DNA of 60,310 bases, the filler included, from Sphacelaria rigidula (Eukaryota): NCBI GenBank assembly GCA_964200075.2. It is 8 parts of 8 records of this genome, joined end to end, with 100 filler letters (N's around TTAATTAATTAA, not from the genome) between each part and the next. Parts side by side here need not be neighbours in the genome. Positions count along the whole stretch, not along the records: positions 52,861 to 60,310 come from CAXNAA020014862.1; 7 more parts are not named here. The stretch is one strand, 5' to 3'. This document shows positions 1 to 60,310 of this stretch, one piece after another. The position numbers were made by a program, and so were the translations under genes. Position 1 is the stretch's first letter. The number at the start of each line of letters is the position of its first letter. The notes beneath the pieces are model-generated. The model saw nothing but the letters and a program-made list of their open reading frames with translations. It did no database searches and had not been told where the DNA came from.

Positions 1-1926
1 TCCGGGTTCTCATCCTCAATCAAAAGCACCATCCTCAACATAGATGATTGGCTGTTATAAGGGTATGTTCTTGGGTGGGCATGTCTTGTTTCCGATTGTT
101 TCTTGTTCTGTGATTTTTCAACAAGCGGAAGACAGCGGTATACAACAAAGGGACATGCTGGGCTGGCGTGGTTTTATTGATGTCTTTTGTTGATTTGATT
201 TGGCTTTCTCTGGAAAAGGGGAAAGCAATATCACCCCCTTCGCAAATCGCGGGTGCTGCGGCCGAGAAATGGCCCGAGTCCATTTCTGTTCCCTGCGTCC
301 CCACCTCCCACCACCAGAGAGGATTGGGAGCGCACGATCTCCTGCAACAGCCGCATAGACAACACATGACCTTGATACATGAAGTCAATAATCAGGGGGG
401 CACTTTTTGCATCAAGCCTTGTCTGAGGCTTGTCTGAGGTTGCACATCCAGGCTCAGACATTTGTCATGGAGAGGCTCCTACAACGAAGAGCCTCAGAAC
501 AAAAAAGTGTGCCCCTACCGTGGCATTTGCTCAACACAATGCAGTGGTTTACAACGCTTGCCGCTTGTTGGCCCGGACATAAGGTAGCTTCGGCCTTATA
601 GGGGGAGCCTGATGACACAATACGACGCTTCACTCGATATAAGGGTGAATCGGCCTTAAATCGGTTGCAGACCGTTTTCGACGCAAGCCGCCTCATTCGG
701 CATCGACCGCACTGGCCTTTTACGCGCGGTCCCGTACGGTTTTCTACGAGAAACAGGGTAAATTGATGGAACAACAACCCCTTGTTCGAATCTCAAGGCA
801 TCGGCCCGCCAGGGCCTCTTTCTTGGTGGCTGTTGTGGAGACCTGCTCCGTGCCGTGCCCATAATCGCGCCACTCGCAGGCTTAGGCATGACCTGTTGGT
901 GGCTATACGTTTCCTTGCGCCCCAGTGACCGCGGGTCTGGGCGGAACAGTTTGTGGAGCTCGTGTGAGAACACTACTTACAGTAGGAAGTTCAGTTTCAC
1001 CGCATGTTCTTCGATTCATGCGGCCCAACGCATCATTTCCACGTACTACTGCGTATCACTCCACCACAGACAATGCATGGAAGATCCTGCAGTACTGCAC
1101 AAGGTAACGGGTATCCCTCCAATATAGGGGAATCCACAGCGCAGTTGCATGTGGACAACATGGCGCAAACACCGTCGAATAAACGCAGCAACGGACACTA
1201 CTATGATCTCAAGGGTATCTGTGAATGCTACGCGTTTGGAGTGCCCGCCGTCTACGAATTCCTCGTAATAGGAAGCGGTGCAGGATATCGACTGGGTGCC
1301 GCGGCAACAAGCAGCTGTGCCCAAGATTGAGTTAGGTAGTTCGGTGACGATTCTTTCGCTTCACTTTTTTCGAAAAAAGATCAAGGTGCGTGCACAAGAT
1401 TGATCAACACGCGCACACCTATATCAATACGGTAGTACTCCTGACTGTGCTGCTGCAGGCGGAGTTCCTGGAACAGATAGACTGGTCGTACTGTCTTCTG
1501 CATCCACGAACGGGACTCGAAAGGGCACGCTGTGAACATTTCCCGACCTGATTTGCGAAGGTGAAGTCTCGAGCAAAAATGGCTCCGGACCCAGATATGG
1601 TAATACATACCTTGAGTTGATAATTAAAATCGTCGCATTGAACTAAATTATGTAAACCCACTGTCGTTTTCTTCGTCGCGCAGGGCAAAAGCTCTGAGAT
1701 CCCCCAATGCAGCTATGCTTTGGTGCTGAACATATCAGGACATTTCTCCCGATACATGAGGAGTTCAGGACGAAGCATACTTGAATAAATGCGGTAAGCA
1801 TAGAAAAGAGGTGTATCATGTTTGGACACTGGAGAACAGCTCTGTACGGAAGAGCTGAATGTATACCGGCATGTATAACAGGTGGCAAACGCGTCGAGAA
1901 CGCGTCACGAAGTCGTGGTACCACAA

Positions 1927-2268
1927 TGATGAACAGCCGACCACCAAAATTCAGGACGGAGCTTTTTATTGAGGATGATGGCCCGGGAAATTCAAATGTC
2001 CGTATCCATCAACGATTCTTCGCAATGTGGTAGCCATATCACCTACATATCCAAGAATCGTTTTCTCGCGTAGGACCCTCAAACCTTTCGGGTGTCGGGA
2101 TCCAAATATATATGACGTTCAGTAGCTGGCAAAGGCCACCAGGAGATGAGTAAGGAACGTAAGCTTATTCCGGAGAACATGTTGTGGATACGAAAATTTG
2201 CCTTATCCGGGTTATCATCTTCAATGAAAAGCTCCGTGCTCAGTTTTGATTGTCGGCTCTCAACGATC
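1927..2268. mobile_element. Degenerate foldback/MITE-like element with ~90-bp inverted arms; family copies at 1-55, 45138-45210 and ~59480-59660
   Basis: The left arm (acggagctttttattgaggatgatggcccgggaaattcaaatgtccgtatcca) matches the reverse complement of 2172-2268. The same motif (ttttgattgaggatgagaacccgga) is at the start of contig 1 and the end of contig 6. The interior is also homologous to ~59490-59600. Confidence 0.65.
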
Positions 2269-2764
2269 AAGACCGCGAGGGTAGTCCATGTGGATCATGC
2301 ATTCTTCTTTCAAGTGAAAATTCCAATTCCAGTTCAACACATGAGCTACTCTCCCCGTCTAAGGCTTATTTCAAGCGAACTTCACCAGCTGTCGGGCAAG
2401 TTGCGGTAGTACGGGGGATAAATACTTGCCGAGAAACGCATGTACATGTTTTGTTTGGCGACGCAACGCTAATTCTCGCCGGAGTTACTGTATAGTAGTA
2501 GAACGGGACTTTGCGGATTGTACCGCCTCGCACAACCTTGCTGCACTTCTCCGAGAGACTTCCAGGGCCTTTTCCGACTTTTTTCTTGCGCCCGCTTTGG
2601 CGTTTAGTCCGACAAACGGTTTATCAAACAGCCCCCAAAAAGCTTGGAGGCAACTCCCACAAACACACACACATACCGACCATCTCTCAATGAAATGATG
2701 ATGTTTGGGGTCGCTTCTGAAATCGTTTGTGCGGCTCAATGTCAAACTCGGCGAGCAAACGATT

Positions 2765-2838
2765 GGGGGGGGCGTACTCATTTGTTGCTTGCCTTAGTTG
2801 TTTGACCATTGACCACGCATCCCTTTCGAGACGGAGCA
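2765..2838 (-). mobile_element. Short 5'-truncated retroposon-like repeat with a C-rich tail (family A); copies at 30040-30108(+), 30316-30410(-), 37588-37655(-) and 51245-51336(+)
   Basis: Shared core gctccgtctcgaaagggatgcgtggtcaatggtc..gactaaggcaagcaac..atgagtacgcccc. The copy here is flanked by the direct repeat gagcaaacgattggggg (2753-2769 and 2834-2850). Confidence 0.7.
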
Positions 2839-4584
2839 AACGATTGGGGGCAGAAACGCGCTCGAGTCTATCTTCCCAGAGTGAACAGCACCAAGTCTCA
2901 CTGAGGTGGTACTATCCGCGAGCTCCGCATTCCGGCGAAACCCGGCACTAAACAGCCTCTTCGCAGAGTTTTGGTTTGGTGGTAGAACAGGTGCTCAGTT
3001 CCGAGGCGCCACTAAGAACAAGCACCCACAAAGGGGGTCTGCAACTGCGACTGCGAATGAAAGCATTGTTCAAAAACGCGGCGGTCGCTACAGGAACGTC
3101 CGCAGATGATCTGTGGCTAGGGGAGAAAGAGCGCTAACGTTCGACGTCACCCTTATGGATCAAGAAGGTTGAGGCTTGCTCCGTGGTGCGGTACTTCTTT
3201 CTGTTCTCGCGGCACATCGTTGATGATCGACGTTCCAATCGTGCCGTGAAACTTGCATCCAAGAATGATCGCAGAAGCTGATATTGCGTTTGATATGGGA
3301 GGCCCTGTGGCTCCTGAGTTTTCAGGGTGCCGTACCGTACGGGACACCCTGCCAATATTGAACGGGCCGATGAGGCAGCCAGGCCAAGCTTTCCCTAAAT
3401 GAGGGGACCCACGCCGGGCTTCCCGATCAAGATAAGGAAGAACCCCAGCCCTGACCCCTTCGGATCACTTCTTTGCATGCCCCTGGGAGTTGGCGGGTGT
3501 TTGTTTTTTCGCCTTTTCGGCGACGAATGATCCGATTATCTTAGGTCATTCAACCGTATTTTCTCTCTGCCGTTTGAGATTTCTTTAATCACCCTCGTGT
3601 AAAAGGACGTGGGCTTACCCCACTTCGCCTTCAATGAACAGCGGTTGACACATTATTGGAACAACGCTGAGCCAGACCCTCACCCCTACCCAAGACATAC
3701 GGTGAACCCTTCAGCAAGAAGGCTGCGAAAGGTTCTCTACGCAACGTGTGAGTTGGCAGACCTTATATCGATCGGCGCCCGCGGCGCCGATCCGGAGGAG
3801 AACGCGTTCTTCGCACGCTACAAGCACTTGGCGCTCTCGGTCTTACTGAAGACCCAAACATTGGTGTTGGCACTCAAAGCCGGCAACATCGATCGTAGAT
3901 AATGTCCCGCAGAAAATCCCCCTTGACTCTTTTGACAGCCCAGGTATATCTACCTGTATCATCGGCATCATATTCGCCAAACAGATGTGTGCCAGACTCG
4001 AGTGTTCGTCCGCGGACGTGGAGGTCGCATACCATCCTCGGCGAAAACACTACTTTATTACTAGCTGAAAACGAAAACCTTCCCAGCGAATCGGTGAGTA
4101 CTGCACCTAACATTTATTCTTTTTCGTGACGAGGTTCTGCTAGGGCGATCATCTCATTTCAGCTCTCGGGACGATCGCTGCCCCTCCGAGGGTTAAACAA
4201 ACGCGTGGTATTCCTCGGAACGCTTACCGCGGTATGTGGAACTCAACCCTTCTGGACCCCATCCTCCTGAACGACCGAAAGCGTATTCTGCTAGCTGGTT
4301 CTTGGTGCAGAGAGTGATGCAAGTAGCAATCGACATCAACCATGCACGATCAGAAGTCCCAAAAGAGTGGTTGGATTTGACGCGTTCCTCACCGGACGTA
4401 GCCAGTACTGCGTTAGTGGAAAGCAGTGATCAGTGCAGCGCCGCACACGATCGTACGGCACCGCACGGTAGAGTAAGTATGCCCATCTGCACCTAACCCA
4501 GTCACCGACCTACGTGTCTCCCAGCTCGAAGTCAGGGCAGCAACGACGTGTCTTGGGGGATGAGGACCGAAGTAGCGTGCACAA

Positions 4585-4720
4585 ACGTACAGACAGTACA
4601 GAACAGTACAGTACAATGACAGTACAGTACAGTACAGTGCACAGCAAAGCACAGCACAGTACTGTACGATACGATGCGGCACATCACGGTACACTACACC
4701 AGACTACACTACAGTACACA
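4585..4720. repeat. Degenerate (CAGTA)n pentanucleotide microsatellite
   Basis: Runs of acagtacagtacagtacagt with variants. Confidence 0.85.
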
Positions 4721-7452
4721 TGCCGAGTGGTGTGCCAGCCGAAGTCACATGCACACCAGTTCGTGTGCAGCAGTTACGAGCAGCTTGCGACCCCGATTTC
4801 GCGGCTGCCAGCCGTGGCTGGAGGGCGGGTGGGCAGGAGTGGCAGTCCCTGCAGCCGCTGCGCCTTGTGCAGTCGTCGTGTACGCTCGGTTCACCTGATC
4901 CCTCAGCTGCGTGTTGCTGTGGGTAAATAGAATGAGTTGTTTGTACTCAGAAGTGGGCCGTTTGGCGGGGAGGTTAACAGTGTCCTTCTTACTCCAGACC
5001 CAAACGCTAAACAAGCACACCGAAATTTGAAGTGTGTTCTGACCAAAGCTGGAACCTGAAAGGACCCAGGCTGTCTGAACACCACGCCCATACCTTGTTT
5101 GCCTCCGTCGGCAGAGCTACTTGGCCATTGGATCGCGGCATGTTTCCCCCGAGACACGCTTCGCCTGCATGAACGACACACAAATCCTCCACGATTAGGT
5201 CGCTTGCCGCTTGATCGCACCGCCCTCTGCGTGTGTGATTCACGTAGCACCACTCAAAAAACAAACAAACGACTACGTCAACAACATATGCATGAAGTAC
5301 GAACTCGGGGAGGGGCCCAAAAGGGATAACAACAGTTCCGCACGACTTTGCGAGTTGCAGCACCGTCCTGTTTCAAGGTAGCTCAAAATGGTCTTTCTAT
5401 CACCGTGGAATGCCATACCACGGTCCTCTGATACCGTGCGGCAATTGCCGTGGACAACTCGTACCGTTCGTCACGTGCCATGAGCTAAATATGTCGTACT
5501 GCAGGTGCAAATGTCACGAATGGGCACGAATATGTGCTGGGATGTGGCTCTGCGATAAACATGGCGTCATGTCGACGGGCACGATGAGGGTCCGAGCGCC
5601 CTGCAATCAGTAGTGTCAAGCGTTCTGTTTTGCTGCATGTTGTTGCATTCATTGTTGAACAGTGTCTATTCTTTCGTTCTTCATGTGACCACTTCTAGTT
5701 GTTAACTTCGTGGACTGGGCAACCTTGATGTTTTGCAAGTTGTGGTTGCCAGCAGCTGCCCTCTGGGCTCCTCATGGGGTATCTCACCGGAATGCGCACA
5801 GGACAGGATGGGACAGAAATGGGGACGCGTTCCCTTCCCACCCCGTCCTGCCGCCGTTTTGGTAGCAAGAGAACGGTCCCGTCGCATTCTGACGCGACGA
5901 TGAACGTTCCCGTGCTGTCTCGTCATTGCTTGGGCGACCGGAAAACGTTCCTACCCCGCCCGTTGGTGTTTCGACGACGGAAGCACACTCTCGTGCCGTC
6001 CCGTCCTCATGGGAAACTCCTTGACATTTTTCACGGGAATTTCCCGTCAGATCGAATGGACCTTCCTTGCAAAGGAAGGGGATTTCCTGCCCAACCTGAC
6101 GGGAGCGTACGTACAATATATCGTGACATATGTGGGTCGTGGAAGCATTTCTTCTTGTTCACATAGTTCGATCCCTTCCACAGCCTAGTCTTGACGTACG
6201 TGTCGCACGAAAAGATGGGCAGTCACCGATATCGTAGACAGGGGCTTGTGGCACTCATTCCGCTGTAATCCAAAAACGAAATTACAAAATAGATGATGAA
6301 CGTTACAACGGTTAGTCTGCTGCACAAGACAGCGGAGAGCGCAAGTGAGCACAAGTGACCGCACCGGCTGTCGCAGCGAAACGAGGAAACAACGAAAACA
6401 CGTGAGGGAATGCAACGTAACCGAAATAAGGAATACGAAACTGAGGCCGAACACAAAAATATGCGGATATGAGAAAGTATAGAGAATGGTAGCATATTCG
6501 TGTAAAAGTAGACTGTGACGTTGAGTTAGATCCTCGACCGTTTTCCAATCTCTATAGTACAGCACTGGGTCTGAATGACAGAGTATGCAGCCGATACACC
6601 CCGAACAGCGGTTGAAGCCCCCAGTGTTGAGAATAAGGTACCTATGTAGTTCGTCGATGCCGACGACATCCGGCAGAGGTACAGCAATGTATTCAAAATC
6701 GGCCAATTGACGAATTCGGCACCTTTCTTTATACGTGAACACCATGGACATTGTACGGAGCCCTCTAACTTGGCACGACACAGTCGGATTGCACAACAGA
6801 CACGGCACATTGGTCCCAGGAGTAGAGTCTTCAACCGCGTTCAAGGTGCGTTGGCTGAATAGTCCTCCCTTGGGATCCAAACTACAGGAACCCCATGCCT
6901 CGGAATGTGAAGGAGTGGTTTCGAGCTGATGTATACGATACTTATGATGTAAAATACACAACATGCACAAGTGCCACATTTCAAGGACTCCATCAGGCGA
7001 CAGCAGTGATGAACACGATTTCCAAAGCACCAAAGTGACTTTTCTTGCGACGCTGAGAACTAGAATCACCGTAGACTCTTTTCACATCACCACATCAAAT
7101 GCCGAATATCAGGCCCTGCGATATCAATTGAGTCCGCGTGTGAGTCTTCAGTGAGTCGAATACGTATCTTCTGCGTCCACAACTCGTGACGCAGTTGAAA
7201 CCGAAGGCCGCCACCCTACCCACAGGTAGCTGTTGATGAGACCACACCAGCAAGGACACCCTCGGCCACAGAGGCTGAGTGGCCATCGGGTTGTCGATGA
7301 GTGCTATACAGGTCATTTACTTGGGTGTGGCTCGTTATCTCAAAGCGGCAAGACATCATGTCCCTACATCCGGCCTTCGTTATGAACGTAGGACAAAACG
7401 AAGACGCACAAGATGAAGGGCGGTTTTGAACACGATTTCGAGCGCCCTCTGG

Positions 7453-7552
7453 NNNNNNNNNNNNNNNNNNNNNNNNNNNNNNNNNNNNNNNNNNNNTTAA
7501 TTAATTAANNNNNNNNNNNNNNNNNNNNNNNNNNNNNNNNNNNNNNNNNNNN
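7453..7552. other. Artificial 100-bp contig linker (N44-TTAATTAATTAA-N44); identical linkers at 15005-15104, 22557-22656, 30109-30208, 37660-37759, 45211-45310 and 52761-52860
   Basis: Seven identical linkers with stops in all frames separate segments of non-increasing length (7452 to 7450 bp). Confidence 0.97.
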
Positions 7553-8500
7553 TGCCTACGAACACGGGCATACAGGACGAAATCGCCAGCTGCAAACCTG
7601 GGCAACACAGCCTGGCCCTGAGCAAGCTTGCGTTTGGTTTCGCGAGACACCGCAGCGGCAGCTTGCACTTCGTTGCAAAACGCACTTGCTCGTCAACCAC
7701 GCCTCGAACCTTGTCACGCAACGGATCATCCATGACATCGACGTTTCACTCGCCGCCAGTGACAGAAACTAGCGCGGAAATAGCTGTACGCGGCGCACGC
7801 CCAAACATCACATAACGAGGAGTGTTACGGTAGCGTTCACGAAAAGAAGTATTCAACGCCCACTGAGCGGCTGGCAAAACATCAACCCATTGAGTCACCG
7901 GCCGTCTCTGTTCCGACAAAATGGACCGCAACGCACGAATAACCTCTTTCACCATGCGTTCACAAGCACCATTCGACCAAGGGGTACACGCAACAGCAAA
8001 TTGGTGTTGCGCCTTGAGCGCGTCGGTCAGCTGCGCGATCACTCGATTCTTGAAGTGCGTGGCGNNNNNNNNNNCGGTATCACTAACCCACACACGCGGC
8101 ACCCCCAAAGTCTTGCATCAATGGAGCAATTGCTTAGCCGTAACCTCGGCGTTGCAAGCCTCGGTCGGCTCCAACCAAACGAATTTGGACAAATTATCCA
8201 TGATGACCAAAATGTACCGAAACCCACTCCATCAGGCAAATCATTAGCACTTTCAGGTCCGCTACTTCCGACGTACAGAAAATCAAAGTGATCAACTTCA
8301 CCTGGCGCAGTACCATGCACAGTATCGCCATACAGACGAGGTACAATCGCACCAGCACGAGTGTCTACACAATGCAAGCACTGTCAAACGAACTCGCGAA
8401 CGTGGGAATCCATGTGAGGCCACCCACAGTATTGTTTCAAACGAAACAGAGTCGGCGCCACATCACGGTGACCAGCCAACCGCATGTGAGCGCACACTCA
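7553..8500 (-). pseudogene. Retrotransposon integrase remnant (HHCC zinc finger plus DDE core)
   Basis: AHMRLAGHR...QCLHC, HFDFLYVG, GVPRVWVSDT..THFKN and PWSNGACERMVKEV are spread over frameshifted ORFs. Confidence 0.9.
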
Positions 8501-8699
8501 CGGAGTTTGTAGAGCCTTATCATCCGACGGAACCCACAAAACATTACTACTGCCAACACGCACGCGGAGCAAACTATCTTCAGCAAAGAGAGCTTGATCG
8601 AAAATCGTCGGAAAAGAGAGAACACCGTCGCCGACTGTTTTGCGCTGCGCGGTACGAATGGCATCTAACGATGGCAGCAAATCATCGGCATCACACGGG

Positions 8700-9130
8700 C
8701 TGTACACGGCTACAGAACGAACAGGCACGGTAAGAACCTTCACCCAGCGAGACAACAAATCTTCCCAACAATTGTGCTCTCCAGGAATGTGTTCACTGAC
8801 ATACCGATATTGTTGTTGAGCTCCCAGTTACTCCCGCATGTCTTCTTCGCTTGGCATCACCCCCAGAGATTGTTCCATTTGCGCGTTCACCGCCTGGTGG
8901 TCGCTGACCAAACGGAATGTGTCCCTCTTCGGCACTGCCATCGCCTGACTCGCCCACCCAGTCTGGATGTCCCTAAGCAGTAAATCACACGCCACCAAAG
9001 CTGCGATGCAAATGGGGCAAGCCACGTGGTCTTCACCGGATCGTAACGTCTAGGCTTGGCCTTCATCGCACTTGCCTAGGGCTTGAGCTGCACCCTCATG
9101 AGCTCTACGCGCGCTGGCGGATCACGACGC
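8700..9130 (-). pseudogene. RT N-terminal fragment joined directly to the RNase H C-terminus
   Basis: WASQAMAVPKRDTFRLVSDHQAVNAQME is followed within about 20 codons by YRYVSEHIPGEHNCWEDLLSRW. No YxDD motif lies in between. Confidence 0.8.
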
Positions 9131-9399
9131 AGCGCACGACGAAATGTATTCACGCGACGAGCCAAAATATCACGCAGACGATATGTGCCATCGGCGCTCA
9201 GGCCCTTCTGCTGGGCCTGCTGCGCGCTATCCTCAAGCGCACGTTCTGTTGCACCTCTCTTCTCCACCATGAACATGTCGGACTCCCGATCGACCAAGCG
9301 CTCCATCGCTTCATCCGCAGGAGCCTCCTCCTCATTGGCGCTCTGAAATGGCCGTATGGATACGATCACACGCCTTGCAGCAAGATAGCTGGGGTTTTC

Positions 9400-9830
9400 C
9401 ACGCCGGTTTGCACCGGCACAGCACGCGGGCGTAATCTCTCCAACGCCAGCGGGTACAAATCAATCCCGAGCTCCTTCATCGTCGCCATCCCAAATAGAA
9501 TCACATTGTTCCTGCCGGGCATGACAGCGAAAGTAATGCGCTGCGACTCTACAGCCCCCCACAGCGTACGCACGCTAACTGTAATCGGCACCATTTTATG
9601 TGTCACCGTCATGGGAGCACCCGTGGCGGTCTGTGCCGTTTGCGGTCCATTCTCGAACGGAATCTGAAGCTGAGCGCTGCCAAATTGCGAAGACATTTAT
9701 TCTAACAACCTCACTCGATCGACGTGATAGCGGACCCATAATCCAGAATAACACGGGCCATGAACGAACCTACGGAATCAGGCAAGAAAAGCTCTGCGCG
9801 TAAGCATTCAGCCTTGCGATTGACAGGTAC
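9400..9830 (-). pseudogene. Retropepsin-like aspartic protease remnant
   Basis: VILDYGSAITSI is a degenerate LD(S/T)G motif, with downstream VILFGMATMKELGI. Confidence 0.75.
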
Positions 9831-10087
9831 CACGCCTGCCGAAGAACCCTGGTCGGCAGCAGGAGTCACCTGACGCCAGAGCTGCGCTCCAGCACTTAAC
9901 ATCGGTAGTTGACAATCAGCAGTCTAACCAGACTACGTCGCCGGAAATGCAGACGGCGCTGTTACAGCAGTCGCAGCAGTAGGAGATGCACCAGACACGG
10001 ATCCTGCCTGGTCGAGAGGTTGCGAACTATTCGCTCCAGCACTCCCCACCGAAGTGTTTGCATTTCCCACGTACACTGTCCGCCCCG

Positions 10088-11100
10088 CTAGGGACGAACC
10101 ATAAGATCCAAAGTCACCACCTGATGGCGCAGTGGAAGGAACAGCAGTGGAGAGACCACCATCCGCCGCCGATAGCTTGCTACTGCGGCCGCCGCCCCCG
10201 CGTCCTGGTTGGCACGGCCCCGTCCACCGTGACGACCGCCGCGAGATACTGATGAATCTCGCGCATTGCCCTGAGCAGCGCCTTGAGCGGGAGGTTTGGG
10301 GCAGTCCTTAATCAGGTGTCCGTTGTCAACGCAGTTGTAACACGCACGAGTGGACGATGCTCGAGAAGACGGCTGCTGTTTCTGCTGCTGTTGTGGTTTG
10401 CGGCGCGCACCAGCTGCATTTGCCGCAGTGTCGCGCCGACCATGCACCTCGATGAACTTCCAGTGGTCGGGGGCATCAACTATTTTGTTGAACACCACCG
10501 TCGGATCCTTTTCCCAACCATCTACATACGTTAGTACGCTTCTAACATACGCCTTGAATTCCGGAGGCGAAATTTCGCCCACCAAAGCTGTGGAAGCCGA
10601 CTCGGCGGGCCTGGCCACCAGCTGCTGTCCTCCGCACGTCATATGACTTGCACCGTCAGGTTTTCTGCGAAAAAAATCTTTCCATCGATGAATTCACCAT
10701 CATCGCACGATCCTTGACGGAGGTTCCACCGCTTTCTGGCATAGTAAGAAGTCTGCGTAGGTCTGCTGTAGCCTGCGCAGTGTCATGCTTGCCGCCGGTT
10801 GTGGTGTACTCGGCATGCTGCGTCACAGCATATAGCAATTCGTCGGGGGTCATAGCCCGACGGTCCTTGTACATGCCTTCAAAGCGCGGGTGAATATATG
10901 TTGGGATAAGCTGTCCGATGCTCACCCTGGCATGCCTCATGACTCCTTGTGCAATGGCCAAATCCAACCTCTCTAAATAGTCGAGATATTTGGCCCAAAA
11001 ACCTTTCGAGGCTTCCTCGGTCCACGCTTCGCCATACTTTGGCGGTTATAGTGGCTCATCTAACACCACCGGCGCTGCCGCCGCTTGAGCCGTGTCGTCT
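10088..11100 (-). pseudogene. Gag remnant with CCHC zinc knuckle
   Basis: CYNCVDNGHLIKDC fits C-x2-C-x4-H-x4-C; the upstream ORF 10656-10967 is continued by a frameshift. Confidence 0.85.
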
Positions 11101-11390
11101 AGGGTTCACCACTTCACGAAGAGATTCTTGCCTGACTCGTGCGTCCTCCAGCCCACGGATCGTCCTCCACTGCTGTGCGCTTCAAGTTGGCCTCAAATCA
11201 GTCTCCTCCCGACTGGAGGTCAAGCTGGCTTCCAGCTGCGGCCCCACTCCTCAGCCAAACTCCTCCAACAGAGTGCCGAGAACAATATCTGGATATTATA
11301 GCCTCTGCCAGACGATCTGGACAAGGACTGTCAACGAGTGACTCCTCCAGAAGCACGGGCATCGTGCTCGACAAGTCATTTCTTCTAACT

Positions 11391-11731
11391 TGTTAGTACC
11401 ACGAAGTGATCCTCAACACCACATCACGAGCAAGACAGCAAGGGGTCACACAGATAAGGGCAATCAATCCAGGATCCCCTGTCCGCTGTCACTGCTCCAA
11501 TCATGCATGCGATTATACGGCAACCTACGGCTCGGTGTCATTTGGCTACATGCCGGAGGAGGAATCGGTTGTGATCCCGATACAGTGCTGCCGGGGAGAG
11601 ATGGGCTTATCCCTAGAGAACACGGACTCGCCTCGAGGAAGGGAAGGGGTTCAAAGTGCGACAAACAAAATAAATAAATAAAGTAGAGTGCTACGGACGG
11701 GTCCCGAGGAAGGAGGGCTGGGGTCACGACA
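11391..11731 (-). repeat. Putative 5' LTR (~340 bp, TG...CA termini)
   Basis: The minus strand starts TGTCGTGACCCC and ends GGTACTAACA just upstream of gag. The partner LTR is not in the contig, so the boundaries are unverified. Confidence 0.45.
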
Positions 11732-11774
11732 CCGGTACGATAAATACATTCATGTCTATGCCTGTGTGCACAGG

Positions 11775-12174
11775 GCGGTCACCCCAGCGGCTCAGTTGGT
11801 GACCTCGCACCTTCTGACGGTTGGGTCGTGGGTTCGAAGCTCGGGGAAGTCACACAGTCCGAGATTTTCTTCTCACACCATGCCCAACAGTGGAGAGCGA
11901 CTATGTCGTGGGTACACAACATTTAACTTCACCGTCGACGACGGAAGAGGACCGCTGAACCCCTCTCGCGATATAAAAAAAGAAGCGAGCACCGCAGAAG
12001 GAAGGTGAAGTGCTGAAACAAAATAAAGAAAAAAACTTCCCTTGTGTTGGCCTTCCTCCTGTGTGACCTCGACTGATGCGCCCACACACCCACATATACA
12101 TACATATACATACGTATACATAAATATACCGATAGGTGTAGACTGTTGTCCAGAATCATAAATGGGATAACAAC

Positions 12175-12241
<67 letters not shown>

Positions 12242-12250
12242 ACACACACA
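11775..12250 (+). mobile_element. tRNA-derived SINE family 1, full-length copy with (CA)n tail
   Basis: A-box-like cggctcagttgg, B-box-like ggttcgaagct, a ~350-bp body shared with three other copies, and a terminal (CA)n run. Confidence 0.85.
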
Positions 12251-12775
12251 GCTGTCTCAAATCCATGTCATCGCGATCGACGCAGGTATTTTGACTTGCG
12301 GAAGAAATGGTTGATTAATCAATGGATTATATATATGATTTGATTAGCTGTCGCCCACCAACTGTTCCGATATAAATCCACTGGTGAGCACAATTTGGAT
12401 GTAGTACCCGAGGTGAACATGCGGGGAAACACCCGTTCAAGGAAACTCGAGAACGGCGAGTGAAGTTGCGACAGGGAGGAATAGACAAAGGAACATAAAC
12501 AAGTGGTATATACACCACACTATAGAGCCTAATCAAGTATCGGGGGAAAGACCCAGAGGCCAGGGCTCAAGATTGGAGGTCGCACCGTACAAGAACCAGG
12601 ATCGTGGGAGCAGGTGTCTATGGAGCTATCTGGTGGTGAAAGGATACGGTGCAACCACAAACGCAACAGATGTGCGAGAAATAGAGAAGAAAAAGTCTGC
12701 AATACTTTCACATGGATTGTACGGAGGAAAATCGATGATCTTTTTCTTGCGTTCATTCGTTTTGATTTGTGTCAG

Positions 12776-14863
12776 ATCCCATCGTTACTACGTACGTCCT
12801 GTTCTGGAGAGCAATCCGTGAACCGTTCTTCAAGAAGCTGATGTGCGACGAAGCGTATCTGCTCTCCTACACCAAGGGCTTCTCGTCTCTGCCTACACCT
12901 GCTCAGGTGCTGTGCCGTGTGGTGAAATACATCAGGGGAACCTGTTTATGTATATATATATGTGTGTGCGTATAGTATGCCTATCTGATTTTTGTTTGGC
13001 TTTTGTTTTTGCCTTTCCTGCGGACGTTCTCATTGCCGGAATCCATGTGGCAAAGGAATATCGTTTTTTTTTCGAAACGTTTACGTGTTTTTTTACTTCA
13101 TTATTTTCGGTTTGCCCTGTTGTGTCTGTTGTGTCGTTGTGTTCGTCCTCTGTGTGTGTTTTGTTCTTCCGCCCCCTTTATGGAGTCATTTTCAGTGATT
13201 CCGGTGCACTTGCCACGAGCACGATCGCCTTATTGGTTAATGGGCGACGATCAATCAATCAGCCAATCAATAGAGTATAAAACAAGTGTTATAAGACATG
13301 TTTTCTGCTAGTGCACAGACTGCGTTATTACGCTTGCAGTGTAAGGGCTAGAGCTCGGAAATGGTTTGTCTAACCATTAACCAGTTCAATGGTTACGCGT
13401 AGCGCACTCATCAACCAGTTAAATGATACTTAATGGTTTGGTTATCGAGCGGCGCAGTCGCGAGCCAAAAAGTCCCCCCTCCGGCAGAGGGAGCCACGCC
13501 GGAGGCGCCCCCGGAGGGCCCCGCTGGAGGCGCCGTGCCGGAGACACGTTTTTACGCGATTTGACTTCACTAGAGCTAACACATACGATACATTTGGGCC
13601 AATTTTCAAGGGCTGTATGTAGCACACGTAGCCGTTAACGGCTTATAAAGCCGGTAACGATAAATAATGGTTTCAAAACTTTATCCAAAAGTTTCATGTA
13701 ACCATTGCCATCATTACCATCATAATAATCATGGCCAGTTATAACTGGCACCATTTCCGAGCTCTACTAAAGGCAGTACAGCATCTGAATAGAGAATGGC
13801 CTATGTAAAAGTACACTTTCGAGACTAAAAAAAACACCATATACAAACTAATATCGCCCATCCTACGGGTTGAAAACATTGCACGTGCGTACGATGAAAA
13901 AAACCCAAGTGATAAATGGGTTGCGCTTTTCTTAGCCCTTTTTCGGTTCCACCCGATATACGTTTTACCCCTCCCCTTTCGCGGGACGAACGAATAATCT
14001 CTCTCACTGTGTCTTTGCCATATATTTCGCCCAGAGGATGGACACTCGCTCACCCCGTAGTGGCATGCAGTATTCGATCTGAAACAAACAAATGGAACAA
14101 TCCGCTGAGCGCACACCAGAATCATTATATCGTGATAGTGAAGAGGACCACGACACGACCTGTCGTAAGCATGCATTCATAAATTGGGTAGATAATACTT
14201 AGTAAAAATGCGGGAGGTGAGTTGGCAAATATATGTATATATAATCACTGGTGAAAATCGACCGGCTGCCTACGGGAATGCTGGTCCGATGCGCGAGAAC
14301 ATCTTGTCCGGAAGGTGGCGAGGGAGAGGCGGGTCGACGCCATTGAAAGTACGGACTCGTCTCGAGAGAGGAGAGGGGCTTGAACTACGACGGGAAGTAG
14401 ATCAAAGACATGATGGTCTATTTCAGGCGGGTGCAAAACATCTCGCAGATGAAAAGACAAGACGAAGAGAGTCAAAACCTTCGAAATCCGACAGGAAAAA
14501 TCATCATGGAGATTTATCACCGCCTTCTCGCCGTCCACTCCAGAGACAGGGGCTACGTCTGGCTTCCACCCTTTGTTCTCGGAGTCCGGTACAAAGATAA
14601 CCGGAGATATATATATATATATATACATACATATACATGTATTAGATCTGCTTGCTGTGTGTGTATGTGTGTGAACGTGTTTGTTCCCCCGCCCCGTGCG
14701 CACGTACGATCAGCTGAGGGCGAGTTTTGCAGAACAACTTTCCGTGGATCAACTGAGAGAGGAGTTTCGCAGGTACATAAAGGGCAAGGTGGCGCAGGAG
14801 CTGATCGATTTCTATCAAGAGTCTCTGGATCGGGAGGAAGTGACAGACTTTTTTGAGAGACAG
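12776..14863 (+). CDS. Partial multi-exon gene with RGS-like domains; candidate exons 12776-12906, 14401-~14590 and 14714-14863
   Basis: AG/GT boundaries with a phase-0 join give FKKLMCDEAYLLSYTKGF..Q|IKDMMVYFRRVQ..IIMEIYHRLLAVHSRDRGYVWLP and LSVDQLREEFRRYIKGKVAQELIDFY, resembling RGS helix patterns by eye. The donor of the middle exon is uncertain. Confidence 0.4.
13349..13766. mobile_element. hAT-type MITE (418 bp)
   Basis: Perfect 17-bp TIRs tagagctcggaaatggt / accatttccgagctcta. The 8-bp flanks gtaagggc / ctaaaggc match at 6 of 8 positions, consistent with a decayed TSD. Confidence 0.8.
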
Positions 14864-14915
14864 GTGACGTGAAGGCTCTGCTTAACCCTGAACCCTAGGC
14901 TACGATACTCCACAC

Positions 14916-14958
<43 letters not shown>

Positions 14959-14969
14959 ACCCCCCCCCC
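14916..14969. repeat. Poly-C tract near the contig end
   Basis: About 50 nearly uninterrupted C residues. Confidence 0.85.
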
Positions 14970-15877
14970 GCTTCACACCACCCAACAGACCCACCCACAC
15001 ACGCNNNNNNNNNNNNNNNNNNNNNNNNNNNNNNNNNNNNNNNNNNNNTTAATTAATTAANNNNNNNNNNNNNNNNNNNNNNNNNNNNNNNNNNNNNNNN
15101 NNNNAAGTGAAAAAAGTAAATAAAGAATAATAATTCGTGCTAATGATTCTTTAATTCTTCGCATACCTCCGGAGCTAAGGCCGAGTTATATTCATGAGTT
15201 TCGGCACTACATTGCACATCACACTTCCACGACAAGAACAAGACCAGACAAATACCACAATGATGTACAATGCTTGCTCAATGGAGCTTAACGCATCTAT
15301 CTGCACCGCCAATTTTCCTCCACTGTTGTGGTGGCAGATAGGGCGAACAGTCATGGGCGTTACCTCACCCAAGTCGCCCTTAAATGGCTATTTATTGAGT
15401 GTTTCTTACTGTGGGAAAAAAAAATCCTACGACCGCCGGAGGGGGGGGGGGTACATAGGGTCTCCGAGGGTTCTGGGGGGGCACTCTCGCTCTTCTTGAG
15501 GTTACTTGTTATTTCACTCCAGTGTCGAGCTGCAGGCGATACTTTCTCCAAGCAAAAAAATACACGGCCACCACAAAAAGTCGGATGGGAACATACCCGA
15601 ACTACGACACACCTGTAAGGCAGCCAGGAGTCATCACGGACAAATGATGGCATACCACATATAACAATTATACCTACTCGTGTTACACAAGTCAGTTACA
15701 GAGAGATGCAGAGGACAATCGAAAACGGAGAAGAAAATAACGTTGCTCGCTGGCAGTGCCAGTGCGTGGAGGATGCCCTTGTATGTATAGGTGAACGCCA
15801 GATAGGTTCGGTTACGCGAACTGGTCGATAAATTCCATGGTTGAACATGCCTTTCTTGTCAATTCATAACGGTTATC

Positions 15878-15980
15878 CCAACCCTAATCCCCAATCCCCG
15901 GCATTCCGAGAACCCTCGGGCGAAGGGGATACATAAAAGTGTCCTGAGCAAAGTCTGCATTGGCAGAGCACCGATTTGAG
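15878..15980 (+). repeat. Dispersed repeat beginning with telomere-like aaccct/aacccc units; copies at ~38283-38382 and ~40318-40370
   Basis: Shared ..ccaacccc...gagaaccctcgggc.agggg...gcaaag..tgc.ttggcagagc. Confidence 0.6.
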
Positions 15981-16074
15981 CTAAAACGCCTCCTGTGACA
16001 CTGGCAAGTAGGTGGCACCGTCAGTGCCCGTAAGATCCAAATGTGATCGTCTATACTATAACCAAGTATCTATT

Positions 16075-16181
16075 TCACACCCTTAACAACAGATTACGCT
16101 GTCAAAAAGTGTGCAAAAGACGCAATAGTCGATACTGCACCCAGTACTTTCTGACAGCGTAATCTGTTCTTGAGGGTGTGA
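16075..16181. repeat. Short inverted repeat or mini-MITE with ~36-bp arms
   Basis: tcacacccttaacaacagattacgctgtcaaaaagt pairs with actttctgacagcgtaatctgttcttgagggtgtga with 3 mismatches. Confidence 0.8.
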
Positions 16182-17570
16182 CTCATTCAACGATGCGATT
16201 TGTCAACCGGTACGCGTTAACTCAACGCGTACTGACACCAGGACATGAGCGCATGGCAGAAATGATGCATAAAAAACACGCTTTACGTTGTACGTGGCAA
16301 CCCGGCGTGAAGTAACATTTCGCCATGGTTGAGCAAGACGGGTGCACCTTTTCGCTCCTCGTGAAACATTCAGCTCTAAGTTCTGTCGGGCTGAGCGGTA
16401 GTAGTGTTGGGGCGATGAATACCGCCACCGCCGCACTTTTCCTACCCAAAAAGGGTTGGTGGGAGGCGACAATTTCACCACTGTCCACCAGTGTGTTTCA
16501 ACCTTGCTTGTGTGTGTTTGTTAACGTTGCTCGCGTTGTGGTCAGTTGTCTGTCTGAGATGAGGGGAGGGATTCCGCAAACCCCAGGCACAATGAAAACA
16601 CAACACAAGCTAACAACACCCGCACTAGCCCCTCCTACAGCGCGTAAATCCCCCAGCAACTAAATATGCAGCTGTCGAGCATCAACTGTCTTTTGACCAA
16701 TTTGACGACATACATGTTGTTTTATTGTCACGATGATTTTCCATGATAGTGTTCCGAGACGGGACAGCGGTGTCGGTCGCGGCTTGTCTATGAATTACTG
16801 CCGTAACCAGCCTTGCGCCAAAATAATAAACATAATAAAAATATTCCGGAATGCCCGCACTAAATTTGTGAATGCCCGCACTTGGCCCGCATACAAAAAT
16901 CATCGCACTTTTGAACACAAAATTTTCATGTTAATTTCGCCATCGGAGGTGAAGTCACCACCGTGAGACGTGGCGCACTACGATCGTAGTCGGACACAAT
17001 GCAGGCAGCATATTTCTGGAAAACAGCTCATTTTGGCCACCGAGCAAATTAAACGAAGCGAATACCGATATACCATCGATGCGCCCTCAAAGCGGCTACG
17101 TCGCAGCCCAGATTCTGTGCACCGTGACTGGATGCATATGCGGCCATGGTAGTGCACTCACTTCCACATCGTGAGCACCTTGCAGGGTGCCATACTGGCA
17201 AACAAACATCAATCAGCACTGGCATGCCCTCTGGATAATGACAATATGTAGAAAGTCATTCCGGTATCGCCTGTAGAAATGCTCAACGCGGGAGGCACAG
17301 TCGTACGCGCGCTGTCGTCGCTGCAAGGCGCTGAAACATCGGTCGCAAACCATGTAAACCACAACGGACATGCTCATGTGTCTGCATCGGAGGTTGAGCG
17401 TTGCAATAGTGCGCGAGGGGTGAAAAAAAACTCAGATTCTGTTCCGATTGAAAAAAAAAAAGTCTGGCGCGGGACTGTACCGTCGTTGTGTTCCGCCCTG
17501 TGCCCTTGATGTTACAATACTGTTCTCGTATTGCTTGTGCGACTTGTGTACACGCGTGGCTACCTCGCAG

Positions 17571-20500
17571 CGATGCTGGCTCCGAATTGGGGGTGTCGCT
17601 CGATTCCGACAGCTTGGTCATCACCTGCACCGCATGCATCGAGAACTATTTCAAGAGCGAGGAGGGCTCTGAGTAAGTGCCAGCAGTTGTACGTGCGCGA
17701 AGTCTGAATGGGAGCTTTCACTGTACTATCAACAAGTACAGCACAGTAGGCCGATTCACACATTATGCGCGAGGTCATCTTTCGGTTATGTCTTTGTCCA
17801 TGCTTGAAAAATGACAAGTCGCATTTGTCCTGTCACCGCGCTTGGTATTTCGGCGTTTTTTACGCTTTGATATCGATCGCTTTTATGCGTTGCCAAGAGT
17901 AGAATGCGGCCAAACCTCTTGCACTGGGTAGTTTCACGTGATTCCAAAGATCTCCATTCGATTTACAACACCAAGCTCGGGATACTTTGAGGATAGTTTG
18001 CGCTTCCTGCCTTTGCTGTGCTCGTTAATTCCATGGTAACGCTTTCTCGGGGATGGTCAAAATTGAAGCACATCAGTAGTCGCCGGTCGCAACAATGTTC
18101 CAATAAAAATATACAGTACAAATATGTGAAGAGTAAGTCACCTTCTCTGGACCATGACCAAACCTCTCGCCGGGGGTTCAGATCGGAGATTAAGCGGAAT
18201 CCCGTGCGTGTTCTCTTCAACACAGGGCATGTGAGGCATGCCCGGAGGGACTGGTGTCTGAAGTAGGAGCTACCTCGTGCGCACTGGAAGAGGGCTTCTG
18301 GCGGACAAGCAACGGTGAGTTGTATTTTTTGTCACGGCCATGAAAAAAACGTTGTCGGGAATGTCGTTCGATTGTTGTTGGGTGCTCCACACCTGCCCAC
18401 AGTATAACACAGGCACTCAGTATTTTTTCATGAAGCACTGTCAACATGTAGGAGATTGAACTCGTGGCTGTAGCTGCTTCGGACAACAGACACAGCGATT
18501 TTATTCCGCGCTGGTGGGTGTCGGAGATTGTGTCGGGGATTTTGAAATATGCTCTCGACCATTCACCCAGAGCTTGTTGGGAAACGCTGTGAACGATGAG
18601 TGATGACGTTGGACAACACCATGCAGCAGTAAACTGTGTATGTCGAATCGCAACAGGAAACGAATGGACCGGATTGGAGCGTAGTCTACAGCGTGTGTAT
18701 AATATATCGAGTGGTCACAGGACCCCAAGAAGACGATGCGGCTGCCTCTTCCGTGCCCTTCGTCGACGGAAATCATGCCTTGCATGTACAAATGATTTTG
18801 GGGGAGAAAAAGTCCAGAAGCATCACTTCGCGCAACGATCTGTTGCGTTGCTTATTGTCCTCTTCGTTTGTATGCAGTCACTTTATCGACTTATCGACGT
18901 CATGAATTATGATAGCAAGCTTTGTCGGACGGAGAAGAAATTCCATTCAATGCTTCAGCTCGATTTGAAGTCCCCATCCGCCTGCGCTCCACTCCCTTGC
19001 ACCCCCCTTGCACCCCAATCCGGCAGCTTCTCTCACTGCGTACGAATGCCCCAACACCGATGCCTGCGTTGGTGGATCTGATGAGGCGTCGTACTGTGAC
19101 GACGGATTCCAAGGCCCCTGTGAGTGCTTGCTGGGAACGTGCCAAACACACATGGTAGCGACGGAGGCTAAAACGTGCCTGGCGCGTAAACGAAGCTTGC
19201 CGCAGATCCCACGTCGACAATCTGCACTTGTTCTATTGCAACGATGTTGCAATAGTATAGCGTTTAATAGTACGTGTGCAAGTTGTCGACGTGGGACCTT
19301 TCTTGAGATGATCCGTATTCAGTAACCTTCGTTTACGCACCAATGACGTGCTTAAGACGCTCTACTCTGCAACGCTTTGCCGACTTGGGACCATCTATTG
19401 CCATGGCTTTTGGCAGGAAATCAGGGTCGAGTTGTACGTTGCTTCAAAACTCGGGGGGGAGGTGTACTCATGATCTTGCACGCTGTAGTCATCAGACCAT
19501 TAAGCTCGTATCCCTTCAAAGCCGGGACAGGGTATGCGGGGTTTTTTACGGACCAAACTCGCAGTCACCGAGCGCGAAGCGCCGTGATGTATTCGGCGAG
19601 TCCCATGGAAGGGACGGGGGGGTGGCTTGTCCTCCGTTTCGATCCAATTTTGTCACTCCATTGTACTGTTATTAGCTGCATACGCACCGTCCTTGCGAGA
19701 TCGGTGATACATATCCCTTCGATCGACGTCTCGCGTTCAGCTTCGGCTTAACTGACCTTCGGTTCTGCGTCTTTTTCGCGGCTTTTTCGTTGGCGAGAAG
19801 CAGCATCCTCGATGTTCTTGCCGTCTCTTTCTTGAAGCCTCTCACGTCCTTCGGTGTACCCAGCCATATTTATTCTTTATTTGACAATTTATTCGAAAAA
19901 ATGAAGAAGAAAAATAAGAAAAGTCATCTCAGTCTAGCCGTCTTGTGATGGAAACATGACGTTTCTTCAAGAGTGTTTTTACGGTTGGTGACTACGGACG
20001 GTAAGTTCGCTGTTGGTGGATACACGCGAGGTAGATGCGCAAATGCTTCAGTTTTTAATCTGTTGTCTCGTTGCCTTGCAAACCGTTGTCTGCTCCTCTC
20101 ATCCGCTGGACTCAAGTGTGCGCGGTGTGCTTGGACGACTACTACCCGAGCGGCAGCTACGACTGCGTAGCGTGTAGCACCGGCAATGCGGCTTCGACCA
20201 TCATCACCATAGTGTAAGTATTTGCAAGCATTCATGGGGGCTATGAGTTGTCAAAGAATATGCGTTATACGGTATCGCTGGTCAAGTGGCAGCGACACGA
20301 TCCTAGCAGAAAAGCACAGTGTGTGTAATTCTTGGAAGGATCAGTTGACGCTTGTGTGGATAGATCCAAGCTTTGCCCCTTCATGTACGTGGTGCCTGCC
20401 CGGCACAACGTAATGTTGTGATGTTTTTTTGGTGGATGTGCACATGGAGCATATTCGTCTTCATTGGGGACTCGAATTACGACAATTGCGTTTTTTTGTG

Positions 20501-21508
20501 AGAAGATTTTGATTTTCATCATTGAAAATGACAGGACCTAACCTGCGCATTGAAAAATAGTTTGTTAGGCGAGGGGCGATGCGGTACGGGAGGTTTGATC
20601 ATGATCTAACCCGCGATACCACGATACCAAGGTATAAGGAGGCGTGTGCTATACCGAAGGAGAGATGGGTTGATCCCTTGACACCGCAGACTCGTCCCTA
20701 GGAAAAGGAAGGATTTAGAGTATGACGAATGCATGTACATACGAGCCCACTGACCGCTTCTCGCCCCTCGTATCCTAGTGTTGTCCTTGCGCGTTGATTT
20801 GTTCGCCGTGGCGGGCGGATTAACATGTTGCATGTTCGCGTTTCCATGCTTTCATGCATGCCCCAACAGTATATTTGTCTCAGTGTTGGCGGTGTTCATC
20901 CTGCTGGTGAACAAAGCTGCCGAACAGCTGGAGGAGCGCACGAGGGATAACGGGGCGGAAGTGGATGAAAATGCCAACGAGGCGGCAATGATGGCCTTCA
21001 CCGGGGGGGGCGGCAACAAGAGCAAGTACGTATCATGCTTGTCTGCCTGCCCGCCTGCCTGCCTCGCTGTGCGTTTCGCCATATAAAATATATCCACTTT
21101 TCAAGGATCGCCAACTTGAGTAACAGGGTACGTCCATGCTCTGCGCACACCTCGACACATTTGATTGATTGATTCCTGCGTTGTGAGCCTGGGCCCGACG
21201 TTCCATGTGGCGAACGATCTGGAGAAATATCACCACTGCCTCGAGACTCAACACACAGCCCAGCGCACATATTTTGAAAGAGCCATCCCGAGTTTGTCCA
21301 CCTGGCAAGCGTTTTAATGTTTTTGTTGTTTATTGCCGTATCTGCGACCGCTGTCGACCAATTTGCCGTTCGCAGAATTTTCGACTTCATCAAGAAATGG
21401 AAAGATACCCTGGTGGTGCGTTTCAAGATCATCGTCGCTCATTTCCAGGTGGTCGGCACGTTTCCACAAGTGCTAGACGTGCAATGGCCGGATGCCTTCA
21501 ACCGGTGA

Positions 21509-21562
<54 letters not shown>

Positions 21563-22371
21563 CTGCTCACGACATGTATGTTTTTCGGCCCCTCTGCTCC
21601 ACATGTACGGAGTGGTCCGTGTCAAAAATTATCAAGTTTCTGCGTTTGATACTTCTTTCATTTGGTTGTTAGACTAGCAAAACTAGAGATATCGATTCAC
21701 GCAAAGAATGGACAAACCCGTCGAGCAGAAGAGCCATCGATCACCATGTCTCTGAAATGCGTCGCTTCGGCTCGAAAAAAAAAAAAGAATAATGAGGAAA
21801 ACAAGTGTGGTGCCGATTCGCAGATTACTCATCTTCGGCTGCCTTGTCGGAAGGGACGTTCAAAATAATAGGGCCCGAGGGAACTTCTTCCCTTTGGCTG
21901 CTAGGTAGTTTATTTTTGGCCAGTTACGTCTGTGCGTATTTCGGGTGTCGACTTGATTTTCGAGGGCAACTATTACTGCAGTAAAAATCAACCCAAAGCC
22001 TACGGTTCGCAGTGACGGAGTGAAGAAAAAAAAAAGACAAGTTAGTGTAGCATTTGAAACGATCTTTGGGTACACTTCAAGCGTCTACATTCTCCGGGCA
22101 TCATACGATAATTTATGCTAAAGATACCCCCCGGCGTTCCAGAAAATTTCACCTCAGGTTTTTCTTACTACGTGCAGCTGTTTTTTTTTGCTTGATGTTT
22201 TCCTCACGACAGGTATGCTGACAAGATCTCGATCTTCACGCTGGACATCTGGGGCATTTTGAGCCAGGGGTGCTACTTCCGATCCGACTTCTTGAACCAG
22301 CTCATTTTCACCACAATCCTCCCACTCGGGATCGTTGGTGTCCTCGTCGGCCTGTACTACAAGAGCGTCAG
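17571..22371 (+). CDS. Partial gene for a Cys-rich ectodomain (ephrin-receptor-like/GCC2-GCC3-type) multipass membrane protein; exons 17571-17672, 18226-18314, 19027-19119, 20117-20213, 20870-21025, 21376-21504 and 22213-22371
   Basis: All six GT-AG introns are phase-consistent. The spliced product reads CTACIENYFK..CEACPEG..EEGFWRTS..YECPNTDACVGG..YCDDGFQGPLCAVCLDDYY..CVAC, a TM helix, KIIVAHFQVVGTFPQVLDVQWP, and GCYFRSDFLNQLIFTTILPLGI. Confidence 0.88.
19454..19530 (-). mobile_element. C-tailed retroposon-like repeat, related subfamily B; copies at 45662-45733(+), 51478-51549(+) and 52708-52760(-)
   Basis: Shared ccggctttg..ggatgcgaggtcaatggtc..atg.ctacg.catgcaagatcatgagtacacc, alignable to family A. 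Confidence 0.65.
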
Positions 22372-23200
22372 GTGATGGTTTCTTATTCAGCTCGAATTGA
22401 GCTAGCCTGTTTCTGCAGTCTGCAGTCTGCAGTCCGTAGTCTGTAACTGGGAGATGGAAAAAAAAAAAGCGTCGTGTGGGAGAGGGGGGCAAATTTTGGT
22501 GGGCGGGGATAGTTTGACAGATAAAACACAAGACGGGAGAGAAGGAGTGGCTTGCGNNNNNNNNNNNNNNNNNNNNNNNNNNNNNNNNNNNNNNNNNNNN
22601 TTAATTAATTAANNNNNNNNNNNNNNNNNNNNNNNNNNNNNNNNNNNNNNNNNNNNGTTGAAAAAGTTCGAAGCTGTACCGAGGGGGGGGGGGGTATGGG
22701 TTGATGACTGCAGACTGGATTCGCCGCAAGGAAGTGGGGGGGGGGGTACTAGTACTACGGAAACGTATAACTAAAAAAGTGAACGCCTGGCTCATGCTGT
22801 CTGTGTTGCACGTCATCTTCCGGATATCGTCTTATCGACCCCGTGCTTAGGTCTTGGGTGTTCATTGGTGTCGTCCTTCCTGCAGGGAGCTTGTGGTGTA
22901 CAACGCAGTACGTATGCGCCGAGTTCATCGCCGACATTGACTGCGGGTTACACAAATTGGCCTAATATGACCATTATGTCTGCGGATTTCAGAACAGTTT
23001 TAGGCACGATCCACCGGTGCATACCTTCCTTGCATCGCTGTTGGGGGGATCCCTATCTCTTGCTGTGGTGAGGAGTGAACCTATCTATCTTCAAGACTAT
23101 TATATCGTCTTACCAGTCAGAACATTGTGAACATTGAACTGACTATCAGGCGCGTAGAACACAGAGGGCTTAGCAACTTGAGCGCGGACTGACACCAACC

Positions 23201-25876
23201 ATGCCGCCTGGCGTAGAAGCCGCTGCGGAACTGCCTGGTGTTGGGGATAGAGTTGTAGATCTCAACGACTTCCGTGCAACCGTGCGCTATGTGGGACCTG
23301 TCTCTACGGCGAAAGATCCGGAAGCAGTGTGGATCGGTGAGCGGCCGATGTTTTTTAGTGAGGTTTTTAATCCTTTTGTCCCGCGTACAATACCACCCTT
23401 ATGTAGGGTGTAAATGAAGTATCACCGTGTACTTGTAACACGCTATAGTAATCGGCGTGTACATCTGTATGGTACTTGTACTTGTGCTACGCGGTGTTGT
23501 CTCTTGCGTGGTTCGCCTGGGCTGACACAACAATGCGCCGAGCAATGAGACGGGCAGTAGATTTCCGTTTATATTGGTCATGCTCGTTGTCATTGCTGAG
23601 AAATCACGGGTCGAACTCGTCGCGTTGTGTGGGGTGATTCGAATCTTCGGTATGGATCGTTGTTTCGGCGGAACATCAATCCTAGACTTGCCCCGAACCT
23701 CGTACCCGCCGATCTTCTCTGGTGTTTTGCACGCAATGTCGTGTCCATCTCGCACAAAGCAATGCCGTGTTGTCTCAAACCCTCTCTTGTTTGCACATTT
23801 CACTACACTTCTCTATAGCACAATCTCAATCGCAGAGGCTGGGCTGGTCTGTGTCGACATTACAACACGAATACGGTCAGGGTGTGATCCGTGTCCAAAA
23901 ACGCCGTCTGATGACATACATAAGGGGATTTCATTAAGTTGTTCAGGTGGAAACCCCGAAGATTCAAGAATTGGACTGATGATCGGATTCGCTGTTTTAG
24001 ATATATCGGAATTTCGTTTCGGGGAATATCTGGATTTGAGCCGAATTGACATGTTTTGGGACAAATACATGAATACATGAATACAGTACGGTAGCGTTGT
24101 ATTAATGAACACAGTACAGTACCGGTCATTGTCCGGTGCGATTTTTTGTAGAAAGCATACATATCCTGGGGCATGCGGCGCGTTGAGTCGAGCATGAGCA
24201 TCACGGGAGGACTTCTCGATAAACTAAATCAGTAGAGAGAAAATGTCAAAAGATACACCTTATGACGAGCCGGTCGCCCCGGTGGCTCAGTTGGTAACTT
24301 CAAAACCTTCTAACGAGCCGGTCGTGGATCCGAATCTCGGCGCGATCTGGGATTTTTTCTCACACAATGCCCAACAGTGGAGAACGACTATGTCGTGGGT
24401 ACACAAAATTCGACGTCATTGTCGACGAGGGAAAGGGACTGCTGGAGCCTTCTCGCGATAAAAACTTAAAAGACAAGCACCGCAGAAGGACGGCGAAGTA
24501 TTAAAAACAAACAAAAAAGAAAAACCTCCTGTGATGGCCTTCCTCCTTTGTGACTCCGGCTGGTGCGCCCACATATACCGAAAAGAGTAGACTGACGTCC
24601 AGAATAGAGGGGATGACAACACAACACACATCACGCGCATAATGCCATTGGGTTATCGCGGGAGTCTACATAGTCGGAAAGGCCACGTTGCTGCAAGTGT
24701 TGTCTTTCCTCCTGTTACATAAAAGGTCTGCTCACTTACTAATAGCTCGATTTGATGGTGATGCTCACCTGTATCCGTTTTGTCCAAGTCGCCCTCTGTA
24801 TATGACCATTAGTAGGTGCATTGTAGTATGCTGCAATGTGCTGTCTTGTATTCTACAGGATAAACAGTCGTCGATTCGGTCTGCTCAACACTGTGCACTT
24901 GACTGTTCTGTACTGTACTGTGTTTTCGATCCCCCGTGATTGCTTCAATCTGCTGAATGAGTGCTACTGTGTACGAGTATAAATTTGTTATGACATATGG
25001 GCAACACATCGACAATATTGCCGTAATTTATCACGACAACCGCACACCAGCTAACGATACAGTACGCTCTTGCGTCAAGCGATCCCCCAAGTCGAGAATT
25101 TTACCAATGCACAGTCTGACTACCTCGAACCGTTCATGCATGCTTGATTACAGCTGCCCTTCGAAATATTGACATACGATCCTGTTAGTATGTCCGGAGC
25201 AAGCCAAAACACCCAACGCCGAAACGCCAAATAAGCAATGATGCTGACCAACGCCTCGTAACAATCCGCGCCTATTGCGTGGAGTGTCGGCATAGTGCAC
25301 GTTTTGGACGCACACACCGCCGAGATATGTCCGCCATAAGATATGTGCGTGGCGATCCGATGTATGGCATGGTAGCAAGGAAGCTGTTGTCGCACCCTAC
25401 TTCTCAACTGTATTGGGTAAAACTGCGAGGCTGTGTGCCGTAGGGTATACTGGCTGAAATTCGGGTAATTACACAGATATACAACAGGTCTTTTACCGGC
25501 TCATACCCTCGATAGTTGAAGCCGGTCGCCCCGGTGGCTCAGTTGGTAACCTCGAAACCTTCTGACGGTTGGGTTGTGGATTCAATTCTCGGAGCGATCT
25601 GGGATTTTTTTTCACACAGTGCCCAACAGTGGAGAGCGACTCGTATGTCGTGGGTACACAACATTCGACATAATGGTCGACGAGGGAAAGGGACTGCTGA
25701 ACCCCTCTCGCGATAAAAAAAAAACACAAAGACAAGCACCGCAGAAGAAAGTTTGAGAACCAAAAACGAACAAAAAGAGAAAGAATCACGTGTTGGCCTT
25801 CCTTCTGTGTGACGGCGGCTGCTGCGCCCACATATACCGAAAGGTGTAGACCGGCGTCCAGAATAGATGGGGTGAC

Positions 25877-25921
<45 letters not shown>

Positions 25922-36634: not shown

Positions 36635-39600
36635 CTACGAAACGGAGTGATCGTCCAGCAAAAAACGACAAACAAGGGGAAAATAGCAGAGTTGCAATCA
36701 TATCAATGTTAGAATGAACCTATATTACAGCGTGTGCAACACACCATCGTGACACGGAAAAGAGTGCAAGTGCCGACACAAAAACAGCATCGCAGACAAA
36801 TGACAACTAGAATAAACATAAAATCGCAACACTGAATATTCCGGACCAACGCGATCGAACCCGCCAACAACAGCAGAAAAATCCCACTTCGTCACTTCGT
36901 ACGTGATAACCCGTCTCGATTTGCGGCATGTGCGCAGCGACCCACATGACCAACCTATGACGGTGTATTATAGGTACCCGAATCCTGACTGTGGGCCTAC
37001 CTAAACGTATCCGTACACCGTATTGCCGACCTTATCTGTAGCGAGAGCCCAACATTGCCTTCATGGGATAATAGGCAAACACCCAAAAAGTGGCGGGATA
37101 GACACCATAGGAACAAACATAGACCAGTGTGATGCAAAATCTCTCGCGCGTACGGTTTGTGACCGCGGCTTTAGAAAGCGTCCGAAACAAAAGCCAATTC
37201 ACCGCGGGTACGCGTGAAACTGGCGAGCACCGTAGACTGCGGTGGTTTTTACCACCCCCGATTGTATCTGGGGATTCGCAAATAAAAACTCCCTGTATTG
37301 TCACATCAAGTCCCGTGCATGCTGCAGGTAGATCTCGACGGCATATTCCTGACGCTACAAACTTCCGGCGTTACAATCAACATCGTAACTCTCAGGGATA
37401 TCGAGGCTGACTTGTCCATCACGGGGACTTAATAGTCGGTGTCGCTCAAGGTCAAGTTCGCAAGGTTGGGAGAGGCAATGAGAAGCAAAAGCAAGACCTC
37501 TACAATACGAACGTTATCTGATTCAGCCAACGATAACAAGGTGTTATCTATCGGCCGACCCGTTGAAGGGAAAGGCTGGCACGGGCGGGGGGGGGGGGGG
37601 GCGTCCTCATTTGTTGCTTGCCTTGGTCGTTTGAACATTGGCCATGCACCCCTTTGGGGNNNNNNNNNNNNNNNNNNNNNNNNNNNNNNNNNNNNNNNNN
37701 NNNTTAATTAATTAANNNNNNNNNNNNNNNNNNNNNNNNNNNNNNNNNNNNNNNNNNNNTAGACGCCAGACACGTCATTCCTGACCAGCCTCATTGGTCG
37801 TTCTGGAGGCCCGGTCCCAAAAGGGCTAAGGATTGATTCGTACGGTACGAATCAATTAAACTAACATCACGTGATTTTCGGACGAATCATCGATTCGTCC
37901 GCCCCTTGGAAACTTCCAAAAACACACATGGTTGACTTGGTGAGCTTTTCGGCTGCTCTGTGAACAGGCCGCCACCCCAACGTCAACCCCCGCCCGCCCC
38001 CTGGAAACTCCCAGATGTCCCCGGACTGTCAAGCTGTGAAACTGTTCCGAGGCGACGCTCGCTGTCTTAAAGGTTTAGAACGCAACCAAGACTTTTTACG
38101 GGAATTCGGGACTTGATTGATTTACCCTCGCGGTCTAAGGGTTAACTGATCCCCGAGGTAGTCATGATCCAGCCGTGGTCAAATGATGGACGTACCCAAG
38201 AGAAAACAGGGAACTGCAATCGAGGGGACGTAAAAGAAATGTTCGTACACAGTGGTTGGTCGGTATTATATAGAGGTGCCGTCAACCCCAACCCCGACTC
38301 AAGGCGTACGAGAACCCTCGGGCAAGGGAGGCAGGTGCAAGGTGTTACCTAGGCAAAGAGTGCGTTGGCAGAGCTCAGATCGACGCCCGGCCGCCGATTA
38401 TGGACGAAAAACACGTTCTGGACGAGCTGGGTCTGCTATTGCTCACCTGCCCCCAAAGCATAATTTTTTTGAGAACTTTCTTTATTCTGAAATCAAGTAA
38501 AATCGAGCACCAACCATTACGTGTACGAACAATTCTCTAGGCCTACTCGTACTGGAGGCTACAGTTGCCATTCCGCCGAAGACCACGAGCCGGGACGACA
38601 CCATTTTTTTCCCAACAAAGAAACAGTCGGCTGTAGTACCCGTTGGCTGCTGCCGTGGGCATAATAACGAGTCGTTCGGGTGCTGTATCAAGATATTGTA
38701 ATAACTCAAAACCCGTCGTGTTTTCTTCTCGAGAGTGTTTCCAGCCATCGCTACCGTACGTTGACTTGAAATCTCAGCGATTTTGTCCGGGAGTGCGCGG
38801 GGGGGGGAGAGGGGTTACACACACATTCCCAGAAGGACACGGAACAGGACGGAACCGTCTGTCCCATTCCGTCGCCGAAAAGACGACGGGATCACGACGT
38901 AGAACGCGGAATTCCCTGAAGGGGGAAATGCATGAGTTCAATGTTGAACATTCAACAATCCAACTGCCAACCCTGCCGGTGGCGAAAGGGTTAACCCTTT
39001 TGGGATCGGGGTAGACTACCCTATCCTGAGGGCGCATTATAAAGCGGCATGATTTTCACTTGAAAACGACTGAAAATGACGCCGATTGGCAAATAGATCC
39101 TGCGTGCAGACCAGCTCGTCACCCCTAGTGAACGGGAATTGTACAACATTTTCCCCGAGGACCCCGCGAGGCTACTTTTCCGTTACTCAATCGACTCCAC
39201 GCGTCCATCACTGCCACTAAAATAGAGGCACAAGACGTTGCCGCCGGTGGAATCGTTGCCTTGGCTAGACATCGCTCTCGATGAGTGCTGCGGCGGCAAC
39301 CGCAGGTGCATTCATTGTACAGTATCGCTACACGCCAATTGGATTTTGTTTGATGGGCATTCATCTCTATTGCACCGTACCGATGATTGTAAAACGACCA
39401 TCAATCACCTTCGTCTTTGGAGCAACGTTGTATGGCTGGAAAAATCATGAGGACGTGACTTCACCCCACATACTGAGACGTTTCCATTTGCCTGGTCACT
39501 GTATTGTATGTTGTGCGCAGATTTGGATGCAGGGGCAACTTTGTCGTGCCACTGCTCTGTGCTGCACTTCTGGCACCAACACATTTCCCAACACGCTATG

Positions 39601-41103
39601 AAAATGGTAGTGGCGAGGCGCTGCGCTCACCAGCGCATCCCCACCACTCTTCAACAGACAGATAGGATGTGCCCCTCTTTTTCAACCGAGTGGGCGAAAT
39701 ACCTGCCTTGGTTGAGGCCAAAATCTGTTCATGGTATGGTACAATATGCCTCGGTGAACGTGTGCCTGACTTCCACCTTTGCATACAGACCACACCTGCA
39801 ACGGACACCAACATCATCATGTTGCCAAGGGCTGTCGTCGAAGGCCGCACTTCCACTGCAGTACAACTTTAGTGCTGTACTTGTACGCGCGGAAGATGTG
39901 AAATGTGTCAATCATGGACATATATATCGAAGCCCAACACCCGCTAACCCACCTCCTTGTACGGCACAGTATAATGCACAAGGTACATATTTTTACGCAC
40001 TGTTTCACTCTATCAACGCGAGTAAAAGGATGCCGAGTTCACAGGTGACCCACCATGGTAGTCCAGAGGGTTACGTAGTTAATCAGCGTTTGACCACAAA
40101 GCAATCCATACGCGATACGAAGGTATAGGTTGAAGATGCAACTTTGGGGCGATGATAACTTTTCTAGATTACCTCTACAGTAAAGATCTTTAACTCTTAC
40201 ATGGGTGGTGGGGAAAAATCGAGACCTTTCGCGCACACGGCAGGCAGTAAAAGTACTGTACAGCCACCAAACTCGCCAGATAGGATATATCCCGCAAAAC
40301 CCACTACAAGAGCAATACTAACCCCAACCCCAACCGCAAGCATACCGAGAACCCTCTGACAAGGGGAATGCGAATCGTACTATATGTCGACCCTTTGACC
40401 CCGACGGTAGGGCGCCTGATGAATCGGCATCAATTTCACTAAAAAAAAACATTCCGGTCCAGATGGACTACCCGCATCACGGCCCAAGGGTCAAGTGTGC
40501 TTAGGAGCACTTAAAATCAGCGCCTGTGAATTGGACAAAAACGCGTTCTGCGCACGCTAGAAAAGAGGAAGCGCTTGGGACCGTCAGTCCATCTAAGATA
40601 TCAAGATATCAACCCTTTGGCCGTCAGGGTAGGTCATCTATCCATTTATTAATCGGGATCACTTTCACTCGAGAAAATAGGCCAAAAGGATTGATCGTTA
40701 ATAACTGTGTTTGGACTAAACTCAAGTAATAATAACATTGTAGTAATTAATGTACGGGAAGGTTATTCATATTTCGGTGTGGGAAACTCTGCTGATGATA
40801 GGAGGGACCTAACGACATAACGCCCATATCCAATTCAACATTCAACCATGTGATGAAAACTCTCAGCATAAGATCGGGGATATGCACTGCTTGCTTCCTG
40901 GAGAGTATAGTGCTTGATATTGATAAAATAGCATCATGAATGCTTTGCCTGTTAGGTCTCGGTGAGAGCCCAAACATCTCCTGCCTCTCAGGCCACCGTG
41001 GCTGTTTCCAACCATCGACCCGTACACGAGATGAGTGGAGGACGCCACCGCTGCCACACGCCCTGTTGCTGGTCACCCATCAACTATTAAACCAACGCAC
41101 TCT

Positions 41104-41214
41104 GCAGTATATGAACCATAATACCCACACTCTTCCATTTTTCCCGATGGTGGATGATGCAGTATATGAACCATAATACCCATACTCTTCCATTTTTTCC
41201 AATGATGGATGATC
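41104..41214. repeat. 55-bp direct tandem duplication
   Basis: gcagtatatgaaccataataccca.actcttccattttt..c.atg.tggatgat occurs twice. Confidence 0.9.
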
Positions 41215-44200
41215 CCCCCCCCCACCCTCAGCTCCGTAAAGATGAGTTAATGGATCGGAGTTATCATTAATTACTTCAATCGATTATGAATATTACGGCC
41301 CCGAACTGGGATAAACCCACCTTACTTCTATCGCCCTTACCCTCCGAAGCATCTTCGGTGCTGGCTGTGCAATATATATATACAGTATATATGCACCATG
41401 TCCAAATAGAAACCCAATCGGATATATCTCTCGAGTCTCTATCTTGCTAATGAAAAGACATACGTTCGTATACGCGTATTAAAATGGGTTATCGAACTCC
41501 ATTGCGAGCGCAGGCAGGGCGTTGATGATCGAGTCTCGGTGCTTTTGGAACTCGGTCTCGCCAAAAGCTCAAACTTGCGTGCCGACGCCAAAATTGTGAT
41601 AGTTTTCCCGATGATAGAGACATCTCAATCGAGGCTCCCGGCACATTCAACAGAAATTTACCGTGAAAAAAAAATGTTGAATGTACTGTTACAGGAACCT
41701 CGAGTTTGATAAACCTGTGATGACGGTGCTCGCGAGAATTAAAGATCTTGATAGTTTCGGGACAGAACGGATCCTCTGATGCCCTTTCGGCCGATACAAA
41801 CGTCTATGGTGTACGGCGCCTGAATACTCAACACGAGGACATGGTATGTCGTCCCAATTTAACGAGTCTTGCACAGGGAGAAAACAAAACGATCGTATGC
41901 ATGTTGGAGGTGATTTTTTTTCTCTGGGGCGTAACAATGTGTTCATACTGCTGCTCGCAAACACCGTTACTCCCCGATACAAGCCCTAAAACACGCGGAA
42001 ATCTCCCCCTTCCGGCCATAATAATGCCTGGATCATCTCCTGTCCGACGGAAGTGCAAGGAGATGATCGTCAGCGAGGGTCGTTGGAGAGTGCGTTGGTA
42101 TCCCTGCATTTTGTTCGCAACGTATGGACCTTGTCATGCTGAGGTCGGTGAGATACAGAGCACGACAACACATCAGGTTAGTGCCATGGATTCAGTTGGA
42201 GAGTGTGCCTGGGCGAACTAACACAAGATCGCTGAATTCTTGTCCTTCCTCCCGGATACAGGATAATCAGGAATGGCGAGTGAGATGAACCAGGGTCCGC
42301 ATAACCTTCTCGTGCGGGAGTGAGCATTTGGTAAAGTCGCAGTACAGTCAGTTTGGCTTGTGCAGCGAAGCCCATCGCTCGCACATAATACGGAGTGTAC
42401 GAGTTTCAGGTAACGCTACAAGTACACCCACCCGCCCTGTCGACAGTGACGAAGAACATGGGATGTGACGAGTTTTGTGCCCACTACACATCATCCAGCA
42501 CTGATTTTGCTAGCGGACGGACCGAACACAGAACAAACGTGGGCAGGAGCGACTGAAATGGAACAGCGGGAAGTAACACATTTCCGCCCCAGCGCGGTCA
42601 TAGCAAGGCTTCGCTCTGTGTGGGGAGTATCAATGTGTGCAGAGGGACGAAGCTACATGATCGTACCAACAACATCTTCTCACTTTTTTTCGTCCTCTCA
42701 GTTGTTTTCGTAACAGTTGTAGTACATGTTACATGCTTCAGGTGGGGGCTTTCCGTTGCAAGTTTTCGTCTCTTTCACGAAATTACGAGCGTGGTGGCAT
42801 CCTACACTTCGCTAGAGTTGCTGTGATGGTCCCACAAGAAAAAATCTCATGGAATACGAGACCCCCCGTTATTTTGAAACAGACGAGCGGATCCCGATCA
42901 TGCACATAGCTCTTCATGGAGAAGCATAGTACCCGAGGGACTGCTGATGATGACCGTTGTGTGTAGACCATGTCCGTGGTGCTCTAGTCTAGATCAAGTT
43001 CTCGTCGTGTTTCAAGGCTGTCGATGTTCACAGCGTGCCAGGCCAAGGTTCTAAAGTAGGCCATCGCTTGCTGGCTCCACGTCAACTTTTTGGCCGTACC
43101 GTGGATGCATGAAGAGGGTGCATCGCCCACACGGGTCTTTTCTGCTATGCTCAACAGCCAAGAACATATTAAAGATATCGCGCTTCCGTAATTAGACAGT
43201 CGTTGTACGGTTTCATAGTCGGTGGCTGGCCTCGTCGTGTGTGCATAACTACCATCTCCACGCCATGTGGTAGCGGGGTGCATGCAGAGTGTTAGCTCGC
43301 TCGATGTTTGCAGTGCAGTAATGATCTCTTGGACGTTGTTCATACAGAAAGTTCCGTCTGTAGGATCACTTCTCTTCGCAAAACGCTTCACTCGGTCGCA
43401 GAATCCGATTTGGTACCTAGAAGACCACACACACGCACACACACACAACCCCTCCTCTTGTGAAGCGAGTGGCCCCCGTGATGCTCAACAATAGCTCGCT
43501 TTTACAGCCGACTATTCACTACGAAGATTGCAGACCACTTGCATCACGAAATACGGCACTTTACCGTGCCGTAATCTATCGTGAATGGCTCACCCATTTG
43601 ATGACCTTTCACGTCCAGTTCATAGCGATCGCGAGTCTTTCGCCGGTGACATCTCCCTATGTCCGTTCTCCGAGCGAAAACCAGCAAAGCCAACAGCCAC
43701 TTCCCCTGGCGATATCGCAAAGTCTTATCCTTGGCTGCTCCTTCTAATCGCCGTCCTCCTTTCATCGTCTGATGTGACTGACAGAAAAGTTGTCTGCCCA
43801 GTACTGTGTATCTTGTGGCCCGAAACGTTGAAAACTGTCTGTGGTGGTAGTACTGAGTATGTATGTGGTTGCTTTGTGAAGGCAATGGGTATGGTTACCC
43901 CCTGAACCGATGTTCGTGCCGTTGGGACATTTGAGAACACAAAATACGCATTTTTAGAACAGAAAATGATACGTGCATGCCGACAGCAGTGTTGTCCGTG
44001 ACGAAGAGCGTAGGCTTGATTCATGGATCGAGTGCTGCACCTCATTTCATCCGTTACGAACCCAGCCGTGATCAAAGATATATGCTATTCCTACATAGGG
44101 TAAGGTCAAGGAAGCACCTGCTATTGGCAACTCGAGGAAAGAAGCGTAAATGAAAAAGATGACTCCCGTATAGGCCACTTCTTGCTTTTCTATCCTATGC

Positions 44201-45730
44201 CTTGTTTCACCCCGGAAAAGAGAAAATAGCCTAGGGCAAGACGGATGTTGACACCTTTGAATGACTTGCTGTACAGACAACTGTACGTTTTTGGGTGGCG
44301 ACCGCCATTTTTTTTGCCAAACGTGCTTTTTCAAAACAAACGGTCCAATTTCAAGAAAGCAGCAGAGATACATATCCGTCCTGAGACGATGGATATAGCA
44401 AGTCATTCCAAGATGCCAACATTTGCTGACATCTGCCTGTTGCCCTCTTTTCGGGCGTCAAACGGCTCAGGGCCCAAGAGGCAATTTTTTATAGATGCTT
44501 TTTTTTACAGATATTTAGAACCTCTAACTCGAGGTTTCGCGTGTAAATATGCCGAGTCGGCGGAAATGAGGGTTAGAGTTGGTTTGGGGCGGGATGGTTT
44601 GGATTTCTTGTTCACCATAGTACGTGAATGTTTGAGGATGGGATGTGATGTATTATTGTTGGTTTGGTATGTGGGGCTCATAGTTTGTTTTTTGTATTCA
44701 GGCGAGGGGAAGACAATAATACCAGGAATATTAAGCAAGAATAATTCACAGTCAAATATACCGGGAACCTCGAGTTTGAGATACCTCAAATAAGAAGTGT
44801 TTCTGAAAGTCTCATCAACATGAAAAAAAAGTAATGTAGACCAGGGGACGTACGAGTACAATTAGTGAGCGAACATCAAGTAGAGGATGAGAGCATAATG
44901 GATATTATGAGGTTTGTGGATCGGGATTGACCGCGATCACGTGCGACTACAATGATAGTTGTCGGCGACCGGCCGGATTGGAAAGAAGTACCGATATGGG
45001 ATTACGCACAATCAGAAATACATGGTTGTTTCGATCGGTGGAGGAGAGATCCCTGTTGCAGCAATCCAGCTAGATCCTGCAGTACTGTAGAAGTACATGA
45101 TCAACTCAGGACATCACTGTTCTCTTCTATTCAGAGCTAAAAACAGCCGATCATCTCTGTTGAGGATGGTGCTTTTGATTGAGGATGAGAACCCGGAGGA
45201 TTAAAATCTTNNNNNNNNNNNNNNNNNNNNNNNNNNNNNNNNNNNNNNNNNNNNTTAATTAATTAANNNNNNNNNNNNNNNNNNNNNNNNNNNNNNNNNN
45301 NNNNNNNNNNCCCCCCTCTCCCTTGCTCGCTACAAAAAGGAGGTTTCTGCATCGCACAAATGCACACCACAAACAACCCAGCGGAGACCCCCCCCCCCCC
45401 CCCCCCCCTCCCCAAACTCCGCGGAAAGGGGACGGTCGTACTATTAATAAGTGTTTATATGGTGAGACCCATGAGGGAGAATGTAAACCCATATTCTCTG
45501 AAAGTGGCGATGCCAGAAAATGAAGTACCTCATTGGAGGCTGTCATCCATATGCAAGATAATCAGTAGGCTTCGGGCCGAACAATTTCAACAGGATGCGG
45601 CTCACCCTTCATGCGACTCGCCGAACACATCACGGTGCTTCGCGCTTAGCTTTGTATGGATGCTCCGTCCCGGCTTTGTATGGATGCGAGGTCAATGGTC
45701 ACATGGCTACGGCATGGAAGATCATCAGTA

Positions 45731-45764
<34 letters not shown>

Positions 45765-46607
45765 CACTCAAAACTGGGGCGCCGGCTCTCCTTCTCTTCG
45801 AACCTTGCTCACAATGAGTTTTCCTGAAGTCGTGGGGGTGGGTACTGGCCTGAAGTTGGTAGGGGCCCCATGAGTACTGTTCTCACTTATCGCCACCGCC
45901 ATCATCTATGGTATATCGGGGTATCCCCCTCCCCCCCCCCCCACTCCCCCGATGTCGCCCAAGGTGAGCCCTTCCCCGAAAATGTGGGGGGAAGCTCTTG
46001 GCCTGCAGCTGATGGGGACCCCTGAACGTCATCATTGTTTTTACCGTGGCGGAATGTGACTACGTGTCCCGTGTCGCTCGGGCGAGTAAGTAGCAGGGAT
46101 GTGTACGGAGAAAGTCGCGTTTTTTCAATTCTTGGTCCGAGATGAGCATCATTGTGAGTAGTAAACGACTTTGACACCAACAAGCGGGAATAAAACAAGA
46201 TGCTCACAATCTTGCTGTTGCCAAATGCAGTGTCCTCCTCAGGACCCATTTGATCAAAAAAATACCCCGCGGTTTGAAATCCGTGAAAATTTTTCCACGG
46301 ATTACGCTGTAAATCCGTAGCAGGAGACTAACCCTAACTAAAAATCCGTTCGAAGCGGAACGTGCGCGGATCGGGTTCCCGTGCCGGTTACTTGTTCGTG
46401 TTACCTCTTGTAGTCATGTTCCTTTTTTGTTGTGGTACTACAATCTTCAAATCCGTGGAACCGCGGTTTTTTCCGTACATATCCATGGTAATTTGCAAGG
46501 CACTGTTTGGCACCGCTGGGATGTTCAAAACAGGGTAAAACATGTTAGAATGTCTTGTTTTCCAGTTGCAATGGTATCATCCTTTTCGTGCTCCTGGAAC
46601 ATGACAG

Positions 46608-49600
46608 GTGTCGAGCTATGAATCTGACCCTGCGGGGGCCATGGAAGAAGTTCTGAACTTGGTGCTTCTAGCCTGTGGAGCACCCGCGACAAACGGACCC
46701 TACACGGCGCCGGAGGTACATGTGTCTTGTTGTGTTGTGTTGTGTCGTCACCCTCTCTTATTTTCTGGACGCCAGTGCACACCTTTGGGCATACGTGGGG
46801 CGCAACACCCGGGGTCGCACTGGGGGAAGGTCAACACAGCAGTTTTCATTGTTTTATTTGTCTTTGGGGCTCTACCTTCTTTCTGCGGTGCTCGCTCAAC
46901 CCTTCATAGCGAGCAGGGTTCCTTTAGTCTCGTCGATCGCGAAGTCGAATTATTGCCGTAAATTTCTGCCGCCCCCTTTTTGCTTGTGTTTTTGCGCATG
47001 GGAAATTTTTGGGAGTCATCAGCGCATATAACCACTCCCAAGGTCAAAGCTGAATTTCACCGGAAAACGCGAAAGTGTGCTAGAATTCTTGCGGATAGTG
47101 TAGGAGGTCATCTCCACGTGGCAAAATCTGCCTAGCCCTATTTTCGAGCGGAAAACGCTGCCGGTGGGCCGAAACGGCACTCTGACGATATAATCTTTGT
47201 TCGGAATGTGAGTGGAGCGAACTTGGTAGCGTTTTCAGGCGATACCTGAGGTACCTGTAGTACCCGGTGTTGCAAGTACCCTGAAAACGGCGGGTGCCTC
47301 GGGTACGGTACCCTACACGCGGTCGGAGATTTTATGACACCCGAGGGACCGTGATGTACTCGGTATTGTAAGTACACCTAGGGTACGGTACCCTGCGCTT
47401 GCGCACCCGTGAGGTATTTCTCGATACCTGAGGTTAGCTTCAGTACTCGGTGTTGCAAGCACCCTGGAAACACATGGTATCCAGGGCACGGTATTCTGCG
47501 GTTACCATTTGTCGGATTTTCTTAGATGCCCGACGTGCCCTGTGGTGCGCGGTATTGGAAATGCCCTCGCAAGACGTACTCGGCGCGGGAAGGACCGTCA
47601 CAATACCTTACTCGGTAATACCCTCGATACACGTACTCGGTATCGAAAGTACCCTCGCAACACGCACTTCATACCGGAAGGACCCTCGCAACACAGAGTA
47701 CCTACCTATGGTAGGATAGCATACGCTTACCACTTGTTGGGGAATTTTCGATATTTGAGGTACGTTGTGATACTCGGTAATATAAATACCCTGGGGAAAA
47801 GCGCAGGGTACCTACTGGTAAGGGTACGGTACCGTCCGCTGAACACGATTTTTTTCTCGTGTGCATGGGTAGGGTGTGGAGGTACCCGACATGGAGGCGG
47901 AGGAATGGGCAGCTCTAATGGAAGAAGTGAATGCCGACATGGTATCCATGCAGCCCCTCCTGGTGAAGCGCGGTGCTCTGGGGGGGTTCCTGCTGGGTCC
48001 GGCTCCCAAGGGCAAGGCGGGGAAGGTACGGTACGGGCATGCCGTCAGACTGTAGTCGAGTGATTCAAGCCGGTTCGCCGTTGGCTGTCTGTTCCCAGGT
48101 GATTGCTGTGCCTTCTTCACCCACATGTTGAAAGCCGCAGTTGGCCATTAAAGGTCATAGCATTGCTATAGTATTGCTATGCACCAAAAAAACAACGTCT
48201 CCACTTGAGCATGGCGTGTCTTGTATGAAAATGATTTAGATGAACGTGTTTTGCGTTGCCATGGTGATTTTTTATTTTGTGTCGCCTTGCGTAAAGGTTA
48301 TGGGCATGCGTAGGCATGGCGCGACTTTTTTTTCGAACCTTACCCTTCCCCTTCATGTGACTAACTACTCCCTGTCAGCGTTTTCCTTTGATTTATTTCC
48401 ATTTTTTTTTTCTTGCCCACGGGTTCTGTCCGTATCTCTCGATGCTTGCACAGGCGGCTCGAACGTTCAAGTCTAACTATGCTGAGGTATTCCAGAGGAT
48501 GACGGAAGGATGCAGAAAAGGGTCGGGGCACAATATCGCTGCTTTGACGGCGGTAGCGGAGACCCTGATTGCTCTGTCACAGCAGGAGTCTGCGGACGTT
48601 CGTCTGGCCTCCACCATGGCCGCGATGGAGGTGAACACATGAACAACATTCGGAGAATTCCTCCCTCGGTCTTGGAAGGTTCCTGTAATTTTTTTTTTAT
48701 TTCCTTTCTCTTCTGCTTTCACAAGTTTCCGCCCCTGGGACATTTTCAGTACTTGCCAGTTGAGTAGTCGCAGCGGAGGAATAATCTGCTCATGTTAGAC
48801 TAACTTCGACTATCGGCCGCCATGGTCATACCAGGAATGATCTTCGGAACCTCTCACAAAATTCTTGTAATGTTCTCGGGGACGTCCCCGAGTATACGTG
48901 TAGACTTTTCTTTATTAGTTTTTTGCTGTCGTTGGACGCCTCTGTTGTTCATTCGCGTGATTGTAGCAGAAACGAATTGCGGACATGCGCCTGACGTCCA
49001 CCACAGCCGCATGGACGTAAAATCGCACGATCGCCGGAAGTGTCTCGCAACAGTAGTGGGAGTGTGCTTGTGGATGTTCCTCGAAATGTTTTTGTAGATT
49101 TCCACGGTTGGCTTGCGCGAGATTTTTTGTTGAACACACTCGATACCGCGATCAGAGCAGAATATAATTGTTGACGTCACCGAGCCTCGTGTTTCGAACC
49201 GTTCAATTGTGCTTTTTTTATGACGCTTTTGTAGACCATGACTAGATGTAAGGGTGTTAGGGTCCGGGTTAGCTTCATTCAGAAATGACGTGTTGAACAT
49301 ACATTGGGGACTGGGGATACCAACTGGAGCAAACCCACCTCGATAACTTGAACGGTGACCCCCCACCCCCTCCGGCGAAGATCCGAATATGAAGATGTTC
49401 CTCAGCACACTGACATCAAAATTTTGTTCAACAAAGCAAAACTGTCGACCAGCTCTCGTTAACTGTCGTGTTTTGTGTTGAAATCCCTGCCTCTTTGGGG
49501 GTGTCTTTTCGTGTGTGTTGGGACAAACAATCATTATCCACTTCTCAGCTGGGACTCGGGGTCGCCGAAGGATTGGGTGAAGTAAGGGCCAAGCACGCGG

Positions 49601-52323
49601 TTGCGGAAAGACAGCTGGAGAGCACGGCTACCTCTGGAAAAAGCGGGGACAAAGCTCGAAAGGCGAAAAGTCTAGCCAACCAGGTATGCATGGATTATCA
49701 AGACCCTTCAAGTGGGAGGGCAGCTCTCACATGATCATTGAACCGGACAGCAGCAGTGAAAAAGTGGTAGCGTCATATCTGAGGCAGGCAAGACTCGCTC
49801 TCACTCGTGTTCGAGGCGGTCCAGCAGCATGGGGCACATAAACAAGATGCTGCTTACGAAAATATGGTCTTGATTTGCGTATTTCGTCTGCGGTTGTTGG
49901 TTACTGTAGCTATTGCGATCCTTGGACTTTTTTTTTTTCAACTCCGCGGCCACGGATTCGACAAATTGGACTACGAGTTTTGATTAACTGTCGCATATCA
50001 ACGTTAACGTTACCATGAAGTGATCTGGTACGAATGCAGCCGTGATCATTAGACATGAGATGAACGTACTGACCACTGGCCGGAAATACACGGAAACATT
50101 TGCTACACAATGCAAACTTTCTTGAGTGAGGGGGAAAATGAGGAAGAGGTTGGGATCACAGATTTTAGTGATCGATCGATTCTCGCACCTTAACTGATGC
50201 CCAAGGTAGTCATGACCCAGTCGTGATCATGATCCACAATGTAGTACGTGCCCTACCCGAGGTGGACAGCTTGGAAATGCTGTCTAAAGAGTGAGAAAAG
50301 CGAAGAAAAAAAAGAGAAACGTAAAACTACGGAACAAATAAAGAGAGTAAAAGCAAAAAAAAAGAAACAGAGGCCTAAGCAAATGAAGTAAAGCCAACGG
50401 TGAAAAATACCAAAAAGAAACGAGTACACGGTAAGCGGGAATCACAAGAATACGGTTGGGGAAGGTAACATGGGAATGAAAAGGAAACAAGATGAAAATG
50501 CTTGCCTGATATCTAGTACAATGTAGTTTACTACAGTACCAACCCGGGAAACAACAAAAAGCAAAGCTGACAGTGCGGTACTTGCCTCCGTTGCATGTCT
50601 TCAGGTGAGGGGGCCGTGCAAGTATTGTGTGACGCCAAGGCTAAGAAGCACGATTTTTGGCTACAGTACCTGATCTAGGCTGGCTCGACCTTTTTGCTTG
50701 ACTCATCATTGGCTCTTTATCCTGCATCCTGCGTCCTGAATCTGCCCTGGAGCAATCGCGTGCATGTGTGTCCGTGTGATGACTCCGAACCTTCAGATCA
50801 AGCCTATCCTCATCACCAGCTTGTCCTCTCTGATTGGCTGAGCACTGCCTACGAGGCCCTTTTGTGTTTCTTCTTCGGACCTTTTGTACTTTCGTGGTAT
50901 AACCGGCGCGTCCCAGTACTGGTAGCTGGTACGAATGAAATCAGTTAGATCGGGAGACTGCGAGTGTATACCTCGCCAGATACCCCCCTTCCCCATATGT
51001 GAGAGCAGAAGTCATATAGTTGCAGAATGAACGGAGGAACGAGACGTGCTAGAGGGGGAAATGCGGGACGTGAACGAAGGTGGCATAAAATTGTTTGATG
51101 CAGTAGACAGTAGCGAGAAAATGATGGCATACTAGGAGATAGATGGTGGTCACAGACGGCGAAACAGGACGGGGATAAGATATGTACAAGGTTTTCGTGC
51201 GATTTATGGAAGAAGCGAAATAAGCGCCGGGATGTTGGAGGTTTCTCTATTAGGAGTAGGAACAGTGCTCCGTCTCGAAAGGGATGCGTGGTCAATGGTC
51301 GAACGACTGAGGCAAGCAACACATGAGTACGCCCCCACATGCAAGACCCTCAGTACGCGTTTGGTCGAACGATGCCAGAAGAGTGCAGATCACCCCCTCA
51401 TGCGACATGCCGAACATATTACGGTGCTTTGCGCTTGGTGAATGATTGCGAGCCTGGTCCGGCGGAAACCCGGCGTCCTCCGTTCCGGCTTTGTAGCGAT
51501 GCAAGGTTAATGGTCATATGACTACGTCATGCAAGATCATGAGTACACCGCCCCCGCCCCCTCCGAGAAATACCTGATTGCCGTCCTTGAAAGTGTCAGG
51601 ACATGAGTGGCATTTGTTTTTGGCGAGAGTCGAGATTCCGTGCGAGAGTGGTCGTTATCCAATCCGCCCTACCGATATGTAAGACGTGTAGCGGGTGAGA
51701 GATGGGTTCATGCCTGGAGACTATTTACTATTGACTACTGTACGGACTCGTCGGAGGAAGGGGGGGAATTGGAAGTGCGGAAATTATATTGGAAAAATAA
51801 CTCAATGAATTGTTCCAAAATGCTGCAGTATCACCGTGTTGACCATCATACCTCGAGCCCTCAACCCTTCACCGTGAGCCCTCTGCTCTACTGTGTTTCG
51901 CGGAAACTGCGGTTAATGAAGTGTTCCGAAATGCTTTCGTGTCAAAGTGTTCGACCATCATACCTCGAGCCTCAATCCTAACCGTGAGCCCTTTACCCTA
52001 CTTGTAGTTCGCAAAAGCGATGATTAGTGACCTACTATATTCCAGAATGCTGCAGTTTTACCATGTTTGGCCATCATACGTGAAGCCCCAACCTTACCCT
52101 AACCAGGAGCCCTATCCTAACTGTTTATCGCGAAACGACCGTCGTGTGATATTGCAAGGTGGATCGGCTGACCATCGCCGCTGAGGCCTTGATGTCAGTG
52201 TCCGACCTGCTCTACTCCAGGATTACTCAGAAGCGTTACAGAGACGTCAGCGTCCACGTCCGGTGTTGCGTGCTTGACGGCTTGGCCGCCATTATGCTCG
52301 CCCTCCCCGAGGTGTACGTTCAG
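46608..52323 (+). CDS. SCC3: Partial cohesin subunit SCC3/STAG (STAG and SCD domains); exons 46608-46715, 47873-48025, 48454-48630, 49549-49683 and 52159-52323
   Basis: Five GT-AG-bounded phase-0 exons splice in frame: YESDPAGAMEEVLNLVLLACG, FKSNY, LIALSQQESADVRLASTMAAME, AERQLE and KRYRDVSVHVRCCVLDGL..IMLALPEVY, following the STAG motif order. Confidence 0.85.
46727..46955 (-). mobile_element. 5'-truncated SINE family 1 copy in an SCC3 intron
   Basis: The reverse complement matches the family 3' body (gagcaccgcagaa..gaagg..gcgccccac.tat..ggcgtccagaa..gggtgac.acac). Confidence 0.7.
47240..47838. repeat. Intronic array of degenerate GTAC-rich subrepeats
   Basis: Recurrent atacctgaggt..gtactcggt.ttg.aagtaccct and gggtacggtacc motifs, roughly 90-190 bp apart. 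Confidence 0.65.
51812..52135. repeat. Three tandem ~110-120-bp units directly upstream of an SCC3 splice acceptor
   Basis: ttcc.aaatgct..gtt.gaccatcatacctcgagcc.caa.cct.accgtgagccct..ctact.t.ttcgc occurs three times. Confidence 0.8.
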
Positions 52324-55300
52324 GTACGGTGTGTGGGCTTTTACAGTGTACGGAATACGGCTTTTCCCGGCTTGGAGGCACATAGTTTTGTGTGAAAGTC
52401 GGCAATGTTTTACTCAGATGTTTTTTTCTACTACTTCTCGTGGGTCCTGTGCTTGATGTTGATTGCTTGGTCAGTTAGTTGGTTGGTTGATGGGTGGCTT
52501 CGAGCCGTGTGATTGGATGGTGAATCGGTTGATTGATTGGGTAGTGAAGCGGCTGGTTCATGCCTCGTTTGATTTGTTACTGATTGATCGGACACTTGGT
52601 TCATGGAATGATGGCTTGGTTGGCTGAAAATAATGGTCGGTTGGTTGTTCGGTTAGCTGGTGTATATGAAGTGATGGACCAGGAATCATCATCATCATAT
52701 ATTCAATGGTGTACTCATGATCATGCATGCCATAGTCATAAGACCATTGACCTCGCATCCNNNNNNNNNNNNNNNNNNNNNNNNNNNNNNNNNNNNNNNN
52801 NNNNTTAATTAATTAANNNNNNNNNNNNNNNNNNNNNNNNNNNNNNNNNNNNNNNNNNNNCTAGGTTTTATTTCAGCGTTGCAACCCAGGCACACGCAGC
52901 CCAGACACGTGGAATGGCGCAAAAGTTACGTGGATACCCCCTGGACCAGCGATGAACGTTGTTCTCCCTTTTGGGCAATCAAGTTCAAGAAATCGTGAAT
53001 TTTGTGATTTTGAGTCGTGATGATTTGTTCTACCCGTGGAACCTTTCCTGTTATGGATTTTGTCTATCTACGTGGATTATTGACGACTGAACATTTTGAA
53101 GCATTTTTTTCGGAACAAAATTGCCGATAACTCGCGGAGGAAAGAAGATAACACGTAGCAGGAAAGGTTCGGTATTCGCACACACGTCCTGTACATGATG
53201 TCAAAATTTCATCGAAAGCGATCCGAAATTGAGCGAAGAATATGCGTTTCAACATTCCTGGTGGCTTCTTGGGCGGCCCAGCTCGTACCACTACATAGTC
53301 AAGAACGGAGCATTCTCTCTTGTCTATGCGGTTTCTAACCCATGTCCATTGCGCCCCTGGCTTGACTACTCCATCCTTCAGCGTCTTCATCGTTCTTCAC
53401 GGGGGGCGGGTTGGAATAAAAATATTAAATGGCGATGGGTAGCCCCATCCCCTCCGCGGACAAGAGAGGGCTTCCTGCGCAGTCCTTTTTACTCTCGGCA
53501 CTGTTTGGCCCCCAAGAGCGCCCAAAAGTTCGTGAAAGTGGGTTGATGTGTTTTGCCAAGGTCATGGTCGTGTCCCCTTCGCGTCAGGATTAGATTTTGA
53601 TTGATTTACGAGGAGCACGGGCAGAGCCCGTACCTGTGTTTTGCCACTATCTCATCTGGGTTCAAAAGGGGGGGGTCGACCCACTTTCGTCTGTTGCCCT
53701 CCTTTTGTTGCCGTTAGAAGTTCAAGTCAACCGCTGTCCAGCCCACACGGTACCCTTTTTCTATCTCTAGTGGCCGAATATAACACACAGGAGAGATGAA
53801 GAAATAGCCAGATATTTATGAGTCCAGAAAATCTTGCCCAAACATCCGATGCAGGAAGATCTTGTTCTGTTCTGTCGTATATGTGGATAACTCATGCAAC
53901 ATAGATGATTATGTTATTCGTGCTCGCTTGCCCGGTGATATAAACGGAGCGCACGCCTGACAAGTGAGCGTGACCAACGCAATGCCGCCCGTCCAACGAT
54001 CAATGTTGCAGTGCGTCAAGTAGTTGTTTCACGCTCTTCGGTCTTGCGCTTGCTGCACAGATAGCGTGCGTTGCTCTGTGACTACGTGCAGCGTAGTAAT
54101 ATGTTGTGTACTCAACACTATACAGTTTGTGCATTTCCGTTATATTTCAGTTCAAGGTCAGCACAGCATAAACGCGCCGACGTCACAGAGTACCCTGTCA
54201 AGAATGATGCATGTGGCGATGATGTGTAGGCTAACCAATGCAGCTTATGAACATCACCGATAGCCACGACATAGCACAGTGCGGCAGCAGATTCATATAT
54301 CCCGACGAAGAATATTATAGGCCTTTGTGTACGCAAGCTCTTGTGAAACCCATCTTATACGATGAGGAATCACGTTTAGTACAATCGCTCGAAAAACATG
54401 GAGTTGCGGGAACCAAATACTTCCTGTCCACGCCACAGCGCAGCTGATAAAAGCTTCTATGGACACACTTTACCGCCGATGCACCGACCGTGTTCCGATA
54501 AAATCTCGGAGTTGCTTTGTCCGTCCAGGATACTCTTGTGGCTGCAATACGTTTGCCGACGATGTTCGGGACACAGCCGACAATTTGTGCAGCCATGAAT
54601 GCAGGAGGAAGGTGAAAACAAGAAGCTGGCGCGAACCATGCTCCCACAGATGCCTTGGCACGGCGGCGCGCACCTTCCGAACCTTTGCCTACGGGTACCG
54701 ATAAAGAACCGTGTTCCCGCAGTGCGTCTCGGCGTTTTCGTAGCATATGGTGCCATGTAGATGGAGTGTGCATCGAAACGATGATGGCATATCTTATCGC
54801 TGTATTACTCTTGATTGAACCTACTGTATAGTTTCTCTTTCAGTTCTGGTCTCCACCACAGCGGCAAGTCTTTCAACATTCGGGGAGGAACAACAAATCT
54901 TGCAAGGGAGCGGACGCATTCGTTGCACAAGTAAAACACTGGTGAAACTTTCACGGAGGCCGCAGAGTGATGCTGATAGCACGGAATCACCTGAATGAGT
55001 TTTCGCTCAGCGAGTGAAAATCTTGCCACAGCTGATTTGATCGAAAACCTTTTAGCACATCCTTGGCCGTGTGACGTGGGCGTCGATTTCTAGACGAACC
55101 TCGTTCTGTATCGTCATTGTTCTCACGGAGTTCCCAACACAGATCAGCAGCTGATACTCTGTAGCGGCTTAAAGAGCCGTAGCGACACACAGAGCCACCG
55201 CAATAATGCCGGCGGTACATCAGATACACGCCCGCTTTCGAGTCGTCCCGTCCAAGAGTTCAACATCGCCGTGACCCCTCTCCTAAGCCATATACGACCC

Positions 55301-55922
55301 GTGTATTTTTGCAGGCGTTGTTTAAAAGAAGAGCTGCCCACCCCCCTCGACACGCGCCCGTTCGATGCTCACCACTGTGTATTGCGTGTGTGATGCTGCA
55401 TAGCGATCGCTGAGTCTTTCGGTGATGTTGCTTGGCTATTCATTTTGCACAAAGATTTGTAGCTGGCTCGTCCTGTCTGACGTACAAACCCTGTCTTTTT
55501 TATTGAATACATCAGAGTCAGATATATTTGATACGGCTGAGCATGCTTTAGCGTTGGCGCTGCGTTCCACATGTTTTGTGCAGTGACCGTCCTGCTATTG
55601 TTCTATACTGAAACTCCATCCGCTCCCGATCCCTTCCGCCATTGTGTAGAGAACGTCTCGTTTCTTGGAATCATTTTGCGAGTGTCTTTGTAATTATCGG
55701 GGTCAGCCCGCGTGGAGCGTCGTTTGCGTTGACTGCAGGCGGCTACATTTTCCCCAGAGTATGTGCCGTAAAATCAACACCACTTGTTTTGCAAATCGTT
55801 TCTACTCACTTTCACCCGCGGCTCACGAGGTATGTTCTGCCGTCTTGGTATTTGTGCTTCCGTGAACACCTAGTTTTCAAGGGAGCACAACACAAGAACC
55901 CGGTGGTCGACGTAGCCAAAAC

Positions 55923-57863
55923 GTGTGCATCACAAAAAGCTGCTCCAAGCACGCCAGGGTGGAAATGGTGGATGTGGTGAACAAGAACTGCGGCGACGAG
56001 GGTTGCTCCAGGAATCCGTCGTATAGTGTAGCAGGAAGTAGGGAGGCGGAGTTGTGCTCCAAGAATGCAAGGTCGGGGATGGTGAATGAAGTGCAGAAAA
56101 AATGCGGCTACGAGGGCTGCTCCACAAGGCCGTCGTATGGTGTGGCGGGAAGTAAAAAGGCGGAGTTCTGCTCCAAGCATGCGAGGTTGGGAATGGTGAA
56201 TGTAGTGCACAAGAAGTGCGGCTACGAGGGCTGCTCCACAAGGCCGTCGTATGGTGTGGCAGGAGGCAAGAAGGCGGAGTTCTGTTCCAAGCATGCGAGA
56301 TTGGGAATGGTGGATGTAGCGAACAAGAAGTGCGGCTTCGAGAGCTGCTCCATGCATCCGTCGTACGGTGTAGCGGGAAGTAACAGGGCGGAGTTCTGCT
56401 CGAAGCATGCAAGGTCGGGAATGGTGAATGTGGTGCTCAAGAAGTGCGGCCACGAGGGCTGCTCCACGAAGCCATCGTATGGTGTGGCGGGAGGCAAGAA
56501 AGCGGAGTTCTGCTCGAAGCATGCCAAGGCGGGAATGGCGGATGTGGTGAGCAAGAAGTGCGGCTACAGGGATTGCTGCACGCTTCCATCGTTTGGTGTA
56601 GCGGGAAGTAACAGGGCGGAGTTTTGCTCCAAGCATGCCAGGGCGGGAATGGTGAATGTGGTGAACAAGAACTGCGGCCACGAGGGCTGCTCCACGAATC
56701 CATCGTATGGTGTGGCGGGAAGCAAGGCGGAGTTTTGCTTCAAGCATGCAAGGTCGGGAATGGTGAATGTGGTGAAGAAGCAGTGCGGCTACAAGGGCTG
56801 CTCCACAAAGCCGTCGTACGGTTTGGCGGGAGGCAAGAAGGCAGAGTTTTGCTCCAAGCATGCAAGGTCGGGAATGGTGGATGTGGTGCACAAGAAATGC
56901 GGCTACAAGGGCTGCTCCACGAAGCCGTCGTATGGTATAGCGGGAAGCAAGAAGGCAGAGTTCTGCTTCAAGCACGCGAGGTCGGGAATGGTACATGTGG
57001 TCCTGAAGAAGTGCGGTTACGAAGCCTGCTCCACGAATCCGTCGTACGGCGTGGCGGGAAGTAACAGGGCCGAGTTCTGCTCGAAGCATGCCAAGGCGGG
57101 AATGGTGGATGTGGTGAGCAAGAAGTGCAGGTACGAGGGCTGCTCCACGAATCCGTCGTATGGTGTGGCGGGAAGCAAGAAGGCGGAGTTCTGCTCCAAG
57201 CATGCACGGTCGGGAATGGTGAACGTGGCGAAGAAGCAGTGCGGCTACGAGGGCTGCTCCACAAAGCCGTCGTATGGTGTGGCGGGAAGCAAGAAGGCGG
57301 AGTTCTGCTCCAAGCATGCAAGGTCAGGAATGGTGGATGTGGTGCACAAGAAATGCGGCTACAAGGGCTGCTCCACGCATCCGTCGTACGGCGTGGCGAG
57401 AAGTAACAGGGCCGAGTTCTGCTCGAAGCATTTCAGGTCTGGAATGGTGAACGTGGTGAACAAGAAGTGCGGCTACGAGGGCTGCTTCACAAAGCCGTCG
57501 TATGGTGTGGCGGGAAGTAAAAGGGCGGAGTTTTGCTCCAAGCATACCAGGGCGGGAATGGTGAACGTGGTGAGCGGGAAGGGCGGTGAAGAGAAGTGGT
57601 TCGAAGTGATTGTCGAAGAGAGGCACACCGTTGATGAGGCAATGGTGTGCCTACAACATACCTCTGCACACAGTTCAGCTGCGGCGTCCGACACCGCGAG
57701 AGTCTACACTGGGGAGGGCATCCCCGTGCGTAGCCCAACAAAGGATGACGGAGGAAGCGTTGCTTATTTACGAGGAACAAAACGCAAGCGCGCAGGATTC
57801 GCGGGTTCTGTTGCAAGCGACGGTGTTGGTGCTCGCTTGACTGCGTTCGCCGGTCCCAGGTAG
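55923..57863 (+). CDS. EsV-1-7 cysteine-rich repeat protein with 14 tandem 38-aa units (C-x4-C-x16-C-x2-H) and a low-complexity C-terminus; true start uncertain
   Basis: Uninterrupted 646-codon ORF with consensus KKCGYEGCSTKPSYGVAGSKKAEFCSKHARSGMVNVV at 114-bp periodicity, matching the EsV-1-7 motif family of brown algae. The ORF opens at a GTG, and a candidate acceptor lies at 55872-55873. Confidence 0.93.
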   Translation: MCITKSCSKHARVEMVDVVNKNCGDEGCSRNPSYSVAGSREAELCSKNARSGMVNEVQKKCGYEGCSTRPSYGVAGSKKAEFCSKHARLGMVNVVHKKCGYEGCSTRPSYGVAGGKKAEFCSKHARLGMVDVANKKCGFESCSMHPSYGVAGSNRAEFCSKHARSGMVNVVLKKCGHEGCSTKPSYGVAGGKKAEFCSKHAKAGMADVVSKKCGYRDCCTLPSFGVAGSNRAEFCSKHARAGMVNVVNKNCGHEGCSTNPSYGVAGSKAEFCFKHARSGMVNVVKKQCGYKGCSTKPSYGLAGGKKAEFCSKHARSGMVDVVHKKCGYKGCSTKPSYGIAGSKKAEFCFKHARSGMVHVVLKKCGYEACSTNPSYGVAGSNRAEFCSKHAKAGMVDVVSKKCRYEGCSTNPSYGVAGSKKAEFCSKHARSGMVNVAKKQCGYEGCSTKPSYGVAGSKKAEFCSKHARSGMVDVVHKKCGYKGCSTHPSYGVARSNRAEFCSKHFRSGMVNVVNKKCGYEGCFTKPSYGVAGSKRAEFCSKHTRAGMVNVVSGKGGEEKWFEVIVEERHTVDEAMVCLQHTSAHSSAAASDTARVYTGEGIPVRSPTKDDGGSVAYLRGTKRKRAGFAGSVASDGVGARLTAFAGPR

Positions 57864-58739
57864 GTTGTAAGAACGAGACATCCAGCTTCAAGGGCTGGTG
57901 AAATGTTTTCAGAGGCGAGTGCAAGGGATTGAATGAGGGTAGAGCTGGCAGTTCGTCCTGCTACACACGGTGAGGATAGGGGCAGGGAGGGTCGCAAGCA
58001 GCCTGCTCGTTTGTGTGGTTGGAGCAAGGAAGGTCGTGGTAGTAGCATCACCGGCATCAGTGCTGTGAGTTCGGGGCGGCTTTGTGGTTCGCCGGCGTTG
58101 GCACGTGAACGCCTGGGCACGTTTCATGTGGGCGTTCAAGAGGCAGAGGAGAACTCGAACGTGAAGTTGGAACTAGGAGGGTCTGGCCCCTCTCCTCGGG
58201 CATACGATACATTGTAGGTGACACTCTTTTCCCTTACCCATCTCGTTGCTCAGATAAGCTGAGGAGTGTGTTGGCGTGTGCTCGCGTATTTTGTCAGCGG
58301 TCTCAAACGACGATTAGTCGGTAGGGTTGATTTCATTCTCTTCAGGCGAAGCAGTCCGTGGGACGGTGGGGTCCGGACATCTCAGCGCCACGTTCCACCA
58401 GTTTCGTTGAGGTGCGGTTGTCGTACTTGCGTTGGTAGTGTGCGTAAGTGGAAATCTACTAAGGGCTGGCCATTAGTGCATACACCGTAGTAGTCAGCAA
58501 CGGATAAACTATGACACGACATTTCGACTTCCAACTCCTAATTTCTCCCAACTCTTTCCGACTGGGGCTATACTTGCTCATCACACTTGTTCATCTTGCA
58601 ACAGCCTCCAACAACTTGTAGCCAGACGGAGTGTCCAGCATTCGTTTCTTGCAAGTTTTACTCGCTCTCACTTGACCAATGTTTTAAATGTGTTGTTTCT
58701 GCCTGTAAAAGTGTCGTGTGCTTACAGCTAAACACCATG

Positions 58740-59276
58740 CTTCCTCTGCCCCATAAGTAAAGGTACCTAAATTTGTACGGGCCCCCGACGATGTACCATC
58801 GTCTTTTTTTTTTATGAACTCTCCGGCGTTATTTGGGTTAAGAAAATGTGTTTGGAATTTGCAGCTCGTGCTTGAACTATGCCGCCGAACGGCTGCAATA
58901 AAAGTAATCGGCCCAAAAATGGCCGTTTTTTGCCCCTTTCCGAGGGGGAAAAAGTGTCGATTTTTTTCTTGATTTTTTTCAATCGCCCCCGCCTTCACTG
59001 GGGCTTGCTGCCAGAAGTCCCACGCGACTGAAGAAAATTCGAAAAAAAAATCCCGACACCTTTTTTCCCCTCGGAAAGGGGCAAAAAACGTCCATTTTCG
59101 AGCTGACTACTTTTTTTGCAGCCGTTCGGCGGCATGGTTCAAGCACTAGCTGCAAATTTTAAACACATTTTCTTGACCTAAATAACACCGGAGATTTTAT
59201 AAAAAAGAAAAAAACGATCGGACATCGTTGGGGGCCCGAACAAATTTAGGTACCTTTACTTATGGTACAGAGGAAG
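58740..59276. mobile_element. Stowaway/Tc1-mariner-like foldback MITE (537 bp, ~245-bp arms)
   Basis: The arms are reverse complements along nearly their full length, with termini cttcctctg.../...cagaggaag. The flanks are TG (left) and TA (right), consistent with a mutated TA TSD. Confidence 0.88.
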
Positions 59277-60310
59277 TACAGTTCTATAAACTGTGATTTT
59301 GCACTCAAGTGAGGTTCAAGCCCAAAGCAGTGCTTTCACCACACTCGAAGTGATGGTGGGCAATGACGTTTTTGTCGCCTCAATGCCCCTAGATCGCGTT
59401 CAAACTTTTTCAGCGCCTTTTACCAACTCTGTGAGCTTTCGAACCATTTCTGCGTCCGTTCGGACACCCGGAATTCCCCAAAATTGCTTTTTCACCTAGG
59501 TCCCCAACATTTCGGTGATCAAAATCCAAATGTTTATGGCGTGTAGCAGTCGTCAAAAGCTATTAGTAGGTGAAGAAATTAGACAGTATTTCGATGATTT
59601 GGTGTGGATACGAAGATTTGAATCCTCCGAGATTCTCATCCCAATAAAAGATCTATCCCCAATTTGTAAGATCCCGTGTTCGTTGCTGGTGCCTACCTAG
59701 TATCATCCTCTAAATCGAAGTCTTGAGTGAGAAAGCTCAGCGTGCAGCTGCTTGACGTGGCCACTGCCTTCTGCCACGTGTCCTTCTCCACGTACCCGAC
59801 AAGGGGGCAACATCCCCGCACAGGCAGGAGCAATACTAGCGGATCCTACGTCCTGACAGTCTTGCAGCCGGTAAGGTGGTTATGGTAGTGTCCTTCTAGC
59901 GATATCAACTTGCAGTCAGTGTTGCGCCAAAACAAAAAAAAAGTCAACTATGTGCCGATTTTCGCGTACAAGAGTCATCATATAAAATATCAGCTCAGAG
60001 GATCCCCGAAGGAGGTATAAACCACACGAGCCAGAAGCTCCTTGGGAAGAACCCACGACCCAACACGCGGCATATCTTAAAAGCTATGTTTATGGCTGTG
60101 GATTGTCGGCGCAAGTTGCAGGCTGAAAACGTGATGATGTCCCGTGTTCGGTGGTGTGCATGGTGTTGCTCGGTACGGGTGCCTTGCGTGCTCTATGGTA
60201 CGCCGATAGGTGGCGGCCACGGTTCGCGTTCCCACCAGTCACCACGCCTACGAGCTGGGCCAGCCTAGAGGCTCCATGAAAGTTTGCAGGCGGATGCGCC
60301 GGCCAATATT

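Follow-up and report, generated by a model that had tools for sequence, protein, structure and literature searches.

Does a brown alga encode a zinc-finger-like protein whose repeated units each read their own step of nucleic acid? The question is raised by a tandem array in Sphacelaria rigidula. The array lies in a window of 60,310 nucleotides, by which we mean the whole stretch of DNA analysed (assembly GCA_964200075.2); positions 52,861 to 60,310 of the window come from record CAXNAA020014862.1. A preliminary description, made from the sequence alone, proposed that the array carries a position-specific recognition code of the TALE or zinc-finger type. We asked what the array is, what its variable positions reflect and what the encoded protein is likely to do.

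Anatomy and family of the array

The features of the locus, with the evidence for each, are as follows.

55923..57863, plus strand: open reading frame of 646 codons comprising array and tail (translation)
55923..55988, plus strand: degenerate N-terminal half unit before unit 1, C-x4-C-S-K-H followed by a 12-residue linker (translation, read directly)
55989..57581, plus strand: fourteen EsV-1-7 units, C-x4-C-x16-C-x2-H-x12, 114 nt each save unit 7 (TRF, Pfam, translation)
57582..57860, plus strand: non-repeat tail, GKGGEE.WFE..., neutral (pI 7.0) and common to S. rigidula paralogues (translation, alignment)
57771..57794, plus strand: basic motif RGTKRKRA, resembling a nuclear localisation signal and present in 7/12 S. 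rigidula relatives checked (motif search)
57861..57863, plus strand: in-frame TAG, where paralogues P0001 and P0005 read Gln (alignment)
57930..57932, plus strand: second in-frame stop, TGA, where the same two paralogues read Trp (alignment)
57933..58217, plus strand: 94-aa open reading frame further downstream, in frame with the array, matching the C-terminal ends of paralogues (MKVELAV...SNVKLELG..GPSPR.YD; alignment)

TRF reports one array at 55940-57573 with a period of 114, 14.4 copies, 82% matches and a score of 2058. In the translation, Pfam family PF19114 (EsV_1_7_cys) matches in 14 stretches, at E 1.6e-219 and 709.7 bits against a gathering cut-off of 25. Units start at 55989 and follow in 114-nt steps to 56673 (unit 7), then run from 56784 (unit 8) in 114-nt steps to 57468 (unit 14). 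The count of 14 tandem units given in the preliminary description therefore holds in TRF, Pfam and translation, but the stated length of 38 residues does not hold throughout. Unit 7 (56673-56783) has 111 nt and 37 residues, one codon being missing at K18/K19. The exact formula fits 12/14 units. The two exceptions are unit 7, with x15, and unit 1, which reads CSKN, an Asn at 56064-56066 replacing the His found in 13/14 units. Of the residues described as invariant, the three cysteines and the PS, AE and GM pairs are so, but the His is not; the full invariant set is C1, C6, C23, P10, S11, A15, A20, E21, K25, G30 and M31. Units 11 and 13 carry Arg at conserved Gly positions, and an apparent fifteenth CSKH plus linker is no more than the close of unit 14. 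The array carries far more basic than acidic residues, 90 Lys and Arg against 33 Asp and Glu, for a net charge of +57 and a pI of 9.5. The repeat formula is said to go back to Macaisne and colleagues in 2017.

The original assignment to the EsV-1-7 family is borne out by the PF19114 match and by relatives that are brown-algal and giant-virus proteins, EsV-1-7 itself (Q8QNQ2) among them. At E<=0.001 the relatives number 273 of near length, 288 shorter and 6 longer. They come from Sphacelaria, Ectocarpus, Pylaiella, Ascophyllum and Scytosiphon, and from TetV; S. rigidula itself supplies the closest, at 71-75% identity. Foldseek against viral models gave 29 matches at E<=0.001, including Q8QNQ2 at 7.8e-26, and the viral-model matches also include marseillevirus, pithovirus and klosneuvirus proteins. 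By profile match and alignment, the gene is a previously undescribed member of this known family. It is long but otherwise ordinary: among the 240 listed relatives of near or shorter length, a comparison that leaves out the 6 relatives >1131 aa, none reaches 14 units, and a relaxed unit pattern counts at most 12 in them and 13 in the window protein. Fusions to USP, EF-hand, reverse transcriptase and RdRP domains in the 6 longer relatives were set aside, being too few and possibly gene-model artefacts.

The published accounts available to us place EsV-1 gene 7, the Ectocarpus developmental regulator IMMEDIATE UPRIGHT (IMM) and about 2,000 brown-algal genes in the family, and recent preprints describe EsV-1-7 as the largest orthogroup of brown algae. 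A 2026 preprint presents the Ectocarpus members as carrying no other Pfam domain. No ligand of the repeats is described in the literature drawn on here, as the preliminary description also held. The window protein shares with the family the 38-aa tandem unit, the basic character, the lack of any other Pfam domain and the brown-algal and giant-virus relatives. It differs in having a subfamily tail common to S. rigidula proteins and two in-frame stops, and the N-terminal domain described in the literature as specific to IMM is missing from it. Several relatives also match the land-plant WRKY19-type zinc finger (PF24906) weakly or below threshold on the C-x4-C knuckle (for example P0016, E 9.8e-09), whereas the window protein has no match to it at E<=0.1; the 24-position profile covers part of a unit.

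Variable positions and the proposed recognition code

From unit 1 to unit 14, the dipeptide before the invariant Pro reads RN, TR, TR, MH, TK, TL, TN, TK, TK, TN, TN, TK, TH, TK, and the variable linker residue is Q, H, N, L, S or K. Both lists had been reported letter-exact. The accompanying claim that variation is concentrated at a few fixed positions stands in part. Variation is uneven and peaks at position 36 (2.50 bits of entropy) and position 9 (2.12 bits), but it is graded across 27/38 unit positions. Positions 9 and 36 together account for 20% of the summed entropy, and adding 18 and 19 raises this to 31%. Of 83 non-consensus residues, 11 fall at position 36 and 9 at position 9, the average position having 2.18, and a uniform spread is rejected (chi-square p 8e-10).

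These peaks are what a reprogrammable modular reader of nucleic acid would offer as its signature: each unit would take a fixed sequence step, and positions 9, 18-19 and 36 would hold the specificity code. Substitution between units leaves some space for such a reading. The overall dN/dS is 0.31 (pS 0.33), and 0.27 outside positions 9, 18, 19 and 36, while codons 9 and 36 reach a pN of 0.52, the overall pS being 0.33. At codon 36, diversity at the first two bases is 0.53 and 0.56 against a mean of 0.25 at five four-fold sites, so there is room for diversifying selection at this codon.

The same peaks are found throughout the family. Across 54 relatives with at least six strict units, the top two places in mean within-array entropy go to positions 9 and 36. 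Both are in the top three in arrays with and in arrays without a C-terminal domain found in giant-virus members, and the profiles of these two groups correlate with a Spearman coefficient of 0.86. Read from these alignments, the loops and linkers of the EsV-1-7 family as a whole are least constrained at positions 9 and 36. This is no peculiarity of the S. rigidula array and would explain why these two positions vary most here.

Collinear units give a second test. Of 24 protein pairs chosen, 6 were dropped for having <2 collinear strict units, and pairs above 93% identity were left out. In the 68 unit pairs from the 18 remaining protein pairs, position 9 differs in 38% and position 36 in 47%. 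The ratio of collinear to non-collinear difference stands at 0.47 for position 9 and likewise at 0.47 elsewhere in the unit (bootstrap CI for the difference -0.15 to 0.15), and at 0.55 for position 36 against 0.46 elsewhere (-0.03 to 0.19). Over these 18 pairs, neither position is kept unit by unit more than the rest. Many of the pairs may be paralogues whose targets differ, so the comparison has little power against a code that evolves fast. A first set of 7 protein pairs had hinted at such conservation, position 9 differing in only 5/29 unit pairs, but the signal was gone once 18 pairs were used.

The backbone of the array points the same way. With a pS of 0.33 between units, there is no hypervariable pair on a homogenised, TALE-like backbone, and the array does not show the few hypervariable residues on an otherwise uniform repeat that mark TALE, C2H2 and PPR arrays. 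The last comparison concerns the triplet SNR, reported to occur only with a non-basic residue before the Pro. The translation confirms SNR in units 4, 6, 10 and 13, with H, L, N and H, and the association with a non-basic position 9 is 4/0 against 3/7 (one-sided Fisher p 0.035). Three of these units (4, 10 and 13) also share synonymous markers at codons 12 and 24, which vary together with SNR (3/1 against 1/9 each, p 0.041). This sharing makes the coupling look like a co-inherited block and not four independent events. Treating the SNR units as a clade was rejected: with codons 9, 18 and 19 removed, 260/1001 sets of four score equally well.

The TALE- or zinc-finger-like code thus finds no support in any of the four tests (family-wide variability, collinear units, backbone and SNR block). 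In these comparisons we see no evidence that positions 9 and 36 spell out a code; both behave as the family's least constrained sites. EsV-1-7 arrays resemble C2H2 arrays and TALE repeats in being tandem, small, near-identical units whose variation peaks at fixed positions. They differ in ligand spacing and in a predicted all-beta fold without a recognition helix. The window array also lacks a homogenised backbone, and the EsV-1-7 pairs compared gave no sign that the variable sites are conserved unit by unit.

Predicted fold and giant-virus fusions

Each 38-aa unit would most likely bind one zinc ion through C1, C6, C23 and H26. AlphaFold2 models of six units (8-13) and of two units have mean pLDDT values of 91.7 (pTM 0.57) and 86.0. 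The unit they predict is small and rich in beta structure, its short strands lying at positions 12-14 and 31-33 of the unit. No helix of at least four residues appears, the nearest to one being a single helical turn of three residues at 62-64 of the six-unit model, and there is no recognition helix.

Structural comparison gave weak likenesses. Foldseek against the PDB returned 0 matches at E<=0.001 (best E 1.2), with LIM, PHD/PZP and B-box entries among its rows at E 1.2-10. VIA-align placed 10 chains at Z>=2 against the two-unit model, with RING domains at Z 2.1-3.7 (best 2yhn_A, Z 3.7, rmsd 3.3, 45 residues). Its wide search with the six-unit model placed one, again 2yhn_A (Z 2.3, rmsd 4.2, 49 aligned). 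Every structural match is below the level that the tool calls meaningful, and when the entire protein was searched by sequence against the PDB, a single row came back, at chance level (E 0.096). RING domains bind proteins.

The company that the repeat keeps in other proteins points elsewhere. The Tc1/mariner transposase TcMar-2_Ec32 is described as having an N-terminal EsV-1-7 domain (PMC12477816). At giant-virus loci, the array is followed by a conserved C-terminal domain in 9/10. Conversely, among the first 100 of 150 listed representatives of this domain, 66 carry PF19114, with the arrays upstream. In three of its proteins, P0341, P0301 and P0283, C2H2-type or C2HC-type fingers stand in place of the EsV-1-7 array. 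Unit number varies among close virus relatives, being 7, 7 and 3 in L004, L006 and L007.

The viral domain has an invariant D...E-x-D-E-x-x-H...RFNPD pattern, by which it is probably a PD-(D/E)xK nuclease of the Vsr-like kind. Profile searches gave sub-threshold matches to Pfam Hjc in 3/19 members (best E 0.012), to PADLOC mREase_II in 1/19 (E 0.0026) and to NCBIfam Hjc in 1/4 (E 0.093). Pfam run on 8 whole viral proteins had no match on the domain at E<=1, PHROGs returned only families of unknown function, and 50,697 phage records held no match. Sequence and profile searches of the PDB found no nuclease, 3r3p included, and only an A20-type finger at E 0.78. A protein atlas gave only unnamed Nucleocytoviricota clusters and one cluster auto-named 'Endonuclease (Fragment)'.

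The window protein shares with these viral proteins the repeat unit and the variability profile, but not the C-terminal domain, whose nuclease identity is itself inferred. Its tail contains neither the D...E-x-D-E-x-x-H nor the RFNPD motif and resembles other S. rigidula tails. The fusion argument therefore covers the repeat family, not the window gene. Together with the basic array and the KRKR motif of the tail, the fusions give indirect support to DNA binding, which is probable for the array.

State of the gene and competing readings

The frame of the 646-codon reading frame is open already from 55866. Its earliest ATG is at 55965 (the M of ...VEMVDVV...), with none before, and it ends with the TAG at 57861-57863. 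The antisense strand also holds a 501-aa open frame, so a long open frame is weak evidence within this repeat. Contigs of three runs cover 55,940-58,628; that the runs are RNA is a guess, and level, ends and strand of expression are not readable from them. One contig, from run X8, spans 57771-57904 with no differing letter. In two runs, loose contig ends fall at 55871. Their sequences differ between the runs and may come from paralogues, so we claim no upstream exon. Most contig joints, with sides of 20-28 letters inside the repeat, were set aside as repeat artefacts.

Beyond the TAG, the 94-aa frame belongs to no Pfam family and is either a cut-off gene end or still joined to the gene somehow. 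A GT..AG intron at 57860-57937 (78 nt) would skip both stops in frame; it was rejected, as it has no pyrimidine tract and paralogues read the stretch as coding. Read from the alignments, divergence from the paralogues is no greater downstream of the stops than upstream, which suggests that the stops are recent or bypassed. Within the tail, RGTKRKRA looks like a nuclear localisation signal.

We lean, a little beyond even chances, towards a family member that acts through its array as a whole: a basic string of 14 zinc modules serving as a multivalent nucleic-acid-binding regulator, with no per-unit code in evidence. The modules would follow one another like highly basic beads on a string, with the KRKR-bearing tail behind them. 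In the nucleus, the protein would most likely bind nucleic acid (probably DNA or chromatin) at many points at once. The earlier suggestion of a basic nucleic-acid-binding array survives in this form, being plausible from charge, the KRKR motif and the transposase and viral fusions; its reprogrammable code gains no support. A modular reader with a code at positions 9, 18-19 and 36 strikes us as quite improbable. The peaks at 36 and 9, which recur in virus arrays ahead of the probable nuclease, the high pN, the changing unit number among virus relatives and the C2H2 arrays at the equivalent place in sister proteins speak for it. Against it stand the graded variation, the synonymous divergence unlike that of TALEs, the block descent of SNR and the collinear units, weak as that test is if the pairs are paralogues.

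Two further readings are unlikely, though less so than the code. One takes the array as a scaffold that holds proteins, or some ligand other than nucleic acid, in the manner of LIM, RING or A20-type modules, with charge and loops available to partners. All structural likenesses are to protein-binding zinc modules (RING, LIM, PHD/PZP, B-box), the models offer no helix long enough to fit a DNA groove, and the Ectocarpus members of the 2026 preprint carry no other domain. Yet those likenesses fall short of the tool's own threshold, and a scaffold sits poorly with the basic array and KRKR motif, with fusion to DNA-acting enzymes (the transposase and the probable viral nuclease) and with a repeat positionally interchangeable with C2H2 fingers. 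The other, which we doubt to the same degree, takes the window copy as a decaying or truncated paralogue whose variation reflects relaxed constraint after duplication. The two stops, the recognisable 94 codons beyond them, the lost His of unit 1 and codon of unit 7, the Arg residues in units 11 and 13 and the limited weight of an open frame in a repeat all fit decay. They are countered by the dN/dS between units, by 1.9 kb with neither frameshift nor stop, by the undiminished likeness to paralogues beyond the stops, and by the complete array and KRKR motif that a truncated protein would retain.

A bolder extension, which we regard as a long shot, would make EsV-1-7 arrays a third natural class of modular DNA reader beside C2H2 fingers and TALEs, in which every 38-aa zinc module would touch a fixed step of DNA with its variable loops at positions 9, 29 and 35-36. 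Giant viruses would use them to aim a Vsr-like nuclease, and in brown algae they would constitute the largest array-type family of transcription regulators. If so, the viral arrays would be natural counterparts of zinc-finger nucleases, and the 14-unit gene of the window would rank among the longest brown-algal members.

For the multivalent-binder reading that we prefer, the window gene offers a long, clean array for binding tests in a family which, IMM included, has no ligand named in the literature drawn on here. The more useful lead lies outside the window, in the many giant-virus proteins, stated to be thousands, that carry the repeat before the probable nuclease, with C2H2 fingers in a few. 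Owing to these fusions, DNA binding by the family is directly testable by mapping cleavage sites. In layout, the viral proteins recall the EDxHD homing endonuclease I-Bth0305I, described as having an N-terminal DNA-binding region before a C-terminal nuclease (PMC3239194), the array taking the place of the would-be DNA-binding region.

The array gene and its surroundings

The array gene is a new and unusually long addition to the known EsV-1-7 family. Tandem Repeats Finder reports a single tandem array at 55940-57573 (period 114, 14.4 copies, 82% matches, score 2058). PF19114 (EsV_1_7_cys) matches the ORF 14 times (Pfam, 709.7 bits, E 1.6e-219), confirming the tandem array of the preliminary description. 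The frame is open from 55866, with its earliest ATG at 55965. The units follow the motif formula that was reportedly set out by Macaisne in 2017, in the founding EsV-1-7 paper. When the units were reframed in this way, the earlier residue lists proved exact. The C/C/C/H residues described as invariant are so except for the His, replaced by Asn in unit 1, and the 38-residue length holds except in unit 7, which is one codon short. Within the unit, 11 positions are invariant across the array and 27 vary. The tail 3' of the array has 93 residues, is neutral in charge and contains an RGTKRKRA motif.

Features of the array gene and the window
55923-57863 (+), ORF of 646 codons containing the array (ORF call)
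Directly ahead of unit 1 (+), half unit (translation)
55989-57581 (+), EsV-1-7 units framed as C-x4-C-x16-C-x2-H-x12 (read from translation)
57861-57863 (+), in-frame TAG in the tail; P0001 and P0005 read Gln (...AGPRQ...)
57930-57932 (+), in-frame TGA in the tail; P0001 and P0005 read Trp (...DWMKVELAV...)
57933-58217 (+), 94 codons open in the unchanged frame, resembling the paralogue ends (comparison with P0001 and P0005)
10088-10642 (-), ORF with a CCHC zinc knuckle (PF00098, E 7.7e-05)

The array is also crossed by a 501-residue antisense ORF (55812-57317, -), which most likely arose because the repeated unit happens to be free of stops in that frame; within repeats, a long ORF is thus weak evidence.

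The closest relatives are two Sphacelaria rigidula paralogues, P0001 (71% identical across 57% of the query) and P0005 (75% across 39%), which share the tail of the array protein. Next come proteins of Ectocarpus, Pylaiella, Scytosiphon and Ascophyllum, and many metagenomic and giant-virus proteins. An assembly error confined to this record does not explain the TAG at 57861, since a contig from sequencing run X8 spans 57771-57904 with zero differences. This copy may be a truncated allele, a young pseudogene, or rescued somehow; as read to the TAG, the protein retains the array and the KRKR motif. From 55871 on, contigs of two runs, X6 and X7, agree with the window, and ahead of that point each has its own unmatched sequence. 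The break may mark splicing to an upstream exon, or the contigs could derive from a paralogue.

Long ORFs are few in the window (23 of at least 150 residues). A Pfam scan covering 21 of these 23, or their neighbours, gave only one match, the CCHC zinc knuckle, whose ORF is likely a retroelement gag remnant; nothing pointed to a viral insert that is still intact. In DNA run X1, summed contig depth reaches 23,000-84,000 at 53000-53433 and 58642-59500, against about 65-75 for nearby single-copy contigs. The array gene therefore sits between high-copy repeats, probably transposons.

Variation among units and the proposed recognition code

The Phaeoexplorer preprint counts 2,018 EsV-1-7 family members in 31 genomes, and a 2026 preprint ranks the family as the largest orthogroup in brown algae and reports other Pfam domains absent from all Ectocarpus members. 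Nucleic-acid binding by the repeats is a hypothesis already in print; in the accessible portions of published accounts of the family, no per-unit recognition code is proposed. The preliminary description proposed such a position-specific code, in the manner of TALE or zinc-finger arrays. Judged from sequence, it is not supported by the family profile, collinear-unit, codon or SNR-linkage tests, which leave it improbable but possible.

Within the array, entropy is highest at position 36, the linker residue (2.50 bits), and position 9, the pre-Pro residue (2.12 bits), followed by 29, 19, 3, 33 and 18. A uniform spread is clearly rejected (chi-square p 8e-10), as it would be for any folded domain. 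Variation peaks at fixed sites but is less concentrated than the preliminary description has it: 27 positions vary, and 9 and 36 jointly hold 20% of total entropy. We profiled 590 strict units from the 120 near-length relatives listed. Mean within-array entropy is highest at positions 9, 36 and 35 in the 54 near-length relatives with at least six units, and the array's profile is correlated with that of the family (Spearman 0.51, p 0.0009). Positions 9 and 36 likewise rank among the top three when the 35 proteins with a viral C-terminal domain and the 103 lacking it are profiled separately (Spearman 0.86 between sets). The top entropies form a plateau, not a spike (1.73-1.47 bits with the domain, 1.75-1.27 without).

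A specificity residue should stay in the corresponding unit of relatives and differ between units. From 240 relatives we took 24 non-overlapping pairs at 65-93% identity, of which the 18 with two or more collinear strict units supplied 68 unit pairs. At position 9, residues are unlike in 38% of the collinear pairs and in 81% of the non-collinear ones, a ratio of 0.47 against 0.47 for other sites; at position 36 the figures are 47% and 85% (0.55 against 0.46). Bootstrap intervals for both include zero in these 68 unit pairs. A smaller first sample had hinted that position 9 was conserved per unit, and this was gone in the 18-pair sample.

Between array units, pS is 0.33, pN 0.125 and dN/dS 0.31; without positions 9, 18, 19 and 36, pN/pS is 0.27. 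Unlike TALE repeats, the units are highly diverged at synonymous sites. At codons 9 and 36, pN is 0.52. Diversity at bases one and two of codon 9 (0.36, 0.38) is near that of five four-fold sites (mean 0.25, range 0-0.48), so position 9 looks unconstrained. At codon 36 (0.53, 0.56) it lies above those sites. Position 36 might be under diversifying selection, on one codon, too little to show selection.

The SNR triplet before the invariant AE was said to occur only with a non-basic position 9. As a pattern this stands (4/0 against 3/7, p 0.035). Units 4, 10 and 13, three of the four SNR units (the other is unit 6), also have codon 12 as TAC and codon 24 as TCG in common (3/1 against 1/9 for each, p 0.041). 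The SNR-coupled residues sit in one co-inherited central block, so the four cases are not independent events.

Predicted fold and giant-virus fusions

AlphaFold2 models were built with alignments of relatives. Units 8-13 (56784-57467) gave a mean pLDDT of 91.7 and pTM of 0.57, and a two-unit piece a pLDDT of 86.0. Each modelled unit has short strands at positions 12-14 and 31-33 and no helix of at least four residues. With strands every 19 residues, half the period, each unit seems built of two similar halves, both consisting of a knuckle and a strand. In the model of units 8-13, variable sites pair across the halves (9 with 29; 17/18 with 36). Foldseek found no clear match to a solved structure (best E 1.2), and a PDB sequence search with the array protein returned nothing real. 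VIA-align gave Z 2.3 for the six-unit model and at best 3.7 for the two-unit model, with RING domains in all rows. Among viral models, Foldseek gave 29 matches at E<=0.001, including EsV-1-7 itself and four proteins named 'Endonuclease' by UniProt.

In nine of ten fetched giant-virus loci (L001-L007, L009 and L010, the last two identical), an array of 1-8 pattern-matched units precedes a conserved domain of about 180 residues; the seven of these scanned have 3-9 Pfam stretches. Both motifs of this domain are present in 24 of 246 relatives, and its family in giant viruses is very large, with 3,894 representative clusters at E<=0.001 (461 at E<=1e-30). Upstream of it, among the first 100 of 150 listed representatives, PF19114 occurs in 66 and nothing recognisable in 30. 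Representative P0341 has a classical C2H2 array where others have the EsV-1-7 array, and P0301 and P0283 have single C2H2-type or C2HC-type fingers. One of the 100 has an amidase match.

Residues D, E-x-D-E-x-x-H, R and R-F-N-P-D are invariant in the domain. Pfam, PHROGs, a PDB profile search and phage records gave no significant match; sub-threshold matches were to Hjc, a methyl-directed restriction enzyme and REase_MTES_1575. Taken together, the invariant residues and these matches suggest a PD-(D/E)xK nuclease. The layout resembles that of I-Bth0305I, a Vsr-like EDxHD homing endonuclease whose DNA-binding region is N-terminal and whose nuclease is C-terminal (PMC3239194); in the viral proteins an N-terminal array precedes the putative nuclease. 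The viral fusions speak for the EsV-1-7 repeat as a DNA-targeting module but do not demonstrate a code. In contrast to the viral proteins, the window's array protein lacks the C-terminal domain. Nucleic-acid binding by the repeats is a reasonable idea, which these comparisons indirectly strengthen.

Three close virus relatives, L004, L006 and L007, have 7, 7 and 3 units ahead of a nearly identical C-terminal domain, so units have been gained or lost within one lineage. One protein, P0317, has a Viral_Rep domain added at its N-terminus. Elsewhere, according to a Genome Biology paper, an EsV-1-7 domain stands at the N-terminus of a Tc1/mariner transposase.
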